A stretch of 64,000 nt of DNA from Bacteroidota bacterium. GTDB taxonomy: Bacteria > Bacteroidota > Bacteroidia > 2-12-FULL-35-15. This document shows, in pieces, positions 1 to 64,000 of the stretch (within the stretch, counting starts at the first letter, position 1; each line of letters opens with the position of its first letter). The stretch is taken from NCBI GenBank assembly GCA_040388745.1, contig JAZKBF010000032.1:82246-146245 (forward strand). The letters run 5' to 3'. The position numbers and the translations under genes are program-made. Below the pieces are notes generated by a model. That model did not search any database. It had not been told where the DNA came from and saw only the letters and a program-made list of their open reading frames with translations.

Positions 1-2355
1 TTTATTTGCCGGGGGAGTCGGGATCGTCCCAACATTACTCAGGTAAAACTCATTGGTAGCGTAACAATTCACGGGAGTGGCATTCCCTATATTGGAAGTA
101 ACTTTATAGCGCGGTTTAAAAACAAGGGAGTCATTATCCAGATAGGCAAATCCTCCCGGAAGGCATGCCCCGAGCGTGGAAACACTTAAATTATATTTAA
201 AGATCCTTGTTGATCCACTGTTGGTAATTGTTGGTGCAAAACTAGTGCAGGTGGCAAATAAAAGGCCTGAGCGGTAAACAGTTAGTGTGGCATCTAAAAA
301 ACTAAGACGGTTACCGTTTGAAAAAGAAGAAGAAGCAAAACAGTACTGCCAGGTAGGATAGGTGATGCTTGTTTTAACTTTTCCGTTGAAGCGGGATGTA
401 ATGGTATCACCAAACATGGCTCTGTCAGTTTTTATTTTTGTAAAATCAAGACTTCCTCCAATGTCAGGCAGTCCGTTTCCACCTCCAGCTTCATTGTCGG
501 GCAGACCATAGCTGGTACGCTTCATATCAAAATTGCTAAAGATCATTCCTTCCGGGCACGGAGCAGGACAAATAACACTAATAGCGGTACTTTGGCAGGA
601 AAGACCTATTTCGCAGGCACAAGAACCGTTTGGAACGTAAAAAGATTTTACACTTACAGTACCGGCACCGCCCGTTCCACCACAGCCCGCGCAATTTACC
701 GTTAAGTTAATTTTTACTTCGGCCTGTAAAAGGTTCCATGGAGCGTTTCCGTTAAAAATAGCGGTGACCACATTTCCTGAAGTAGTTACAGAGGTTGGCG
801 TCCATATATTTACCCCGTTGGAACGCAAAATTTGAAGGTTGCCGGCTCCTGCCACGTACGTTAAACAGGGAGGGATGGTAAATTCGAATTTCCAATACGC
901 TCCAGGTCCTACCGGATAAGAGTGTTGGTAATTGGAAAACAAAAAATTAAAGGTACCTGTCTGTCCATTGGTTAATGTAGAAGGGGAACCGTTATTTGCT
1001 AAACTCCCATAAAGTTGGTCATATACCATTCCCCATGCTTCCGTCACTATATAAGTGCTTTGGCAAATATTTTCATAAGTGCCTCTGAAACGCCAGCCGT
1101 TAATATAGTTTTGACCAATGTTTGTACAGGCATTGTAACAGCAACTATAAGTGTTCCATTTTAAATAAAGGGTATCTCCGGCATTAATGTTTGGAATATT
1201 TATGAATACCTTGCCCTTGGGGCTGGTCATACAATTCAGGGCAGCCGTAGCAAATGTACTTGTAGGAGTGATTGAAGCTGGAGAGCCTCCAAAGCCTATT
1301 TGCATAGTAAAACTCGCAGGATCAATGTTTGAACCAACATTAGCATTATAAACAGTTCCTGATGTTGCCTGGAAAATATCCATTATTACATTTACTGCTT
1401 TTCCTAAGCCGGTATTGACAATTTTGAGTTGTTGCAAGCTGGCATTTCCAGCACCAATACATGAATTCATGGAAGGTATCGGGGTAACAACCAAATTTGG
1501 GATCAAATTCGGGAAAACAACATTGCCATTGGAAACTGTTGTCTGGCAATGTTGAGCATTACAGCCCCAATACGCTTCAAATGCGGATGCTACAGAAATG
1601 CAATTAAGAACCTTTACAGTTTCACAGATAATTACGCTCTCTCCATTCTCCAATAAATTATCCCCATCCCCAATACTTACAAAATTACTTCCATTCAATA
1701 CAATGGTTTCAGTAGATCCCGAATTGGTCCAACTACCTGCATTTACTGCTGTAATTTGTACTCCGGAACCGTGAACATCCGTTAATGTAAATTCACTGAG
1801 TTCACCTAATCCCCCATTTGTAACAGTGATGCAGCGAGTGTATATATCTCCTATATTCCCTGTAAAAGATTGATTTGTAACCGCAGAGATGGAAAGGTTG
1901 GGTTGGCGTATAATGTAAGATGAGGTGGTGCTCTGATCGTAATTTGCGGCACCATTTGCGAAATAGTTGACACGGATGCCATTTTCAACAATTCCTCCTC
2001 CGGATAGAAATGCCATCACATCACAACTAACGGAAGCAATATATGTAATATTTAAAGTAGATAAATTAGCAATATTGGGTAATAAAAAAACGGGTTGGTT
2101 TGGAATGCTTGTATATAGCTCGGTTGCACCGGTAATGGATCCCAATTGATAATTTATGCCGGTTGGCATAGTTAATTTTAAAGTATCCTTTGTAAGTAAA
2201 AAAGGAGATGGGTTATAGATAGAAATAGTGAAAGACTTAGTAGCTCCACAAATGGTCATTTGAGTGGGAACCGTACTATTTATAGTAATCATGTTGCCCT
2301 GACCCCAGCCCTGGAAATAGAGAAAAGCGAAAATAAAGGGTAAAAATTTTTTCAT
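1..2355 (-). CDS. Large secreted Cys-rich repeat protein, N-terminal portion only; the gene continues past the window start. It is a possible T9SS cargo or adhesin-like surface protein.
   Basis: ATG at 2353-2355 on the minus strand, with an open frame to position 1 (codon phase checked over the first 240 nt). N-terminus MKKFLPFIFAFLYFQGWGQG looks like a signal peptide. The body is rich in Cys, Gly, Asn, Thr and Ser with repeated CxxC-type segments, and is compositionally similar to the two type-B T9SS proteins at 43-48 kb. The C-terminus lies outside the window, so no sorting domain could be checked. Confidence 0.45.
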   Translation of the reverse strand, partial: MKKFLPFIFAFLYFQGWGQGNMITINSTVPTQMTICGATKSFTISIYNPSPFLLTKDTLKLTMPTGINYQLGSITGATELYTSIPNQPVFLLPNIANLSTLNITYIASVSCDVMAFLSGGGIVENGIRVNYFANGAANYDQSTTSSYIIRQPNLSISAVTNQSFTGNIGDIYTRCITVTNGGLGELSEFTLTDVHGSGVQITAVNAGSWTNSGSTETIVLNGSNFVSIGDGDNLLENGESVIICETVKVLNCISVASAFEAYWGCNAQHCQTTVSNGNVVFPNLIPNLVVTPIPSMNSCIGAGNASLQQLKIVNTGLGKAVNVIMDIFQATSGTVYNANVGSNIDPASFTMQIGFGGSPASITPTSTFATAALNCMTSPKGKVFINIPNINAGDTLYLKWNTYSCCYNACTNIGQNYINGWRFRGTYENICQSTYIVTEAWGMVYDQLYGSLANNGSPSTLTNGQTGTFNFLFSNYQHSYPVGPGAYWKFEFTIPPCLTYVAGAGNLQILRSNGVNIWTPTSVTTSGNVVTAIFNGNAPWNLLQAEVKINLTVNCAGCGGTGGAGTVSVKSFYVPNGSCACEIGLSCQSTAISVICPAPCPEGMIFSNFDMKRTSYGLPDNEAGGGNGLPDIGGSLDFTKIKTDRAMFGDTITSRFNGKVKTSITYPTWQYCFASSSFSNGNRLSFLDATLTVYRSGLLFATCTSFAPTITNSGSTRIFKYNLSVSTLGACLPGGFAYLDNDSLVFKPRYKVTSNIGNATPVNCYATNEFYLSNVGTIPTPPANK

Positions 2356-2376
2356 CCTTTTCTTTTTTACTGAATT

Positions 2377-2395
2377 GAGGTAAAAATTCTACTGC
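2377..2395. other. AT-rich promoter region of the large surface-protein gene; no specific motif called.
   Basis: Position only: the region is directly upstream of the start at 2355 and immediately follows the end of the PKS operon at 2552. This is a weak call. Confidence 0.15.
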
Positions 2396-2551
2396 AATGT
2401 AATAAAAAGATGCAAAAAAATCAAAATTAGTTGCACCGATAGGGCTTTTGCTGTTGTTTTTTTTATTTTTAAGATCGTCTCAAAGGTTGGCTTAAAATAA
2501 GACTAAAGAGCGGTATTTTGACTGGTGGGGTTACTTTTGAGAATTATCGGC

Positions 2552-3712
2552 TTAAAAAGGCTTTCCATGGGTTGATTTAATGATCGTGTTTTTCAAAAAT
2601 GGGATTGCTTTAAGTACCGTAATGGCGATATCAGTCAAGAATTTATTTTTCAATAAATATTGTAAATAGACAGAAAAGTTAATGCGTTTTTGAAATTCTG
2701 ATTTCCAGATCTTTTGATATTTATTTTCTAATTCGGTTCGGGTGATTTCCCCATTGAAATAATTTATCAATAGCTTGTTCAAGAGAAAAGAACTACGCAT
2801 GGCCATACTCATGCCATTTCCAGCGAGTGGGGCAATGTTACCTGCAGCATCACCCAACATCAGAATATTGTTTTCGACAGCTTTTTTATATCCTATTTTA
2901 ATTTGTGAAATAACCAATGGTTTTTCAAATATGAAGTTGGCTTGCGTAAAATATTTTTTCAAAATTGGATTTTGCATTAACACCTGCTCTTCCATTTTTT
3001 TTATATCCCCATTATTGTTTTTCAGATTTTCAGAATCCGTCAGATAACAAAAACAATACTTATTATCTTCAATTTTTGAAATACCGCAATAACCATTCTT
3101 GAAATTATGTAATTCTATCAAATCGTCAGGGAAATCAATGTTTATATGGTACTTTATTCCCACATAATTTTTTTTTCTTTTGCTACCGTTTGTTATGAAC
3201 CAACGGGCTAATTTATTATCTAAATTACTATGCTTGCCCCATGCACCGACACAAACAGAAGCAGAATAATTCCCTTTTTCAGAATCTATTGCAAAACTAT
3301 TGTCATGGAATTTTACATCATTTACTTTGCAATCATCGATCAGTTTTACGCCCTTATTTATTGCAATTTCAGCCAGTTTAGAATCCAGTAAAAAACGACT
3401 TATTCCAAATCCGCCCAAATCAAGCTTATGCTCAAAGCGTTTTCCGGATGGTGATGAAACATTCAGCTTTTTTATTTGCGGCAAATTCATGTCCGATAGG
3501 TTTAGGCCCAATCGTTCCAGGAAATTCCAGGATTCCATTGAAATGTACTCACCACAAACTTTGTGAAAAGGATATTTATGCTTTTCAAATAATATGCAAG
3601 AGTAGCCCGCATCGGCCATTTGAATAGACAACGTTAATCCGGCCAAACCACCGCCAATAATAGCGATCTGATATTGATTGTTTTCTTTTATTTGATTTTT
3701 TTCTTGAGCCAC
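2552..3712 (-). CDS. FAD-dependent oxidoreductase or monooxygenase of the geranylgeranyl-reductase-like flavoprotein family. Last gene of the type III PKS operon and a SrsC-like candidate.
   Basis: N-terminal Rossmann dinucleotide motif IAIIGGGLAGLTLS and a 386-aa flavoprotein-like layout. The same-strand gene neighbourhood matches the srsC position. Confidence 0.8.
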   Translation of the reverse strand: MAQEKNQIKENNQYQIAIIGGGLAGLTLSIQMADAGYSCILFEKHKYPFHKVCGEYISMESWNFLERLGLNLSDMNLPQIKKLNVSSPSGKRFEHKLDLGGFGISRFLLDSKLAEIAINKGVKLIDDCKVNDVKFHDNSFAIDSEKGNYSASVCVGAWGKHSNLDNKLARWFITNGSKRKKNYVGIKYHINIDFPDDLIELHNFKNGYCGISKIEDNKYCFCYLTDSENLKNNNGDIKKMEEQVLMQNPILKKYFTQANFIFEKPLVISQIKIGYKKAVENNILMLGDAAGNIAPLAGNGMSMAMRSSFLLNKLLINYFNGEITRTELENKYQKIWKSEFQKRINFSVYLQYLLKNKFLTDIAITVLKAIPFLKNTIIKSTHGKPF

Positions 3713-3725
3713 TCAATAAATTGAT

Positions 3726-4193
3726 CTAACTGTTTTTAAAGTCTTTCCAGGTAAAGATCAAGGGTAACGCCTTTTGGAGGATAGAAAAAACATTAATTAA
3801 ATATACCTGAAAATAAACATTATAATAAAAGCAAACAGCAGAATCTAAAATAACCCATGTGCCAAATGCTACCATAATGGCATTGCGAGCCCAACGTTCC
3901 TTCCTTTTGAAAGGATACCAAGCTATATACGCAAGTAAAATATAGGAGCATGCAATTGTGCCACCTAATGGGCCACAAATAAAAAATAAAAAAGGTTCAA
4001 GGTCTGTCGGTATATTTTGTTGATGCAAAAAAAGACGCGCAAGCGCTTGAATGTAGGGCGTGAATAATGGATTGTTACCATAGAGAGCGAGGACAATTCC
4101 AAATAAAACAAACAGCAAGCTGGTATAGAAAAGCCATCTTTGCCAAAAAAGAAAGGAGCTTATTTTTTTTGAACCTTTATTGATGTCCTGCAT
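3726..4193 (-). CDS. Small polytopic membrane protein of unknown function inside the PKS operon.
   Basis: Multiple hydrophobic helices (LFYTSLLFVLFGIVLALY, ILLAYIAWYPF, IMVAFGTWVILDSAVCFYY). Overlaps the upstream methyltransferase stop by 17 nt on the same strand, which suggests translational coupling. Confidence 0.5.
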   Translation of the reverse strand: MQDINKGSKKISSFLFWQRWLFYTSLLFVLFGIVLALYGNNPLFTPYIQALARLFLHQQNIPTDLEPFLFFICGPLGGTIACSYILLAYIAWYPFKRKERWARNAIMVAFGTWVILDSAVCFYYNVYFQVYLINVFSILQKALPLIFTWKDFKNS

Positions 4194-4902
4194 ACTTTCC
4201 GTTTCGATGAATAATTAAATAACGGAAAGCCCACATCCATTTCATATCAACATTTTTTACTTCAGCTTTCTCCAATATTTTTTTTAACTCTGTGTTTTTA
4301 AATCCCCGCAACACGGAGAGTGGCGCATCGTTCCTAACTAATGATGATCCGTTTAATAAGCGGGTTAAAAGTTTAATACTGTAATACGCAAACCAGTGCC
4401 GATGTAGATCATTTATCACAAAACCTATTTTAGCATATTGTTTTATGCAGGTAAAAAGTTCTATTAATTCATCATCTTTTAAATGATGGCAAAACAAAGA
4501 ACAATGAATAATATCAACTGTATCATCATTTTTTAAAAACTCACGGAAATCATTATTCACTCCATTGATCTCGGGATAATCTTTGCAATAACTTTTCAAA
4601 TAATTTATGGCATCATTATTAAAATCGACTCCGGTTAATTTTACTTTATAGTTATTTTGTTTTGCCCATTTAGCAATCCTTTTCATCGCATCTCCTCCGC
4701 CACAGCCAATATCAACAATATGGTATATCTTGTTTTTATCTGTAAGCAGTTCTTTTATTCCGGCAAGTGTAACAGAATGCCCGCCAAGTGTTTGGTTGAT
4801 GAGATCGAGTTCTTTTAAATTTTGAAATAATAATTCTGTAGGAATGTTGGGAGCATCCAGTAATTCAGATTCGTAGGACCGATGGGAAAATTTATTGTTC
4901 AT
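4177..4902 (-). CDS. Class I SAM-dependent methyltransferase; SrsB-like candidate.
   Basis: Motif I VDIGCGGGD followed by an acidic residue, in a 241-aa protein. Lies between the PKS and the flavoprotein genes on the same strand. Confidence 0.8.
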   Translation of the reverse strand: MNNKFSHRSYESELLDAPNIPTELLFQNLKELDLINQTLGGHSVTLAGIKELLTDKNKIYHIVDIGCGGGDAMKRIAKWAKQNNYKVKLTGVDFNNDAINYLKSYCKDYPEINGVNNDFREFLKNDDTVDIIHCSLFCHHLKDDELIELFTCIKQYAKIGFVINDLHRHWFAYYSIKLLTRLLNGSSLVRNDAPLSVLRGFKNTELKKILEKAEVKNVDMKWMWAFRYLIIHRNGKYAGHQ

Positions 4903-4926
4903 GCTATTGGGAAATACAACAGGTTA

Positions 4927-6021
4927 TTAAAAACGGAAAAGTGCTGTTTCGATGCTTAATCCAGGGCCAAACCCAATTGAAAAAACAGAATCATTTTTGT
5001 TTCGTTTCTCTTCCATGAATTCATTCAATACAAACAAAATGGTAGGGGACGACATATTACCATATTCATCCAATATTTTATAGGAATATTTTAAATCCTC
5101 CTCATTAAGTTGCAACTCTTTTTTTATAGTGTCCAATATTTTTTTTCCTCCCGGATGTACTGCCCATTTTTTAATGGTGTTCGGCTCTATATTAAATTTT
5201 TTACTTGCTTTCAAAATAATAGCATTGATCTCACTCCCAATGAAATCGGGTATTTTTGCGTCTAATATCATTTCAAAATTTACAGGTGTGATATTCCAGC
5301 CCATTAGATCTTTTCCTTTTGGAAGTAATAATGAATAAAATCCATTGATCGCTAAACTGTTCTGCTTAGGATCATTTTGATACTTATCTGAGGTTATAAT
5401 TACTGCGGCAGCTCCATCGCCAAAAATGGTATTTGATAATAAATTATCGTGATTGTTTTTCGGCTGAAAATGCAATGTACAGAGCTCCACACAAACGATC
5501 AGCACTTTTGCATTGTCATCAGATTTTGTAATAAGATCAGCAATTTTTAGTGCATGGAAAGCAGCATTGCAACCTAAAAAATTAACAGATATGTGAAAAA
5601 TATCATTCGGTAAATTAAGTTCTTCAATTAATTCGGCATCAATTCCGGGGGCATACAAACCGGTACAGGAAACGGTAATTAAATGGGTGAATCCAAAATC
5701 GGAAAGGTTAGAATTGATTTTTTTTAAAGCATTGCTTATCGCTTTAATAGCAAGCGGAACAGCTTTTTCTTTAAAAATGTTTAATCTGTAATCAACAGTT
5801 GAGGTGTCAGGTGTTCCATTGAAAAGAACGTGCTTTGATTTTGTTTTATCAAAATCTGGAATAGTAGAATATCGAGTACTAATCCCACTATGCTTGAATA
5901 GAACATTTAGCTTACGTGACGCTACATCATCGCTGTAAGCATCCTTCATAAAGCCAAGTATAACACTTTGTTCGGTGCCATATTCAGGGACTGCTGTTCC
6001 GATGGAAATTATTTTACTCAT
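4927..6021 (-). CDS. Type III polyketide synthase of the chalcone/stilbene synthase superfamily. Likely an alkylresorcinol or alkylpyrone synthase; SrsA/ArsB-like.
   Basis: 364 aa with an active-site Cys context ITVSCTGLYAPG, a C-terminal HPGGKKILD motif and a GFGPGLSIETALF tail, all typical of type III PKS. Confidence 0.85.
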   Translation of the reverse strand: MSKIISIGTAVPEYGTEQSVILGFMKDAYSDDVASRKLNVLFKHSGISTRYSTIPDFDKTKSKHVLFNGTPDTSTVDYRLNIFKEKAVPLAIKAISNALKKINSNLSDFGFTHLITVSCTGLYAPGIDAELIEELNLPNDIFHISVNFLGCNAAFHALKIADLITKSDDNAKVLIVCVELCTLHFQPKNNHDNLLSNTIFGDGAAAVIITSDKYQNDPKQNSLAINGFYSLLLPKGKDLMGWNITPVNFEMILDAKIPDFIGSEINAIILKASKKFNIEPNTIKKWAVHPGGKKILDTIKKELQLNEEDLKYSYKILDEYGNMSSPTILFVLNEFMEEKRNKNDSVFSIGFGPGLSIETALFRF

Positions 6022-6088
6022 TTGTTTTTTTAAAATTATCGATAATATCGATTTGTCTTTTAAATTGCCGCGACTGCCGTAAATGGTA

Positions 6089-6994
6089 CTAAAACCAACC
6101 CAAAATGTTATTCGTAATTAGAATTAAAAAGTAGATGTTCATACAAGTGGATGCCCAAAAATTCATTGCCATTGTATTTTCAAAATCTGCATTAGCCGTA
6201 TTTTTTCTGACCTCATTAAACCAATACATCAATCGAAGTATGACTGGAAGCATCATTAAGGAAAACATGATAAAAGCTATTCGCTGATGTTTTAGATCGA
6301 AATAATAAAATAATAAAATGGTCGCCAGTAAAAAAAATACAGAGGAAAACAAAAATGTACCGATATATCCGAGTCTATAACTGATGGTATTTACTCCATC
6401 TTTTTTATCAGCCTGGTGCTGATATATTTGAGTTAGCGGATAAACACTACCAATAAATAAACTTGACACGGTCATACAAATGATATTGTTTGTTGAGAAA
6501 AAGTGCCCAATTGAAAAATCTGTTGTTGCTGACGAAACCATTAAATAGGTGAAGGCTCCCTGAAAAATCATGACCGTTAAAAATCCGGGAATAGCATATT
6601 TTTTCAATCGTAAATTTCGGTAGCTGTAAGCGCGGGAAATAAGTATATACAGGAAAACAAATACTGAAAAATAAACAGAAACAAACAATGCGCTTAATAC
6701 GCCAATTATATCCAGCAATAATGTTACAAAGAACAAATTTTTGGTAACTTTTGGTGGATACTTTAAACCACCAATGCTTGTTTCGTCACGATCCTGATAG
6801 CTGTTGTATCCGTTGCTTGAGGGGTAAATGAAGAGGTGAAGGATCACAAATGCAATTGCGGTTGATTGCCAGTTAACAGAATTTGTCTGGCTTAGCGCAA
6901 ACAAAAATACCGGCATTAAATGATAGGAGAATGGCAAACGAAGGTGCTTAACAGTGCTTTTATCAAACCAAAGTGCAATGTTTAGATTCGCCAT
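6089..6994 (-). CDS. UbiA-superfamily aromatic prenyltransferase-like integral membrane protein.
   Basis: 301 aa with about 8-9 transmembrane helices. An Asp-rich segment NSYQDRDETSIGG and a second segment QADKKDG resemble the two UbiA Asp-rich motifs. It is the first gene of the same-strand operon with the PKS. Confidence 0.55.
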   Translation of the reverse strand: MANLNIALWFDKSTVKHLRLPFSYHLMPVFLFALSQTNSVNWQSTAIAFVILHLFIYPSSNGYNSYQDRDETSIGGLKYPPKVTKNLFFVTLLLDIIGVLSALFVSVYFSVFVFLYILISRAYSYRNLRLKKYAIPGFLTVMIFQGAFTYLMVSSATTDFSIGHFFSTNNIICMTVSSLFIGSVYPLTQIYQHQADKKDGVNTISYRLGYIGTFLFSSVFFLLATILLFYYFDLKHQRIAFIMFSLMMLPVILRLMYWFNEVRKNTANADFENTMAMNFWASTCMNIYFLILITNNILGWF

Positions 6995-7137
6995 ATTTAA
7001 ATAAAAAAATTCTAGTTAAAAAAATTCCAATTTCTAAAAATATTGTAATAATACAGTAGTGCCGGAATATTTCGTTGAAAACTGGTTATTAATAGCCAGG
7101 TATGCTTAAATATAAATTTGAAAACAATAAAGAAAAA

Positions 7138-8583
7138 CTATTTCAACTTGATACATACATTTTTAGGCTCGGTAAAAAAATCAAAAGCTTCAAAGCCGCC
7201 TTCTCTGCCTACTCCAGAGCTTTTTACTCCTCCAAACGGAGTTCGCAGATCACGAAGTAACCAACAGTTTATCCAAACAATGCCAGCGTGTAACATGCCA
7301 GCAACGCGGTGTGCGCGAGTTAAGCTTTCTGTCCATACAATAGCTGATAAACCATATTGAGTGCTGTTCGCATACATTAATACTTCTTCCTCTGTTTCAA
7401 AAGGAGTAAGAGTTACAACGGGACCAAAAATTTCTTCCTGATTTGTTCTGCAATTGTATGCCAACCCTTCAATTACAGTAGGGGCAATATAATATCCTTC
7501 GGAGAATTCACCATCCAGTTTCACTTGATGGCCTCCGGCTAATATCTTACCGCCTTCTTGTTTTGCTAATTCAACATAGGATAAAATTTTTTCCATGTGA
7601 GTTTTTGAAACTACAGCACCCAATCGGCTTTCGGCATCAGCGGGATTTCCCACTTTTAATGTTTTTACTTTTGAGATAAATTCGTTTTTGAATTTTTCAT
7701 AAATAGATCTTTCAATAAAAATGCGTGACCCGCAAAGGCATATCTGCCCTTGATTTGCGAAGGATGAGTGTAATGTTGTTTTAATGGCATTTTCTAGATC
7801 GCAATCGGCAAAAATGATATTCGGGTTTTTTCCTCCTAATTCCAAGGATATTTTTTTGAACATAGGAGCGGCAACCCGTGCAATTTCGGCACCTGTTTTT
7901 GTTCCCCCGGTAAAAGATATCAAAGGGATTTTTGGATGGGCTGAAATGGCAGCTCCAACCTTATGTCCATAACCATGTACAATATTTAGAACCCCTTTTG
8001 GTAAACCGGCTTCAATACAAAGTTCGGAAAGTAAATAGGCCGTCATAGGAGTGATCTCTGATGGTTTTGCAACCACGCAATTTCCGGATGCGATTGCCGG
8101 TGCAATTTTCCAGGTGAATAAATATAGTGGTAAATTCCAGGGAGAAATGCATCCTGCAACACCAACCGGTGTGCGTAATGTATAGTTGATTGCAGTATCT
8201 TCCATTGCGTGGCATTGGGAAGCATAATGCAATATACCTGTTGCATAAAAATGAAAATTACTTGCAGCACGAGGGATATCAATTATTCTGGCTAATGATA
8301 TTGGTTTGCCATTATCAATAGATTCGGCAATCGCTAAACGATCTAAATTTTTTTCGATAAGTTCAGAAATTTTCAACATGATGCGCGAGCGTTCCTCTTT
8401 TGGCGTTACCGACCATTTCGGGAAGGCCGCTAAAGCTGCTTCAGTAGCAAGGTTTACATCCTGTTCGTCTGAATCAGGAATGAGGGAATATACCTTTCCC
8501 GTTGCAGGATTATAATTATCTATATACTGGTTAGATGTAGGCTCAATAAGTTCACCGTTGATATAATTTTTTATTTTTTGCAT
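7138..8583 (-). CDS. NAD(P)-dependent aldehyde dehydrogenase.
   Basis: 481-aa ALDH fold with the catalytic segments FTGGTKTG, ELGGKNP and GQICLCGSR (catalytic Cys). Confidence 0.85.
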   Translation of the reverse strand: MQKIKNYINGELIEPTSNQYIDNYNPATGKVYSLIPDSDEQDVNLATEAALAAFPKWSVTPKEERSRIMLKISELIEKNLDRLAIAESIDNGKPISLARIIDIPRAASNFHFYATGILHYASQCHAMEDTAINYTLRTPVGVAGCISPWNLPLYLFTWKIAPAIASGNCVVAKPSEITPMTAYLLSELCIEAGLPKGVLNIVHGYGHKVGAAISAHPKIPLISFTGGTKTGAEIARVAAPMFKKISLELGGKNPNIIFADCDLENAIKTTLHSSFANQGQICLCGSRIFIERSIYEKFKNEFISKVKTLKVGNPADAESRLGAVVSKTHMEKILSYVELAKQEGGKILAGGHQVKLDGEFSEGYYIAPTVIEGLAYNCRTNQEEIFGPVVTLTPFETEEEVLMYANSTQYGLSAIVWTESLTRAHRVAGMLHAGIVWINCWLLRDLRTPFGGVKSSGVGREGGFEAFDFFTEPKNVCIKLK

Positions 8584-8841
8584 AATACTGATGTAACGAA
8601 TTTGTTTTTTAATTCTAATTAAGGGTAGCGTAATTGTTTCGATAATATCGGTTTAAAGAAACTGGTTATGCTAGATCCCGTATTGTAAAAGTACAAAATA
8701 ATTAAAGGGTATAAATTTGTGATTATCTAAATGTTGGAATGGCTTGAATACTACTAACAAGTGGATTAGAACAATGTTAAAATATGTTAAGGTTCTATGG
8801 GCTGAATGGAATAGCTTACTTTTGTAGTTCGGATCTAAGTT

Positions 8842-10455
8842 TTGATGAATAAAAACAATGTTAAAATAATAATTACAATGGCAAGTCTCGCCATGATTGG
8901 CTTAATTGCCATTCAGGTGTATTGGATCAACAATGCCATGACATTGAGTAAACAACGGTTTGAACAAAATGTGAATGAAGCTTTGAGCAATGTTGTTTCC
9001 CGGATGGAAAAACAAATTACAGCCTCTAAAATCCGTAAGAAATTTAATTTTCGCAAACAAGGTATTCGCTGGTTCAGTCCAATCGATTCATTGGCCAGAA
9101 CATCTGAATTTATTACTGATTCAAAATCAGATAAAAATGATTTTACGCTGCAAAAAGACAAAATAAACGTAAAGATCTACGAAGAGTATTCATCAGATTC
9201 CAATGGCGTAATTGTCAAAAAATCGCGCCATAAAAATTATTTGAGTGATAGTGCAACCTCTGAAATGAGCGGACTCACCGAGATGGACGTTCCAACCTAT
9301 ATCCACCAATTTAATTCCGGGGAATTACGTGATAAATGGTTTTCGCAGAAGAAAAATATGGTCAATGATATTTTTGATGAATTGGTAAGTATCAATATAT
9401 ATAATGACTACAGCAATAAGATTGATACACTTCTTTTAGATTCAGTGATCCAACGAGAACTCCTTGAAAAAGGTATTTCCGCTGATTATGTTTTTGGTGT
9501 CCTGCCTTCGAAAATACCTCCAACTGATATAAGCAAACTTTCTGAAAAAGAAACATTTTTATACACATCTAATTTTAAAATAAATTTATCACCAGATAAC
9601 GTATTTATTAAGCCGCAGTATTTATCCATATACTTTCCTGACCAACGCAATTATTTGTTGAGTTCTATGGGCTTTATGCTTGTAATTTCAGGTGCCTTTA
9701 TGATTGTTATCGTCTTTTCCTTTTATTACACAGTTTCAACCATTTTTAAGCAGAAAAAGCTATCTGAAATTAAAAATGATTTTATCAGCAATATGACGCA
9801 TGAGTTTAAAACCCCTATTTCTACTATATCATTGGCATGTGAAGTGTTAAATGACAAAACCTTTGAAAAATCGCCTGAAAGGGTTAGTAATTATGTGAAA
9901 ATGATCGGTGATGAGAACAAACGTTTAAGTTTATTGGTTGAAAATATTTTGCAAACTGCCATACTTGATAAAGGGGAGTTCAAATTAAAAATTCAAAGTA
10001 TTGATATTCATTCGTTGATCGAACAAACAATAGCGAATATTAAATTGCAGGTGGAGAATAAAGAAGGCGAAATTACCACTGAGTTAAAAGCCACAACGCC
10101 AATAATAAACGCTGATAAGATCCACGTAACAAATATTGTTTTTAATTTGATCGATAATGCCTTAAAATATTCACGTGGCAAACCAAAGATCAAGATCGGC
10201 ACCTATAATGATGAAGCTGGTATTTTTATTTCCGTTACAGATAATGGAATAGGTATAAATAAGGAAAACCAAAAACGGATTTTTGATACGATGTATCGGG
10301 TTCCAACCGGCAATATTCATAATGTAAAAGGTTTTGGATTGGGCCTGAGTTACGTTAAAGCGGTGGTTGAAAAACATGGCGGTTCTATTAGTGTAGAGAG
10401 CGAGCTGGGTAAGGGAAGCAGCTTTACAGTATATTTGCCAATTAATGTGGCATAA
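8842..10455 (+). CDS. Membrane sensor histidine kinase.
   Basis: N-terminal transmembrane segment, a second transmembrane segment around residue 270, an H-box MTHEFKTPIST, an N-box LIDNALKYS and the G-boxes DNGIGI and GFGLGLSYV. Confidence 0.85.
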   Translation: MMNKNNVKIIITMASLAMIGLIAIQVYWINNAMTLSKQRFEQNVNEALSNVVSRMEKQITASKIRKKFNFRKQGIRWFSPIDSLARTSEFITDSKSDKNDFTLQKDKINVKIYEEYSSDSNGVIVKKSRHKNYLSDSATSEMSGLTEMDVPTYIHQFNSGELRDKWFSQKKNMVNDIFDELVSINIYNDYSNKIDTLLLDSVIQRELLEKGISADYVFGVLPSKIPPTDISKLSEKETFLYTSNFKINLSPDNVFIKPQYLSIYFPDQRNYLLSSMGFMLVISGAFMIVIVFSFYYTVSTIFKQKKLSEIKNDFISNMTHEFKTPISTISLACEVLNDKTFEKSPERVSNYVKMIGDENKRLSLLVENILQTAILDKGEFKLKIQSIDIHSLIEQTIANIKLQVENKEGEITTELKATTPIINADKIHVTNIVFNLIDNALKYSRGKPKIKIGTYNDEAGIFISVTDNGIGINKENQKRIFDTMYRVPTGNIHNVKGFGLGLSYVKAVVEKHGGSISVESELGKGSSFTVYLPINVA

Positions 10456-10498
10456 TAATTTTATGAATTTAGATTAGATACTAAACTTTACAAATAAA

Positions 10499-11194
10499 AT
10501 GGAAAAAGTAAAAGTGTTATTGGTGGAAGATGATCCTAATTTAGGAAGTCTTTTAAAAGAATACCTTGAAGCGAAAGGATATTCAACTATTCTGGCAGTG
10601 AATGGTAAACAAGGCTACGATGTTTTTTCAAAAGATAAATTCAATATTTGTATTTTGGATGTGATGATGCCAATTAAAGATGGCTTTACGCTGGCAAAAG
10701 AAATTCGTGCAATTGATAATAATGTTCCCATTGTTTTTTTAACGGCCAAATCTATGAAAGAGGATGCTGTTGAGGGTTTTACTGCAGGTGCAGATGATTA
10801 TATCACAAAGCCCTTTAGCATGGAAGAATTATTATTGCGTATTAAAGCTATATTGCGAAGGACAGAAAATAAAACATCTATACATTCAGAACAAACGGAA
10901 TTTCAAATAGGCAATTATAAATTTGATTATAAACATCAAACGCTTGAAATTAAAGGTGTTCAGCAAAAACTAACTACCAAAGAAGCCGATCTGTTAAAAT
11001 TACTTTGTTTAAATGCCAATGAAATTCTGGATAGAAATTTTGCCTTAAAATCAATATGGCATGATGATAATTATTTCAGTGGCCGTAGCATGGATGTTTA
11101 CATTGCAAAGCTTCGTAAATATTTAAAAGAGGATAGTAGTGTGGAGTTGATCAATGTACACGGGAAAGGGTTTAAATTATTGATCGGGAAATAA
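10499..11194 (+). CDS. OmpR/PhoB-family response regulator with a winged-helix output domain.
   Basis: Receiver domain with LLVEDDP, an ILDVMMP phosphoacceptor Asp context and a LTAKS region. The C-terminal trans_reg_C region includes LTTKEADLLKLL. Lies 44 bp downstream of the kinase on the same strand. Confidence 0.9.
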   Translation: MEKVKVLLVEDDPNLGSLLKEYLEAKGYSTILAVNGKQGYDVFSKDKFNICILDVMMPIKDGFTLAKEIRAIDNNVPIVFLTAKSMKEDAVEGFTAGADDYITKPFSMEELLLRIKAILRRTENKTSIHSEQTEFQIGNYKFDYKHQTLEIKGVQQKLTTKEADLLKLLCLNANEILDRNFALKSIWHDDNYFSGRSMDVYIAKLRKYLKEDSSVELINVHGKGFKLLIGK

Positions 11195-11202
11195 AAAACG
11201 CT

Positions 11203-11592
11203 TTATGCTGTTTTTTGTTTTTTCGCTTTTGTTTTTATCCGTTCCAGATTTTCTTTTACTCTAAACTTAACTATTTTGGTTATTAAGTTTAAAGGTATTG
11301 GTTCGTCAAGGGGAAACTGAATTGTTCCTTTTCCTCCTTTGTATTTAGAAAGTTCTTTTTTAAATGCTTCATTCCCACTTGGAGCGGGATAGAACCCAAT
11401 ATGATTTTTAAAAGCTGCAAAGTGCACCAGGTTGCCGTTTAGGGTAAAAGTTGGTATTGCATAGCTGATGGTTTCTTCTGCCCCTGGTGCGGCCTTTTTA
11501 ATGGTTTCCCGAATTTGTTCCAGAATTTTTTGAATTTCTTTTGGAAAGCCAGCGATATACTCGTCAATGTTTTTAGCTTTTGCTGTTATCAT
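11203..11592 (-). CDS. DUF1801 (YdhG-like) domain protein.
   Basis: 129 aa. The architecture and the NIDEYIAGFPKEIQ...VHFAAFKNHIGFYP segment are typical of DUF1801. Confidence 0.55.
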   Translation of the reverse strand: MITAKAKNIDEYIAGFPKEIQKILEQIRETIKKAAPGAEETISYAIPTFTLNGNLVHFAAFKNHIGFYPAPSGNEAFKKELSKYKGGKGTIQFPLDEPIPLNLITKIVKFRVKENLERIKTKAKKQKTA

Positions 11593-11697
11593 GGGCAGAA
11601 TTTTTATAAATTATTGTTGATGATAATTTAAACAACAAAAATTATATGCCATCTTCATCCTCAAAAATATTTTAGATAGGACAAGCAAAAATTGAAA

Positions 11698-12183
11698 TTA
11701 AATCTTCAATTTATTTATTGCTTTTAAAGGTCCCGGACAATGCTGTGAGTGACAACTTGCACAAGCGGTGATCACCGCATTGTAATTTTTGGATAGGTCT
11801 TCTTTTGGAGAATGATAAAGAGCCTGCAAATTGCTGATGTAATTACTCGCAAAACCTTCAAAAGATTCTTTTTTTGTTTCTGAATCCGTTGGTAATGCGG
11901 TATGGATTTTTAAAAATTCTTCCGGAAATTTTTCCGGCAAATTTCCTTGTTTAATTTTCTCTTTTAAGCTTTGAGATGAACTCATCATGTCGCGCATCAG
12001 TAAAGCCAATTCACTATCACCATTCGGGTTCAGTGGTTTTTTTTCACAAGATGCTTCAGCTGTTGTGGCTTTTTCGCCTGATTGTTTTTCGCTGTTGGAA
12101 CATTGCGCCAACAGTAAAACAGCAAAAATTAAAACAGCAACTACAACAATTTTATTTTTTAAGAATAGCACCATTTGCTTCAA
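11698..12183 (-). CDS. Lipoprotein with a single C-terminal CxxCH motif; a possible small c-type cytochrome or redox protein.
   Basis: Lipobox LLAQC|S after a signal peptide. CASCH near the C-terminus would be a heme-c attachment motif. Its 5' end overlaps the upstream gene by 32 nt. Confidence 0.45.
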   Translation of the reverse strand: MKQMVLFLKNKIVVVAVLIFAVLLLAQCSNSEKQSGEKATTAEASCEKKPLNPNGDSELALLMRDMMSSSQSLKEKIKQGNLPEKFPEEFLKIHTALPTDSETKKESFEGFASNYISNLQALYHSPKEDLSKNYNAVITACASCHSQHCPGPLKAINKLKI

Positions 12184-12646
12184 AAGATATACTTATTTCC
12201 GGTTCAGTGATTTTTGCAATTTCTTCTTTTGTTTTTCCACCATCTTCAGCATAGTGTTGCAGATCAGCTACAGATGTAGTATCAGTGAATGCAACACCTT
12301 CAATGAAAACAATTTTTCCACCTGCATCTTTTGGTAAAAAGAATGCATAATCTTTAAAACGAACTTTCATGCTTTGGTTGTCACCGATATTCATATTCAT
12401 CCAGCAACCTTTTTTCTGACAAACATCTTCGATTGCACCGGTAATTTTTATTTTTAAAGAATCTTTTCCTTTCATTTGGGCAGCCAGCTGGTCAGCAGCA
12501 ATAGCGCCTTCCTGGGTGATGCTATCGCCAAAATATTGCAGTGTAGTATCAACTGCAGATAGTTCATTATTGTTTTCTGATTTGTGATCAGAACATGCTG
12601 CGAAAAGCGCAATACCAAGGGTTGACAGGAATAGTAATTTTTTCAT
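12152..12646 (-). CDS. DUF4920-like lipoprotein.
   Basis: Signal peptide plus lipobox FAAC|S and a KKGCWMNM motif. Size is 164 aa. Confidence 0.5.
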   Translation of the reverse strand: MKKLLFLSTLGIALFAACSDHKSENNNELSAVDTTLQYFGDSITQEGAIAADQLAAQMKGKDSLKIKITGAIEDVCQKKGCWMNMNIGDNQSMKVRFKDYAFFLPKDAGGKIVFIEGVAFTDTTSVADLQHYAEDGGKTKEEIAKITEPEISISFEANGAILKK

Positions 12647-12716
12647 TTTTTTATGTTTGTGTTTTTAAAATGTAGTACAAAGATAATTTTTAAAATTAAC
12701 TAATTAGTACATTAAT

Positions 12717-13445
12717 TTATATGTCTAAATTAATGCATGCTTGTTCCGAAACCATTTGTTCCGCTCGTTTTTTGGAAAAATGTTGAGCGGTACCAACTGT
12801 TTCATTTTCTACAATTAGTTGAATAATAAATTGTTTATCGGCTGCGGTTCCGGCATCATTAACAACCTCGAAACGAAATTCTTTTTTTTCTTTTTGAACC
12901 CATTCAATAAATTTACTTTTAAAATCTATTTCCTTCGTTTCCACTTCATCCATATCAATATGAACATTAATAATGCGGGTAAGAATAAAGGTTTGAGCGG
13001 CATTATACCCTTTATCGAGATAGATGGCGCCAATCAAAGCTTCATACGCATCGCCACTGATAGAGCTTGGTTGAGAAGTTTTAAAGCGATCGTTATTAAC
13101 TTCTATAAATTTATTCAGTCCTAAGTTTTTGGCAACCTGATTGTGTTTTGCTCTGCTCACCATCTTTGAGCGCATCTTGGTTAAAAAACCTTCATCTTTG
13201 AATGGGAATTTTTTAAAAAGATAATCCGCTACTACAGTTCCGATTATAGAATCGCCAAGGAACTCAAGACGTTCATTGCTGTCTTTTACTCCTTTTTTTA
13301 TCATCTGTGCAGCAGAACTATGGCGGAATGCTAATTTATACAAAGCAATATTGCCAGCATAAAAGCCGAGAATATTACGCAATGATTCATGAAATGTTTT
13401 GTCGGGTGAAAAGTATATCCTTAAAGGTTTTGAGAAGAGGGTCAA
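12717..13445 (-). CDS. rnc: Ribonuclease III.
   Basis: RNase III signature ERLEFLGDS plus a C-terminal dsRBD, in a 242-aa protein. Lies downstream of fabF as in many Bacteroidota. Confidence 0.9.
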   Translation of the reverse strand: MTLFSKPLRIYFSPDKTFHESLRNILGFYAGNIALYKLAFRHSSAAQMIKKGVKDSNERLEFLGDSIIGTVVADYLFKKFPFKDEGFLTKMRSKMVSRAKHNQVAKNLGLNKFIEVNNDRFKTSQPSSISGDAYEALIGAIYLDKGYNAAQTFILTRIINVHIDMDEVETKEIDFKSKFIEWVQKEKKEFRFEVVNDAGTAADKQFIIQLIVENETVGTAQHFSKKRAEQMVSEQACINLDI

Positions 13446-13648
13446 GGGTAGTATTTAATATTTAATAAGTAATATGTAATATGTAATAGGCAAAAGGAAT
13501 GTAATATGTAATAGTTAATACGTAATAACTGTGTTTTGTAAACCATTGATTAGAAATAAATTCTGCTGTATTTTTGGCTTTACCAGCAGACATTACATAT
13601 TAAATATTACCTATTAAATACGATACTAAATATTACCTATTAAATATT
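13446..13648 (-). promoter_or_regulatory. Structured AT-rich leader between fabF and rnc. Long imperfect inverted repeats built from GTAATATGTAATA units flank a 60-nt core that carries its own hairpin.
   Basis: The unit GTAATATGTAATAG occurs directly twice, at about 13476 and 13501. Inverted, related copies (CATTACATATTAAATATTACC) lie at about 13590-13650 and include the duplication AAATATTACCTATTAAATA x2. The core CTGCTG...CAGCAG at 13564-13589 is a separate hairpin. Confidence 0.5.
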
Positions 13649-14905
13649 TTATGCAATGTATTTTTTTACAATAACAGAAGCATTGTGTCCGCCAAATCCG
13701 AATGTATTGCTTAATGCGGCATTCACTATACGTTTTTGTGCTTTATGAAATGTAAAATTAAGTTTGTTATCTAATGCAGGATCATCATTAAAATGATTGA
13801 TTGTAGGAGGGATAATATCATTTTGCACTGCCATTACACAAGCAATAGCTTCAATAGCTCCTGCAGCACCTAATAAGTGGCCGGTCATTGATTTTGTTGA
13901 ACTGATATTTAATTTATAAGCATGTTCTCCAAAAACCTTAAGTATGGCTTTTGTTTCTGCAACATCACCAAGCGGTGTAGATGTTCCGTGAACGTTCACA
14001 TAATCGATCTGATCAGCAACCATACCTGCATCTTGCAAGGCATTCTGCATTACATTTATAGCGCCTAATCCTTCAGGATGTGGTGCTGTAATGTGATTTG
14101 CATCAGCTGTTAAACCGCCACCTGCAACTTCAGCATATATTTTGGCGCCACGTTTTAAAGCATGTTCCAATTCTTCTAAAATCAAACATCCTGCACCTTC
14201 ACCAAGTACAAAACCATCACGATCCACATCAAAAGGGCGGGAAGCTGTTTCCGGAGAATCATTTCGTGTAGAAAGCGCATGCATTGCGTTAAAGCCACCA
14301 ACACCTGCTTCACAAACGGCAGCTTCAGAACCTCCTGCTACAATAATATCAGCTTTGCCTAATCTGATATATAATGCTGCGTCAATAAGAGAATTGGTAG
14401 AGGATGCACAAGCCGAAACAGTAGTAAAATTAGGTCCGCGCATGCCAAACATAATAGAAATATGTCCTGAACAAATATCAGCGATCATTTTAGGGATAAA
14501 GAAAGGATTAAAACGTGGAGTTCCATCACCTTTGGCATACGCAAAACATTCGTCTTGAAATGTTTGCAAACCACCAATTCCAGTACCCCAGATAACACCT
14601 GCTTTATCAGGATCGAAAGCGTTTTCACCGTCCAACCCGGCATCACGAACAGCTTGAATAGCTGAACATACACCATATTGAGAGAACGGATCCATTTTTC
14701 TGGCTTCCTTACGGTCTAAATACTCTTCTACATTAAAGCCTTTTACTTCGCATGCAAATTTCGTTTTAAACTTTGAAGCATCAAAACGAGTAATAGGCGC
14801 AGCTCCGCTAACACCCGTGATAAGATTGTTCCAATAATCTGTAACATTATTACCAAGTGGTGTAATAGCACCAAGTCCTGTAACTACTACTCGTCTTGTT
14901 TTCAT
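13649..14905 (-). CDS. fabF: 3-oxoacyl-[acyl-carrier-protein] synthase II.
   Basis: 418-aa KAS II protein with an active-site Cys context (SACASS) and the two catalytic His regions (VNVHGTSTPLGD and GHLLGAAG). Confidence 0.9.
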   Translation of the reverse strand: MKTRRVVVTGLGAITPLGNNVTDYWNNLITGVSGAAPITRFDASKFKTKFACEVKGFNVEEYLDRKEARKMDPFSQYGVCSAIQAVRDAGLDGENAFDPDKAGVIWGTGIGGLQTFQDECFAYAKGDGTPRFNPFFIPKMIADICSGHISIMFGMRGPNFTTVSACASSTNSLIDAALYIRLGKADIIVAGGSEAAVCEAGVGGFNAMHALSTRNDSPETASRPFDVDRDGFVLGEGAGCLILEELEHALKRGAKIYAEVAGGGLTADANHITAPHPEGLGAINVMQNALQDAGMVADQIDYVNVHGTSTPLGDVAETKAILKVFGEHAYKLNISSTKSMTGHLLGAAGAIEAIACVMAVQNDIIPPTINHFNDDPALDNKLNFTFHKAQKRIVNAALSNTFGFGGHNASVIVKKYIA

Positions 14906-14924
14906 AAAATAAATCGTTTAGGAA

Positions 14925-15161
14925 TTATTTTGTATTTGCTTCAATGTAAGAAATAGCGTCACCAACGGTAGCAATTTTTTCTGCCTGATCGTCTGGGATA
15001 GCAATATTAAATTCTTTTTCAAACTCCATTATTAATTCTACAGTGTCTAATGAATCGGCACCTAAATCATTTGTAAAGCTAGCTGTTGGAGTAACTTCTT
15101 TTTCGTCAACTCCTAATTTATCAACGATGATAGCTTTCACTTTTGTTGCAATTTCTGACAT
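14925..15161 (-). CDS. acpP: Acyl carrier protein.
   Basis: 78 aa with the phosphopantetheine attachment site [11 protein letters not shown]. Confidence 0.9.
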
Positions 15162-15443
15162 TTTTTTAAATGTTTTAAGGTTAATTAGGGTGCAAAGATA
15201 TAGTTATGTGTATAATAACAAAAAAAATAATTTAAAATCGCTGTTATTTATACATTTATTAACCCTTACCTATTTATTATCAGGCAATTAAAAAATAATA
15301 AAAGGTTTTTTGGAAAATAAAAAATATGATAAAAGAGATTTTTTTTAGTGTTACGAGCCGTTTTTTTGTTGCACAAGATTAGTTGTGGAGAAGAATAGGA
15401 CTGAAGAATTCGTAGATTTGTAAAAAAATGTTGTTCGTACCCA

Positions 15444-16013
15444 ATGAAAAATATTGCCATTTTTGCTTCCGGAGAAGGTACCAATGCTCAAAACATTATT
15501 GATTATTTTAAATCGCCTAGCTGCGGGATAAAAGTGAAATTAATTGTTTCAAATAATTCAGGGGCCAATGTATTGAATCGTGCAAAGGAAGCCGGTATCC
15601 AGAGTATAGTTATAGACCGCGCTACATTTTATAATAGCGATCAACTTATTGATCAATTGAAATCAGCACACATTGATCTAATTGTATTGGCGGGCTTCTT
15701 ATGGAAGGTCCCTGAAAATCTGATTAAAAATTTCCCTGATAAGATCATTAATATTCACCCTGCCTTATTGCCCAAGTATGGTGGGAAAGGCATGTACGGC
15801 ATGAATGTGCATAAAGCGGTGGTAGACGCAAAAGAAAAAGAAAGCGGAATAAGTATTCATTTTGTAAATGAAAATTATGATGAAGGTCAATTAATTGAAC
15901 AGCATATTTGTTCGGTTGAACCTTCTGATACACCAGAAACAGTGGCATACAAAATTCATCAGTTGGAAAACGAATTTTTTCCAAAAGCAATTTTTGAATT
16001 GCTGATGAATTGA
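15444..16013 (+). CDS. purN: Phosphoribosylglycinamide formyltransferase.
   Basis: 189 aa with an N-terminal IAIFASGEGTN motif and a formyl-transferase NIHPALLP motif. Confidence 0.85.
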   Translation: MKNIAIFASGEGTNAQNIIDYFKSPSCGIKVKLIVSNNSGANVLNRAKEAGIQSIVIDRATFYNSDQLIDQLKSAHIDLIVLAGFLWKVPENLIKNFPDKIINIHPALLPKYGGKGMYGMNVHKAVVDAKEKESGISIHFVNENYDEGQLIEQHICSVEPSDTPETVAYKIHQLENEFFPKAIFELLMN

Positions 16014-16095
16014 TCTTATTTTTTTTCTATTATTTTCTTGAAACATTTTTCATACATTCGAAGTACAACCTCACCAAATTATTTGTCGCAAGAAA

Positions 16096-16689
16096 ATGCT
16101 CAAAAAAAATTTTGATAAATTATTGATTGAAGCAGGTTGTGATGAAGCCGGCAGAGGCTGTTTAGCGGGTCCTGTATATGCCGCTGCAGTTATCTTTCCC
16201 AAAAAATTCAAAAATTCCCTTATAGACGATTCAAAAAAATTAAATGATTCGGAACGTAAATTGCTTCGCGTAATTATTGAACAAGAGGCGGTTTCCTGGG
16301 CTGTTGGTATTGCATCTGTGGAAGAAATAGATGAGATCAATATATTAAATGCTTCCTTTTTGGCAATGCATCGCGCTATTGATGGCTTAAAAACCACTCC
16401 TCAAAGTTTACTGATCGATGGGAATCGTTTTAATAAATATAAAAAAATACCACATACCTGTATCATTGAAGGGGATGGTAAATACATGAGCATTGCAGCG
16501 GCATCCATCTTAGCAAAAACATATCGCGATGATTATATGGATGAGTTGCATAATCAATTTCCAATATATGATTGGTTAAATAATAAAGCTTACGCTACTC
16601 TTAAACATCGGGAAGCAATTAAAAAACATGGTATTACGGATCATCATCGTAAGAGCTTCCGACAATTTACTGAACAGGAACAATTGTAG
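16096..16689 (+). CDS. rnhB: Ribonuclease HII.
   Basis: GCDEAGRGCLAGPV motif and a 197-aa length. Confidence 0.9.
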   Translation: MLKKNFDKLLIEAGCDEAGRGCLAGPVYAAAVIFPKKFKNSLIDDSKKLNDSERKLLRVIIEQEAVSWAVGIASVEEIDEINILNASFLAMHRAIDGLKTTPQSLLIDGNRFNKYKKIPHTCIIEGDGKYMSIAAASILAKTYRDDYMDELHNQFPIYDWLNNKAYATLKHREAIKKHGITDHHRKSFRQFTEQEQL

Positions 16690-16691
16690 TA

Positions 16692-17102
16692 CTATTTTTT
16701 TTCGGAAAGTGCCAGGATATGATCAAATTCATGAGGCTTCACTGCCGACACTGATAAACGGCTCAGCTTAATGATCTGCATTTCTGCTAGCTTTTTATCC
16801 GCTTTTATATCCGCTAATGTTACGGGGTGTTTTAATGCTTTGAAGGGTGCAATTTCTACTACGCTCCATGCGGTATCATCGGTTGTAGGATCCTGGTAAG
16901 CTTCCTTTGTTACTTTGGCAATCCCAACAATTTCAAGTCCTTCATTACTATGATAAAAAAATACCAGATCGCCTTTTTTCATAGCGCGCATATTGTTACG
17001 GGCAGCATAGTTGCGCACACCATCCCAAACTGCTTTTTTATCTTTTACAAATTGATCCCAACTGTATTTAAAAGGCTCTGATTTTACTAACCAATGATTC
17101 AT
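16692..17102 (-). CDS. EVE (PUA-like) domain protein.
   Basis: 136 aa with MNHWLVKSEPFKYSWDQ...VWDGVRNYAARNNMRAMKKGDLVFFYHS, the canonical EVE-domain N-terminus. Confidence 0.7.
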   Translation of the reverse strand: MNHWLVKSEPFKYSWDQFVKDKKAVWDGVRNYAARNNMRAMKKGDLVFFYHSNEGLEIVGIAKVTKEAYQDPTTDDTAWSVVEIAPFKALKHPVTLADIKADKKLAEMQIIKLSRLSVSAVKPHEFDHILALSEKK

Positions 17103-17223
17103 GTTATTATAAATAGTTTATGGATATAAATCAATTAATTGTATTGCCACCAAGTCATGCTGAACTTGTTTCAGCATCTATGAGATTCCGAAACAAGTTC
17201 GGAATGACCAACAATATGCTGTA

Positions 17224-17724
17224 CTAGTACTGTAAAGGAACTACTTTCATTTTCTTGATCGTTGAAAGTATAACCATTGTAGTAACATTAGCGATCTCCG
17301 AAATGTTTCTTATTTTGTCCATTGCCAGGCTCTCATAAGCTGCAATATCAGTAACCATTATTTTAAGAACGTAATCAGATGATCCGGTAACATGGTAACA
17401 TTCAATGATTTCGGGGATCTCATCAATTTGTTTAATAAAATTCGGAACCGAATTCCCTCTCGTTTGTGCTAAAGACACCAACATAAAGGTCTGGATCCCT
17501 AAACCAAGACTTTCAACATTTAATTCGGCATGATAGCTTTTAATGATCTTTGCTTTTTCAAGCTTTTTTACCCTTTCAAATGTGGGTGTTGCCGAAAGAC
17601 CTACTTTTTGAGCCAGATCAAGATTGCTGATCCTGCCATCTATTTGCAGCTCTTTTAAAATTTTTAAGTCAGTTTTATCTAATTTTTCAACCTTTTTCAT
17701 ACTTTCTTTCCGATTTTTTTGCAA
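17224..17724 (-). CDS. Lrp/AsnC-family transcriptional regulator.
   Basis: An HTH region (LDKTDLKILKELQIDGRISNLDLAQKVGLS) followed by a C-terminal RAM/AsnC_trans_reg domain. The start may be the internal Met MKKVEKL. Confidence 0.85.
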   Translation of the reverse strand: MQKNRKESMKKVEKLDKTDLKILKELQIDGRISNLDLAQKVGLSATPTFERVKKLEKAKIIKSYHAELNVESLGLGIQTFMLVSLAQTRGNSVPNFIKQIDEIPEIIECYHVTGSSDYVLKIMVTDIAAYESLAMDKIRNISEIANVTTMVILSTIKKMKVVPLQY

Positions 17725-18181
17725 AGAAACAGTAAAAAATGCTAACAGTAAATAATTTTTGAGGATTTTAATCCAAGATTTTACATTATTTAGGTTTATT
17801 CGGTCGTTTTCCCTTCTGCAGCACCCATTATCTATTTTATTATCGACCTTATTTTATTTCCAATTGCCTACTGTTATTTCTGGTTCATCGAAAATTGTTT
17901 AGTCTTTTTTTGATGTGGTTGTACAATTGTAGGCCAATAAGTGAATAAGCGTGTGGTTGGTTGATAAAAAAGGTGTTTTATTGATTTGTTGGCTATTTAA
18001 AAGAATATTATTCTGTTAATTAACAAAATTGAAGATTTAAATTGTTAATAACTTTTTGGCACTTGGGAGTTGGTGGTTTAAAAAAAAGCCCTACCCTTGC
18101 CCTGTCAAAAAAACTGCTCTAACGAGATAAGGCAGAATAAGGTTTCAAAAATTTCAAGTATTTAAGAATAAAAAACTAAAA

Positions 18182-20053
18182 TTGAATAATATGAAAAAAA
18201 CAATACTCTACTCTTTTGTTGCTTTGTCAATGATGGGAGTTTCTGCTCAAGCTCAAAGCATCCGTTGCAGTACCATGGAAAATTTAGAAAGATTAAAATT
18301 AGCTGATCCAACTTTAGAAAGCCGTATGGCTAAAATAGAGAAACAAAGTCAACAAATAATTTCGAAAAGTGCCGGAGAAGGCAGTTTAGAGGTTGCTTCA
18401 ATCATTAATATACCTGTGGTTGTTCACGTTTTGTATAAAACTGCAGAACAAAACATAAGCACAGCACAGATCCAATCTCAAATAGATGTTTTAAACGAAG
18501 ACTTCAGAAGATTAAATTCCGATAAAATAAATACGCCTTCAGGTTTTGCCTTAGGCGCTGCAGATGCAGAGATCACTTTTTGCCTTGCTTCTATCGATCC
18601 TAACGGAGCTGCAACAACAGGTATCATCAGAAAGCCTACTTCAGTGAGTTCATTCAGCGATAATGATGGCTCAAAATATGCATCTTATGGAGGTGATAAC
18701 GCATGGCCTTCAGATAGTTATCTTAATATCTGGGTTTGTAATTTGGGTGGTGGATTACTTGGATATGCTCAGTTTCCCGGTGGACCCGCTTCAACTGATG
18801 GGGTAGTGATCAATTACAATTACTTCGGAAGAGGTTTTGCTACCGGTGCTCCATACAATAAAGGAAGAACTGCAACACATGAAGTGGGCCATTGGTTGAA
18901 TCTTCGTCATATCTGGGGTGATGCATCATGTGGTAATGATCTTGTTTCCGATACTCCAACTCAACAAACTTCAAACTACGGTTGTCCTTCTTTCCCTAGC
19001 GTAACCTGCTCAAACACTGTAAATGGCGATCAGTTCATGAATTATATGGATTATACCGATGATGGTTGTATGAATATGTTTTCGACAGGACAAAAATCCA
19101 GAATGAAGTCATTATTTGTATCCGGAAATGCAAGAGCAGACTTAGCTTTATCATCAGCATGTGGCGGATCAGTTCCGGTTCCACCATCTACTTCATCCTC
19201 TTCCATAGTAACATTAGGTACTGGTGTTGGCACTATGGCTGCTCCTTATGGTACCTATTATATGGATGAAAAATCACAATTTATCATTACCAGAGCAGAA
19301 CTTGTTGCTGCCGGTTATTCTCTTACACAAAATGTTATCGAGGCACTTGCATTTAATGTTCAGACTGCAAGCGGACAGGCTATGCAAAACTTTACAATAA
19401 AATTAGGTACCACCACTTTAAGCTCTTTCAGCTCTAACACTTATTTAGATAATTCAGCAATGACCACCGTGTATTCAGCAAACCAATCGGTTGTTACCGG
19501 ATGGAACACTCACACATTTACTGATCCATACGCTTACCCGGGAACAGGGAACCTTGTTGTTGAGATATGTTGGGATAACAGCTCTTATACTACAGATACA
19601 AAAGTATACTGCACAAGCCTATCAACTTCTAAAAGCATTGTTAAACAGCAGGATGTTACTACTGGAGGGATCTGCTCCACTACAATTGGTACCAAAGGGC
19701 TTAACCGTCCTAACATAAGATTAACCGTTAGTTCAATTCAACTTGAAGACAGGACATCAGCGGTTGATGGCATACAAGCTCCTGCTCTTACGTTTGCCGT
19801 TTATCCAAATCCTGCTTCTACTTTTTTAAATATCAACTATCAAATTGAATCGGATAATTCAACTGTAACGTTCTCTGTTTATAACATGATGGGTGCTTTA
19901 ATAAGCTCATTAACCGAAGAAAATATTTCCGCTGGTGAGCAAAGTCTTTCCTTAGATTTTACTTCTAATGATAATATGTCGGATGGTATTTATTTGCTTT
20001 CGCTTAATGTGAATGGAGCAATTCAAACTAAACGATTTGTGTTAAAGCGTTAA
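18182..20053 (+). CDS. Secreted M43 (cytophagalysin/pappalysin-like) zinc metalloprotease with a C-terminal T9SS type-A sorting domain.
   Basis: Signal peptide; zinc-binding motif HEVGHWLNLRHIWGD (HExxHxxGxxH); and a C-terminal Por secretion tail of about 85 aa (VYPNPASTFLNI...GIYLLSLNVNGAIQTKRFVLKR). Confidence 0.8.
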   Translation: MNNMKKTILYSFVALSMMGVSAQAQSIRCSTMENLERLKLADPTLESRMAKIEKQSQQIISKSAGEGSLEVASIINIPVVVHVLYKTAEQNISTAQIQSQIDVLNEDFRRLNSDKINTPSGFALGAADAEITFCLASIDPNGAATTGIIRKPTSVSSFSDNDGSKYASYGGDNAWPSDSYLNIWVCNLGGGLLGYAQFPGGPASTDGVVINYNYFGRGFATGAPYNKGRTATHEVGHWLNLRHIWGDASCGNDLVSDTPTQQTSNYGCPSFPSVTCSNTVNGDQFMNYMDYTDDGCMNMFSTGQKSRMKSLFVSGNARADLALSSACGGSVPVPPSTSSSSIVTLGTGVGTMAAPYGTYYMDEKSQFIITRAELVAAGYSLTQNVIEALAFNVQTASGQAMQNFTIKLGTTTLSSFSSNTYLDNSAMTTVYSANQSVVTGWNTHTFTDPYAYPGTGNLVVEICWDNSSYTTDTKVYCTSLSTSKSIVKQQDVTTGGICSTTIGTKGLNRPNIRLTVSSIQLEDRTSAVDGIQAPALTFAVYPNPASTFLNINYQIESDNSTVTFSVYNMMGALISSLTEENISAGEQSLSLDFTSNDNMSDGIYLLSLNVNGAIQTKRFVLKR

Positions 20054-20089
20054 TAAAAATTGAGCTCGCATGATTGAGTGAAACCATTT

Positions 20090-20288
20090 GGGCGTTCCCT
20101 TAAAAACCTCAGCCCTTCTCTCTCCATATGGAGAGAGAAGGGCTGAGGTTTTTAAGGGCGGGCTTTGAGTTTATCCTGAGCGAAGTCGAAGGGCTTCAAT
20201 CTTTCCCGATAAAAATCGGGAAAGCCTGCCCGAATGAACGGATTCATTCGTTCGGGCGGGGATTTACGCTGCAATCCCTAACGCAGCC
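20090..20288 (+). repeat. Intergenic multi-hairpin repeat element, copy A (full length, about 200 bp).
   Basis: Begins GGGCGTTCCC and ends ...GGGCGGGGATTTACGCTGCAATCCCTAACGCAGC. Contains three palindromic modules, including CCCGAATGAACGGATTCATTCGTTCGGG. Related copies lie at 22349..22477 and, inverted, at 23280..23377. Confidence 0.8.
20102..20153. terminator. Strong bidirectional rho-independent terminator (perfect 21-bp-arm palindrome with flanking A5/T5), embedded in repeat copy A.
   Basis: AAAAA-CCTCAGCCCTTCTCTCTCCAT|ATGGAGAGAGAAGGGCTGAGG-TTTTT. Lies 50 bp downstream of the M43 protease stop. Confidence 0.7.
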
Positions 20289-20435
20289 TTCAGGTTGAAA
20301 CTATAAGCCTGCTTAAATTTGTTCAAAAATAGTTTTTCAACCTTCGCACTATTTCCCGACTCAGCTCGAACAATGTCGTTTAGTTAAGAGAAAAATATCC
20401 ACCCACAGTCTTCGACAAGCTCTGACTGACCGCGC

Positions 20436-20565
20436 GCTGGTCATATTGAGCCTGTCGAAATATGTGCGAAGGCTTCTAAAGTAAACGACATTGTCCCCTC
20501 GAAATGACCATTCGCGCTGTCATTTCGAGCGGAGTCGAGAAAGTGGGTCAGCTTCCATAAGCAAT
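20436..20565. repeat. Second palindromic intergenic repeat family (GTCATTKCGAG-type nested hairpins), one copy.
   Basis: TCGAAATGACCATTCGCGCTGTCATTTCGAGCGG hairpin plus the CGAACAATGTCGTTTAG / TAAACGACATTGT inverted pair. Related to elements at 28098..28190 and 32641..32700. Confidence 0.6.
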
Positions 20566-20607
20566 GTTTATTCTTATAAAAAATTAAACAGGTTCTTTAT
20601 AAATTAC

Positions 20608-20652
20608 CAAAAAAAATGTCCGCCTTTCCAATTGGGAGGCGGACATTTTTTT
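20608..20652. terminator. Bidirectional rho-independent terminator downstream of the ABC-F gene.
   Basis: AAAAAAAA-TGTCCGCCT-ttccaattggg-AGGCGGACA-TTTTTTTT, 16 bp below the stop of the minus-strand gene. Confidence 0.75.
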
Positions 20653-20667
20653 TGAAAACAAAAATTT

Positions 20668-22317
<1,650 letters not shown>

Positions 22318-22348
22318 TTACTAGTTTTTGGAATTATTATTTTTATTT

Positions 22349-22477
22349 GGGCGTTCCCTTTCTGAAAAAGAAAGGTCGGGCTTTCCACTTCAATCTTTTC
22401 TTAAACAAGAAAAGCCTGCCCGAATGAAAGAACTCATTCGTTCGGGCGGGGATTTACGCTGCAATCCCTAACGCAGC
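22349..22477 (+). repeat. Intergenic multi-hairpin repeat element, copy B.
   Basis: GGGCGTTCCCTTTCTGAAAAAGAAAGG...GCCTGCCCGAATGAAAGAACTCATTCGTTCGGGCGGGGATTTACGCTGCAATCCCTAACGCAGC. The 3' approx. 90 nt are near-identical to copy A. Confidence 0.8.
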
Positions 22478-22590
22478 ATTCACATTGAAAGAACCATGAA
22501 TGCATTTCCAGAGGCTACAAAGGTAATGAATTTTTGCCAATTAGAGAGGTAGAAGTGGTTCGATTGTTAGGGTCAGAATTATTGAAATAT

Positions 22591-22632
22591 AAAACCCCTA
22601 AAGGCTTTCTGCCGCCTTTAGGGGTTTTTATT
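22591..22632. terminator. Bidirectional rho-independent terminator.
   Basis: AAAACCCCTAAAGGC-tttctgcc-GCCTTTAGGGGTTTTTATT, immediately 3' of the minus-strand gene ending at 22650. Confidence 0.7.
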
Positions 22633-22649
22633 CAGACTTTGTGATCCGT

Positions 22650-23144
22650 TTATTTAACAATTTTTGACGTTTTTGCCAGATCAAACAATTTTTTAGCTTG
22701 TTCTTTTGTCAAGTTTTTTCCAGCCGTGTCATCATTATAAATAATAAAACCTTTTCTGGCATCAATTGCTCCAATATACTTAAATCCATAAATTCCTTCA
22801 CCGGTAGTTTTGGTTATATAGCCATTTTCAAATTCTTCTATTATTTCGGACGTAAAAGCATCAGAGCTTTTATTTCTTTTAACAACCACAGGAATGGTAT
22901 TCCCCACCATACTTATTTCCTCAACTATTAATAAAAAATCGGTTCCTTCAATTGTATATTTTTTAGAAAAGTCGGATGCACTCTTATTTTCTTTCTTATG
23001 TACTTTGGTGCCTTTTGGAGCATCAATACTTATAGAAATACCTAAATCCTTCAAACTGATTGTTTCATTTTGTGAAAACCCATTAAGGAATAAAAAATTG
23101 GTAATGACAAAAAATAATAAAAAGGATGTTTTTTTTGCTTTCAT
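22650..23144 (-). CDS. Hypothetical secreted protein.
   Basis: Start placed at the internal Met giving the signal peptide MKAKKTSFLLFFVITNFLFLNGFSQ. The longer ORF reaches 23216. No recognisable domain. Bracketed by repeat copies B and C. Confidence 0.4.
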   Translation of the reverse strand: MKAKKTSFLLFFVITNFLFLNGFSQNETISLKDLGISISIDAPKGTKVHKKENKSASDFSKKYTIEGTDFLLIVEEISMVGNTIPVVVKRNKSSDAFTSEIIEEFENGYITKTTGEGIYGFKYIGAIDARKGFIIYNDDTAGKNLTKEQAKKLFDLAKTSKIVK

Positions 23145-23279
23145 AATATGGGTTAGGTTTAATTGTTTAAATAAATTTTTTGCATTTACAAATGTACCTT
23201 TTTTTATTTCGAACACGATTTCATTTAAATGGTAACCTTACATTTGTTTTATTGAAATTGATTTAACTCCATTGTTAAA

Positions 23280-23377
23280 GCTGCGTTAGGGATTGCAGCG
23301 AAAATCCTTCTCCGATTTTTATCGGAGAAGATTGAAGCGCAAAGCCCGCCCTTTCTTTTTCAGAAAGGGAACGCCCC
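23280..23377 (-). repeat. Intergenic repeat element, copy C. It is inverted and shorter, lacking the CCCGAATGAA module.
   Basis: GCTGCGTTAGGGATTGCAGCG...TTCTCCGATTTTTATCGGAGAAG...CCCTTTCTTTTTCAGAAAGGGAACGCCC, the reverse complement of the family ends. Confidence 0.75.
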
Positions 23378-23426
23378 AATATTTATAAGGATAACGCCTT
23401 AATCTTCAATCTAAATCCCCCTAAAA

Positions 23427-24188
23427 TCAAACAAATTTGATTTCTTTAAGGTCAAATTCTTTGATATCATCGTTTTTTAGCTCTATCTGTAATTTCCCAA
23501 TAGCAGAAATCCCAATTATTTTACCTTCAAAAAAGTGATCGCCAGAAGCATAATTATGCCATTCATCCAATTGGTAAAGGTTCTGCAAATAAGCTGCATC
23601 AATACTTTCCAGCTTATTACCTTTTAGTTGTAGGTAACGGGCTTCAATAAATCCACTCAGTTTTTCAAGTACCTGCATCAGATCAAATTCTTTATTCGTG
23701 ATCAACGACATTGATGTTGCGCTTATATCAGCATTAAAGACGGTTTGATTAATATTTACTCCAATTCCAACAATAGCATTTTGAATATTATTTTCGCGTA
23801 GTGTATTTTCAATTAAGATCCCTGCAATTTTCTTAGTACCAACATAGATATCATTCGGCCATTTTATCCTTATTTCGCTTGTTTTGTCTGGTGGTTTAAG
23901 TAATTCTGCCATTAAGTCAGCAACGGCTAGTGATACGATTTTATTAAGTGAAAACTGTTTGTTTGCTTGCAAAAATGAAGGATATAAAATAAAGCTGGAA
24001 GCCACGTTTTTATTGGGTTCTGTCTCCCAGGTATTACCTCGCTGGCCTCTACCATTTTGCTGATCAAAGGTGTAGATAAGTGTGCCTTCTGCAGGTTTAA
24101 TTTGTCCTAGCAATTGACTGGCATAACTGTTGGTAGAGTCTATTGACTTTAAGTGAATACAATTTTGCCCTACAAATAATGTTTTCAT
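23427..24188 (-). CDS. birA: Biotin--[acetyl-CoA-carboxylase] ligase, group I, with no N-terminal HTH.
   Basis: 253 aa with a GRGQRGNTWETEP motif matching the BPL GRGRRGxxW signature, and a KIAGIL motif. Confidence 0.8.
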   Translation of the reverse strand: MKTLFVGQNCIHLKSIDSTNSYASQLLGQIKPAEGTLIYTFDQQNGRGQRGNTWETEPNKNVASSFILYPSFLQANKQFSLNKIVSLAVADLMAELLKPPDKTSEIRIKWPNDIYVGTKKIAGILIENTLRENNIQNAIVGIGVNINQTVFNADISATSMSLITNKEFDLMQVLEKLSGFIEARYLQLKGNKLESIDAAYLQNLYQLDEWHNYASGDHFFEGKIIGISAIGKLQIELKNDDIKEFDLKEIKFV

Positions 24189-24280
24189 TGTTTAAATGCG
24201 AAAGATTTGACTATTTTTGTGCCTTAAAATCATCTAAAACAGTAGTGTAAAGAACGAAATAAAACTGAGAACTTCAATTA

Positions 24281-24964
24281 ATGGCTATAAAGAAAACTAT
24301 TTCTACAAAATCAAGCCCTGCAGTAGCGGGGAAAGTTCCTGCAAAAAAGATCGCTGCAAAAAAATCTCCGGTTAAAAAAGCTACAGCTCCTAAGAAAGTT
24401 GCGGCTGCAAAAAAAGCAGCACCAGCAAAAAAAGCAGCAGTTTCTAAAAAAGCGGTTGTTGCAAAAAAAGTTTCTGCGCCTAAAAAAGCAGCAGCTCCTA
24501 AGAAAGCCGCTAAAAAAGAAGCTGGAAAGATCATCAAAAAGCTTCCTGCAAAACTGTTGAAGACTAAAACGTCAGAAAAGGGAAAAGCAACAAAGTCGGA
24601 TGCTGTAAAAAGTGCGATCCAGTTGCTTGTTGATGCGGCAGTGGAAGGTGTTTTGGAAGTAAAAGGAAAAAACATTGCTATTCTTGACCTGCAAAGCATA
24701 CATAACCGTGTTTGTGATTATTATATCATTTGTCAGGCCGATTCAAGCACTCAGGTAAATGCAATTGCAGGTTCGGTTGAAGAAATGGTGAAAAAACGTA
24801 TTGGTGAAAGACCATATCATACGGAAGGGTTTCAAAATTCAGAATGGATCCTTGTTGATTACGTAAATGTGGTAGTGCATGTTTTTCAATCACATATTCG
24901 TGAGTTTTATAACCTGGAAGCCTTATGGGCTGATGCAGAAATAACCAAAATTGCTTTTGATTAA
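24281..24964 (+). CDS. rsfS: Ribosomal silencing factor RsfS (Iojap) with an unusual ~110-aa lysine/alanine-rich, histone H1-like N-terminal extension.
   Basis: The C-terminal ~115 aa (GKNIAILDLQSI...DYYIICQADSSTQVNAIAGSVEE...WILVDYVNVVVHVFQSHIREFYNLEALW) form the RsfS/DUF143 fold. The N-terminal half is KKAAP/AKKA repeats. The opposite-strand ORF 24274..24699 is the low-complexity shadow of this region. Confidence 0.7.
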   Translation: MAIKKTISTKSSPAVAGKVPAKKIAAKKSPVKKATAPKKVAAAKKAAPAKKAAVSKKAVVAKKVSAPKKAAAPKKAAKKEAGKIIKKLPAKLLKTKTSEKGKATKSDAVKSAIQLLVDAAVEGVLEVKGKNIAILDLQSIHNRVCDYYIICQADSSTQVNAIAGSVEEMVKKRIGERPYHTEGFQNSEWILVDYVNVVVHVFQSHIREFYNLEALWADAEITKIAFD

Positions 24965-24970
24965 AACTCC

Positions 24971-25045
24971 TACGAATTACGAATTTAAAAACGAATTACG
25001 AATGATAGCATTATCAATGCATAACTGCTTTTCGTAATTCGAGAA
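24971..25045. repeat. ACGAATTACGAAT direct repeat x2 plus an inverted copy TTCGTAATTCG, between rsfS and ftsH.
   Basis: Direct copies at about 24973 and 24994, with the inverted copy at about 25031. May form a terminator or attenuator-like stem. Confidence 0.4.
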
Positions 25046-25090
25046 ATCCGTAATTTTAAGTATAATTTATTTTAAGAACGAACAATAAAT

Positions 25091-27151
25091 ATGAGCGAAC
25101 AACCAGAAAGCAATAAAACAGAGGAAAAAGGTTCTTCTTTGAAGAGCAAGTTTCCGAAGAAACCCAATATGCCGAAGAATCCATTTAATTTTTATTGGAT
25201 CTATGGAATAATTGCAGTAGCGTTAATTGCTATGCAGTTGATGAATTTTAGCAGCCCATTAAAAGAGGTTCAATCTTCCGACTTTTTTGAGAGTATGCTA
25301 AAAAAACATCATGTAACACGTATTGTTGTGGTTCCAAATCAGCAGGTTGCTGAAATTTTTATAAACAGAGATAGTTTAAAGCTTCCACGATATGTGAAAG
25401 AAGGTCTTGAAAAGCACCCTGCTGGACCTCATTTCAAAATGAAGATTTTGTCTGTAGAAGATTTTAGCAAGAATTTGGAAAAAGCTCAGCAAGACTTTTT
25501 ACCTAACGAGGTAATTTATCCCGAAAGTGATCCCCGTTCCAGCTGGACCGATCAGTTAGGTTGGATCTTACCAATTGTATTAATGGTTGTTATCTGGATC
25601 ATTATCATGCGCAGAATGGGCGGTGGTGCAGGTGGTGGACAGATTTTCAATATTGGAAAATCGAAAGCAACTTTATTTGATAAAGATTCGAATGTAAACA
25701 TCACATTTAATGATGTTGCGGGTTTAGAAGGCGCAAAAATTGAAATTAAAGAGATCGTTGATTTTCTGAAAAGTCCTACAAAATATACTGCTTTGGGTGC
25801 TAAAATCCCTAAGGGGGCACTGTTGGTGGGACCTCCGGGTACCGGTAAAACCCTTTTGGCGAAAGCTGTTGCGGGTGAAGCGAAGGTTCCTTTCTTTTCA
25901 CTTTCAGGTTCTGATTTTGTTGAAATGTTTGTGGGGGTAGGTGCATCACGTGTTCGTGACTTGTTCCGCCAGGCAAAAGAAAAAGCTCCTTGTATTATAT
26001 TTATTGATGAAATTGATGCAATTGGCCGTGCCCGTGGAAAAAATCCTGCTCAAGGTGCAAATGATGAGCGTGAAAATACATTGAATCAGTTGTTAACCGA
26101 AATGGATGGGTTTGGTACAAACAGTGGTGTAATTATACTTGCAGCTACCAATCGTGCTGATATTCTGGACAGGGCATTAATGCGTGCCGGTCGTTTCGAT
26201 CGTCAGATCTATGTGGATATGCCTGATTTGAATGAGCGTAAGGATATTTTTAAAGTGCATTTGAAACCGTTAAAAATAGATGCTTCTATTGATGTTGATT
26301 TTTTAGCAAAACAAACTCCGGGATTCTCGGGTGCTGATATCGCTAATATTTGTAATGAAGCTGCATTAATAGCTGCACGTCACGACAAAAAGTTTATTGA
26401 AAAACAGGATTTTTTAGATGCTGTTGATCGTATCATTGGTGGACTTGAAAAGAAAAATAAAATTATTTCTCTTCACGAAAAAAATGTGATCGCTTATCAC
26501 GAAGCAGGACATGCCGCTACAAGCTGGTTGCTTGAACACGCATCTCCGCTTGTTAAAGTTACTATTATTCCTCGTGGACGATCGTTAGGTGCTGCATGGT
26601 ATTTACCTGAAGAGCGTCAAATTACTACTACTGAGCAGTTAATGGATGAAATGTGCGCAACACTTGGCGGACGTGCTGCGGAAGAAGTGATCTTCGGCAA
26701 AATTTCGACAGGAGCCTTAAGCGATCTTGAAAAGGTTACGAAACAGGCGTATGCAATGATCACCATTTATGGTTTAAACAGTAAGATCGGTAATATCAGT
26801 TATTATGATTCTACGGGTGCTAACGAGTATGGTTTCACGAAGCCATACAGCGAAAAAACAGCCCAGACCATTGATGAAGAAGTAAGTAAGTTAATTGAAC
26901 TGGCTTATGTTCGCGCTAAAGATATTTTAACAAAAAACAAACCTTTATTAAAACTGCTTGCTGAAAAATTGCTTGAAAAAGAAGTTATTTTTAAAGAAGA
27001 TCTTGAAACTATTTTTGGTAAACGACCATTTGATAAAGAGGATCTACCAATAACAAAGGCTGTTGAACTTGAAGCAAAAGAGGAAGATAAAAAAGAGGAT
27101 GAGCCTACAACTGATAAAGGGCCTGAAAAGCCTGTAAATACGTTGTTTTAA
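25091..27151 (+). CDS. ftsH: ATP-dependent zinc metalloprotease FtsH.
   Basis: 686 aa with two N-terminal transmembrane segments, an AAA+ Walker [19 protein letters not shown], an SRH region, an HEAGHA zinc motif and an acidic C-terminal tail. Confidence 0.95.
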
Positions 27152-27157
27152 TAGTAG

Positions 27158-27279
27158 AACGCAGATAACGCAGATCGTTTATGATAAACACGGATAAAAA
27201 ACTGATTAATCATAAATTTTATTTTAAACATAAATAAAAAATCATTTTTGATCCTAAACAATCTGCGTTATCCGCGTTC
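27158..27279. repeat. About 20-bp inverted repeat GAACGCAGATAACGCAGAT / ATCTGCGTTATCCGCGTTC enclosing an 80-nt AT-rich spacer, immediately 3' of ftsH.
   Basis: Left arm at 27158-27176 and right arm at 27259-27279. Possible long-stem terminator, sRNA or MITE-like element. Confidence 0.5.
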
Positions 27280-27343
27280 CATTTTGCTAATAGAATTTGC
27301 TCAAAATAAAATTCAGAACTACAAGATGTAAAAAAGTTTTTTT

Positions 27344-28000
27344 ATGCAAAGTAATACCACTTCAAAAGAAAAAATTTTAAAAAAAATACGTAAAGCTTTA
27401 ATTCATAAATCAGCTAAAGAAATGGTTGATGTGGATAAAGAATCCGAAATATTTACCACTTCTGAAGAACCGCTTGAAATACAGTTTGCTCAGAATTTTT
27501 CTGCACTCAATGGAAGATTTGTTTTTTGTGAAAATGAAACTGAGTTTATCGAAAACTTTGAGTTCATTGCAAAAGATAATAACTGGAAAAATCTCTTTTC
27601 TTTGGAACCCGCTATCAAGGCCTTGCTCAAAAAAGGCAAAATTAAATTCTCCGATAAAGAAGCTGATCTATTAACTACTGATATTGGGTTAACACTTTGT
27701 GAATGTCTGGTAGCACGTACAGGAAGCGTTATTATTACTTCTAAGCAAGCATCAGGGCGCAGGTTGCCTGTGTATGCTAATTTCCACATAGTAGTTGCTT
27801 ATACCTCACAATTGGTGTATAATATCAAAGATGCTTTGAAATACATCCGCGAAAAATATAAAAATCAATTGCCATCTATGATCTCCACTATAACTGGCCC
27901 AAGCTTGACAGCTGATATCGAAAAAACATTGGTACAAGGGGCACATGGCCCGAGGGAGATCTTTGTGTTTTTAATTGATGATATAGCTGTACTTGACTAG
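27344..28000 (+). CDS. LUD-domain protein (LutC/YkgG-like, DUF162).
   Basis: 218 aa with ARTGSVIITS...PSLTADIEKTLVQGAHGPREIFVFLIDD, characteristic of the lactate-utilisation LutC family. Confidence 0.7.
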   Translation: MQSNTTSKEKILKKIRKALIHKSAKEMVDVDKESEIFTTSEEPLEIQFAQNFSALNGRFVFCENETEFIENFEFIAKDNNWKNLFSLEPAIKALLKKGKIKFSDKEADLLTTDIGLTLCECLVARTGSVIITSKQASGRRLPVYANFHIVVAYTSQLVYNIKDALKYIREKYKNQLPSMISTITGPSLTADIEKTLVQGAHGPREIFVFLIDDIAVLD

Positions 28001-28097
28001 TTTGATATTAAACTTTTCCTTCTTTTACAATCCACTGTTATATTGCTTTTAAATTAGACTACATATAAGTTAATTTATTAAAATAATTGAATGCCCA

Positions 28098-28190
28098 TTT
28101 GGAACGTCATTGCGAGGCACGAAGCAATCTCAAACAATCATAGGAGTGAGATTGCTTCGGCTGAAAAGTCTCGCAATGACGCATTGAATG
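28098..28190. repeat. Nested-palindrome intergenic element of the GTCATTGCGAG family.
   Basis: Outer arms CGTCATTGCGAG / CTCGCAATGACG. Inner hairpin GAAGCAATCTCA...TGAGATTGCTTC. Confidence 0.6.
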
Positions 28191-28263
28191 AAGCTTTTTA
28201 TAAAAAAAACCATAACACTTTAACTTATATAAAGTCTATTGAAATGGTTGAATAATTAAAAAT

Positions 28264-28470
28264 ATGGAACCAAATTGGGTAAGCATATACACTTCTTCTT
28301 ATCTTCACACCGCAGAATTATTTAAAGCTTTGTTAGCTGAAAATAATATTCTAAGCATTATAATCAATAATCAGGATTCGTTTTATAAAACAATTGGAGT
28401 GGTGGAGCTATATGTTGAGCGCGACAATGTGATTTTAGCCAAGCGAATCATAAACGAAAATAACCTGTGA
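28264..28470 (+). CDS. DUF2007-like small protein (putative signal-transducing protein fold).
   Basis: 68 aa matching the DUF2007 pattern (W..VY.....EAE..K.LLEENGI...N.QDS.Y...G.VE..V). The stop overlaps the GTG start of cdsA, suggesting translational coupling. Confidence 0.5.
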   Translation: MEPNWVSIYTSSYLHTAELFKALLAENNILSIIINNQDSFYKTIGVVELYVERDNVILAKRIINENNL

Positions 28471-29285
28471 ATAATTTCGTAAAACGTACACTCACCGCAA
28501 CAGTATTCGTAGCAGTACTTTTAGGTTGCACCTTTTGGAATCAATATTCATTTTCAGCTTTGTTTTTTGTAATTACTATTTTGGGTGTTTGGGAATTCTA
28601 TACCTTATCAGAAAAAGTCGGTAATAAACCTCAAAAAGTAGTTGGAACTATTGCCGGGGCTGTATTGTTTGCAAGTAATGCAATAGTATGTATGGGCTTT
28701 TATGATGCCCGGATCTTAGTAATAAATATTCCGATTATATTTCTCATTTTTATTATTGAACTCTATTTAAAAGCTGCTGATCCATTTAAAAATATTGCAT
28801 TCACTTTATTGGGAATTATTTATGTTGCTCTTCCGTTTTCATTATTAAATTATATAACCACAACCAATCAAACGTATGAGTATCAAATGATGTTTGGTTT
28901 TTTCTTTATTCTCTGGTGCAATGATTCCGGTGCTTATATAGTGGGATCGGCTTTAGGTAAAAATAAATTATTTCTGCGCGTATCACCAGGTAAAACGTGG
29001 GAAGGAAGCATCGGAGGTGGAATTGTAAGTTATGGTGTAGCATTTATTATTTCGGGATGGTATACCAATATTAGTAGAATGGATTGGATGGTGATCGCAA
29101 CTATTCTGGTAGTGATCGGTACTTTGGGAGATTTGGTGGAATCCCTTTTTAAACGTAGTATCAATGTAAAAGATTCTGGTAATATACTTCCTGGGCATGG
29201 AGGGATCTTAGATCGCTTCGACAGCCTAATAATGTCTGCCCCTTTTGTATTTGCGTATTTATATCTTGCAAAAATATTTTGTTAA
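28467..29285 (+). CDS. cdsA: Phosphatidate cytidylyltransferase (CDP-diglyceride synthase).
   Basis: Polytopic membrane protein with the C-terminal signature SLFKRSINVKDSGNILPGHGGILDRFDSL. Apparent GTG start. Confidence 0.85.
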   Translation: MNNFVKRTLTATVFVAVLLGCTFWNQYSFSALFFVITILGVWEFYTLSEKVGNKPQKVVGTIAGAVLFASNAIVCMGFYDARILVINIPIIFLIFIIELYLKAADPFKNIAFTLLGIIYVALPFSLLNYITTTNQTYEYQMMFGFFFILWCNDSGAYIVGSALGKNKLFLRVSPGKTWEGSIGGGIVSYGVAFIISGWYTNISRMDWMVIATILVVIGTLGDLVESLFKRSINVKDSGNILPGHGGILDRFDSLIMSAPFVFAYLYLAKIFC

Positions 29286-29485
29286 ATGTTTTTGCAAACC
29301 TCATATCCAGCTGGAAAATATCTTGGTGCAGCCCCTTATGACAGTTCATGTGGTATGCCCTTATGGTCATTTATTGTTGCTGTGGCCATTTTACTCTATA
29401 TTGTTATCAGGCTTTGGATTGCGATAAAAAAAAGTAAAAAATAATCCATTATTTCGGCAGATGAAACTTAGGGTCTTAAAATTTA

Positions 29486-30460
29486 TTACATTTTAAATCC
29501 CAATTTACCCCTAACTCGCTTCAATGTTGCCTTTGCAATCACGCGTGCTTTATCTGCACCTATCTGTAGTTTTGCATCTAACTCATTACGGTTATTCATG
29601 TAATGATTATATAATTCTCTTTGTGATTTAAATTTCTCCAACAATAATTCATATAAAGCTGTTTTCGCGCTTCCGTATCCGTAACCACCGCGTAAATAGT
29701 TCTCACGCATTTCTGCAATTTGCTGTTTAGAAGCTATTAGTTTATACAAAGCAAAAACATTGCAGGTGTCAGGGTTTTTAGGGGCTTCAAGAGGAGTCGC
29801 ATCTGTAATAATGCCCATTACTATTTTTTTTAATTCTTTTTCCGGAAGAAAAATATTAATAAAATTGTGTAATGATTTACTCATTTTTTGCCCGTCAGTA
29901 CCAGGAACAAGCATTACAGCTTCATCGATTTTTGCTTCGGGTATTACAAATACATCACCATATTTAAAATTAAATTTTTCGGCTATATCTCTTGTCATTT
30001 CAAGGTGTTGAACCTGATCTTTTCCAACGGGAACAAAATGGGCATCATACAAAATAATATCAGAGGCCATTAATACCGGATAGGTGAATAAGCCTGCATT
30101 TACATCAGCCAAACGTTCGGATTTATCTTTGAAGGAATGTGCGTTGGCAAGCATAGGGTAAGGAGTAAAACAATTCAAATACCACGTTAATTCACAAACT
30201 TCCGGTACATCACTCTGGCGGTAGAAAATATTTTTATCCGTATCAAAGCCAAATGCTAACCAGGTAGCGGCAACGGCATCGGAGCTGTTCTTTAAAAACT
30301 CCGCATCTTTAATTGTCGTTAACGCATGTAGATCAGCAATAAAAAAAAGTGATTCATTACCTGCCACCTTCGATAATTCTATTGCCGGCATAATTGCCCC
30401 TAAAATATTTCCCAAATGTGGAATGTTTGTACTTTGAACTCCTGTAAGTATTCGTGCCAT
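29486..30460 (-). CDS. trpS: Tryptophan--tRNA ligase.
   Basis: 324-aa class I aaRS with an N-terminal HIGH-like TNIPHLGN motif and a KMSKS motif. Confidence 0.9.
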   Translation of the reverse strand: MARILTGVQSTNIPHLGNILGAIMPAIELSKVAGNESLFFIADLHALTTIKDAEFLKNSSDAVAATWLAFGFDTDKNIFYRQSDVPEVCELTWYLNCFTPYPMLANAHSFKDKSERLADVNAGLFTYPVLMASDIILYDAHFVPVGKDQVQHLEMTRDIAEKFNFKYGDVFVIPEAKIDEAVMLVPGTDGQKMSKSLHNFINIFLPEKELKKIVMGIITDATPLEAPKNPDTCNVFALYKLIASKQQIAEMRENYLRGGYGYGSAKTALYELLLEKFKSQRELYNHYMNNRNELDAKLQIGADKARVIAKATLKRVRGKLGFKM

Positions 30461-30523
30461 TGATTTTAATTAACTGAACTGATTATTAATATATATATTA
30501 AAATGTAAATTTATTTGAATTTA

Positions 30524-31777
30524 CTAAGTGTGATCTTTGAATATTGATCTTAGAATTTTATCTGTCGCACCAATATGCGATAACACATAATTTTTTGATG
30601 TGGAAGCCGCTTTTGTTAATGCTTCCGGCCTACTTAACAGATCAACTGTTTTTTTGAACTCTTCCGAAGATGCAATAGAAAAGGCTCCACCTAAATGAAC
30701 CAGTTCTTTCGCTTCAATAAAATTATGGTATTTAGGTCCAAAAATAATTGGCAGACCAAATGTTGCAGGCTCTAAAATATTATGAATATTTTTTCCAAAG
30801 CCACCTCCAATAAAGGCAATTGTACCGTATTGATATAATGATGAAAGCATACCGATATTGTCAATAATTAATACATCGGCAGTTTTTATATTTTGTTCAT
30901 TGGCTTGCGAGAATCTTACTGTGGTTGAGTTGCTGAATTGTTGGATTGTTGACTGTATGCTGCTTTCATCGATTTCGTGAGGGGCAACAATTAATTTAAA
31001 ACCCGCATTTTTGAAATTAAAATCTGAAATTATTTTTAAATCTTCTCCCCATGTACTTCCTGCAATAAATACTTTTTTGTCAGTCACAAATTGTTTTACA
31101 ATATCAATTTGTTTTACATTTTTTGAAATTTCAAAAACCCTGTCGAAGCGGGTATCCCCTGCTACAGAAGCATTGTGGTAACCGATTGAATTTAGGGAAC
31201 TCAAAGAAGATTCGTCCTGCAGGTAAAAATGAGTGAATGCATTGAGTTGTTTGCGAAACCATGCGCCATAATTTTTAAAAAAATAGTGATCCTCTCTGAA
31301 GATGCCGCATATTAAATACGTGGGAACATGTTGTTTTTTAAGCTCATTCAGATAATTGAACCAAAATTCATATTTTACAAAAATTGCAATTTCCGGTTTT
31401 ACTATTTCAATGAATTTTTTTGCAGAGGAGGGGGTGTCCATCGGTAAATAAAAAATGTAATCAGCACCGGCATAATTTTTTCGGACTTCGTATCCGGAGG
31501 GGGAAAAAAAAGTAAGTAAAATTTTGGTTTCCTGCTGTTCTTTTTTAATCTTCTCCATAAGAGGTCTGCCTTGCTCAAATTCGCCCAAGGAGGCGCAATG
31601 AAACCATATTAATTGGGACTCTGGAGCATCGAGTTTTAAGTTCCGGATTTCTGATTTGAGTTTTTCAAAAATGTTTTTCCTCCCATCGATCCATAATTTG
31701 GCTTTGGGATTAAACAAGGATGCAACACGAATCGCGAATAGATATAGGTATATTAAAGATGAATAGATTATTTTCAT
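30524..31777 (-). CDS. waaA: 3-deoxy-D-manno-octulosonic acid (Kdo) transferase.
   Basis: 417 aa with an N-terminal transmembrane anchor, WFHCASLGEFEQGRPL (the Kdo-transferase HxASxGE motif) and a GT-B C-terminal half. Confidence 0.85.
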   Translation of the reverse strand: MKIIYSSLIYLYLFAIRVASLFNPKAKLWIDGRKNIFEKLKSEIRNLKLDAPESQLIWFHCASLGEFEQGRPLMEKIKKEQQETKILLTFFSPSGYEVRKNYAGADYIFYLPMDTPSSAKKFIEIVKPEIAIFVKYEFWFNYLNELKKQHVPTYLICGIFREDHYFFKNYGAWFRKQLNAFTHFYLQDESSLSSLNSIGYHNASVAGDTRFDRVFEISKNVKQIDIVKQFVTDKKVFIAGSTWGEDLKIISDFNFKNAGFKLIVAPHEIDESSIQSTIQQFSNSTTVRFSQANEQNIKTADVLIIDNIGMLSSLYQYGTIAFIGGGFGKNIHNILEPATFGLPIIFGPKYHNFIEAKELVHLGGAFSIASSEEFKKTVDLLSRPEALTKAASTSKNYVLSHIGATDKILRSIFKDHT

Positions 31778-31824
31778 TTTTTTATTTCAGACTCGTCTTA
31801 TTCTTTAAAGAAGAGTTTGGACTT

Positions 31825-32580
31825 TTAATAATAATAAAATGACTGAGGAGCTTTTTTATATAATGGTAAGATCCATGCAATTTTTCCTCCATATAATACA
31901 TCCAATCGTTTTTTTGTGTCTTGTTTCATCAGATCATAATCATAGCTTCTACGGCTCTTTGTAAATCCTTGCATACATTCAAAACCGAAATAAAAATTCA
32001 CCAATCGGTTATTGCTTAAATATAAATAACCTAAATTTTCACTTAGCATTAAGCCGTTCGACAGCCGGTCATAGCCCTTTTTGTATTCTTTAGATAATTG
32101 AGGAACGGTATTACCAATAGTTTCTATCCGTATTTTATGTTGTATAAAGCCTAAACCAATGTTGAACATTATCCCAGAGTTTGGATTTGGTTTTTTTAAA
32201 GGAAACAGTCTTCCCGCTGTAATTGAAATAGTAAATCCACGTTCATATAAACGGATGTCAGCAAATTCACCATTTTGGCTGATTATATTTCCGTCCGAAG
32301 TTGTAATACTATCAAAAATGCCTTTTTCTTTAATGTCTTTTCCAAAAAAATAATTGCCATTCATGCCAAATGTCCATTGTTTTTTTGTTTTAAAATCAAC
32401 ATTCAGATGAATAGCTGAGTTGTTTCCGAAACGTTGTGCCATATCCCCTAAAGGGATCTGATAACTATAGGAAAGTCCGATCAGTGGTGTATAAATAGAT
32501 GAATCTTTTACACTTACTTGTGCAGATAAACTGATTGAAATAAAAAAAGCGAAGAAAGCGAATAAAAATATTTTTTTCAT
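31825..32580 (-). CDS. Hypothetical outer-membrane beta-barrel protein.
   Basis: Signal peptide, alternating amphipathic beta-strand pattern and an aromatic C-terminus SFYYY. Confidence 0.45.
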   Translation of the reverse strand: MKKIFLFAFFAFFISISLSAQVSVKDSSIYTPLIGLSYSYQIPLGDMAQRFGNNSAIHLNVDFKTKKQWTFGMNGNYFFGKDIKEKGIFDSITTSDGNIISQNGEFADIRLYERGFTISITAGRLFPLKKPNPNSGIMFNIGLGFIQHKIRIETIGNTVPQLSKEYKKGYDRLSNGLMLSENLGYLYLSNNRLVNFYFGFECMQGFTKSRRSYDYDLMKQDTKKRLDVLYGGKIAWILPLYKKAPQSFYYY

Positions 32581-32831
32581 TTGGATAAAAATGTCCGCTA
32601 ATATAAGATTTTTATAGCGAATTCATTAGTTAAGAAAGTAACAGACATATTTCAATAGGCTCAATATGACCTGCTCATTGTCTGTCAAAGTTTGTCGAAG
32701 ACCTTTGGAAGGTATTTCTTTGAAAATACTTTAACTAAAAAATATTGATTTTATTGCGAATTCAATTCCTCAAATAGCTTAAAAATTTGTATAAATTCAG
32801 TATATTCGCATTCTTAAATCAAAATAATTAG

Positions 32832-33971
32832 ATGGAAAAAACAGCCAAAAAAATTCAGATGGTTGACTTAAAGGGTCAATATGAAAAAATTAAAACTGAA
32901 GTAGATGCGGCCATACAAAATGTATTAAACACTACTGCATATATTAATGGCCCTGAAGTTAAAGCATTTCAGGCTGAACTTGAACAGTATCTTGGTGTAA
33001 AACATGTGATACCTTGTGCAAACGGTACTGATGCATTGCAAATTGCAATGATGGCACTTGATTTAAAGCCGGGTGATGAAGTAATTACTGCCGACTTTAC
33101 CTATGTTGCTACCGCTGAAGTAATAGCCTTGTTGGGCTTAAAACCGGTGTTGGTAGATGTTATCCCTGATACGTTTGATATTGATATTGTTGCCATTGAA
33201 AAAGCAATCACTTCTAAAACAAAAGCAATTGTGCCTGTTCATTTATTTGGACAATGTGCTAATATGGAAGCTATAATGGCACTTGCTAAAAAACATAATT
33301 TATATGTTATCGAAGATAATGCCCAGGCAATTGGCTCGAATTATTTTTATAATGATGGGACTGTTAAAAAGGCCGGGACCATTGGAACAATTGGTTGTAC
33401 ATCATTCTTCCCTTCCAAAAATTTAGGCTGTTATGGTGATGGTGGCGCATTATTTACGAATGATGATGCACTTGCAGCAAAGGTCAGGATGATCGCCAAC
33501 CATGGACAATCGGTGCAATACGTGCACGATTCAATTGGTGTTAACTCCCGTTTAGATAGTATACAAGCAGCGATCTTAAGAATTAAATTACGCGAACTTG
33601 ATAATTATGCAGCAGCCCGTAACAAAGCAGCGGAATATTATGACAACGCTTTTGCAAACAATCCGAAACTTAAAACTCCGGTTAGAGCAAAGTATTCTAA
33701 TCACGTGTTTCATCAGTATACGGTGCAATTGAATGGCGTTGACAGAAATGCTTTGCGTGAATTTTTAGCAAGCAGAGATATTCCTGCAATGATCTACTAT
33801 CCCATCCCGTTGCACTTGCAAAAAGCATATTTAGATCCACGTTATAAAGCCGGAGATTTTCCGGTAACTGAAAAACTTTGCGCCTCAGTTGTTTCATTTC
33901 CAATGCATACAGAGTTAGACGAAGAAACATTAAAATATATTACAACCAGTGTTTTGGAATTTGTAAAATAA
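32832..33971 (+). CDS. DegT/DnrJ/EryC1/StrS-family PLP-dependent sugar aminotransferase.
   Basis: 379 aa in the aspartate-aminotransferase fold, with a GCTSFFPSKNLGCYGDGG region containing the PLP lysine. Confidence 0.85.
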   Translation: MEKTAKKIQMVDLKGQYEKIKTEVDAAIQNVLNTTAYINGPEVKAFQAELEQYLGVKHVIPCANGTDALQIAMMALDLKPGDEVITADFTYVATAEVIALLGLKPVLVDVIPDTFDIDIVAIEKAITSKTKAIVPVHLFGQCANMEAIMALAKKHNLYVIEDNAQAIGSNYFYNDGTVKKAGTIGTIGCTSFFPSKNLGCYGDGGALFTNDDALAAKVRMIANHGQSVQYVHDSIGVNSRLDSIQAAILRIKLRELDNYAAARNKAAEYYDNAFANNPKLKTPVRAKYSNHVFHQYTVQLNGVDRNALREFLASRDIPAMIYYPIPLHLQKAYLDPRYKAGDFPVTEKLCASVVSFPMHTELDEETLKYITTSVLEFVK

Positions 33972-34058
33972 AATTTCCCAGATCATCAACAGACTATTGA
34001 TTAAAACAAAATAGATTTTGGGTTTTAATCATCAAATTTTAAATTTTTAAATTGAATT

Positions 34059-35369
34059 ATGAACATAGCAGTAGTAGGTACAGGATATGTAGGGTTAGTA
34101 ACAGGTACATGTCTTGCTGAAACAGGTAATCACGTTATTTGTGTGGATATTAATGCAGATAAAATACAAAAAATGCAATCGGGTGTGGTGCCAATTTATG
34201 AGCCGCATTTAGATCTATTATTTGAACGGAATATCAAGCAAGGGCGGTTAACATTTACAACTAATCTCGAGGAAGCAATTGAAAAGGCGAAAATTATTTT
34301 TCTCGCATTACCCACTCCTCCGGGCGAAGATGGTTCTGCCGATCTAAGCTATATACTTGGTGTAGCATCCGATCTGGGGAAACTTATAAAAGAGTATAAA
34401 GTTATTGTAGATAAAAGTACTGTCCCTGTTGGTACTGCTGATAAAGTACGTGAAGCTATTGCAAAACATGCTCAATGCGAATTTGATGTAGTTTCAAATC
34501 CCGAATTTTTGCGCGAAGGTTATGCTGTTGACGATTTCCTGAAACCAGATAGAGTGGTTATTGGAACAAGCTCAGAAAAGGCACGCAAAACAATGGAAGA
34601 GTTATACAAACCATATGTTCGTCAAGGTAATCCAATTATTTTTATGGATGAAAAATCTGCTGAATTGACCAAATATGCTGCTAATGCTTTTTTAGCAACT
34701 AAAATTACCTTTATGAATGAAATCGCTAATCTTTGTGAAAAGGTAGGTGCAGATGTTGATGCAGTGCGTATTGGAATTGGTTCTGACGAGCGCATCGGTA
34801 AACGTTTTTTATTTCCTGGAATTGGTTATGGTGGAAGCTGTTTCCCTAAAGATGTTCAGGCACTTGCAAAATCAGCAAGCGATGTGAATTATGATTTTAA
34901 AATTTTGGATGCTGTAATGGATATTAACAGCAAACAAAAAACTATAATTGTTCCCAAAATTAAAAACTATTTTAACAATAATTTAGAAGGGAAAAAAATA
35001 GCATTATGGGGTTTGGCATTTAAACCAGATACCGATGATATTCGCGAAGCACCGGCATTGTATATTATTGAAGAACTGTTAAAAGAAGGTGCGAGTATCT
35101 CTGCTTACGATCCTGAAGCAATGCACAATGTGCGCACTTTAATTGGTGACCGGATCACCTACGCAATGGATGAATACGATGCGTTGCGTGATGCTGATAT
35201 ATTGTTAATTGCAACGGAATGGAGTTTATTCCGCACACCGGATTTTGAAAAGGTAACCTCTTTACTAAAAAATAAAGTAATATTTGATGGGCGTAATTTA
35301 TACGGGATCGACCAAATGAAGGAGCTTGGGTATTACTATTGTTCTATTGGAAGAGAAACAGTTAAATAA
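34059..35369 (+). CDS. ugd: UDP-glucose 6-dehydrogenase.
   Basis: N-terminal Rossmann VVGTGYVGLVTG and the catalytic GGSCFPKD motif, in a 436-aa protein. Confidence 0.85.
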   Translation: MNIAVVGTGYVGLVTGTCLAETGNHVICVDINADKIQKMQSGVVPIYEPHLDLLFERNIKQGRLTFTTNLEEAIEKAKIIFLALPTPPGEDGSADLSYILGVASDLGKLIKEYKVIVDKSTVPVGTADKVREAIAKHAQCEFDVVSNPEFLREGYAVDDFLKPDRVVIGTSSEKARKTMEELYKPYVRQGNPIIFMDEKSAELTKYAANAFLATKITFMNEIANLCEKVGADVDAVRIGIGSDERIGKRFLFPGIGYGGSCFPKDVQALAKSASDVNYDFKILDAVMDINSKQKTIIVPKIKNYFNNNLEGKKIALWGLAFKPDTDDIREAPALYIIEELLKEGASISAYDPEAMHNVRTLIGDRITYAMDEYDALRDADILLIATEWSLFRTPDFEKVTSLLKNKVIFDGRNLYGIDQMKELGYYYCSIGRETVK

Positions 35370-35523
35370 ATGGAGAATTAGAGAAGCGAAGAAATAGAAA
35401 GTTGGAGAGAGATAGAGAATTGAAAAATATTCAAATTATTAAATTACCAAACCTTTATTTTCTAATTCAACAAATCTCTAAATCACTAATTCTTTATAAT
35501 CCAGATCAATAATTTTTTAATTT

Positions 35524-36492
35524 ATGAAAAGAATATTAATTACCGGAGCAGCAGGTTTTTTAGGTTCGCACCTTTGTGATCGGTTCATCAAAGAAGGCTA
35601 CCATGTTATTGGCATGGATAACCTGATCACAGGGGATTTGAAGAATATTGAACACTTAATGAAACTGGAACATTTTGAATTTTATCATCATGATGTTTCT
35701 AAATTTGTTTTTGTTCCAGGTGAACTGGATTATATTTTACATTTTGCTTCACCTGCATCACCTATCGATTATTTAAAAATTCCTATTCAAACATTAAAAG
35801 TGAGTTCGCTTGGAACCCATAATTTGTTGGGATTAGCAAGAGTTAAAAAAGCGCGTATTCTGGTTGCGTCTACTTCTGAAGTATATGGTGATCCAATGGT
35901 GCATCCACAAACAGAAGAATATTGGGGCAATGTAAATCCTGTGGGACCTCGTGGTGTGTATGATGAAGCGAAACGTTTTATGGAAGCAATGACGATGGCG
36001 TACCATACTTATCATGGTTTGGAAACACGTATCATTCGTATTTTTAATACCTACGGACCACGCATGCGATTGAATGACGGCCGTGTATTGCCGGCATTCA
36101 TAGGTCAGGCTTTACGTGGTGAAGATCTTACAATTTTTGGTGATGGCTCTCAAACCCGTTCATTCTGCTATGTGGATGATCTGGTAGAAGGTATTTATCG
36201 TTTATTGCTGAGTGATCATGCGCAACCTGTTAATATTGGTAATCCACAGGAAATTACAATTAGACAATTTGCTGATGAAATAATAAAATTAACAGGTACA
36301 ACACAAAAAGTGGTTTCTAAACCATTACCTCAGGACGATCCAAAACAGCGTAAACCCGACATTACAAAAGCAAGAGCAATACTAGGTTGGGAACCGAAAG
36401 TAAACCGTGAAGAAGGATTGAAGATCACATATGATTATTTCAGAAATCTTTCCAAAGAGGAATTATACAAAACAGAACATCGGTTTGGGTAA
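35524..36492 (+). CDS. UDP-glucuronate decarboxylase (UDP-xylose synthase, UXS/ArnA-DH-like SDR).
   Basis: 322-aa extended SDR with [10 protein letters not shown] and a catalytic YxxxK region. Closely resembles UXS1-family sequences. Confidence 0.8.
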
Positions 36493-36526
36493 GTAATTTA
36501 GTTTTTATTGTTTAAAATATGATCGC

Positions 36527-36569
36527 AAAAAAACCGATATTATTCTAATAGAATAGTATCGGTTTTTTT
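36527..36569. terminator. Bidirectional rho-independent terminator between the convergent UXS and pdh E2 genes.
   Basis: AAAAAAA-CCGATATTATTCTA-ata-GAATAGTATCGG-TTTTTTT. Confidence 0.7.
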
Positions 36570-36600
36570 ATTTGATATAATTTGAAGTACTATTTCAATA

Positions 36601-37866
36601 TTAAATTGAATAAGCTCCCAGCATAAGCACCGGATTTTCCAAATTACGTTTTAAGGTTTGTAAAAATGCCGCGCCCAGCACTCCATCAACTACACGGTGG
36701 TCGCAGGATAGGGTAACTTTCATCAAATTACCCGGTACAATTTGTCCGTTTTTTACAACAGGTGTTTGTTTGATACCGCCCACTGCCAAGATACATGCGT
36801 CAGGAGGATTAATGATCGCAGTGAATTCCTCAATACCAAACATACCAAGATTTGAAATAGTAAATGTGTTTCCTTCCCAATCGCTTGGTTGTAATTTTTT
36901 ATCTTTTGCTTTAGCTGAATAATTGCGTACTTCAGTAGCAATTTGTGTTAATGTTTTTCCATCAGCAAAACGCACCACAGGCACTAATAAACCTTCGTCT
37001 ACTGCTATTGCCACACCGATATGAATGTGGTTGTTATAGCGGATCTTATCGCCCAACCAGGATGAATTGATTTTAGGATGCTTGCGCAAACTTGATGCGA
37101 CAGCTTTAATTATTAGGTCGTTGAATGAAATTTTTACACCAGCAACAGTATTGATAACTTCACGTGCCTTGATAATTTCATCCATATCAATTTCCATTGT
37201 TAAATAGAAATGTGGTGCTGAAAATTTACTTTCTGCTAATCTGCGGGCAATGGTTTTACGCATTTGAGAAACACCTTCTTCGGTATAACTTTCAACGCCA
37301 ACAAATTCAGGCATTCCGCCAGCTGATTTGTAATTATCAATATCACGTTTTATGATCCTTCCGCCATCTCCGCTGCCTTTTAATGTATTTAAACGAATGC
37401 CTTTATCTTCCGCTAATTTTTTTGCTAACGGAGATATTTTCTGACGTTCGTTGCCGTTACTTGTCGATTGCTGTTGGTTTACAGTAGTTGTTGCTGATGC
37501 AACAACTGTTTCATTTTTTGCAGTTGATTTTTCAGAAGAAGCTTCTTTTTTTGTCTCAGGTTTTACTTCTTCTTTTACTTCAGTTGATTTTTTTGCTTCT
37601 TCGGCAAGTACTGCAGAAACATCTTCACCCTCTTTTCCTAAAATAGCAAGTATGGAATCAACAGGTGCGCCTTTTCCTTCCTGAACACCAATGTGCAACA
37701 ATACCCCGTTTTGAAACGATTCAAATTCCATTGTTGCTTTATCTGTTTCGATATCAGCAAGCAACTCGCCTGATTTTACTTTATCGCCAACTTTTTTATG
37801 CCATTTTGCAACTACACCATCGGTCATAGTATCACTTAACTTGGGCATTCGTACAACTTCAGCCAT
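36601..37866 (-). CDS. Dihydrolipoyllysine-residue acetyltransferase (2-oxoacid dehydrogenase E2 component).
   Basis: N-terminal lipoyl domain (ETDKATMEFES), an Ala/Glu/Lys-rich linker, a subunit-binding domain and a C-terminal catalytic domain with the DHRVVDG motif. Confidence 0.85.
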   Translation of the reverse strand: MAEVVRMPKLSDTMTDGVVAKWHKKVGDKVKSGELLADIETDKATMEFESFQNGVLLHIGVQEGKGAPVDSILAILGKEGEDVSAVLAEEAKKSTEVKEEVKPETKKEASSEKSTAKNETVVASATTTVNQQQSTSNGNERQKISPLAKKLAEDKGIRLNTLKGSGDGGRIIKRDIDNYKSAGGMPEFVGVESYTEEGVSQMRKTIARRLAESKFSAPHFYLTMEIDMDEIIKAREVINTVAGVKISFNDLIIKAVASSLRKHPKINSSWLGDKIRYNNHIHIGVAIAVDEGLLVPVVRFADGKTLTQIATEVRNYSAKAKDKKLQPSDWEGNTFTISNLGMFGIEEFTAIINPPDACILAVGGIKQTPVVKNGQIVPGNLMKVTLSCDHRVVDGVLGAAFLQTLKRNLENPVLMLGAYSI

Positions 37867-37946
37867 ATTTTTTTTAATTATTGATTTCTTGATTTAGAGA
37901 GGTAGAGAATTGTAATTCTCAAAATCCCCAATCGCTAATTCTTTAT

Positions 37947-38990
37947 TTATTCTTTAATGTAAGGGTAATCGGTTTGTGTATACACATCTTTATACAACTC
38001 ATCAACGGTTGGGTAAGGCGAATCTTCACCAAACTTAACGGATTCAGCTACTATACTTTCAACACGATTTTCGATCACTTCAATATCAGCTTCACTAAGC
38101 CAATTGTTTTTTTTGATGGTTACCAACACCTTTTCGATAGGGTCTTGCGTTTGGTATTCTTTGACTTCCTCTTTAGTACGATACGTTTGTGCATCACTCA
38201 TCGAGTGCCCTTTGTAACGATATGTTTCCATCTCTAATAAAGTAGGCCCATCACCTCTGCGTGCTCTGGCAACTGCTGTTTCTACTGCTTCGTGAACAGC
38301 TTCACACGTCATTCCATCAACAGGAAAAGAAGGCATATCATAGGCTAAGCCTATTTTATATAAGTTATGTACATTGGAAGTACGTTCTACCGAAGTACCC
38401 ATTGCATAATAATTGTTTTCGATAATAAAAATTACAGGCAGTTTCCAAAACATGGCCATGTTAAATGCTTCATGCAATGCGCCTTGACGTACCGCCCCAT
38501 CGCCCATATAACAAAGCGTTACGTTGTCATTGCCATTATATTTATCAGCGTAAGCGATACCTGCACCTAATGGAATTTGTCCACCTACAATACCATGGCC
38601 GCCAAAAAAGTTAAACTCTTTTGAAAAAATATGCATAGAACCACCTTTTCCTTTTGAGCAACCGGTAGCTTTTGCCATCAATTCCGCCATGATATATTTT
38701 GGGTGCAGTCCACGACCTATTGGATGTGCATGGTCGCGATAAGCAGTAATAACACGATCTTCTCTGCGAAGCACTGATTCAGAACCTGCTACCAATGCTT
38801 CCTGTCCGATATAAAGATGACAGAAGCCGCGTATTTTTTGTTGAATATATAATTGACCTGTTTTTTCTTCAAATTTGCGCATCAGCAACATGGATTCGTA
38901 CCATTTTAGGTAGGTTTCTTTGCTGAATTTTGTTGGAGATTTAGTTTCATCCATAGCGCCCTTATTATTTTTTGCTGCAACTTTTCCCAT
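37947..38990 (-). CDS. pdhA: Pyruvate dehydrogenase E1 component, alpha subunit (TPP-dependent).
   Basis: 347 aa with the TPP-binding GDGA..QG motif (YMGDGAVRQGALHEAFN). No E1-beta gene sits between it and the E2 gene, so E1-beta is presumably encoded elsewhere. Confidence 0.85.
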   Translation of the reverse strand: MGKVAAKNNKGAMDETKSPTKFSKETYLKWYESMLLMRKFEEKTGQLYIQQKIRGFCHLYIGQEALVAGSESVLRREDRVITAYRDHAHPIGRGLHPKYIMAELMAKATGCSKGKGGSMHIFSKEFNFFGGHGIVGGQIPLGAGIAYADKYNGNDNVTLCYMGDGAVRQGALHEAFNMAMFWKLPVIFIIENNYYAMGTSVERTSNVHNLYKIGLAYDMPSFPVDGMTCEAVHEAVETAVARARRGDGPTLLEMETYRYKGHSMSDAQTYRTKEEVKEYQTQDPIEKVLVTIKKNNWLSEADIEVIENRVESIVAESVKFGEDSPYPTVDELYKDVYTQTDYPYIKE

Positions 38991-39118
38991 TAGTATCCCA
39001 TTAGTTTCAAATACAAATTTACAATAAAATTGTTATACAAATCAGATATGGGATATGAGTTTGAGATGGATAATTTCAATCTCATTTTGCTCTATCTCAA
39101 ATCTCAGATTTCAATACT

Positions 39119-39610
39119 TCATAAGTTCTTTAATTCCTCGGCTTTAAACATAAAAGGCAATAGATCAGCAATGCTATCAACAACCCTTATTTTACCTGTT
39201 TCACCCATCAGGATCACCCTGATATTTGACTTGTGGCGCATTTCGTATTCCGACATAGCTTGTCTGCAACCACCACATGGGGATAGAGGTTCGCCAACAT
39301 GAAAGGTTTTTGATTTGCAGGTAATTGCAATGGTTTTAATAGCAACGTCCGGATATTGTGCTCCTGCATAATACATTGCAACCCGCTCCGCGCATAAACC
39401 GCTTGGATAAGCTACATTTTCCTGATTATTGCCTGTAACGATCACTCCGTTTTCCAATAACAATGCTGCACCCACGTGAAAATTGGAATAAGGAGCATAG
39501 GCCAAACTGCCTGCATTTCTTGCCTTTAGGAGCAAGTCTTGTTCCGAAGAACTCAACTCGTTTTCATTATCATATTCAGTAAAGGCAATTTTTAGTTCTA
39601 ATTTTTTCAT
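39119..39610 (-). CDS. cdd: Cytidine deaminase.
   Basis: CAER and PCGGCRQ zinc-binding motifs in a 163-aa protein. Confidence 0.85.
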   Translation of the reverse strand: MKKLELKIAFTEYDNENELSSSEQDLLLKARNAGSLAYAPYSNFHVGAALLLENGVIVTGNNQENVAYPSGLCAERVAMYYAGAQYPDVAIKTIAITCKSKTFHVGEPLSPCGGCRQAMSEYEMRHKSNIRVILMGETGKIRVVDSIADLLPFMFKAEELKNL

Positions 39611-39837
39611 TCAGAATAGTATGTCAAATGCATTATTTTTTATCAAATATAATCGGAACTATTAATATAAATGCCCTAAAACCCAAAAACATAAAATTTA
39701 TTCCGGAATTATGGGGATATTGAAAAATACAATTTTGTTTAAAGAGGATAAATACAGTAATTGATTTGTTATTTATCCTTAGCCATATGGTTTGTATAAA
39801 TAAAAATAGATGCTGCTTGGCAATAAAATCAGGATAA

Positions 39838-40599
39838 TTATTTTAAAACTTCGGTCATGTTAAATTCACCATGAGTTCCACTTATTTTTCGAAATCCTTT
39901 TTGCGCACTACCAACTACATTAAACAACATTTCTCCTTGCGCATAGGGAATAATGCTGTCGATTGGCGTGTGGCAAACTAATACCGGAGCTTTGGCATTT
40001 GGAGCTAACAATGCTGTGTTTAGGATACTCCCACTAAATATACAAAGGATCTTATATTTGTCTTCGCACATTTTTGTCATGCTGTAAAAAGTATTTATTG
40101 TAATTACTTTTTTTAGTTCGGGATATTGAACTGCTGCATACATAGCAGGTGAGCCTCCCAGGGAGTGCCCCAAGACAACTACATTTTTTAATTCGATATT
40201 TTTTTCTTTTAAAAATTTAATCGCGATATCAACCATTTCGTAAATATTTTCGGTGGATGGTTGGCCTGTAGATCTTGAATATCCAGGGTAAGCCGGGGAG
40301 CAAACATTTCCAAATGGATGCATGTCATCTATCACTTTTGTTAAACGTCCTATATTGCCATGAAAGTATAAGTAGGTGATCTTTGCGGTGTCGTTTGGCA
40401 ACCAAAGAATATCAAGGCTATCCCCAGCTTTGTTTTTTTTGAATTCCTGAACAGCCTGAATAGGGTATGCCACATTTTTACTTTTCGCGATCTTAAAAAT
40501 TATTTTTGGAGATACAATAAACAGTGTATAGGAAGCTACTAACCATAGCGCTATTAGAACCGCCACTGTTATTGTTATCCGTTTTAATCTCTTGCTCAT
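39838..40599 (-). CDS. Alpha/beta hydrolase (lipase/esterase-like), membrane-anchored.
   Basis: GHSLGG nucleophile elbow. Start chosen at MSKRLKRITITVAVLIALWLV, a signal anchor; the longer ORF reaches 40665. Confidence 0.65.
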   Translation of the reverse strand: MSKRLKRITITVAVLIALWLVASYTLFIVSPKIIFKIAKSKNVAYPIQAVQEFKKNKAGDSLDILWLPNDTAKITYLYFHGNIGRLTKVIDDMHPFGNVCSPAYPGYSRSTGQPSTENIYEMVDIAIKFLKEKNIELKNVVVLGHSLGGSPAMYAAVQYPELKKVITINTFYSMTKMCEDKYKILCIFSGSILNTALLAPNAKAPVLVCHTPIDSIIPYAQGEMLFNVVGSAQKGFRKISGTHGEFNMTEVLK

Positions 40600-40718
40600 G
40601 GTATTGTTTTTGATTTCAAGTAAAGGTATGAATAGTTTTGAATAGTTTCTTCTTCCATATCTCAACTAAATATTTACAAATAAGTTAAGGGGATCAAAAA
40701 TTGAAAAAGATAACCTTA

Positions 40719-40802
40719 ACCGCAAAGACGCTAAGGCGCAAAAGTGTTGATACTAAACTGTTTGTTTTTTAATTTTTCTTTGCGTCTCTGCGTCTTTGCG
40801 GT
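40719..40802. repeat. Imperfect ~25-bp inverted repeat ACCGCAAAGACGCTAAGGCGCAAAAG / CTTTGCGTCTCTGCGTCTTTGCGGT with a ~30-nt spacer.
   Basis: Lies between the TPR-membrane-protein stop (40838) and the hydrolase start. Plausibly a terminator or attenuator stem. Confidence 0.5.
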
Positions 40803-40837
40803 AAAAAATGAATTTTTAGAACTGCCCTAAATGGGTA

Positions 40838-42790
40838 TTACTTCAATTTGGCAGGTAATGCAGACATCCCTTGTTTTGCTTCCTGATTATCAGGGTCAAG
40901 TAAAAGTGTTTTTGTCCACGCTTCCCTGGCTTTTTCAAAATCCCCTATAGTATAACTTACACCACCTAGATTATACCAATAATCGGCATTGTTGGGGTCC
41001 ACCTCTAATGCTTTTTCAAGTAATTTAAGAGCTTCAGAAGGGTGTTTTGACCCCATATTCATTGCATCATTGAAATAAACGCTACCCATTAATTTTAAAT
41101 TGTTTTTTAAAAAAGGATTATTGGGGTAGATTTTTTTTGCAATTTCCCAGTTGGCCCTTGCCTTATCATAGTCTTTTAATTTAAAATAAGCTACACCTAT
41201 GTTTAAATAACCATTTACATACTCTTTATGAATCGCAACAGACTTACTCAAATGATAGATCGCTTTTATAATAAGTTCTTTTTCCTGTGCTTTATTCTCC
41301 GGCTTTTCCGAAAGATCAATGTATGCTTTACCGGCATTCCCATTTACTAATGCACTGTTTGGAACTGTTTGTGCATCGGCAATAAAAAGACTTGTATCAT
41401 TCTTCCATTGGGCATTTCGTGCAATTGTTTTTATAGTACACCAGCCTGTAATTAAAATTCCCAAAGCAATTCCAATAATTATTTTTGTATTTGTTTGTTT
41501 GACTTTTGTCAACAACCAAACTGCCAGAACCGCTATTATTATTGCAAAACCAAAGGAGGAGTGATAAACCAATCGTTCACCCATTGTTGCTCCCAGATCC
41601 ATTAAAAAATTAGAGACCAAAAACAAATGCAACAAATAAAACGCAAGTGCAAATGATAAAATATTACGTTTAAAAAATAAAATAAATGTTGCCGTGATCA
41701 TTGATAAATGAACCATTATAGACATCCATACCCAGCCATTACTAAAATTAGTATAGGGGATGGTGTTGTATGAATAATCGCTGGACAGTGGGTTTGGATA
41801 AAACAATAACCGTAAATAATCATTTAATATTTCAATTTTTGTTGCCCATTTTTCAGGTGTTGTTGCAAACTTAAAAGGGTTGTTAAGTACATCAGGATTG
41901 TCCACTGCCCCGCCTTTTCCAACAATTGAAAAGCGAATGAATAAATAAATAGCTGCGACTAAAATAAACGGAATGGTGGATATGATGCTTTCTTTGAGAG
42001 TGCTGCCTTTAACAATGTATAAAAGCATTGGAATCAATAACAATAATGTTATTGCATATTCTTTTGAAAGAAAGGCCAGAAAATAAAATACCATTCCATA
42101 AAACAATTGTTTTTTTTCTTTGTTCTCATGATATCGCAACAGCGCGATAAACGTAAGAATGATAAAAAGAAAAGATAAAATTTCGTCACGACTTTTTACA
42201 TTCGCAACTACTTCGGTATGTATCGGGTGGATCAAAAAAATCAGGCAGGCAATGAAAGCGATGAGTGGATTATCTTTGAAAATAAAATTTCGTAAAAAAT
42301 ACAAAAGCACCAATATCGATAAAATATAAAATACAACATTTAATACATGTCTTATAAAGGCTGCATCTTCGTCAGGTTTTTCTTTTTCTTTGGAACCGAA
42401 AAATTCTTGTTCAATAGCGAAAGTTACAACAGAAAGTGGTCTGTACCGCCCCCCGGAAAGCTGCTGTTTTGCATGCATTTGCCTATAAAAGCTGTCGTAA
42501 GCATCGGTACTTAAAATTTTTGGAATACCACGAACACCACGTTGTACATAGTCGTTTTTTTGGATCACAATACCATCATCCAACGCATATTCATTAGTAA
42601 ATGAATTGGAATACAAAATAAAACCAAGTATCACTAAAATCAACGCCTGAATTTTAAAACTACCAAATGCAGAGAATGCAATCCCTTTTGCGGAAGGGTG
42701 GGTATGGGCCGTTCCACCACTTTTCTCTGCCAATGAAAATGAAACCCCTTGCTTACTTTTCTCTGAAGAATGCGTTTTTTTAGGATTCAT
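40838..42790 (-). CDS. Polytopic membrane protein with C-terminal TPR repeats. PMT_2/DUF2723-type glycosyltransferase-like, resembling protein O-mannosyltransferase-like enzymes.
   Basis: 650 aa with about 10 transmembrane helices in the first 450 aa, followed by YxxLG/AxxxY TPR-like repeats. Confidence 0.55.
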   Translation of the reverse strand: MNPKKTHSSEKSKQGVSFSLAEKSGGTAHTHPSAKGIAFSAFGSFKIQALILVILGFILYSNSFTNEYALDDGIVIQKNDYVQRGVRGIPKILSTDAYDSFYRQMHAKQQLSGGRYRPLSVVTFAIEQEFFGSKEKEKPDEDAAFIRHVLNVVFYILSILVLLYFLRNFIFKDNPLIAFIACLIFLIHPIHTEVVANVKSRDEILSFLFIILTFIALLRYHENKEKKQLFYGMVFYFLAFLSKEYAITLLLLIPMLLYIVKGSTLKESIISTIPFILVAAIYLFIRFSIVGKGGAVDNPDVLNNPFKFATTPEKWATKIEILNDYLRLLFYPNPLSSDYSYNTIPYTNFSNGWVWMSIMVHLSMITATFILFFKRNILSFALAFYLLHLFLVSNFLMDLGATMGERLVYHSSFGFAIIIAVLAVWLLTKVKQTNTKIIIGIALGILITGWCTIKTIARNAQWKNDTSLFIADAQTVPNSALVNGNAGKAYIDLSEKPENKAQEKELIIKAIYHLSKSVAIHKEYVNGYLNIGVAYFKLKDYDKARANWEIAKKIYPNNPFLKNNLKLMGSVYFNDAMNMGSKHPSEALKLLEKALEVDPNNADYWYNLGGVSYTIGDFEKAREAWTKTLLLDPDNQEAKQGMSALPAKLK

Positions 42791-43131
42791 TTTATTTTAA
42801 TAATTTTTTCAACATTAAATATCGCTGACATTTAGATTATAAAATTAATGGTTTTGTATGAATTGAATGCATTCTTTCTTTTTAATCGATCATAAATTGA
42901 ACACTGATGAGGCAGGTCGTTATATGATCAAATATGATTTTAAACGTATTAATTATAAAATTGTGATTGATTTAAGTGTTGAAACCTGATCAGATTTTGT
43001 GAGTTCCATTATTTTTAACTGCCTGCAATGTGGCATATTCAAGGGTCTAATGGAAGGTGAAAATAATTTTAAAAATGAAATTGTTTTTTCTTATATTAGC
43101 TTTTTATTTCAGATTAAAGCCTCAAAAAAAG

Positions 43132-46100
43132 ATGATTTTCAAAAAAGCAATTCTTTCATATAGTTTTTTTCTCATTAGTTGTTGTTTGCTAAAAGCACAA
43201 AGCATCCAGCTTTTCACAGAGGACTTCCAATCTGGTGGTACTTCTTTAACAATCAATGGTTCCGGTCCGGGCTCTGCTATAGGTACCAATCAATGGGTCA
43301 TAAATAATCAATATAGCGGTGCTCCTACTTACCCAAATACTATGAGGCAGGACAGTACTTATAGTGGAACTATAGGTTCCGCGCCTTATAGCAGTTCCCT
43401 TCATATCCATGATGTTCCATCTCTAATAACCAATTGTAACTATAACCCTGCAAATCAATCGGATAATTTTGCATACACAACCGATGGTTTATGCACATTG
43501 GGAATGGATTCTGTTCACTTTAGCTTTTTTTACCTCTCCGAAGGTTCCTCAGCTGCTTATGGTAAAGTGTATTATAGTGCCAACAACGGGCCCTGGATAC
43601 AGACAGGCCAAAGCCAATACAACAATAAATATAAATGGAAGTATGAAGATATTACCATCCCCGCTTTTAGCAATGTAGGTAATCTTCGTTTTGGTTTCAG
43701 ATGGGAGAATGACAATGGCGCCTCTCCAAATTCAGTGGCATTTGCAATTGATGATATAAATATTGTAGCAAGTTATGATCTGATCGATCCTGTAACTATT
43801 GCCATTGATAGTGTTTCGCCAAGTTCGGTTTGCCAGGGGACCTATCTTACCATTTATTATACACTTTCTGATACCTTGTGTAATGGAACGTATAAAATTG
43901 AATTATCTAATTCTTCAGGCAACTTTCCAAGTAGTTTTACTTCTTGGGTAACTACTATCTCCTATCCTCAAACAACCGGTGTAATTGGTATCCAGCTTCC
44001 AAATGCGGCAACTCCCGGTAGCTGTTATAAGATACGAATAAGTAGAACCGCTCCGGAACCTTTAATAACGGGTATTGCAAGTGTCTGTTTCACTATTCTT
44101 GATTGTCCTAATGTTATCACAACAATGCAGCCTGTTGTTACAATGGATACCAATGCCGTGTGTATTGGAAGTGCTATCGATATTCCTTTTGCTTCAACAG
44201 GGGTTTATACTTTTAATACGTACACTGCTCAACTTTCAGATTCTAACGGAACTTTTCCAACTACTCCTGTTGTAGTTGGTACATTTGTTAATTCAGGCAC
44301 TTATGATCCTGCATTGGGGACCCCTCCGGGTTCTGTTTCCGGTCAGGTACCGATTGTTCCTCCCGGATGTGATTATTATATCCGTATTGTTTCCAGCAAC
44401 CCTGTGGCAATAGGAAGCCAGTGGGGCCCTTTTTGTATCGGGGAATGCGACATTACCACTAATAATAAAATGGATCTGAATTATTGCGTTGGTGATTGTT
44501 CCATTTCTCCATTAGGTTTAAATTCATTAATACCTATTGATGTTAATACTTTTGATGATACAGCAGTTTATAATCCCGGGAATTTATTTACAACCCAGTT
44601 AATGAGTTCAATGACCTTTGCACAAATAGGAAGCAATGGGATTTTAGGTTCTGTTGCTGCTATTGACGATACCACATTAAATATTCACATTCCATGTAAA
44701 GACAGTTTACCAATAATTGGAGTGCCAATCGGTATGAATTATATGCGAATTGTTGGTACTAATTCAAGTGAAGCTGACAATACCCTTGGAAGCTTGATAA
44801 GGGTTACCATAGGCGCTATTCGTTCTACCCCCCAGATAATTAATTCCTATGATTATGGTGCAGATTATGATTTTACTCTGCCCTATCCCTGGAAACCGAT
44901 GAAAGATACTTTTTGTACTGGAGAAACAGTTATGTTGTTATTTAATCCTTATAGTTATTCTGATAATTCAACCTATAAATGGATCTGCAGTGGAATTAAC
45001 GGTGGAAACCCCTTTGTATCACCTTCAGGAGCCAATTCAAACGATCTTTATGTAACTTTAGGTGGTCCGGGAATCCTGACTTTTAAAGTACAGGAAACAA
45101 GTTATGGTTGCGTAGGTGCCTGGTCTCCTATAGATACTGTTGTTGTCCTCGGACCTCCTAACGTGTTGATTTCAGGACCAGCTATCGTTTGCCAGGGTGA
45201 TACCAATTTATTCCAGGTTCCGTTCAGTGATAATACGTATTACGCCTGGAATTCAAATAACGGAACGATAGTAGATACATCAAATAATGAAATTGATATA
45301 AAATTTACTACAACTCCAGGTTCCCATACCATAACAATAAATTCTATAAATCAATGCGGTTCAGCATCAGCCACTAAAAGCGTTCAGGTTAAGGCGTACC
45401 CTACTGTGAATGCGAATAACGATACCATAGTTTGTATCAATGAATCGGTATTGTTGAGTACCCCTGCAGGTTCAGGGTATACTTATTCATGGTCAGATGG
45501 TATAAGCGCCTTTAGTGCCACTCGCACGGCATCCGTAGCGCCAATCATAACCACCAATTATATTGTTACTGTTACCGGAGCAGGAGGGTGTATTAAAAAA
45601 GATTCTGTAACAATTCAAATTCAATCTCCTGTTACCGTTACTTATGCTGACAGTATTTGTCCTAACGGAGATTATTCAATCGCGCTAACTTCGGACACTT
45701 TAGGAACACAATATTTATGGAGCAATGGAGGAGCCAGCACTCAACAAATTTCGGTAGCCGATACAGGTGTATACACTCTTACGGTAAATTTTACAAACGC
45801 GGTATGTCCTAAAATAGAAACATTCAATGTGAAGCCGAATGTTTGTCCTGTTGAACTGGCGCTTCCCAATGTGTTTTCGCCAAACGGTGATGGCTATAAT
45901 GATTTTTTTATTCCTATTCCTTTAGGTGCATTTGATATATATGACATTGATAAATTTGAAATAAAAATTTATAGCCGTTGGGGACAACTCATTTTTGAAT
46001 CGGCAGATTCTTCCTTTAAATGGAATGGAAATAACAAGGGAGGTAAGCCTGTGTCTGACGGTGTTTATTACTACATTGCAGAAATAACATCCAAATCGGA

Positions 46101-46143
46101 TAAGCCTCAATCATTAACAGGATTCGTCACTTTAACGAGATAA
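43132..46143 (+). CDS. Large secreted Cys-rich protein with a T9SS type-B (gliding-motility-associated) C-terminal sorting domain.
   Basis: Signal peptide MIFKKAILSYSFFLISCCLLKAQS; the GTG-initiated ORF extends back to 43057. C-terminus NVFSPNGDGYNDFF...YSRWGQLIFES...WNGNNKGGKPVSDGVYYYIAEI...GFVTLTR matches the TIGR04131-type domain. Confidence 0.8.
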   Translation: MIFKKAILSYSFFLISCCLLKAQSIQLFTEDFQSGGTSLTINGSGPGSAIGTNQWVINNQYSGAPTYPNTMRQDSTYSGTIGSAPYSSSLHIHDVPSLITNCNYNPANQSDNFAYTTDGLCTLGMDSVHFSFFYLSEGSSAAYGKVYYSANNGPWIQTGQSQYNNKYKWKYEDITIPAFSNVGNLRFGFRWENDNGASPNSVAFAIDDINIVASYDLIDPVTIAIDSVSPSSVCQGTYLTIYYTLSDTLCNGTYKIELSNSSGNFPSSFTSWVTTISYPQTTGVIGIQLPNAATPGSCYKIRISRTAPEPLITGIASVCFTILDCPNVITTMQPVVTMDTNAVCIGSAIDIPFASTGVYTFNTYTAQLSDSNGTFPTTPVVVGTFVNSGTYDPALGTPPGSVSGQVPIVPPGCDYYIRIVSSNPVAIGSQWGPFCIGECDITTNNKMDLNYCVGDCSISPLGLNSLIPIDVNTFDDTAVYNPGNLFTTQLMSSMTFAQIGSNGILGSVAAIDDTTLNIHIPCKDSLPIIGVPIGMNYMRIVGTNSSEADNTLGSLIRVTIGAIRSTPQIINSYDYGADYDFTLPYPWKPMKDTFCTGETVMLLFNPYSYSDNSTYKWICSGINGGNPFVSPSGANSNDLYVTLGGPGILTFKVQETSYGCVGAWSPIDTVVVLGPPNVLISGPAIVCQGDTNLFQVPFSDNTYYAWNSNNGTIVDTSNNEIDIKFTTTPGSHTITINSINQCGSASATKSVQVKAYPTVNANNDTIVCINESVLLSTPAGSGYTYSWSDGISAFSATRTASVAPIITTNYIVTVTGAGGCIKKDSVTIQIQSPVTVTYADSICPNGDYSIALTSDTLGTQYLWSNGGASTQQISVADTGVYTLTVNFTNAVCPKIETFNVKPNVCPVELALPNVFSPNGDGYNDFFIPIPLGAFDIYDIDKFEIKIYSRWGQLIFESADSSFKWNGNNKGGKPVSDGVYYYIAEITSKSDKPQSLTGFVTLTR

Positions 46144-46192
46144 CCCCAAAAACTTCTAAGATGATTGGGTGTAAGAAAAATCTCCCTTATAT

Positions 46193-46223
46193 AGACCTGT
46201 CAGGTTTTCAAAACCTGACAGGT
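46193..46223. other. Perfect 11-bp-stem hairpin GACCTGTCAGGTTTT-caaa-ACCTGACAGGTC between the two type-B T9SS genes, ending 7 nt before the second gene's ATG.
   Basis: Seen directly in the sequence. There is no T-run, so this is not a classical terminator. It may be an RNA processing or translation-control element. Confidence 0.5.
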
Positions 46224-46229
46224 CTTGCT

Positions 46230-48758
46230 ATGGTAAAGATAAATAGCCGAATTTATCATACGTCAATTGCGCTGTTTTTTTTATTTATCTTCTTTTTCAA
46301 TTATTGCAAAGCACAAAATACTGTGCGAGCGTTGATGGAAACTTCTGTTAATAAAAAACTTTTCGGACTTTATTCTTCAAAAAGACCTTCTGATCCTTTA
46401 ATTAAGAACAGTGCTGATTCCACGGATATTTTTCCTTCAAACTTCCCTTCAACTTATCAACACTATAAAGAAGAAATTGATAAAAGAACATTAACCTCAA
46501 GAACATTTAAAGATAATAAGGGAGATGTGGTCATCCAATACAGCTCACAACATTTAAATTATCTTAATAAAGAAAATAAATTCGATCTCCTAAATACTAA
46601 ACTATCTCTCTTTTCTCAAACTCCTTCAGGGGAGAAGGATAGAGAGCATAACTCTGTCCATTCCTTATCCTGGGCTTCCTTGCAACAGCAATATCCAACG
46701 TATCTATACAAAGATGGTAGCACAGCATTATCATCAGATGAAAAAAATAAAATTATTTTTAACAAGAATTGTAAGATCAATGGCGATGAAATAAATTATT
46801 CCGATTATACAGTTGGAGAACAGGGTATGTTTATTAATAATGTAATTGCAGATATTGATAAGAAAATAATTTTTGATGAGAATACTATTGAAACAGATTA
46901 CATCATTCGTAATCCAATTAATACAAATAATAAGGACCTGGTCATTTCTGAAGAAATAGAATTGCCGGAAGGGTATTATGTCACAGCACTTCCCTACTCT
47001 CTCCAAGGGGGAAGGAGAGCAAACATACTAGGGGGCGAGGTATTTGTTGTGTACTCTCCCGGTGGCATTGAGAAAGCAAAATTCAGCGCTCCCGTTTTTT
47101 ATGATGCCAACAAAATAATTTTAGTTGGTAAATACAATTTGGTTAAACATCAGGATAAGATCGTTTTAGAAATAATTATTCCTGAACAATGGCTAAATGA
47201 CCCTAACAGAAGCTACCCGGTTACTATTGATCCTGTGGTTACCGGTCCTGTTTCTAATTATCCGGTTATTTTCATGAACTCTTGTGTGTTGCCGAATTAT
47301 GCGTTGGACAGCATGTTAATCACAATTCCTGCAGGTATTACCATAAGCCAATTTATTGTTGAAGACAGTTATTTCGCGGATGCTTTATCCAGTCCAGCGG
47401 CTCTTATGACTCATGGACGTATGGCCCTTGCAACTGTTTGTGGGGCGGTAACATTTTCCTGTCAGGGCACCACAGCCGATTCATCGGGTACCTGCTATTT
47501 AGTTCCGAATACGGATTTAAAAGAAAATTTAGCCTGTTGCTTTACGCCCTCATGTGCTGTTCAAACATTTTATCTTACACATGGTTTGGCAAGAGATAGT
47601 TACGGACCGGGCTGCAATCAGGATTATATCTATTATAGTCCTTTAGGAAACTGGCCGTTCAGCGCATTTATTGTAGGGAAAACAGTTGAAACGGCTCAGG
47701 CTCAATGGTCTGTTTTTCCAACAACAGTTTGTTCGGATAGCTGCACTATTTTTTTAAAAGTAAACACTAATTACGGTGTTCCTCCGTATACGATAACACA
47801 TCCTTGGGCTACCGGCCCCTCTCAATATGGCAGTTCCCCTGATGGCTGTACAAGCAATGGTTCAGATACTATTGCTTTAACTATTCCGGGTTGTCCTACA
47901 ACTTGTAGTACTACACCAACCTTAAGTATTCCGGCACCTTTTATTGTTGATGTTTGCGGGGATTCAGTAACCGGCCTTAGTGCGAAATCTATTACTATTA
48001 AGCCGGTTCCGGTTGCAACAGCAGGGCCAGTGAGTGTTTGTTCGGGAAGCCCTTTTAATATACCTGTTTCGTCCTGTGTAACCGGTAGTACTTTTCAATG
48101 GACAGGAAGCAATGGAACCAGCGGTACGGGGAATATAAGTGACAATGTATTAAACACAGGAACAAGTGCGATCACAATTAATTATTCTGTGATTCCAACA
48201 GCAAGCGGATGCATAGGCCAGCCAATAAGTGTTTCTGCCGAAATTGATACATTGCCTGTTATTAATGGTGGTTTAAATGATACTATTGAACCGGGTATCA
48301 GCACTCAGTTAAACGCTATTGGAGGATTTACTTATACATGGACACCTACTTCCGGGTTAAGTTGTGTTAACTGTCCTGATCCTTTGGCAACACCTGTAAT
48401 AACCACCACATACTATGTAACAGGGACTAATGAATCCGGTTGTTCGGGTGGCGATACGATCGACATTTTTGTAACTCAGGGAGGCGAGGTTTTATACATC
48501 CCCAATTCATTTACTCCAAACGACAATAAGTTGAATGATCTATTCTATGCTTACGGGACTTCTTTGCGAATTTTTGATCTGCAAATTTATGACCGCTGGG
48601 GCGAATTGATCTTTCGCACCAATGATATAAAACAGGGCTGGGATGGGAAATATAAGGGAAAAATGGTGGAAGGTGGCGTTTATGTATATACGGTGAGTTG
48701 TGAATGGTTGAGTGGCGTGGAAGCATACAGAAATGGAATTGTTACAGTATTGAGATAG
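46230..48758 (+). CDS. Large secreted protein with a T9SS type-B C-terminal sorting domain.
   Basis: Start chosen at MVKINSRIYHTSIALFFLFIFFFNYCKAQN; the ORF's upstream ATG is at 46161. C-terminus IPNSFTPNDNKLNDLFYAYG...YDRWGELIFRTND...WDGKYKGKMVEGGVYVYTV...GIVTVLR. Confidence 0.8.
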   Translation: MVKINSRIYHTSIALFFLFIFFFNYCKAQNTVRALMETSVNKKLFGLYSSKRPSDPLIKNSADSTDIFPSNFPSTYQHYKEEIDKRTLTSRTFKDNKGDVVIQYSSQHLNYLNKENKFDLLNTKLSLFSQTPSGEKDREHNSVHSLSWASLQQQYPTYLYKDGSTALSSDEKNKIIFNKNCKINGDEINYSDYTVGEQGMFINNVIADIDKKIIFDENTIETDYIIRNPINTNNKDLVISEEIELPEGYYVTALPYSLQGGRRANILGGEVFVVYSPGGIEKAKFSAPVFYDANKIILVGKYNLVKHQDKIVLEIIIPEQWLNDPNRSYPVTIDPVVTGPVSNYPVIFMNSCVLPNYALDSMLITIPAGITISQFIVEDSYFADALSSPAALMTHGRMALATVCGAVTFSCQGTTADSSGTCYLVPNTDLKENLACCFTPSCAVQTFYLTHGLARDSYGPGCNQDYIYYSPLGNWPFSAFIVGKTVETAQAQWSVFPTTVCSDSCTIFLKVNTNYGVPPYTITHPWATGPSQYGSSPDGCTSNGSDTIALTIPGCPTTCSTTPTLSIPAPFIVDVCGDSVTGLSAKSITIKPVPVATAGPVSVCSGSPFNIPVSSCVTGSTFQWTGSNGTSGTGNISDNVLNTGTSAITINYSVIPTASGCIGQPISVSAEIDTLPVINGGLNDTIEPGISTQLNAIGGFTYTWTPTSGLSCVNCPDPLATPVITTTYYVTGTNESGCSGGDTIDIFVTQGGEVLYIPNSFTPNDNKLNDLFYAYGTSLRIFDLQIYDRWGELIFRTNDIKQGWDGKYKGKMVEGGVYVYTVSCEWLSGVEAYRNGIVTVLR

Positions 48759-48819
48759 GGCATTTGAAGCTATGGTACGATTTGTGCATTAGTTCTATGT
48801 CTTTTGTTAAAAGCGTACT

Positions 48820-51800
48820 TTGATTTTATCAATTTTTACTTTTTTTTGTTTGAAAAATTTTTTAAAAAATAAATTCTTCTTTTTAGTTTTGGCTGCTCTC
48901 CTTTTTCTGGCAGCGTACTTCCTCTATCATCCTTTTGTTGACGGAGCTTCTCCTACAATTTCTGATTTCGAACAAATTTTACATAAAAAGGAAAAGCATT
49001 TAAATGATGAAATGCTGTCTTTGGCAAAACGTGCTGAAACACAAAATTACCATCAACTTTTTGCTGAAAAACCAGCCTGCTATAATACCCTGTTGGAGCG
49101 AGAAGGATTGGCTTTGTTAATTTATGAGAACGATACATTAAAATTTTGGAGTGATAACTCAATAGCTGTTGAGAACTGGATGAAAGAAGTTTGCCTGGAT
49201 ACAAAAATGGTGAAGCTTCATAATGGATGGTTTGAAGTAATGAAGCCAAACACCAATTCATCTACCACAAAAACGATCGTTGGTTTAATTTTAATTAAGA
49301 ACGAATATCCTTATCAGAATAAATATCTTGTAAATGAATTTCAAAAAGATTTTGCTGTTCCTGCAGAAACTAAACTAATGGTTAATTTTCCTAATGCTAC
49401 TAATCAGGTTAAAAATCTTGATCAGGAGTATTTGTTCTCCTTAGAATTTAATTCTGCAAACAATTCTATTGCCTGGCATTCATATTTTGCCTTAGTATTC
49501 AATTTATTTGGATTTTTTTTTATTATTCTGTTTCTTAAAAAAGCTTTTTTATCAATGCAAGCGAGGATTGGCAATAATACCGCTTTGGTATTATTTGCAG
49601 TCAGTGTTATGTTGCTGCGCTACTTTACCATAAAATTTTCAGTACCTGAAATTTTTTATGATTTCGAATTATTCAGTCCAAAAATTTATGCCGATGCTAG
49701 TTCGGTCTGGCTGACCTCTTTGGGGGATCTAATGATAAACACAGTGCTTCTGTTTTTTTTAACTTATTTTATTCTGAAGGAATACAAGATCGAAGGCATT
49801 TTAACACGGTTGAAAAATTTCAACAGGCTTGTATTCTTATTGCTTATGTTCCTTGCTTTTTTTTGGTTCTCATGGATCATCACTTCTCTTTTTTCGGGAT
49901 TAATTAAAAACTCCAACATTCCTTTCAGTATTAATAATTTATTTAGCCTTAACCAATACAGCTATTTCGCACTGGTCATTGTCGGTTTGCTTTTATTCAT
50001 TTATTTTTTGTGTGCCGATAAGATCGTATCCGTATTAAAGCAGTTTCAGCTAAACAAAAAACAATATGTTCTGGTTTTTATAATTTCTGCTGTAGTGCAC
50101 TCTACAATTTTGCATTTGTTGGGAATTCTTGATCTGATCATTGTTTTCTGGCCTTTTGTATTAGTTATAGTCATTGCCATTATAAAACAAAAACAAACCA
50201 CGTATTCTTTTTCAGGAATTGTGTTTTTGATTTTTCTTTTTTCTCTTTATGCAATGCACATTTTTGTTAAGCACACAAGTATAAAAGAGATAGAGAGTAG
50301 GAAAGTATATGCCGAAAAATTGGTTGCTGAACAAGACCCTGTTGCTGAATTTCTTTTCCACGATATAGAAAAAAAATTGATCAATGATTCAATTTTAATT
50401 TCATACATCAATGGCGTTGAAAAGCAAACTGAAAAATTCGAAAAACGTTTAAAACAAGTCTATTTTAGTGGTTTTTGGGAAAAGTATGATGTCAGGGTGG
50501 CCTTGTTTGACAGTTTTTGTATGCCTATAATAAAGTCGCAAAATACCTTGTTCGACAATAATCTTTATTTCGATGAGTTAATTGAAAAACAAAGTGTTCC
50601 AACATCATGCGAGCATTTTTCATTCTTAAATAACGCATCCGGAAAAATCAGCTACCTGGCGAAATTTCCTTTGTCGAAATCCAGCATAATTAAAGATTTT
50701 GGAACTGACCCGGCAAAAACTAAATTGGGGACCCTTTATATTGAACTTGATGCAAAATTTATTTCTGATGAAATTGGTTTTCCTGAATTATTGCTGGACC
50801 GAAATGTTGGATTGTCTCAGGAGTTAAGTAATTATTCGTATGCCAAATACAAGTACGATCAACTCATTAGCCAATATGGGAAGTTTCAATATGATCTGAG
50901 TGTGCTCGACTTTAATAACAATGTTGGCGATTTTTCGATCATTACCAAAGAAAATTTCAATCATCTTTTATATCGGCCTGACCCGGATACCCTAATTGTA
51001 TTGAGTAAACAAAAGGAGGGTGTAATAGATCAGGTTACGACCTTCTCTTATTTATTTGCATTTTTTAGTTTGCTATTGCTTCTGATTTCCTTTGCTGATC
51101 AGGTTTCAGGTGGCTCGCCTTTTAAAAATTTTAGTTTTAAGTATCGAATTCAGTTATTCCTTGTATTTATTGTTTTAACCTCTTTGGCTTTGTTTGGCGG
51201 AGGTACAATTTATTATATCAAACAACAATTTGAAACGAAAAACCGTGAAAACATCAGCGAAAAGATCCATTCTATTTTAATGGAAATGGAATCAAAATTT
51301 ATTGAAGAAAAAGAGTTGTCGAATGATATGGCCGAGTATATGAGCTTTACATTAAAAAAGTTTTCCAATGTATTTTTTACAGATATTAATTTATACGATA
51401 CCAAAGGGAACCTTTATGCTTCCTCACGTCCAAAGGTTTTTGATGAGGGGTTGACATCTAAAAAGATGGATCCCGAAGCATTTTTACAAATTGCTGTTTT
51501 CGGAAAAACGGAGTTTATTCACGATGAACGTATTGGTAAATTAGAATATTTATCTGCTTACATCCCATTTAAAAACAAGGATGGCAAATTACTGTCTTAT
51601 CTTAATCTACCTTATTTTGCGAAACAAAATGAACTGGAAAAAGAAATTTCAGGATTCCTTGTTGCCCTTATAAATATCTATGTATTGTTATTTGCATTGT
51701 CTATCGTAACAGCTATTCTTATTTCAAATTATGTTACTAAACCCCTTAAATTAATTCAGGATAAATTATCTAAGATCAAGTTAGGTAAAACCAACGAATT

Positions 51801-52575
51801 GATCGAATGGCACGAGATGGACGAAATTGGCAGTCTGGTGAGTGAATACAACAGAATGATAGGAGAGCTTGCTAAAAGTGCAGAATTGCTTGCTAAATCG
51901 GAACGGGAAAGTGCATGGCGCGAAATGGCCAAGCAGGTTGCACATGAGATCAAAAATCCGTTAACACCAATGAAATTGAGCATCCAGCATTTACAACGTA
52001 TCTGGAAAGACGATGCTCCGGATATGGATCAAAAAGTGGAACGTCTTACACAAACCATCATTGAGCAGATCGATACCCTTTCATCAATAGCAACAGAATT
52101 TTCAAATTTTGCTAAGATGCCGAAAGCAAATTTGGAAAAAATTAATGTTCAGGAAATTTTACTCAATAGTATTGCATTATTTCAGGACTCTGAAAACATA
52201 CATATTGATTTCGAAAATAAAACAAGAGATAATGCATTTGTTTTGGCGGACAAAGAACAACTCCTTCGCGTATTCAATAATCTTATCAAAAATGCAATTC
52301 AAGCCATTCCGGAAGAAAGAAAAGGGGAAATTGAAATTGGTTTGAAAGAAGAAAATGAATTTTACATTATTAGTATAAAAGACAATGGTATTGGAATAAA
52401 TGATGATGCATTAGATAAAATTTTTGTGCCCAATTTTACTACCAAAACCGGAGGTATGGGACTCGGCTTGGCAATGGTGAAAAGTATTATTGAAAGCAGT
52501 AATGGAAAAATAAGCTTTGAAACAAATCCCCCTGAAGGAAGTACATTTTTTGTTGCCCTTCCCGCGATAAGTTAA
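48820..52575 (+). CDS. Large polytopic sensor histidine kinase with multiple transmembrane segments, a periplasmic Cache-like domain, a HAMP-like linker and HisKA plus HATPase_c domains.
   Basis: H-box AHEIKNPLTPM, N-box FNNLIKNAIQA and G-boxes DNGIGI and GGMGLGLAMV. More than 12 predicted transmembrane helices in the first ~950 aa. No in-frame ATG occurs until about codon 60, so the start is probably a TTG at 48820 or 48850 and is uncertain. Confidence 0.75.
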   Translation: MILSIFTFFCLKNFLKNKFFFLVLAALLFLAAYFLYHPFVDGASPTISDFEQILHKKEKHLNDEMLSLAKRAETQNYHQLFAEKPACYNTLLEREGLALLIYENDTLKFWSDNSIAVENWMKEVCLDTKMVKLHNGWFEVMKPNTNSSTTKTIVGLILIKNEYPYQNKYLVNEFQKDFAVPAETKLMVNFPNATNQVKNLDQEYLFSLEFNSANNSIAWHSYFALVFNLFGFFFIILFLKKAFLSMQARIGNNTALVLFAVSVMLLRYFTIKFSVPEIFYDFELFSPKIYADASSVWLTSLGDLMINTVLLFFLTYFILKEYKIEGILTRLKNFNRLVFLLLMFLAFFWFSWIITSLFSGLIKNSNIPFSINNLFSLNQYSYFALVIVGLLLFIYFLCADKIVSVLKQFQLNKKQYVLVFIISAVVHSTILHLLGILDLIIVFWPFVLVIVIAIIKQKQTTYSFSGIVFLIFLFSLYAMHIFVKHTSIKEIESRKVYAEKLVAEQDPVAEFLFHDIEKKLINDSILISYINGVEKQTEKFEKRLKQVYFSGFWEKYDVRVALFDSFCMPIIKSQNTLFDNNLYFDELIEKQSVPTSCEHFSFLNNASGKISYLAKFPLSKSSIIKDFGTDPAKTKLGTLYIELDAKFISDEIGFPELLLDRNVGLSQELSNYSYAKYKYDQLISQYGKFQYDLSVLDFNNNVGDFSIITKENFNHLLYRPDPDTLIVLSKQKEGVIDQVTTFSYLFAFFSLLLLLISFADQVSGGSPFKNFSFKYRIQLFLVFIVLTSLALFGGGTIYYIKQQFETKNRENISEKIHSILMEMESKFIEEKELSNDMAEYMSFTLKKFSNVFFTDINLYDTKGNLYASSRPKVFDEGLTSKKMDPEAFLQIAVFGKTEFIHDERIGKLEYLSAYIPFKNKDGKLLSYLNLPYFAKQNELEKEISGFLVALINIYVLLFALSIVTAILISNYVTKPLKLIQDKLSKIKLGKTNELIEWHEMDEIGSLVSEYNRMIGELAKSAELLAKSERESAWREMAKQVAHEIKNPLTPMKLSIQHLQRIWKDDAPDMDQKVERLTQTIIEQIDTLSSIATEFSNFAKMPKANLEKINVQEILLNSIALFQDSENIHIDFENKTRDNAFVLADKEQLLRVFNNLIKNAIQAIPEERKGEIEIGLKEENEFYIISIKDNGIGINDDALDKIFVPNFTTKTGGMGLGLAMVKSIIESSNGKISFETNPPEGSTFFVALPAIS

Positions 52576-52644
52576 TAATCGAAAACGTAATTCTTCAACC
52601 ATTAGTTTTCGTATATTCGTAACCCTATTCGAACTATTTTTATT

Positions 52645-53052
52645 ATGAAACGACCCATAAGAGTTTTAATTGCAAAAGTTGGACTTGACGGTCACGACCG
52701 TGGTGCAAAAGTAATTGCTTCTTTTTTACGTGATGCAGGTATGGAGGTGATCTATACCGGACTTCGTCAAACACCGGAAATGGTTGTAAATGCAGCTTTG
52801 CAGGAAGATGTAGATGCAATTGGTATTAGTATTCTTTCAGGCGCGCACAATACCGTTTTCCCCAAAATAATAACCTTGATGAAAGAAAAAGGATTGGATG
52901 ATGTATTGCTTACGGGTGGCGGAATTATCCCTGTAAAAGATATGGAAAAGCTTAATGAACAAGGTGTAGGTAAATTATTTCCTCCGGGAACAGATACTAA
53001 AGAAATTATAGATTACGTGACCAGTTACGTAAAAGAACATCGTAATTTTTAA
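52645..53052 (+). CDS. Stand-alone cobalamin (B12)-binding domain protein, of the methylmalonyl-CoA mutase C-terminal / IcmB / MutS-sigma type.
   Basis: 135 aa with [20 protein letters not shown], the DxHxxG B12 lower-ligand motif, followed by a Rossmann-like GISILSGAH...LLTGGGIIP region. Confidence 0.8.
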
Positions 53053-53156
53053 AATTATTTGCGGGTTTTGTTTATAAAAAGAATATTAGTGCAGCGTACA
53101 TCCCCAATAAAGGCTGAAGAAACCAGTTTAATAAAAATCCAAAGAAGGATTAAAAT

Positions 53157-56100
53157 ATGTATCGATTAAACATTGTTTTCTTTGTATTAACCTGCTTTTT
53201 TTTCTCTTGTAAAAAAAAACAAAATTTCTCAGAGCAAGAAAAACAAATCTCTTATAGTGAACCGATTTCAGTTCAGGTCAACCATCCCCAAATAACGTTG
53301 CTGGATACTTGTGAAAAGGCATATATTATGACCATTCCAACACATGGGATTAGTAATTATATACTATCAATTAATGATGTAAGTGCAAAATTCCCGATTT
53401 ATCTTCCTATTATTTCCCCAAAATCACTTGGAAAGGAAGGCGGATTTACTTTTTTGAAAAATTATAACGCTGACCAGGACTTAGCATTTTGTAATATCAC
53501 CTGTGGTTTTTCTGATAAAAAAGGAATTCTTTGGTTCGGAACAAGTGGAGGCGGGGTAAGCCGTTATGATGGGAAAATTATCACTAATTATAGTACTACG
53601 CAAGGATTGGCGGGCAATCTCATCAAATGTATTATCGAAGATAAAATGGGGAATATGTGGTTTGGCACTAATGGCGGTGGGGTAAGTAAATATAATGGCA
53701 GGTATTTTACCAATTATTCTACTTTACAGGGGCTTGCCGGTAATTCTGTGAACAGTATCACCGAAGATAAAACAGGAAATTTATGGTTTTGTACTGAAAA
53801 GGGAATAAGCAAATATAAACCTCATCTAAAAAACATAGTAAATGGTGATCTTTTTACAAATTTTACTACAACCGATGGATTAGTAAATAATTCTGTTTCA
53901 TGCAGTATGGAGGATAGATCGGGGAATCTGTGGTTTGGAACAAATGAGGGAGTGAGTAAATATGATGGGCAATCCTTTACCGGTTATACAGCAAAACAAG
54001 GACTCGTTGTGAGTAATATTACTTGTCTTCTTGAAGATAATAGTGGAGATATTTGGTTTGGGACGGCCGGTGGTGGCGCAAGCAGGTACGATCAAGTCAT
54101 AAATGATAAAGCAAATAAAGGGAAATTCTCAAATTATTCAGAATCAGAAGGACTGGTGAATAATAATGTTCAGAGCATTAATAAGGACAAAGAAGGAAAC
54201 ATCTGGTTTGCCACTGCCGGAGGCCTCAGCAAGTACGATATTGCTTCCAAATCTTTTATCAATTTCACTACAGCTCAAGGCTTGACAAATAACGTTGTTT
54301 ATAGCATTATTGTGGATAAAATCGGAGACTTATGGATTGGCACCAATCGGGGTGGGCTCAATAAATATGGTGCAAAACCTTTTACAAGTTTTACTCCGGA
54401 GCAGGGCCTGGTAAATGATAAAGTCTGGTGCATTACAGAAGATAATAATGGTGATATCTGGTTTGGTACCAGTTCAGGGGTAAGTAAATTTGACGGGAAG
54501 GCATTCTCCAATATCAATTTTGGTCTTCTAACGGCTAATGTCAGGAGCTTTATTAAAGATAAAACGGGTAACCTTTGGTGGGGCAGTTTTACCGGAACTA
54601 ATAAATATGATGGAAAATCCCTGACAAGTTATACAGGAGCTCAGGGATTAATAAATAAAGGTGTTTTAAGTATTATTGAAGATAAAAATGGGAATTTTTG
54701 GTTCGGCACTTATGGTAATGGTGTTTTTAAATTCAATGGTAAATCATTTACGAATTATACTTCAGCTGATGGTCTGGCCAATAATGTTGTTAAATGTATT
54801 ACTGAAGACAAAAATGGTAATATTTGGTTCGGATCAAATGGGGACGGTGTGAGTAAATTTGATGGAAAAACGTTTACAAATTACACCACTTCCCAAGGCC
54901 TGGCTAATAATGCTGTTTTAAGCAGCATGGTTGATAGGGCGGGAAATTTATGGTTTGGTACATTTGGTGGAGGTATTAGTAAATATGATGGAAAGTCTTT
55001 TACAAATTACAATAATGCTCACGGGCTGGCAAATGATGTGGTATATGCTATTGCGGAAGATACCATTCATAACATACTTTGGTGTGGAACTAATTTAGGC
55101 TTATCAGGATTAAAGTTGGATTCACTTGACTTTGAAAAAGGGGGAGTTAAATTTGAAATTTTTAACCATACCACCGGTTATCCCATAAAGGATGTAAATA
55201 CGAGTGCTTTATTTGTTGATAGCAAAGGAATATTATGGGCTGGCACGGGAGATAAACTTGTACGCTTTGATTATAACAAAATAAATAAAAACGCTCATCC
55301 GCCAATAGTGAATATTCAAGGGTTGAAATTGCATGGCGAGCCAATATCCTGGTATAACCTAAAACCACGGGAATCGACACTGAATACTCAGGATTTTAAA
55401 TTGGAAGACTCTATAAATTCCCTTGCTATTCTCAACGAAGAAATTATTTCCTTTGGTCATATTTTAAATCAAACTCAACGTATTGCTATGTGTGAAGAGT
55501 TCGATGACATTGAATTCGATAGTATTACTCGCTCCTGCCCATTACCAATTAATCTTGTTCTTCCATTCAAACACAACAATGTAACATTTGACTTTGCTGC
55601 TATTGAAACAGGCCGTCCCCAGCTTATTCGTTATCAGCATTTTTTAGAAGGATATGATAGTGACTGGAGTCCCGTTACTGATAAAACATTCGCCACATTC
55701 GGTAATATATATGAAGGTTCATATACTTTTAAATTGAAAGCTCAAAGTCCGGATGGGGTATGGTGTGAACCTGTAGTGTACACATTTACAGTTTTGCCTC
55801 CCTGGTACCGCACCTGGTGGATGTACCTGAGCTATCTTGTTGTTGTGCTATCTTCCATTGGTTTGTTTTTCAAGTGGCGCACAGCATCTTTAATTAAAGA
55901 AAAAGAAGTGCTGGAACACACCGTAAAAGAAAGAACTGCAGAGGTGGTAGTGCAAAAAGAACTGATAGAAGAAAAACAAAAAGAAATAGTTGATTCGATC
56001 AATTATGCAAAACGTATTCAATATACATTGCTTGCAAAAGATGAAATATTACAACAAAATTTGAAAGATCATTTTGTGTTTTTTCAACCAAAAGATATTG

Positions 56101-56819
56101 TAAGCGGTGATTTTTATTGGGCAACGAAGGCAGTTGGGAGTGAGGGGGCAGGAGTGAAGAGTGAGGATTTAGGAATTGGTAATAGGAAGTTAAAGGATAT
56201 TGAAAGATCTCCGTTCTCCGTTCTCCAAACTCCCGACTCCGAGCGTTTTTACTTAGCTATTTGCGATTCAACAGGCCATGGTGTTCCGGGGGCATTTATG
56301 AGTTTGTTGAATATTTCATTTTTGAACGAGGCAATTACCGAAAAGAACATAAAACAGCCCAATGAAATTTTAAATTATGTTCGTCAGCGTTTAATAGAAA
56401 GCGTTTCACAAGATGGAGCTCAGGATGGAATGGATGGGATTTTACTTTGTTTTGAAAACGACAAAATTACCTATGCTGCTGCCAACAATGCTCCTGTAGT
56501 TGTAAGGAATAATTCTATTATTGATCTACCTACCGATAAAATGCCAATAGGCAAAGGAGAAAAAAATAGTTCGTTCACGCTTCATACAATTGATACCCAA
56601 AAAGGAGACATGCTTTATTTTTACACCGATGGCTATGCCGATCAGTTTGGTGGCCCTAAAGGGAAAAAGTTCAAATACAAGCCACTCGAGAATTTATTGA
56701 TCTCTATTCACCAGCAGCCGATGGAGGAACAAAAACAAACACTTTTAAGTACAATTGAAAACTGGAGAGGCAATTTAGAGCAAGTGGATGATATACTAGT
56801 AATTGGTATGAGAATTTAG
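53157..56819 (+). CDS. Sensor protein with about 12 two-component-regulator propeller (Reg_prop) repeats, a Y_Y_Y domain, a transmembrane helix and a C-terminal PP2C/SpoIIE serine phosphatase domain.
   Basis: Repeated GxWFGTxGGGVSKYDGKxFTNYT units; a transmembrane segment WWMYLSYLVVVLSSIGLFF; and a SpoIIE region FYLAICDSTGHGVPGAFMS...YFYTDGYADQFGG. Confidence 0.8.
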   Translation: MYRLNIVFFVLTCFFFSCKKKQNFSEQEKQISYSEPISVQVNHPQITLLDTCEKAYIMTIPTHGISNYILSINDVSAKFPIYLPIISPKSLGKEGGFTFLKNYNADQDLAFCNITCGFSDKKGILWFGTSGGGVSRYDGKIITNYSTTQGLAGNLIKCIIEDKMGNMWFGTNGGGVSKYNGRYFTNYSTLQGLAGNSVNSITEDKTGNLWFCTEKGISKYKPHLKNIVNGDLFTNFTTTDGLVNNSVSCSMEDRSGNLWFGTNEGVSKYDGQSFTGYTAKQGLVVSNITCLLEDNSGDIWFGTAGGGASRYDQVINDKANKGKFSNYSESEGLVNNNVQSINKDKEGNIWFATAGGLSKYDIASKSFINFTTAQGLTNNVVYSIIVDKIGDLWIGTNRGGLNKYGAKPFTSFTPEQGLVNDKVWCITEDNNGDIWFGTSSGVSKFDGKAFSNINFGLLTANVRSFIKDKTGNLWWGSFTGTNKYDGKSLTSYTGAQGLINKGVLSIIEDKNGNFWFGTYGNGVFKFNGKSFTNYTSADGLANNVVKCITEDKNGNIWFGSNGDGVSKFDGKTFTNYTTSQGLANNAVLSSMVDRAGNLWFGTFGGGISKYDGKSFTNYNNAHGLANDVVYAIAEDTIHNILWCGTNLGLSGLKLDSLDFEKGGVKFEIFNHTTGYPIKDVNTSALFVDSKGILWAGTGDKLVRFDYNKINKNAHPPIVNIQGLKLHGEPISWYNLKPRESTLNTQDFKLEDSINSLAILNEEIISFGHILNQTQRIAMCEEFDDIEFDSITRSCPLPINLVLPFKHNNVTFDFAAIETGRPQLIRYQHFLEGYDSDWSPVTDKTFATFGNIYEGSYTFKLKAQSPDGVWCEPVVYTFTVLPPWYRTWWMYLSYLVVVLSSIGLFFKWRTASLIKEKEVLEHTVKERTAEVVVQKELIEEKQKEIVDSINYAKRIQYTLLAKDEILQQNLKDHFVFFQPKDIVSGDFYWATKAVGSEGAGVKSEDLGIGNRKLKDIERSPFSVLQTPDSERFYLAICDSTGHGVPGAFMSLLNISFLNEAITEKNIKQPNEILNYVRQRLIESVSQDGAQDGMDGILLCFENDKITYAAANNAPVVVRNNSIIDLPTDKMPIGKGEKNSSFTLHTIDTQKGDMLYFYTDGYADQFGGPKGKKFKYKPLENLLISIHQQPMEEQKQTLLSTIENWRGNLEQVDDILVIGMRI

Positions 56820-56959
56820 TTTGTTTCAAAACGAATGCTTACTGAATTTAGCGAACAGTTTATGAATATCAGTGTTAGTAAATTCGTTTTTTATTCGTTG
56901 ATTAGTATCCACAGTTTCGTAAATTCGTTTTTTATTAATTTTAATCAAAACATTTTTTT

Positions 56960-57739
56960 ATGACCTTCGAAAATCTTTTAACAGAAACAGAAAACAGTAT
57001 TCTGACAATTACGATCAATCGCCCCGATAAATTAAATGCCCTCAACAGGAAAACAGTAAAGGAAATTGGTCAGGCAATTAAAAATGCAGGATCTGATAAT
57101 ACTATAAAAGCAGTTATAATCACTGGCTCAGGACAAAAAGCATTTGCTGCAGGTGCTGATATCACAGAGTTAGTTGTACTTTCTGTAGAAGAAGGCAAGA
57201 TCCTTGCAAAAGAAGGACAAGATGTATATAAATCAATAGAAACATGCCCTAAGCCAGTTGTGGCAGCTGTTAACGGTTTCGCCTTAGGTGCAGGCTGTGA
57301 GCTTTCAATGGCTTGCCACATGCGTATTGCCAGTGAAAATGCAAAATTTGGCCAACCTGAAGTAAACCTTGGTTTGATTGCCGGTTATGGCGGAACACAG
57401 CGTTTGATCCAATATGTGGGAAAAACAAAGGCTCTGGAATTACACATGACAGGCGATTTGATAAATGCGGAACAAGCTTTAAAATTAGGATTGGTGAATT
57501 ATGTTGTTCCACAGGATCAGTTGATTTTAAAATGCGTTGAGTTATTGGAAAAAATAAAAAGTAAATCCCCAAAAGCAATAACGAGTGTTATCAACACTAT
57601 AAATGCTTATTTCGATAATAATACCATTGGGTTTGCTACCGAAATTGAAGAGTTTGGAAAATGTCTTGCTACCGAAGATTTTAAAGAAGGGACAAGCGCA
57701 TTTATAGAAAAAAGAAAAGCTGAATTTGTTGGAAAATAA
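56960..57739 (+). CDS. Enoyl-CoA hydratase/isomerase (crotonase family).
   Basis: 259 aa with LTITINRPDKLNAL, GSGQKAFAAGADI and a GGTQRL region. Confidence 0.85.
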   Translation: MTFENLLTETENSILTITINRPDKLNALNRKTVKEIGQAIKNAGSDNTIKAVIITGSGQKAFAAGADITELVVLSVEEGKILAKEGQDVYKSIETCPKPVVAAVNGFALGAGCELSMACHMRIASENAKFGQPEVNLGLIAGYGGTQRLIQYVGKTKALELHMTGDLINAEQALKLGLVNYVVPQDQLILKCVELLEKIKSKSPKAITSVINTINAYFDNNTIGFATEIEEFGKCLATEDFKEGTSAFIEKRKAEFVGK

Positions 57740-57804
57740 TTTAGGTCAAAATTGAAAATTCGAGAGTTTAAGCTTTGTAAACCATAAATTAGGCGCTCGA
57801 CTTT

Positions 57805-57835
57805 TAACTTTTAACTTTTAAACTTTTAACTTTAA
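57805..57835. repeat. Short tandem repeat (TTTTAAC)x4 immediately upstream of the flippase gene.
   Basis: cttttaacttttaacttttaaacttttaacttt. Confidence 0.6.
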
Positions 57836-59305
57836 TTGACTCCACTAAAAAAACTCGCTTCGCAAACCGCTATTTATGGCCTTCCAACAATTGTTGGGCG
57901 TTTGTTGAATTATTTTCTTACTCCACTTTATACGTATTTATTTTCACCTGCTGAGTTTGGGGATGTAACTTCAGCTTACGCCTATGTTTCTTTCCTGTTG
58001 GTGTTTTTAACCTATGGTATGGAAACCTCTTTGTTTCGGTTTTCACAAACAGAGATCGAAAAGGAAAAGGTTTATTCAACAGCTCTTATTTCACTTTTTG
58101 TTTCCTCTTTCACTTTTGTTATCCTTACAAGTTTTTTTGCAAACTCTATTTCCGAAACACTTAATTTTTCCGGCCATCCCGAATATATAATTTGGTTTGC
58201 GCTTATTTTAGGATGCGATGCTTTTTCTGCTATTCCCTTTGCAAAGCTTCGGGAACAGAATAAAGCCAAACGATTTGCAATTATCAGATCACTTAACATT
58301 GCTGTTAATATTGGATTGAATTTATTTTTTCTTTGGTTTTGCAAAGGCGTTCATGACGCTCCAGAGTCAATATTCAAGCCTTTTGTAGACATGGTTTATA
58401 GCCCGGAAATTGGCATAGGTTATATATTTATTTCAAATCTCGTAGCTAGTATAATTACAATGATTTTGTTGAGCCCGGAAATTTTTTCGGTAAAATGGAA
58501 TGTGGATACTGTGCTTTGGAAAAAAATGATGAAATACAGTCTTCCTTTACTTGTAGCGGGTTTGGCAGGGATGACAAATGAAACACTGGATAGGGTTTTG
58601 ATTCCGCTTTTACTTCCGGAAGAAATTGCGAAAAGCCAAAACGGAATTTATGGCGCCTGTTATAAAATTGCTATTTTAATGACCATATTTATTCAGGCCT
58701 TCCGGTTTGCAGCAGAACCATTCTTTTTCAGTCATTCAAAAGAAAAAGATTCTAAAAAGACCTATGCTGATATTATGAAATATTTTGTGATCATTTGTTC
58801 CATCATTTTTCTTGGAACCATGATGAATATGCAATGGATACAATATTTTGTGGGTGAAAAATACAGAGAGGGGCTGGATGTGGTACCAATTTTATTGATT
58901 GCCAACTTGTTTTTGGGCATTTTTATCAACCAATCGATCTGGTATAAGCTTACCGGACAAACGGGATATGGTGCAATGCTTACTATTTTTGGAGCGCTCA
59001 TCACTATTTCGCTCAATATTTATTGGATTCCCCGCATTGGGTATATGGGATCGGCCTGGGCAACACTGATCTGTTATGCTTCTATGATGGTTGCTTCCTA
59101 TTTTTTAGGTAATAAACATTATCCTGTTAATTATGATTTAAAACGGATTTTGGGGTACTTGGGATTATCCGTAACTTTGTATTTTATTAGTGTTTTTGTG
59201 AGAACAGAATCAGTCGGTATTAATTTATTTTTAAATAATTTGATGTTGCTTGTTTTTGTTGCTGTTGTCTGGAAAATGGAGGGGAAAAACTTAGTAACAA
59301 ATTAA
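57836..59305 (+). CDS. MOP-superfamily oligosaccharide/polysaccharide flippase (Wzx-like).
   Basis: 489 aa with about 12-14 transmembrane helices, and an N-terminus (LKKLASQTAIYGLPTIVGRLLNYFLTPLYTYLFSPAEFG) typical of polysaccharide-biosynthesis protein families. TTG start in the ORF track. Confidence 0.7.
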   Translation: MTPLKKLASQTAIYGLPTIVGRLLNYFLTPLYTYLFSPAEFGDVTSAYAYVSFLLVFLTYGMETSLFRFSQTEIEKEKVYSTALISLFVSSFTFVILTSFFANSISETLNFSGHPEYIIWFALILGCDAFSAIPFAKLREQNKAKRFAIIRSLNIAVNIGLNLFFLWFCKGVHDAPESIFKPFVDMVYSPEIGIGYIFISNLVASIITMILLSPEIFSVKWNVDTVLWKKMMKYSLPLLVAGLAGMTNETLDRVLIPLLLPEEIAKSQNGIYGACYKIAILMTIFIQAFRFAAEPFFFSHSKEKDSKKTYADIMKYFVIICSIIFLGTMMNMQWIQYFVGEKYREGLDVVPILLIANLFLGIFINQSIWYKLTGQTGYGAMLTIFGALITISLNIYWIPRIGYMGSAWATLICYASMMVASYFLGNKHYPVNYDLKRILGYLGLSVTLYFISVFVRTESVGINLFLNNLMLLVFVAVVWKMEGKNLVTN

Positions 59306-59344
59306 ATTGATTTTTTCAAAAGGGCATTATTTATAACCATTACA

Positions 59345-59779
59345 ATGAAAATAAAGATCATCAATAAATCAAAGCACGAATTACCACACTATGCCACCAA
59401 TGCCTCTGCAGGAATGGATTTGCGTGCTAATCTGGAAGAACCGATCGTTTTAAGATCTTTGGAACGAACATTGGTAGCAACAGGTTTGTTTTTGGAGATC
59501 CCAATTGGGTATGAAGCACAAATTCGTCCAAGAAGTGGATTGGCATTTAAAAATGGGTTAACAGTACTCAATTCTCCCGGTACTATTGATGCGGATTACA
59601 GAGGTGAAATAAAAGTGATCTTAGTGAACCTTTCTAACCAGGATTTTGTAATTAATGATGGTGAAAGAGTGGCACAAATGGTTATTGCAAAACACGAACA
59701 AGCTGAGTGGATCCAGGTAGAACAATTGATTGAAACAGATCGTGGGGCGGGTGGATTTGGAAGTACAGGAACAAAATAA
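59345..59779 (+). CDS. dut: dUTP diphosphatase.
   Basis: 144 aa with [10 protein letters not shown] and a C-terminal [10 protein letters not shown] motif. Confidence 0.9.
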
Positions 59780-59895
59780 AAGCCGCCCATCGCAATCCCC
59801 TTCTTAAGTTGAAGAGAATTGATCGTGAGCGACTTAATTAATATATTTAAAAAATAAAGGTTCCTTTTCCGGTGGAAAGGGTCGGAGCGAGGTTT

Positions 59896-60894
59896 ATGAA
59901 AATAATTATTCCAATGGCAGGCATGGGCAAACGTATGCGCCCACACACACTTACAACACCAAAACCTTTGATCCCTATTGCGGGAAAACCAATGGTTCAG
60001 CGTATTGTGGAAGATATCATTAAAGTTTGCGATGAGCCTGTTGATGAAATAGCTTTTGTTGTTGGACGTTTCGGGAAAGAAGCGGAAAATAATTTGGTTG
60101 CAATTGCCGAAAGTCTTGGTGCAAAAGGACGCATTTTTTATCAGGATGAACCGCTTGGTACTGCACACGCCATTATGTGTGCAAAAGAGTGCTTAACCGG
60201 TAAAGTATTGGTTGCCTTTGCAGATACATTATTTAAAGCGGATTTTAAAATGGATTCCTCTCAGGAAGGTATTATTTGGGTGCAAAAAGTAGAAGATCCA
60301 AAACCATTTGGGGTGGTTAAATTAAATTCCGATAACGTAATTACGGACTTTATTGAAAAACCGCAGGAATTTGTTTCAGACCTTGCTATCATTGGTATTT
60401 ATTACTTTAAAGATGGAGCGTATTTAAGAAGTGAATTACAATATTTGCTCGATAATGATATTAAGGAAAAAGGTGAATTTCAACTCACCAATGCGCTTGA
60501 AAATATGAAAGCAAAGGGGACAAAATTTACCCCGGGTAAAGTAACTGAATGGCTCGATTGTGGAAATAAAGATGCCACTGTTTATACCAATCAGCGGATT
60601 TTAGAGTTTAATAAAGAGACGGTTCGTAAATCCAACTTTGTAAATCGCAACTCTTCAATTATAGAGCCCTGTTTTATTGGTGAAAATGTGACGTTGATAA
60701 ATTCCACTGTTGGCCCACACGCATCTATTGGAGAGGGTTGTGTGATAGAAAATTCTACTGTTCAAAATAGTATTATTCAAACAAACAGCAAAATTAAAGA
60801 TGCAGTATTAAGCAACGCTATGGTTGGAAATTTTGCTGAATATACAGGCAAATCAACCAATCTGAGCATTGGTGATTATAGCGTAATCAGATAG
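59896..60894 (+). CDS. Sugar-phosphate nucleotidyltransferase with a C-terminal left-handed beta-helix (hexapeptide) domain.
   Basis: N-terminal NTP-transferase motif IIIPMAGMGKRMRP...PKPLIPIAGKPM and C-terminal hexapeptide repeats (VGENVTLINSTVGPHASIGEGCVIENS). ATG at 59896; the track ORF begins upstream at a GTG. Confidence 0.75.
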   Translation: MKIIIPMAGMGKRMRPHTLTTPKPLIPIAGKPMVQRIVEDIIKVCDEPVDEIAFVVGRFGKEAENNLVAIAESLGAKGRIFYQDEPLGTAHAIMCAKECLTGKVLVAFADTLFKADFKMDSSQEGIIWVQKVEDPKPFGVVKLNSDNVITDFIEKPQEFVSDLAIIGIYYFKDGAYLRSELQYLLDNDIKEKGEFQLTNALENMKAKGTKFTPGKVTEWLDCGNKDATVYTNQRILEFNKETVRKSNFVNRNSSIIEPCFIGENVTLINSTVGPHASIGEGCVIENSTVQNSIIQTNSKIKDAVLSNAMVGNFAEYTGKSTNLSIGDYSVIR

Positions 60895-61030
60895 GCGCTT
60901 CCACTTGTCTTTTAGCACCATTGCGAAAAAGAGGTTGCTAAAAAAAAGATCATAAAGAAAATTGAAAAAGATAAAAGACAACGTTAAAATAAAAACACTT
61001 TCTTTATACCCACTGCCGTTCAGAAACGGG

Positions 61031-62797
61031 ATGAATGGGAGAGCCTTTGTTTTGTTTTTACTTTTATTTTCTTTCTTTATTTCATCATGCAAAACAAAAA
61101 AGGGAACAACAGTTTCGTCAAAACAAAGTGAAACTTCAAAATCTAAGAGCTCTTCCGGAGGTAAACAGTTGTCGGGGAAAGAACGAGTTGAGTTCGAATA
61201 TCTTTTTTTTAATTCCAACAGAGAAAAGATCCTGGGTAATTATGATCTGGCGGAAGTGTCGCTTTTACAAGCTTTGCGCATAGACCCTAACAGCGCTGCC
61301 ACCATGTATGAGTTGGCAAATATTTATGCCTTCAAAAACAATAAAAAACAAGCTTTGTTTTACAGTAAAAAGGCAGCATCTATCGATCCTGACAATATTT
61401 GGTATCAATTAATCTATATAGACTGTTTGAAGGACAGCAAACAAACTGCTGAAATAATAATTGTTTATCAAAAACTATTAAAAAAGTACCCTGAGCGAAT
61501 CGAATTTTATTATGAGCTCGCTAATGCTTACCTGTATATAAATAAAACATCGGACGCTATAAAAACGTATGATAAAATAGAAGATCTTACAGGTATTACC
61601 GAAGATGCCTCAATGCAAAAGTATAAGATTTATAATGCTACCAATAATTTTGAAAAGGCGCTTGATGAGATCCAAAAATTAATTAAAACTTTTCCTCAAG
61701 AAAGTAAATATTATGGTATTCTGGGAGAATTTTATCAGGAGAAAGGACAAAGTGAAAAAGCATTAGCAGCCTACAACGATCTGCTTAAAGCGGACCCTGA
61801 AAATGCATACGTTCATTTATCATTGGCCGAATATTATCGAAATCAAAAACAAAACGAAAAAGCATTCGATGAAATAAAGATCGCTTTTAAAAGCAAAGAG
61901 TTGAATATAGATGCCAAGATAAAGATCCTCTTATCTTATTACTCCATTACTGAAAAGTATACCGAATTAAAGGCGGATGCTGATGAGCTGTGTAAAATAA
62001 TTGTGGAAGTACATCCCGATGATGCAAAGGCATTTTCTATGTACGGGGATTTTTTATACCGTGATAAGAAATTACCTGAAGCCAGAACACAATACAGAAA
62101 GGCAATTGCGATCGATAAGGAGAAATATTTACTTTGGAACCAATTGTTACTCATTGAATCGGAACTAAACGATTTTGTTTCTATGCAAAAAGAAAGCAAA
62201 GAAGCCATTGAGTTATTCCCAAATCAGGCATTGCCTTACTTTTTTAATGGAGCTTCAAATATTCAGCTGAAAAACTATAAAGAAGCCATAGCAGTTCTTA
62301 ATGAAGGCAAAGAGTTTGTTTATGACGATCCCATTCTTATTCAGTTCTATGCAAATATCGGAGATGCTCAAAATCAATTGAAAAATTATTCTGCCTCTGA
62401 TTCTGCCTATAACAAAGCTTTAGAAATTGATCCAAACAATGTATATGTTTTAAATAACTATGCTTACTACTTGTCCTTGCGTAATACAGGCCTGGAAAGG
62501 GCGGAGGCAATGTCTAAAAAAAGTAATGATATTGAACCCAATAATAATTCTTACCAGGATACGTATGGTTGGATCTTATATCAGATGAAAAAATACGATG
62601 ATGCCAAAGTATGGATTGGTAAAGCCATTGATAACGGAGGTAAAAATAACGGGGTATTGCTCGAACATTATGGAGATGTTCTCTATAAGCTTGGTGAAAC
62701 CGAAAATGCATTGAAATACTGGATGGACGCAAAAAAGACTGGTAATACCACTGATTTTATTTATAAAAAAATTACTGACAAAAAGTTATATGAATAA
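61031..62797 (+). CDS. TPR-repeat lipoprotein.
   Basis: Start at MNGRAFVLFLLLFSFFISSC|K (lipobox); the ORF extends to 60962. More than 10 TPR-like repeats (AxxYxxLAxxY..., YxxLGxxY...). Confidence 0.7.
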   Translation: MNGRAFVLFLLLFSFFISSCKTKKGTTVSSKQSETSKSKSSSGGKQLSGKERVEFEYLFFNSNREKILGNYDLAEVSLLQALRIDPNSAATMYELANIYAFKNNKKQALFYSKKAASIDPDNIWYQLIYIDCLKDSKQTAEIIIVYQKLLKKYPERIEFYYELANAYLYINKTSDAIKTYDKIEDLTGITEDASMQKYKIYNATNNFEKALDEIQKLIKTFPQESKYYGILGEFYQEKGQSEKALAAYNDLLKADPENAYVHLSLAEYYRNQKQNEKAFDEIKIAFKSKELNIDAKIKILLSYYSITEKYTELKADADELCKIIVEVHPDDAKAFSMYGDFLYRDKKLPEARTQYRKAIAIDKEKYLLWNQLLLIESELNDFVSMQKESKEAIELFPNQALPYFFNGASNIQLKNYKEAIAVLNEGKEFVYDDPILIQFYANIGDAQNQLKNYSASDSAYNKALEIDPNNVYVLNNYAYYLSLRNTGLERAEAMSKKSNDIEPNNNSYQDTYGWILYQMKKYDDAKVWIGKAIDNGGKNNGVLLEHYGDVLYKLGETENALKYWMDAKKTGNTTDFIYKKITDKKLYE

Positions 62798-63662
62798 TCG
62801 AATGTTCCCTCCTTTTATTTTTAACTCTTTGAGACGACTTTCCATTGTTTGTTTTTTGAGTCTTTTTGTTTTCGGTTCTTGTAAACACCAAAAAAAAATA
62901 ACTGCCAGTAAAAACAAATGTATTTTAGATTATAAAAATGCAAAAACACTAACGACAAATTTAAAATCCAACGAATTTTGTTTTAACAAACTCAATGCGA
63001 AGTTAAATGTAGAGGTTGTGATCGACAGTTCTTTCAATTCATTTACTATTTCACTGCGCATGAAAAAGGATAGTGTTATCTGGATGTCGATTTCAAAATT
63101 GGGTATTGAAGGAGCCAGAGTGCTGATCACAAAGGATTCTGTAAAATTTTTTAATCGTATGGAAAGCAAATATTTTAAAGGCGATTTTACATTTATAAGT
63201 AAATTATTAAATACCCAGTTGGACTTTGAAATGGTACAATCTCTATTGGTAGGCAATAGCGTGGCATTTTATAATGAAGATGAAAAAATAAAACCGGGAG
63301 TTGATAATTGTCAATATACACTTGGCACCATCAGGAAATATAAACTTCGCAAGGTGATGGAAAAAGGTAAAGAGTTGAAAGAGCCTGCTCAAAGTATTTA
63401 TATGATACCTGAAACGTTTAAGATCGCTCGCATATTATTTTACGAATTTAGTCCCGAACGCAGTTTTGATGCGCGCTTTTCGGAATACACCACTATTGAT
63501 TCCTCTCAATTGTTTCCTTTGCAAATGAATTATTATATCAAGGCTCAAAAAAATGTTACTATTGATATTCATTATATTAAACCACGAATAGACGAAGAAC
63601 AAAGTTTCCCTTTCAAAATTCCGGATAACTATGAGCAAATTGCGTACAAAGAAAAACAATAA
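62790..63662 (+). CDS. DUF4292-family lipoprotein (LolA-like fold, Bacteroidota-specific).
   Basis: Signal peptide plus lipobox FVFGSC|K and a 290-aa length. Sits in the dut / TPR / DUF4292 / M23 neighbourhood that is conserved in Bacteroidota. Confidence 0.55.
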   Translation: MNNRMFPPFIFNSLRRLSIVCFLSLFVFGSCKHQKKITASKNKCILDYKNAKTLTTNLKSNEFCFNKLNAKLNVEVVIDSSFNSFTISLRMKKDSVIWMSISKLGIEGARVLITKDSVKFFNRMESKYFKGDFTFISKLLNTQLDFEMVQSLLVGNSVAFYNEDEKIKPGVDNCQYTLGTIRKYKLRKVMEKGKELKEPAQSIYMIPETFKIARILFYEFSPERSFDARFSEYTTIDSSQLFPLQMNYYIKAQKNVTIDIHYIKPRIDEEQSFPFKIPDNYEQIAYKEKQ

Positions 63663-63675
63663 ATGCCTTTTGCTT

Positions 63676-64000
63676 ATGTTGCTTTGGTGTTTGGCGCTGC
63701 TTCATGCTGCGCCCTGCTCGGCTCAAAAACAAACCAAAAAAGATCTGGAGAATAAAAAAAAACAATTACAAAATGAAATAGATTATACCAATCAACTACT
63801 TTCCGAAACTAAAAAAAATAAAAAACTTTCCTTAAATCAATTAGTAACGTTAAATAAAAAAATAACGGTACGAGAAGAGTTGATATCTACTATTAATGGT
63901 GAGATCCGGGTGATCAACCGTCAGATCAACCAAAATAACGAATCTATTAAAGGGTTGCAGAATGATTTGGTCAGGCTAAAATCTGAATACGCAAAAATGA
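63676..64000 (+). CDS. Peptidase M23/EnvC-like murein hydrolase activator, N-terminal coiled-coil part only; the gene runs off the window end.
   Basis: ATG at 63676, with an open frame to 63999. MLLWCLALLHAAPCSAQKQTKKDLENKKKQLQNEIDYTNQLL... is a signal peptide followed by a heptad-rich coiled coil, typical of EnvC-like proteins. Confidence 0.45.
   Translation, partial: MLLWCLALLHAAPCSAQKQTKKDLENKKKQLQNEIDYTNQLLSETKKNKKLSLNQLVTLNKKITVREELISTINGEIRVINRQINQNNESIKGLQNDLVRLKSEYAKM

What the first reader, a model, noticed from the sequence alone, without database searches (positions are those of the whole stretch)
2552..6994. Five-gene type III PKS operon (srsABC-like) extended with a UbiA-type prenyltransferase; candidate prenylated phenolic-lipid or alkylquinone pathway
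The operon reads, in order on the minus strand: a UbiA-like membrane prenyltransferase, a type III PKS, a SAM methyltransferase, a small polytopic membrane protein and an FAD-dependent oxidoreductase. Gaps are 3-60 nt and one pair overlaps by 17 nt. The PKS-methyltransferase-flavoprotein core corresponds to the established srsABC logic (alkylresorcinol synthase, O-methyltransferase, hydroxylase) that produces alkylresorcinols and alkylquinones in Streptomyces griseus. The aromatic prenyltransferase and the extra membrane protein are not part of that canonical operon. Together they would be expected to attach an isoprenoid tail to a methylated, hydroxylated resorcinol or quinol head group. That is a membrane quinone-like molecule made by a PKS rather than from chorismate. 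An aldehyde dehydrogenase and a kinase/regulator two-component pair lie immediately upstream and could be functionally linked.
Basis: partly seen in the sequence, partly recalled or inferred. Interest (0 to 1): 0.62.

Follow-up and report, generated by a model that had tools for sequence, protein, structure and literature searches.

The report
Bacteroidota prenylated phenolic-lipid gene cassette
This is a real, strongly conserved operon in Bacteroidota that joins a type III polyketide synthase, a methyltransferase and a ring-oxidising flavoprotein to an unusual UbiA-type prenyltransferase; it most likely makes a prenylated, methylated phenolic lipid that nobody has isolated, but the same enzyme logic is already known from actinomycetes.

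Summary
UbiA-PKS-MT plus a flavoprotein is a co-inherited cassette: it is found in 65 of 67 related species loci and in 34 of 38 metagenome loci, even where the proteins have diverged to 40-55% identity. In Dyadobacter the UbiA and PKS genes are fused into one protein.

The PKS-MT-FAD part is homologous, in the same gene order, to three-gene operons on alphaproteobacterial plasmids that have no prenyltransferase. This argues that the flavoprotein oxidises the aromatic ring and does not reduce a prenyl chain. In over half of the relatives its slot is filled by a standard 535-aa aromatic-ring hydroxylase.

The UbiA-like protein belongs to a distinct, uncharacterised subfamily with altered Asp-rich motifs (NSxxDxDE and QxxxD).

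The small membrane protein is an optional accessory. The aldehyde dehydrogenase and the two-component pair are linked only in the closest relatives.

The srsABC analogy holds only in part, because SrsB is an ICMT-type methyltransferase. The prenyltransferase extension is not unprecedented: Actinoplanes agqABCD makes alkyl-O-dihydrogeranyl-methoxyhydroquinones. A systematic test found no recurrent linkage to respiratory genes.

Verdict: a new variant of a known kind, of moderate interest.

The parts
6089..6994 (-). UbiA-superfamily membrane prenyltransferase-like protein (301 aa), first gene of the cassette. It belongs to a distinct uncharacterised subfamily.
   Evidence: Pfam PF01040 scores 49.3 bits against a 34.2 cut-off. 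No NCBIfam equivalog reaches its cut-off. A family profile aligns to ApUbiA 4od4 over residues 8-257 (E=1.1e-5) and to chlorophyll synthase 9sau. Invariant residues are N64, D68, D70, Y123, S124, R129, K131, Q189, Q192 and D196. The subfamily has 711 clusters at 50% identity. It is fused to a T3PKS in Dyadobacter (WP_149244224.1).
4927..6021 (-). Type III polyketide synthase (364 aa), probably primed by a long-chain acyl group.
   Evidence: Pfam Chal_sti_synt_N and Chal_sti_synt_C. The best solved relatives are Steely1 2h84, brown-alga PKS 4b0n and M. tuberculosis PKS18 1ted (E about 1e-44). The Cys (NFLGCNAAF), His (WAVHPGG) and Asn (YGNMSSP) triad aligns to PKS18 and is conserved in 76 homologues.
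4177..4902 (-). Soluble class-I SAM-dependent methyltransferase (241 aa).
   Evidence: Pfam Methyltransf_25/31/23/12/11, and NCBIfam PRK06202 at 143 bits over the full length, below its cut-off. It is 29-30% identical to the methyltransferases of the alphaproteobacterial T3PKS-MT-FAD operons. The same PRK06202-type methyltransferase is in the distant L089 cluster. Fusions of a methyltransferase to this flavoprotein exist (P0473, P0482).
3726..4193 (-). Small polytopic membrane protein of unknown function (155 aa). It is an optional accessory gene and overlaps the methyltransferase gene by 17 nt.
   Evidence: No Pfam or NCBIfam hit. The family has 420 clusters; every member that carries an organism name is from Bacteroidota, and all named members are annotated 'hypothetical'. 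38 columns are invariant. The AlphaFold model has pLDDT 62 and five helices. It is present in 12 of 67 related loci, at varying positions. In Pontibacter it is not linked to a PKS.
2552..3712 (-). FAD-dependent oxidoreductase of the GR2 fold (386 aa), most likely the aromatic-ring oxygenase of the pathway.

Best explanation
The locus is a four-enzyme biosynthetic cassette (UbiA-like, type III PKS, methyltransferase, flavoprotein) with one optional membrane protein. It makes a membrane-bound meroterpenoid phenolic lipid.

Proposed steps:
1. The type III PKS takes a long-chain fatty acyl thioester from primary metabolism and extends it with malonyl-CoA. It then cyclises the chain to an alkyl-resorcinol-type phenol. 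The intact catalytic triad and the similarity to long-chain enzymes are shown. The product is inferred.
2. The flavoprotein hydroxylates the ring to a hydroxyquinol or quinol. This is inferred from comparative genomics.
3. The class-I methyltransferase methylates the ring or a hydroxyl group. This is inferred, and O- versus C-methylation is unknown.
4. The UbiA-like membrane enzyme transfers an isoprenoid chain from a prenyl diphosphate onto the ring or a phenolic oxygen, as AgqD does in Actinoplanes. UbiA-superfamily membership is shown. The donor, acceptor and regiochemistry are inferred.

The 155-aa membrane protein is an accessory of unknown role. The aldehyde dehydrogenase and the two-component system are neighbours only in the closest relatives, so they are not counted as part of the conserved unit.
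For: **The four genes are one unit**
- Families are confirmed.
- 65 of 67 GTDB species loci keep UbiA-PKS-MT plus a flavoprotein.
- 33 of 38 metagenome loci anchored on the flavoprotein keep all four genes, plus one more with the membrane protein inserted. Median identities there are UbiA 48%, PKS 43%, MT 46% and FAD 51%.
- UbiA-PKS is a single 652-aa polypeptide in Dyadobacter sp. 32, with five further variants from independent assemblies.
- Two proteins (P0473, P0482) that JGI/IMG names 'flavin-dependent dehydrogenase/SAM-dependent methyltransferase' carry both domain sets.
- PKS linkage persists for UbiA-like homologues at 35-41% identity.

**The UbiA-like protein**
- The family profile aligns to ApUbiA over about 250 residues. 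It keeps N64, D68 and D70, the YS..RxK basic patch, and D196.

**The PKS**
- The catalytic triad is intact, and the nearest solved relatives use long-chain acyl starters.

**The flavoprotein as a ring oxygenase**
- It is homologous to the 'FAD-dependent monooxygenase' of T3PKS-MT-FAD operons that lack any prenyltransferase.
- A 45%-identical homologue sits in a Tyr/Trp-isonitrile aromatic-tailoring cluster.
- In the sister architecture the slot is filled by a protein with FAD_binding_3 at 233 bits plus Rng_hyd_C, a standard aromatic-ring hydroxylase.

**Literature precedent for the chemistry**
- agqA-D makes alkyl-O-dihydrogeranyl-methoxyhydroquinones.
- hidABC and the planctomycete mtr-fdo-t3pks operons make tailored alkylresorcinols.
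Against: - No product has been observed, so every chemical step is inferred.
- Both Asp-rich motifs of the UbiA-like protein depart from the canonical form. The first reads NSYQDRDE instead of NDxxDxxxD. The second reads QxxxD instead of DxxxD, with the Gln invariant. Its donor or its chemistry could therefore differ from ordinary aromatic prenylation.
- No prenyl-diphosphate synthase is in the cluster, so the donor is undefined.
- The flavoprotein scores best against the geranylgeranyl-reductase superfamily model (97 bits). It carries a GGR-like CGE motif, and JGI names some homologues 'menaquinone-9 beta-reductase'. The fold searches do not separate reductase from oxygenase cleanly.
- Identity to the prenyl-free operon flavoproteins is only 24-26%.
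- Whether the PKS makes a resorcinol, a pyrone or a phloroglucinol could not be tested.
Confidence: 0.62

Rival explanations
1. The cassette is the same, but the 386-aa flavoprotein is a prenyl-chain reductase of the geranylgeranyl-reductase or MenJ type. It would saturate a double bond of the chain installed by the UbiA-like enzyme. The product would then be a methylated alkylresorcinol with a partly reduced prenyl group, with no extra ring hydroxyl and no quinone.
For: - The best NCBIfam hit is GG-red-SF TIGR02032, at 97.4 bits over nearly the full length.
- An invariant C53-G-E motif resembles the GGR motif as I recall it from memory.
- JGI names several homologues 'menaquinone-9 beta-reductase'.
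- The Actinoplanes product carries a reduced (dihydrogeranyl) chain.
- In the loci fetched by anchoring on this flavoprotein, it nearly always travels with the UbiA-like gene.
Against: - The TIGR02032 score is below its 158.8 cut-off, and MenJ scores only 33.8 bits.
- The position aligned to the halogenase WxWxIP motif reads YCGISK. From memory, the GGR YxWxFP motif occupies the equivalent position, so that hallmark is also missing.
- Full-length homologues sit in T3PKS-MT-FAD operons and in an isonitrile cluster where there is no prenyl group.
- MT-FAD pairs occur without a nearby UbiA gene, once next to a flavin reductase.
- In the sister architecture the slot is filled by a bona fide ring hydroxylase.
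Confidence: 0.18
2. The UbiA-like protein is not an aromatic prenyltransferase. With its altered Asp-rich motifs it could use a different diphosphate donor, act as a terpene-cyclase-like enzyme, or mainly tether the PKS to the membrane. In that case the product would be an unprenylated tailored alkylresorcinol or alkylquinone, as in srs, hid and pkq.
For: - The second motif is QxxxD with an invariant Gln, and the first motif lacks two of its three canonical Asp positions.
- No curated NCBIfam prenyltransferase model reaches its cut-off.
- Some subfamily members at 39-43% identity show no PKS in the short contigs available, and instead carry an unassigned C-terminal domain of about 200 aa.
- The Dyadobacter fusion would also fit a tethering role.
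Against: - N64, D68, D70, D196 and the basic YS..RxK patch, which align with catalytic and diphosphate-binding positions of ApUbiA, are invariant across 44 sequences down to 32% identity. A mere anchor would not be expected to conserve them.
- Pfam UbiA scores above its gathering threshold.
- The characterised agq system shows that a UbiA-like enzyme prenylates exactly this kind of substrate.
Confidence: 0.1
3. The product is a respiratory or redox-active membrane quinone: a polyketide quinone with an isoprenoid tail that works as an alternative electron carrier alongside menaquinone in Bacteroidota. This is a claim about function, and it is compatible with the biosynthetic explanation above.
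For: - Unprenylated polyketide quinones made by T3PKS-MT-oxidoreductase operons serve as electron carriers in M. smegmatis and Streptomyces (PMC9927152).
- In one distant species (two nearly identical loci, L089 and L090) the UbiA-like gene lies directly upstream of cydAB.
- In Dyadobacter an NDH-2 gene lies about 2 kb upstream of the cassette.
Against: - A systematic tblastn of NDH-2, CydA and CydB over all 173 fetched loci (1.88 Mb) found each only in its source locus.
- Unbiased clustering of neighbouring genes found no recurrent respiratory gene.
- Whether host genomes keep or lack menaquinone genes could not be examined.
- The characterised agq product is an O-prenylated hydroquinone ether (from my memory of Awakawa 2011), which would not redox-cycle as a quinone.
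Confidence: 0.1

Closest known systems
agqABCD of Actinoplanes missouriensis (alkyl-O-dihydrogeranyl-methoxyhydroquinone cluster; Awakawa et al. 2011, ChemBioChem 12:439), and agq-type loci in Phytohabitans and Micromonospora
   Same: It has the same four enzymatic functions in one small cluster: a type III PKS, a flavin-dependent oxidoreductase, a methyltransferase and a UbiA-family membrane prenyltransferase. It is the only characterised system where a UbiA-like enzyme decorates a type III PKS phenolic lipid.
   Different: - The phylum differs (Actinomycetota versus Bacteroidota).
- At the Micromonospora locus with the agq-type gene set, the flavoenzyme is annotated as acyl-CoA-dehydrogenase-like. 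Here it has the GR2 (FAD_binding_3) fold, so the two are not homologous.
- The gene order differs.
- The UbiA-like protein here has altered Asp-rich motifs.
T3PKS-MT-FAD monooxygenase three-gene operons: plasmids of Paracoccus liaowanqingii, Falsirhodobacter algicola and Roseomonas haemaphysalidis. By description, also hidABC of Cyanobium and the planctomycete mtr-fdo-t3pks operon.
   Same: All three proteins are homologous to the window's, in the same PKS-MT-FAD order: PKS 32-37%, MT 29-30% and FAD 24-26% identity, over the full length for MT and FAD and for PKS in three of the four loci (the Paracoccus PKS matches residues 75-362 only). The hid and planctomycete operons likewise combine a SAM methyltransferase, a FAD oxidoreductase and an alkylresorcinol synthase.
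   Different: Those operons have no prenyltransferase and no small membrane protein. The hid and planctomycete gene order is MT-FDO-PKS. Direct homology to HidA and HidB was not testable here.
srsABC of Streptomyces griseus and pkqABC of Mycobacterium smegmatis (alkylresorcinol to alkylquinone; polyketide quinones)
   Same: The order is PKS, then methyltransferase, then hydroxylase/oxidoreductase. The logic is phenolic lipid to quinone.
   Different: SrsB is an isoprenylcysteine-carboxyl-methyltransferase-type membrane enzyme, whereas the window's methyltransferase is a soluble class-I enzyme. These operons have no prenyltransferase.
Canonical UbiA and MenA aromatic prenyltransferases (ubiquinone and menaquinone biosynthesis) and chlorophyll synthase
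   Same: They share the membrane fold and part of the active site: N and D of motif 1, the basic diphosphate patch, and the last Asp of motif 2.
   Different: The window protein reaches none of the curated equivalog thresholds. Its motif 1 is NSYQDRDE and its motif 2 is QxxxD. It is linked to a PKS rather than to chorismate-derived quinone genes.

Membership tests
UbiA prenyltransferase superfamily (PF01040) | Match to the family HMM above the curated threshold | tested here: met
   49.3 bits against a gathering score of 34.2, covering residues 28-275. A profile of 44 family members hits ApUbiA 4od4 (E=1.1e-5) and chlorophyll synthase.
UbiA prenyltransferase superfamily (PF01040) | First Asp-rich motif NDxxDxxxD | tested here: inconclusive
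   The aligned motif is N64-S-Y-Q-D68-R-D70-E-T. N64, D68 and D70 are invariant. The Asp at position 2 is Ser and the Asp at position 9 is missing. ApUbiA reads NNIADLDID and ChlG reads NDFYDRDID at the same place.
UbiA prenyltransferase superfamily (PF01040) | Second Asp-rich motif DxxxD | tested here: not met
   The aligned positions read Q192-H-Q-A-D196. The Gln is invariant across 44 sequences and only the second Asp is kept. Superfamily membership still rests on the HMM match and the fold-length alignment. The catalytic consequences are unknown.
UbiA prenyltransferase superfamily (PF01040) | Mg2+-dependent transfer of a prenyl group from a prenyl diphosphate to a lipophilic acceptor | not testable with these tools
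   This needs a biochemical assay.
Type III polyketide synthase | Chalcone/stilbene-synthase N and C domains and the Cys-His-Asn catalytic triad | tested here: met
   Pfam scores are 103.9 and 83.6 bits. Cys in NFLGCNAAF, His in WAVHPGG and Asn in YGNMSSP align with PKS18. They are conserved in 76 homologues.
Alkylresorcinol synthase subclass (ArsB, SrsA, HidC) | Aldol-type cyclisation determinant (Trp at ArsB position 281) and an alkylresorcinol product | not tested
The nearest solved relatives are long-chain-acyl enzymes with various cyclisation modes.
srsABC operon | ICMT-type membrane methyltransferase (SrsB) | tested here: not met
   The window's methyltransferase hits only class-I Rossmann methyltransferase families (Methyltransf_25/31/23/12/11). 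SrsB is described as an isoprenylcysteine carboxyl methyltransferase (PMC6669644).
srsABC operon | Gene order PKS, then methyltransferase, then flavoprotein hydroxylase | tested here: met
   The order on the minus strand is PKS 4927-6021, MT 4177-4902, (MEM), FAD 2552-3712.
agqABCD-type cluster | Type III PKS, methyltransferase, flavin oxidoreductase and UbiA-like prenyltransferase clustered together | tested here: met
   All four functions are present and co-inherited. This is a match of function only. Orthology to the Agq proteins was not tested.
agqABCD-type cluster | Flavoenzyme of the acyl-CoA-dehydrogenase-like family, as annotated at the Micromonospora locus with the agq-type gene set | tested here: not met
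   The window's flavoprotein has the GR2/FAD_binding_3 fold. The Micromonospora gene is annotated as an acyl-CoA dehydrogenase.
Prenyl-free T3PKS-MT-FAD triad (alphaproteobacterial plasmids) | Homologous PKS, class-I methyltransferase and FAD monooxygenase in the same order | tested here: met
   tblastn gives PKS 32-37%, MT 29-30% and FAD 24-26% identity, with E-values of 1e-22 to 1e-65. No UbiA hit is found in those loci.
Geranylgeranyl reductase family (TIGR02032) | Score above the curated cut-off | tested here: not met
   97.4 bits against a cut-off of 158.8. In addition, the position aligned to the halogenase WxWxIP motif reads YCGISK. From memory, the GGR YxWxFP motif occupies the equivalent position, so that hallmark is also missing.
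Flavin-dependent halogenases | WxWxIP motif and catalytic Lys | tested here: not met

The most novel reading that the evidence does not exclude
The cassette makes an isoprenoid quinone or quinol whose ring comes from a type III PKS rather than from chorismate. That would be a third biosynthetic route to prenylated membrane quinones. It would be widespread in environmental Bacteroidota, including anaerobic Bacteroidales and Prolixibacteraceae, and would serve as an auxiliary electron carrier or membrane antioxidant. Different lineages would use interchangeable ring hydroxylases: a GR2-type flavoprotein, a PheA-type hydroxylase, and possibly an O2-independent U32-type enzyme.
Probability: 0.1. 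Interest if true: 0.85.

Novelty: new variant of a known kind. Interest (0 to 1): 0.45.

Why it matters
If the prediction holds, a large and ecologically widespread group of Bacteroidota makes a family of prenylated phenolic lipids that has never been isolated. The group includes freshwater, soil, sediment and bioreactor lineages, and the cultured Dyadobacter and Williamwhitmania.

The UbiA-like enzyme defines an uncharacterised subfamily, with 711 clusters at 50% identity and thousands of sequences. Its active-site signature is unusual (QxxxD in place of DxxxD), and it occurs naturally fused to a type III PKS. That makes it an attractive target for enzymology and for engineering meroterpenoid pathways.

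The modular swapping of ring-oxidising enzymes in one slot is a clean example of non-orthologous displacement in a small biosynthetic cassette.

The locus does not open a new category. The enzyme logic is already established by the agq, srs, hid and pkq systems.

Tried and rejected
- **Window 1-2500 as rRNA or non-coding.** The region has higher GC and no listed ORFs. Rejected: Rfam and tRNA scans were empty. It encodes a secreted protein of at least 785 aa on the minus strand that runs off the window edge.
- **Aerobe versus anaerobe split.** I considered that the FAD386 architecture marks aerobes and the HYD535 architecture marks anaerobes. This does not work as an oxygen-dependence explanation: the strict anaerobe Williamwhitmania taraxaci carries HYD535, itself a flavin hydroxylase.
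- **Respiratory linkage.** cydAB sits next to the UbiA-like gene in L089, and NDH-2 lies near the Dyadobacter cassette. Tested over 173 loci and rejected as a recurrent feature.
- **U32-type (UbiU/V-like) anaerobic hydroxylase as a third slot-filler.** Seen in only one species (two nearly identical loci), with a marginal, partial Pfam hit of 24.0 against 22.4 bits. Kept as a side note only.
- **Flavoprotein as a halogenase.** Suggested by the fold neighbours, rejected on motifs.
- **Structure of the small membrane protein.** pLDDT was 62, so no fold search was attempted.
- **Plasmid search with the UbiA-like protein.** No match.
- **Sigma-70 promoter and terminator scans.** No more sites than in shuffled sequence, so they are uninformative for operon boundaries. 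I also saw no clear Bacteroidota -7 TAnnTTTG box by eye in the 143-nt gap upstream of the UbiA-like gene.
- **Literature searches for this cluster in Bacteroidota.** Nothing specific was found.
- **Primary agq paper.** Not held in the library.

Full report
**1. Observation**

The intergenic distances are 67, 24 and 13 nt, and the third and fourth genes overlap by 17 nt.

Pfam and NCBIfam confirm the families:
- UbiA: PF01040, 49.3 bits against a gathering score of 34.2.
- Type III PKS: both chalcone/stilbene-synthase domains.
- A class-I SAM methyltransferase.
- A 155-aa hydrophobic protein with no family.
- An FAD-binding oxidoreductase.

An aldehyde dehydrogenase lies 143 nt upstream on the same strand. 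A histidine kinase and response regulator pair lies divergently beyond it.

The region below 2552, which looked empty in the ORF list, is not empty. It holds a secreted protein of at least 785 aa on the minus strand, starting at 2355 and running off the window.

**2. The genes are one conserved unit**

A scan of one genome per GTDB species with the UbiA-like protein returned 115 relatives, of which the best 80 were kept. All but one are labelled Bacteroidota; the exception is one MAG labelled Spirochaetia.
- Of the 67 loci with at least 4.5 kb downstream, 65 carry UbiA, PKS, MT and a flavoprotein in the same order and orientation.
- A second, independent scan of metagenome contigs was anchored on the flavoprotein. 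It reached a more distant tier, with median identities of UbiA 48%, PKS 43%, MT 46% and FAD 51%. Of 38 loci with enough upstream sequence, 33 have all four genes in order, and one more has the small membrane gene inserted after UbiA.
- UbiA-like homologues at 35-41% identity are still next to a type III PKS.
- In Dyadobacter sp. 32 the UbiA-like and PKS genes are one 652-aa polypeptide (RefSeq WP_149244224.1). Five further 652-aa variants come from independent assemblies. The fusion is followed by the MT and the flavoprotein.
- Two proteins that JGI/IMG names 'flavin-dependent dehydrogenase/SAM-dependent methyltransferase' carry both domain sets, so MT-flavoprotein fusions also exist.

Chance juxtaposition is excluded.

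**3. What is core and what is not**

- The small membrane protein is present in only 12 of 67 loci. It sits between MT and FAD in the window and its closest relatives, but after the flavoprotein, after UbiA, or on the opposite strand elsewhere.
- Its family has 420 clusters at 90% identity, no Pfam domain and only 'hypothetical' names. Every member that carries an organism name is from Bacteroidota.
- In Pontibacter it lies among copper and heavy-metal genes, far from any PKS. In Williamwhitmania it lies beside DUF305 and DUF5661 genes, next to the cluster.
- Its AlphaFold model is too poor (pLDDT 62) for a fold search. It is an accessory of unknown role.
- The aldehyde dehydrogenase and the two-component pair are adjacent only in about five closest relatives, so they are not part of the conserved unit.
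- Unbiased clustering of all neighbouring ORFs found no other gene present in more than 31 of 174 sequences searched (173 loci plus the window). The most frequent is an SDR directly downstream of the flavoprotein in 26 loci of one clade, and it is absent from the window.

**4. The flavoprotein slot**

Two architectures exist.
- In 26 of 65 loci the slot holds the window's 386-aa type.
- In 39 of 65 loci it holds a 535-aa protein with FAD_binding_3 at 233 bits and the aromatic-ring-hydroxylase C-terminal domain.
- The two share only the generic FAD motifs.

For the 386-aa protein, database names and models point in two directions:
- The geranylgeranyl-reductase superfamily model scores 97 bits, below its 158.8 cut-off, and JGI names some homologues 'menaquinone-9 beta-reductase'.
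- Against that, UbiH-type hydroxylases and halogenases rank first in sequence-profile comparison with solved structures.

The deciding evidence is comparative.
- Plasmids of Paracoccus, Falsirhodobacter and Roseomonas carry tight T3PKS-MT-'FAD-dependent monooxygenase' operons. A Novosphingobium plasmid has an ACP-KS-T3PKS-FAD variant. Their three proteins are homologous to the window's (PKS 32-37%, MT 29-30%, FAD 24-26%), and there is no UbiA gene.
- A 45%-identical homologue on a Hymenobacter plasmid follows a Tyr/Trp-isonitrile synthase and a TauD dioxygenase.
- MT-FAD pairs also occur alone, once followed by a flavin reductase.

A prenyl reductase would have no substrate in these contexts. 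I therefore favour a ring oxygenase at about 0.7, and I keep the reductase as the main rival.

**5. The UbiA-like protein**

- It belongs to a compact, distinct subfamily: 711 clusters at 50% identity with E up to 1e-3, and 213 with E up to 1e-30. The word-indexed search found 5,885 clusters at 90% identity.
- No curated NCBIfam prenyltransferase model comes near its cut-off, and a single-sequence search finds no solved structure.
- A 44-sequence profile aligns over about 250 residues to Aeropyrum UbiA (4od4, E=1.1e-5) and to chlorophyll synthase.
- In that alignment N64, D68 and D70 occupy the first Asp-rich motif. The window reads NSYQDRDE, where ChlG reads NDFYDRDID.
- Y123, S124, R129 and K131 occupy the basic patch. 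I read this as the diphosphate-binding patch from my knowledge of UbiA structures.
- The second motif reads Q192-x-x-x-D196, with the Gln invariant.
- The conserved polar residues argue for a catalytically active enzyme. The altered motifs mean that its donor or its chemistry may be atypical.
- Some members at 39-43% identity have no PKS in the short contigs available. Several of these carry an unassigned soluble C-terminal domain of about 200 aa.

**6. The PKS and the methyltransferase**

- The PKS triad is intact and conserved.
- The best solved relatives are Steely1, the brown-alga PKS and PKS18, which I know to use long-chain acyl starters.
- The methyltransferase is a soluble class-I enzyme. 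It scores 143 bits on NCBIfam PRK06202, as does the methyltransferase of a distant cluster in L089. It has no close solved relative.
- It is not of the SrsB type, which is ICMT-like.

**7. Comparison with known systems**

- The literature held by the tools contains no description of this Bacteroidota cluster.
- The enzyme logic is known. agqA-D in Actinoplanes missouriensis makes alkyl-O-dihydrogeranyl-methoxyhydroquinones. From my memory of Awakawa 2011, these genes encode a type III PKS, a monooxygenase, a methyltransferase and a UbiA-like prenyltransferase.
- The Micromonospora loseolamycin locus lists a UbiA prenyltransferase, a methyltransferase, an 'acyl-CoA dehydrogenase' and a type III PKS side by side.
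- hidABC, the planctomycete operon, srsABC and pkqABC are the prenyl-free relatives. A cyanobacterial hid-like cluster with a prenyltransferase has been predicted.
- The window is therefore a new variant. It has the same four functions, but in another phylum, with a non-homologous flavoenzyme, a divergent UbiA subfamily and its own conserved gene order.

**8. The quinone idea**

Polyketide quinones act as electron carriers in actinobacteria. I saw cydAB directly after the UbiA-like gene in one distant species (two nearly identical loci, L089 and L090). There a marginal U32-family protein, from the family of O2-independent hydroxylases, replaces the flavoprotein. I also saw NDH-2 near the Dyadobacter cassette. 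A systematic search over all 173 loci found each of these only in its source locus. The idea is not excluded, but it has no comparative support. I give it about 0.1.

**9. Verdict**

The locus is a new variant of a known kind, with interest of 0.45.

Noticed in passing
window 1-2355, minus strand: A large secreted protein (at least 785 aa, with a signal peptide and a weak DUF11 hit) starts 197 nt downstream of the flavoprotein gene and runs off the window edge. The ORF list does not show it for that reason. It is syntenic in L003, L061, L002 and L014. The region also has higher GC (0.43-0.45) than its surroundings.
   Followed up: partly
L089 and L090 (NCBI GCA_003516325.1, DPCG01000097), 1317-9430: A distant cluster with a 403-aa protein, a PRK06202-type methyltransferase and a T3PKS, plus a glyoxalase. 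The 403-aa protein has a marginal, partial Peptidase_U32 hit (24.0 against 22.4 bits); U32 is the UbiU/UbiV/TrhP family of O2-independent hydroxylases. The cluster is divergent from a UbiA-like gene (35% identity) that is followed directly by cydA, cydB and a rubrerythrin-like gene. It was seen in this one species only.
   Followed up: partly
L173 7001-8959 (Dyadobacter; RefSeq WP_149244224.1): A natural UbiA-T3PKS fusion. By the canonical nine-helix UbiA topology (N-terminus inside, C-terminus outside, from my knowledge of ApUbiA), a C-terminal PKS would end up outside the cytoplasm. Either the topology of this subfamily differs, or the last hydrophobic segment does not span the membrane. This is unresolved.
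   Followed up: no
P0183, P0205, P0211, P0239, P0257, P0262; L084 737-2239: UbiA-like subfamily members of about 500 aa carry a shared soluble C-terminal domain of about 200 aa that has no Pfam assignment. In the one context read, P0205 has no PKS nearby and has a convergent BacA (undecaprenyl-diphosphatase) gene.
   Followed up: partly
for example L004 10596-11381; 26 loci in all: In one large clade of the FAD386-type architecture, a short-chain dehydrogenase of about 262 aa lies directly downstream of the flavoprotein on the same strand, with gaps of 20-214 nt. It is absent from the window. It could be a fifth pathway enzyme or simply lineage synteny.
   Followed up: partly
L091 (Pontibacter sp. 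172403-2) 8001-8459; L092 (Williamwhitmania taraxaci) 1069-1521: In Pontibacter, the homologue of the small membrane protein sits among copper and heavy-metal genes (CusB, DUF3347, Csp, a P-type ATPase). In Williamwhitmania it sits next to DUF305 and DUF5661. This hints at a metal-related role rather than a biosynthetic one.
   Followed up: no
L174 (Hymenobacter swuensis pHsw1) 2075-7089: An uncharacterised three-gene set: an L-Tyr/L-Trp isonitrile synthase, a TauD/TfdA dioxygenase and a 45%-identical homologue of the window's flavoprotein. It is a possible isonitrile natural-product cluster.
   Followed up: no
L132 5074-8237: A methyltransferase and a FAD386-type flavoprotein are followed by an SDR and a flavin reductase, with no PKS or UbiA gene nearby. 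This suggests the flavoprotein family may work as a two-component, FADH2-dependent oxygenase.
   Followed up: no
L030 10719-12326, and 39 related loci: Bacteroidales and Prolixibacteraceae lineages, including the strict anaerobe Williamwhitmania taraxaci, fill the flavoprotein slot with a 535-aa aromatic-ring hydroxylase, which should need O2. How this works in anaerobes is unexplained.
   Followed up: no

Follow-up and report, generated by a model that had tools for sequence, protein, structure and literature searches.

The 203-nt spacer between fabF and rnc in the stretch of Bacteroidota DNA analysed here (64,000 nt at its full length, the window) is best explained as a member of a class of palindromic intergenic repeats specific to this lineage, processed by RNase III as a side effect, a reading to which we assign a probability of about 0.65. 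We call the members of this class tandem-unit palindromes; in each of them one arm repeats a 7-9-nt unit in tandem and the other repeats the reverse complement of that unit. The first-pass annotation had read the spacer as a highly structured leader, possibly a target through which RNase III regulates its own gene in the manner of E. coli rncO, and had also considered an embedded small RNA and an operator-like repeat array. The structure that it described is present, the same build recurs at other gene junctions, and the sequence that forms it is replaced between closely related genomes.

Structure and transcription context of the fabF-rnc spacer

The genes at the locus and the parts of the spacer are listed below in the direction of transcription.

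15193-15222, minus strand: match to the Bacteroidetes-type promoter TTTG-N-TAnnTTTG upstream of acpP, a consensus match only
14925-15161, minus strand: acpP, acyl carrier protein (Pfam), first gene of the presumed acpP-fabF-rnc transcription unit
13649-14905, minus strand: fabF, beta-ketoacyl-ACP synthase II (Pfam ketoacyl-synt N and C domains)
13649-13651, minus strand: fabF stop codon, adjoined by the 5' arm of the transcript hairpin
13446-13648, minus strand: the whole fabF-rnc spacer, 203 nt, one tandem-unit palindromic element of type A (GTAATAT family)
13583-13648, minus strand: 5' arm in the transcript, tandem ATTTAATAGGTAAT / TATTTAA units that start directly after the fabF stop
13528-13590, minus strand: core or loop, with its own small CTGCTG...CAGCAG hairpin at 13564-13590
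13448-13527, minus strand: 3' arm in the transcript, where the plus strand reads GTAATAT x 11.9 (TRF, period 7); the paired part stops at 13457
12717-13445, minus strand: rnc, RNase III, with a TTG start (13443-13445), Ribonuclease_3 and dsrm domains and the NERLEFLGDS signature

The GTAATAT array is faced by a second array of 7/14-nt units (13592-13648, 8.4 copies at period 7 by TRF), inside which 24 nt are duplicated (13597-13620 and 13623-13646, 96% identical). The two arrays are mutually reverse-complementary, with 31 inverted pairs in total and a best arm pair of 29 nt at 93% complementarity, and the spacer has long terminal inverted repeats, arms of ~65 nt enclosing a core of ~55 nt. Folding of the minus-strand RNA of 13440-13660 gave -49.3 kcal/mol; dinucleotide shuffles gave -29.1 +/- 3.6, and none of the 200 was as stable (z = -5.67). 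The plus strand of the same region gave -48.1 kcal/mol (z = -2.75). The predicted duplex has ~65 pairs, four of them G-U, spans 13457-13648 and stops 11 nt short of the rnc TTG. The inverted-repeat spacer, its internal duplication, the inner CTGCTG...CAGCAG hairpin and the stable long duplex immediately ahead of a genuine RNase III gene, all claimed in the first-pass annotation, are in this way borne out, and by its Pfam domains rnc encodes an intact enzyme. An exact look-up of the window RNase III protein matched no record, and a cmscan search of 12500-15500 against Rfam (E up to 10) gave no match in the spacer.

The units of the two arms are confined to this spacer within the window. Allowing at most one mismatch, GTAATATGTAATA occurs four times in the 64 kb, each time within the spacer, where 0.28 occurrences are expected and 0 of 100 shuffles reach four; the right-arm unit is likewise confined to the spacer in the same search.

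The transcription context was examined with promoter and terminator scans. The spacer contains neither a Bacteroidetes-type nor a sigma-70-type promoter match, and the terminator scan found nothing in it on either strand; its stem is AU-rich and is followed by ACUACCCUUG, without a U-tract, and so does not resemble an intrinsic terminator. Because the promoter match lies upstream of acpP and none lies in the spacer, the duplex is probably part of the rnc transcript, with acpP, fabF and rnc co-transcribed; matches to this promoter type are not enriched in the window overall (11 versus 7.7 expected). Relatives in which fabF and rnc are 6-10 nt apart point the same way, as an rnc promoter outside fabF is hardly possible there, and we infer that co-transcription of acpP-fabF-rnc is the most economical arrangement. 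The rnc TTG start stands at the homologous position in nearly all relatives (L001-L023), L009 having ATG, and the database gene calls in several of them begin rnc 20-47 codons late (195-221 aa, not 242).

The fabF-rnc junction in related genomes

To compare the junction we used 23 loci from uncultured Bacteroidota (L001-L023), obtained by a one-genome-per-species scan with the RNase III protein, and ten further 20-kb loci, six of them from new sources, obtained by exact look-up of the AcpP protein (the AcpP set). Gene order was kept in 23 of the 23 loci from the scan, with spacers of 6-10 nt in five clade members (L006, L010, L011, L012 and L023), 9-30 nt in five outgroups and 64-240 nt in the rest; the spacer was long in all ten loci of the AcpP set. 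The short-spacer genomes are basal in a rough tree of FabF plus RNase III. Judged by this comparison, the hairpin is an insertion into an ancestrally tight junction of 6-10 nt, because basal relatives and outgroups have no more than 6-30 nt. No target-site duplication flanks the element when it is set against the empty sites of L010 and L023.

Among the 17 genomes with an rnc at least 80% identical, 14 carry a hairpin at the junction, built from one of three unrelated unit families and lying in either of two orientations. The close-relative hairpins are 113-280 nt long, with a -MFE per nt of 0.23-0.37. The families are distributed as follows.

Type A, GTAATAT: the window, L001, L003 and L004; in the AcpP set L104, L109, L110 and L111
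Type B, GATGTGCTGAT / ATCAGCACATC: L002, L005 and L016; in the AcpP set L106, L107, L108, L112 and L113
Type C, GTATCAG (GTATCAGG / CTTGATAC): L009; in the AcpP set L105

Degenerate remains of type B are found in L014 and perhaps also in L008 and L013, the L007 spacer holds a direct GAGATGT array only, and altogether the hairpin is degenerate or lost in L006, L007, L008, L014 and L015. Types A and B are interleaved relative to the phylogeny of the flanking genes. An example is the pair L002 (the same as L108) and L003, the former with type B and the latter with type A despite flanks that are 91-100% identical; a search of the flanks for a recombination tract around the L002 spacer showed none. 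Through all these changes the boundaries of the hairpin are constant, 0-3 nt after the stop codon and 2-20 nt before the start codon in every family and orientation. The first-pass annotation had asked for conservation of the repeat architecture upstream of rnc, and two outcomes that it would itself have counted as refuting are largely what is seen: a long hairpin is kept in the close relatives, but it is absent from basal members and outgroups, and among the close relatives unrelated sequences replace it.

Within a family the element evolves in steps of whole units. The type A copies of the window, L001, L003 and L111 differ almost solely by indels of unit multiples. The core is kept in L001, L003 and L111; in alignment comparisons L001 and L004 lack it or have another sequence in its place. 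In L104 the element, core included, lies in reverse-complement orientation relative to that in the window, the two cores aligning over ~90 nt only when one of them is flipped. This speaks against a small RNA or a leader tied to one strand. Other repeats are nested in two copies. The loop of L113 contains a copy of the hairpin found at 17154-17208 of the window, and in L110 most of the type A arms have been lost to a GC-rich repeat that is also present at 20159-20204 and 22340-22414 of the window, so that a different repeat supplies the structure there.

Aligned identity between same-family copies is 0.85-0.92, compared with a background of ~0.75 between unrelated types and 0.50-0.70 at third codon positions of fabF and rnc. 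The element is therefore either constrained or spread as alleles by recombination, and the data fit both; an excess over third-position identity is not predicted for a purely selfish or neutral element unless alleles recombine. In a matched table of orthologous co-directional junctions (relatives were folded at intergenic regions only), the one junction that combines length with strong structure throughout, in the window as in all 13 close relatives, is fabF-rnc; the other junctions have hairpins in none to three genomes. This constant occupancy is the sole hint of selection.

We also noted a direct array of type B units (AATGTGCTAAT / GATGTGCTGAT) just downstream of rnc, at 12694-12716 in the window, 3703-3790 in L113, 3730-3775 in L002 and 3730-3780 in L003; it is expanded to three 24-nt copies in L113 and is a remnant in the window. 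In L108, L112 and L113 this array can pair with the 3' arm of the upstream type B element and so bracket the rnc ORF (-30 to -42 kcal/mol, z -3.6 to -5.4). Strong pairing of this kind is limited to these three loci, and a long-range interaction across rnc, being unconserved, was not adopted.

Tandem-unit palindromes at other junctions

The same build, tandem units facing their complements, is found in at least three further hairpins of the window, each between co-directional genes; TRF array pairing was too strict and missed imperfect members, and BLAST self-hits were also conservative.

24965-25090, plus strand: TACGAAT units and their complements, at the rsfS-ftsH junction
27152-27343, plus strand: AACGCAGAT units, at the ftsH-LUD junction, with arms at 27157-27195 and 27241-27279
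40666-40837, minus strand: CGCAAAGA / CTTTGCGT units, between two minus-strand genes, with arms at 40716-40742 and 40779-40805

In the relatives, hairpins of this build occupy the purN-rnhB junction in L001 (CGCAGAG units), L005 (GTATCAAG) and L006 (ACGAAT-like), the junction between a histidine kinase and a response regulator gene (HK-RR) in L001/L109 and L110, and further junctions in L011, L013, L104 and L106. The class amounts to about one element per 15-25 kb over 244 kb. Different loci share unit families: the TACGAAT family of 24965-25090 is also present elsewhere in L001/L109, L104, L006, L007 and L110, ACGAAT units occur at five junctions or more, CGCAGAG-like units at three, and GTATCAG units form both the fabF-rnc element of L009 and the purN-rnhB element of its sister L005. 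Replacement of one family by another at purN-rnhB resembles that at fabF-rnc. Some class members also follow a stop codon closely, in gaps between genes that are co-directional or convergent.

These junctions are polymorphic between very similar genomes. Between genomes that are ~99% identical, the HK-RR spacer measures 43 nt in the window (10456-10498) as opposed to 186 nt in L001 (6028-6213), and the purN-rnhB spacer 82 nt in the window (16014-16095) as opposed to 241 nt in L001 (region 250-520). Both L001 spacers hold 160-170 extra nt of tandem-unit hairpin between genes whose proteins are ~92-99% identical, and the remainder of each spacer differs as well, which looks like allele replacement and not like a clean insertion. 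No clean insertion boundary was found at the polymorphic junctions, where the whole spacer differs.

Outside the lineage the build is rare. A scan with the FtsH protein gave 80 loci from distant Bacteroidota (at most 79% identity), among which two examples were seen (L070 and L071); as the scan yielded distant relatives only, it is unusable as a matched control for the hairpins that flank ftsH. Taken together, the presence of the build at other junctions and its rarity in distant Bacteroidota make the fabF-rnc hairpin a member of a lineage-enriched class and not a device peculiar to rnc. The GTAATAT family itself was seen at no second locus, either in the 64 kb of the window or across ~200 kb of sequence from close relatives, and dispersal is therefore shown for the class and not for this family. 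As to the concern raised at the outset, that the unit might be scattered as a generic repeat, GTAATAT is confined to its spacer in the 64-kb window, and it is the tandem-unit hairpin build that recurs.

Several other repeats were observed in the window. GC-rich, highly structured dispersed repeats lie at 20054-20667, 22303-22649 and 23217-23426; they share modules such as GGGCGTTCCC...GGGCGGGCTTTG and GCTGCAATCCCTAACGC, include a perfect 31+31-nt palindrome at 20097-20158, and are the family of which a member is nested in the L110 fabF-rnc element. The 614-nt spacer among them folds with z = -15.8. The double-palindrome hairpin GTCATGCTGAACTTGTTTCAGCATCT / AGATTCCGAAACAAGTTCGGAATGAC at 17154-17208, between an EVE-domain and an AsnC-type gene, is a dispersed repeat that targets other hairpins, since the copy in the L113 fabF-rnc loop is 87% identical to it. 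A long composite hairpin at 28001-28466, between two plus-strand genes, has an inner GTCATTGCGAGGCACGAAGCAATCTC...GAGATTGCTTCGGCTGAAAAGTCTCGCAATGAC that resembles another dispersed palindromic repeat. A direct heptamer array (ACTTTTA x 4.7, 57800-57833) ends 2 nt before an ORF start at 57836, the layout in which TAACTGA arrays precede start codons in Beggiatoaceae and in some Bacteroidetes (PMC4679880). Lastly, an 18-nt tandem repeat of 7.5 copies (24373-24507) lies in the N-terminal extension of the RsfS-domain ORF at 24281-24964, in which the RsfS domain begins at residue 120; the calls in relatives have 115-226 residues.

Proposed mechanism, alternatives and related systems

On the reading that we prefer, a tandem-unit palindrome processed by RNase III, the element would originate and be maintained mainly at the DNA level, through slippage of units, exchange between the arms, recombination between genomes and possibly transposition. 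It changes mainly by gaining and losing whole units, can flip, takes up other repeats in its loop, and is exchanged or replaced between related genomes. In the acpP-fabF-rnc mRNA an AU-rich imperfect duplex of ~65 pairs would form between the fabF and rnc cistrons. The general substrate of bacterial RNase III is double-stranded RNA of at least two helical turns (about 20 bp or more), and by analogy the duplex, as long double-stranded RNA, is a likely substrate. RNase III would cut this intercistronic double-stranded RNA as it does in the Correia elements of Neisseria, where transcribed inverted repeats form hairpins that the enzyme binds and cleaves (PMC2649163). Cleavage would uncouple a low-level rnc message from an abundant acpP-fabF message, and, incidentally, rnc expression would come to respond to free RNase III, as it does through rncO in E. 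coli (PMC5371410). The fabF-rnc hairpin may plausibly act as a site of RNase III feedback.

The occupancy of the junction could also reflect a dedicated, selected RNase III operator, at which cleavage controls the stability or translation of the enzyme's own message and structure alone is selected, such that any palindrome serves. It would account for a long stable hairpin at fabF-rnc in all 14 close relatives when neighbouring co-directional junctions have one only sporadically, for boundaries that survive three unrelated unit families and both orientations, and for conservation of same-family copies above the level of synonymous sites; an intact RNase III is encoded next to the hairpin, and E. 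coli rncO is a precedent (PMC5371410). We nevertheless regard it as doubtful. The hairpin is missing from the basal clade members and all outgroups and is decayed or lost in five loci (L006, L007, L008, L014 and L015), identical architecture stands at unrelated junctions, families turn over in the same way at purN-rnhB, and in L110 the type A arms are mostly gone and another repeat gives the structure. Mismatches in the arms (G.T 25 versus A.C 17, with 62 transversions) carry no sense-strand RNA signature, neither strand folds better in a consistent way, there is no Rfam match, and covariation within type A (27 pairs, nearly all invariant) has little to say, as indels, not substitutions, separate the copies. 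We are similarly tentative about a related proposal, in which the fabF-rnc duplex is kept because RNase III senses it, a structure-only operator being recruited, replaced and flipped from a pool of palindromes whose members act as RNase III processing sites genome-wide. Of the rncO-like target first suggested for this spacer there stand the stable duplex upstream of rnc, its probable presence in the transcript and the hairpin in close relatives; a conserved leader and a strand signature do not, and the build is found elsewhere. The other two suggestions did not hold. An operator-like array bound by a transcription factor, or a small RNA gene embedded in the spacer, would suit the regular spacing of the tandem units and the small hairpin in the core, but the units of L002, L106 and L112 are unrelated to those of the window, L003 and L111 despite nearly identical flanks (91-99% for L002 compared with L003 and the window), and an operator array fails because units differ between near-identical genomes. 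The core is also flipped in L104 and missing or altered in L001 and L004, and the spacer has neither promoter nor terminator match on either strand and no Rfam match. Given this unit turnover and the inverted core, both readings were rejected as very improbable.

The position of the hairpin, 0-3 nt after the fabF stop in every family, and the location of other class members just after stops between co-directional or convergent genes, would equally suit a terminator, attenuator or 3'-end stabiliser of the acpP-fabF message that lowers read-through into rnc like REP/BIME, with no role for RNase III. ACP and FabF are required at far higher levels than RNase III, which such an element would serve. 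The AU-rich stem is unlike canonical intrinsic terminators, however, no U-tract follows it and the terminator scan of the spacer was empty; moreover, with no rnc promoter match downstream of the hairpin, strong termination would leave rnc unexpressed, and we consider this reading unlikely. Still less probable, in our view, is that the spacer is neutral or selfish DNA and nothing else, a palindrome produced by replication slippage, template switching between the arms and recombination, with no effect on expression. Much of the evolution of the element fits such an origin, namely change through unit indels, the flipped copy in L104, the repeats nested in L110 and L113, decay or loss in several lineages, and the finding that neither strand folds consistently better when fabF-rnc spacers are compared. 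But the junction is occupied in all close relatives, and by the established substrate rules it is very unlikely that RNase III and ribosomes would ignore a near-perfect mRNA duplex of 55-65 pairs.

If RNase III cuts the duplex, a selfish palindromic repeat inserted in a 9-nt intercistronic gap would have created a feedback loop on a global RNA-processing enzyme, and the loop would have survived complete turnover of the repeat sequence; if the duplex is left uncut, this is an ordinary repeat insertion. Constant occupancy of fabF-rnc through complete sequence turnover is unusual and directly testable, and a role specific to rnc is not established. At one per ~15-25 kb, tandem-unit palindromes are frequent enough to affect the architecture of operons and to hamper both gene calling and the assembly of metagenomes.

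RNase III sites in phage T7 and within operons such as rpsO-pnp are short, specific and conserved stem-loops, in which internal loops direct single cuts. Like these, the fabF-rnc element is intercistronic in a polycistronic mRNA and could separate differently expressed cistrons; unlike them, its duplex is long, repetitive and subject to fast turnover. Of these, pnp is mentioned in the paper on rncO (PMC5371410). With rncO itself the element shares its place, a stem-loop just ahead of rnc within the rnc transcript, which could allow self-control (PMC5371410). It differs from rncO in having no homology in sequence or structure (no Rfam match), in being intercistronic after fabF and not in a 5' UTR behind rnc's own promoter, and in its far longer, repetitive duplex, which is confined to one subclade and belongs to a repeat class also found at unrelated genes.

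Among intergenic repeats, the element resembles the Correia elements (CREE/nemis) and bacterial MITEs, which are intergenic, 100-250 bp long, bounded by long inverted repeats, often co-transcribed with their neighbours, variable in presence among close strains and able to lie in either orientation. Unlike CREE, whose copies share one consensus, its arms are tandem 7-9-nt units that are specific to a locus or family; unlike MITEs and CREE, no target-site duplication was seen. Tandem heptamer repeats (LSSR, the TAACTGA type and cyanobacterial STRR) likewise consist of intergenic 7-nt units, change by indels in 7-nt steps and are replaced in some relatives by shorter, repeat-free spacers. Such arrays have been reported in a few Bacteroidetes and are described as direct and usually upstream of start codons, a single inverted case being mentioned (PMC4679880), whereas here a direct array is paired with an inverted copy to give a long hairpin. 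We found no published description of paired inverted tandem arrays as long hairpins, and they seem to be a kind of bacterial intergenic repeat not described before, one that links tandem heptamer arrays with MITE- and REP-like palindromes. The REP/BIME/REPIN sequences of Proteobacteria are also palindromic, intergenic and situated just after stop codons within operons; they influence mRNA stability and differential expression, and the spacers that hold them differ between strains at orthologous positions (PMC3116915, PMC3333891). REPs differ in being 20-40 bp long, GC-rich, of one consensus per genome and tied to RAYT transposases, where the arms described here are long, AU-rich and made of tandem units. 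Overall these comparisons indicate that the fabF-rnc element is not a homologue of rncO and works most like a Correia-type or REP-type repeat inside an operon.
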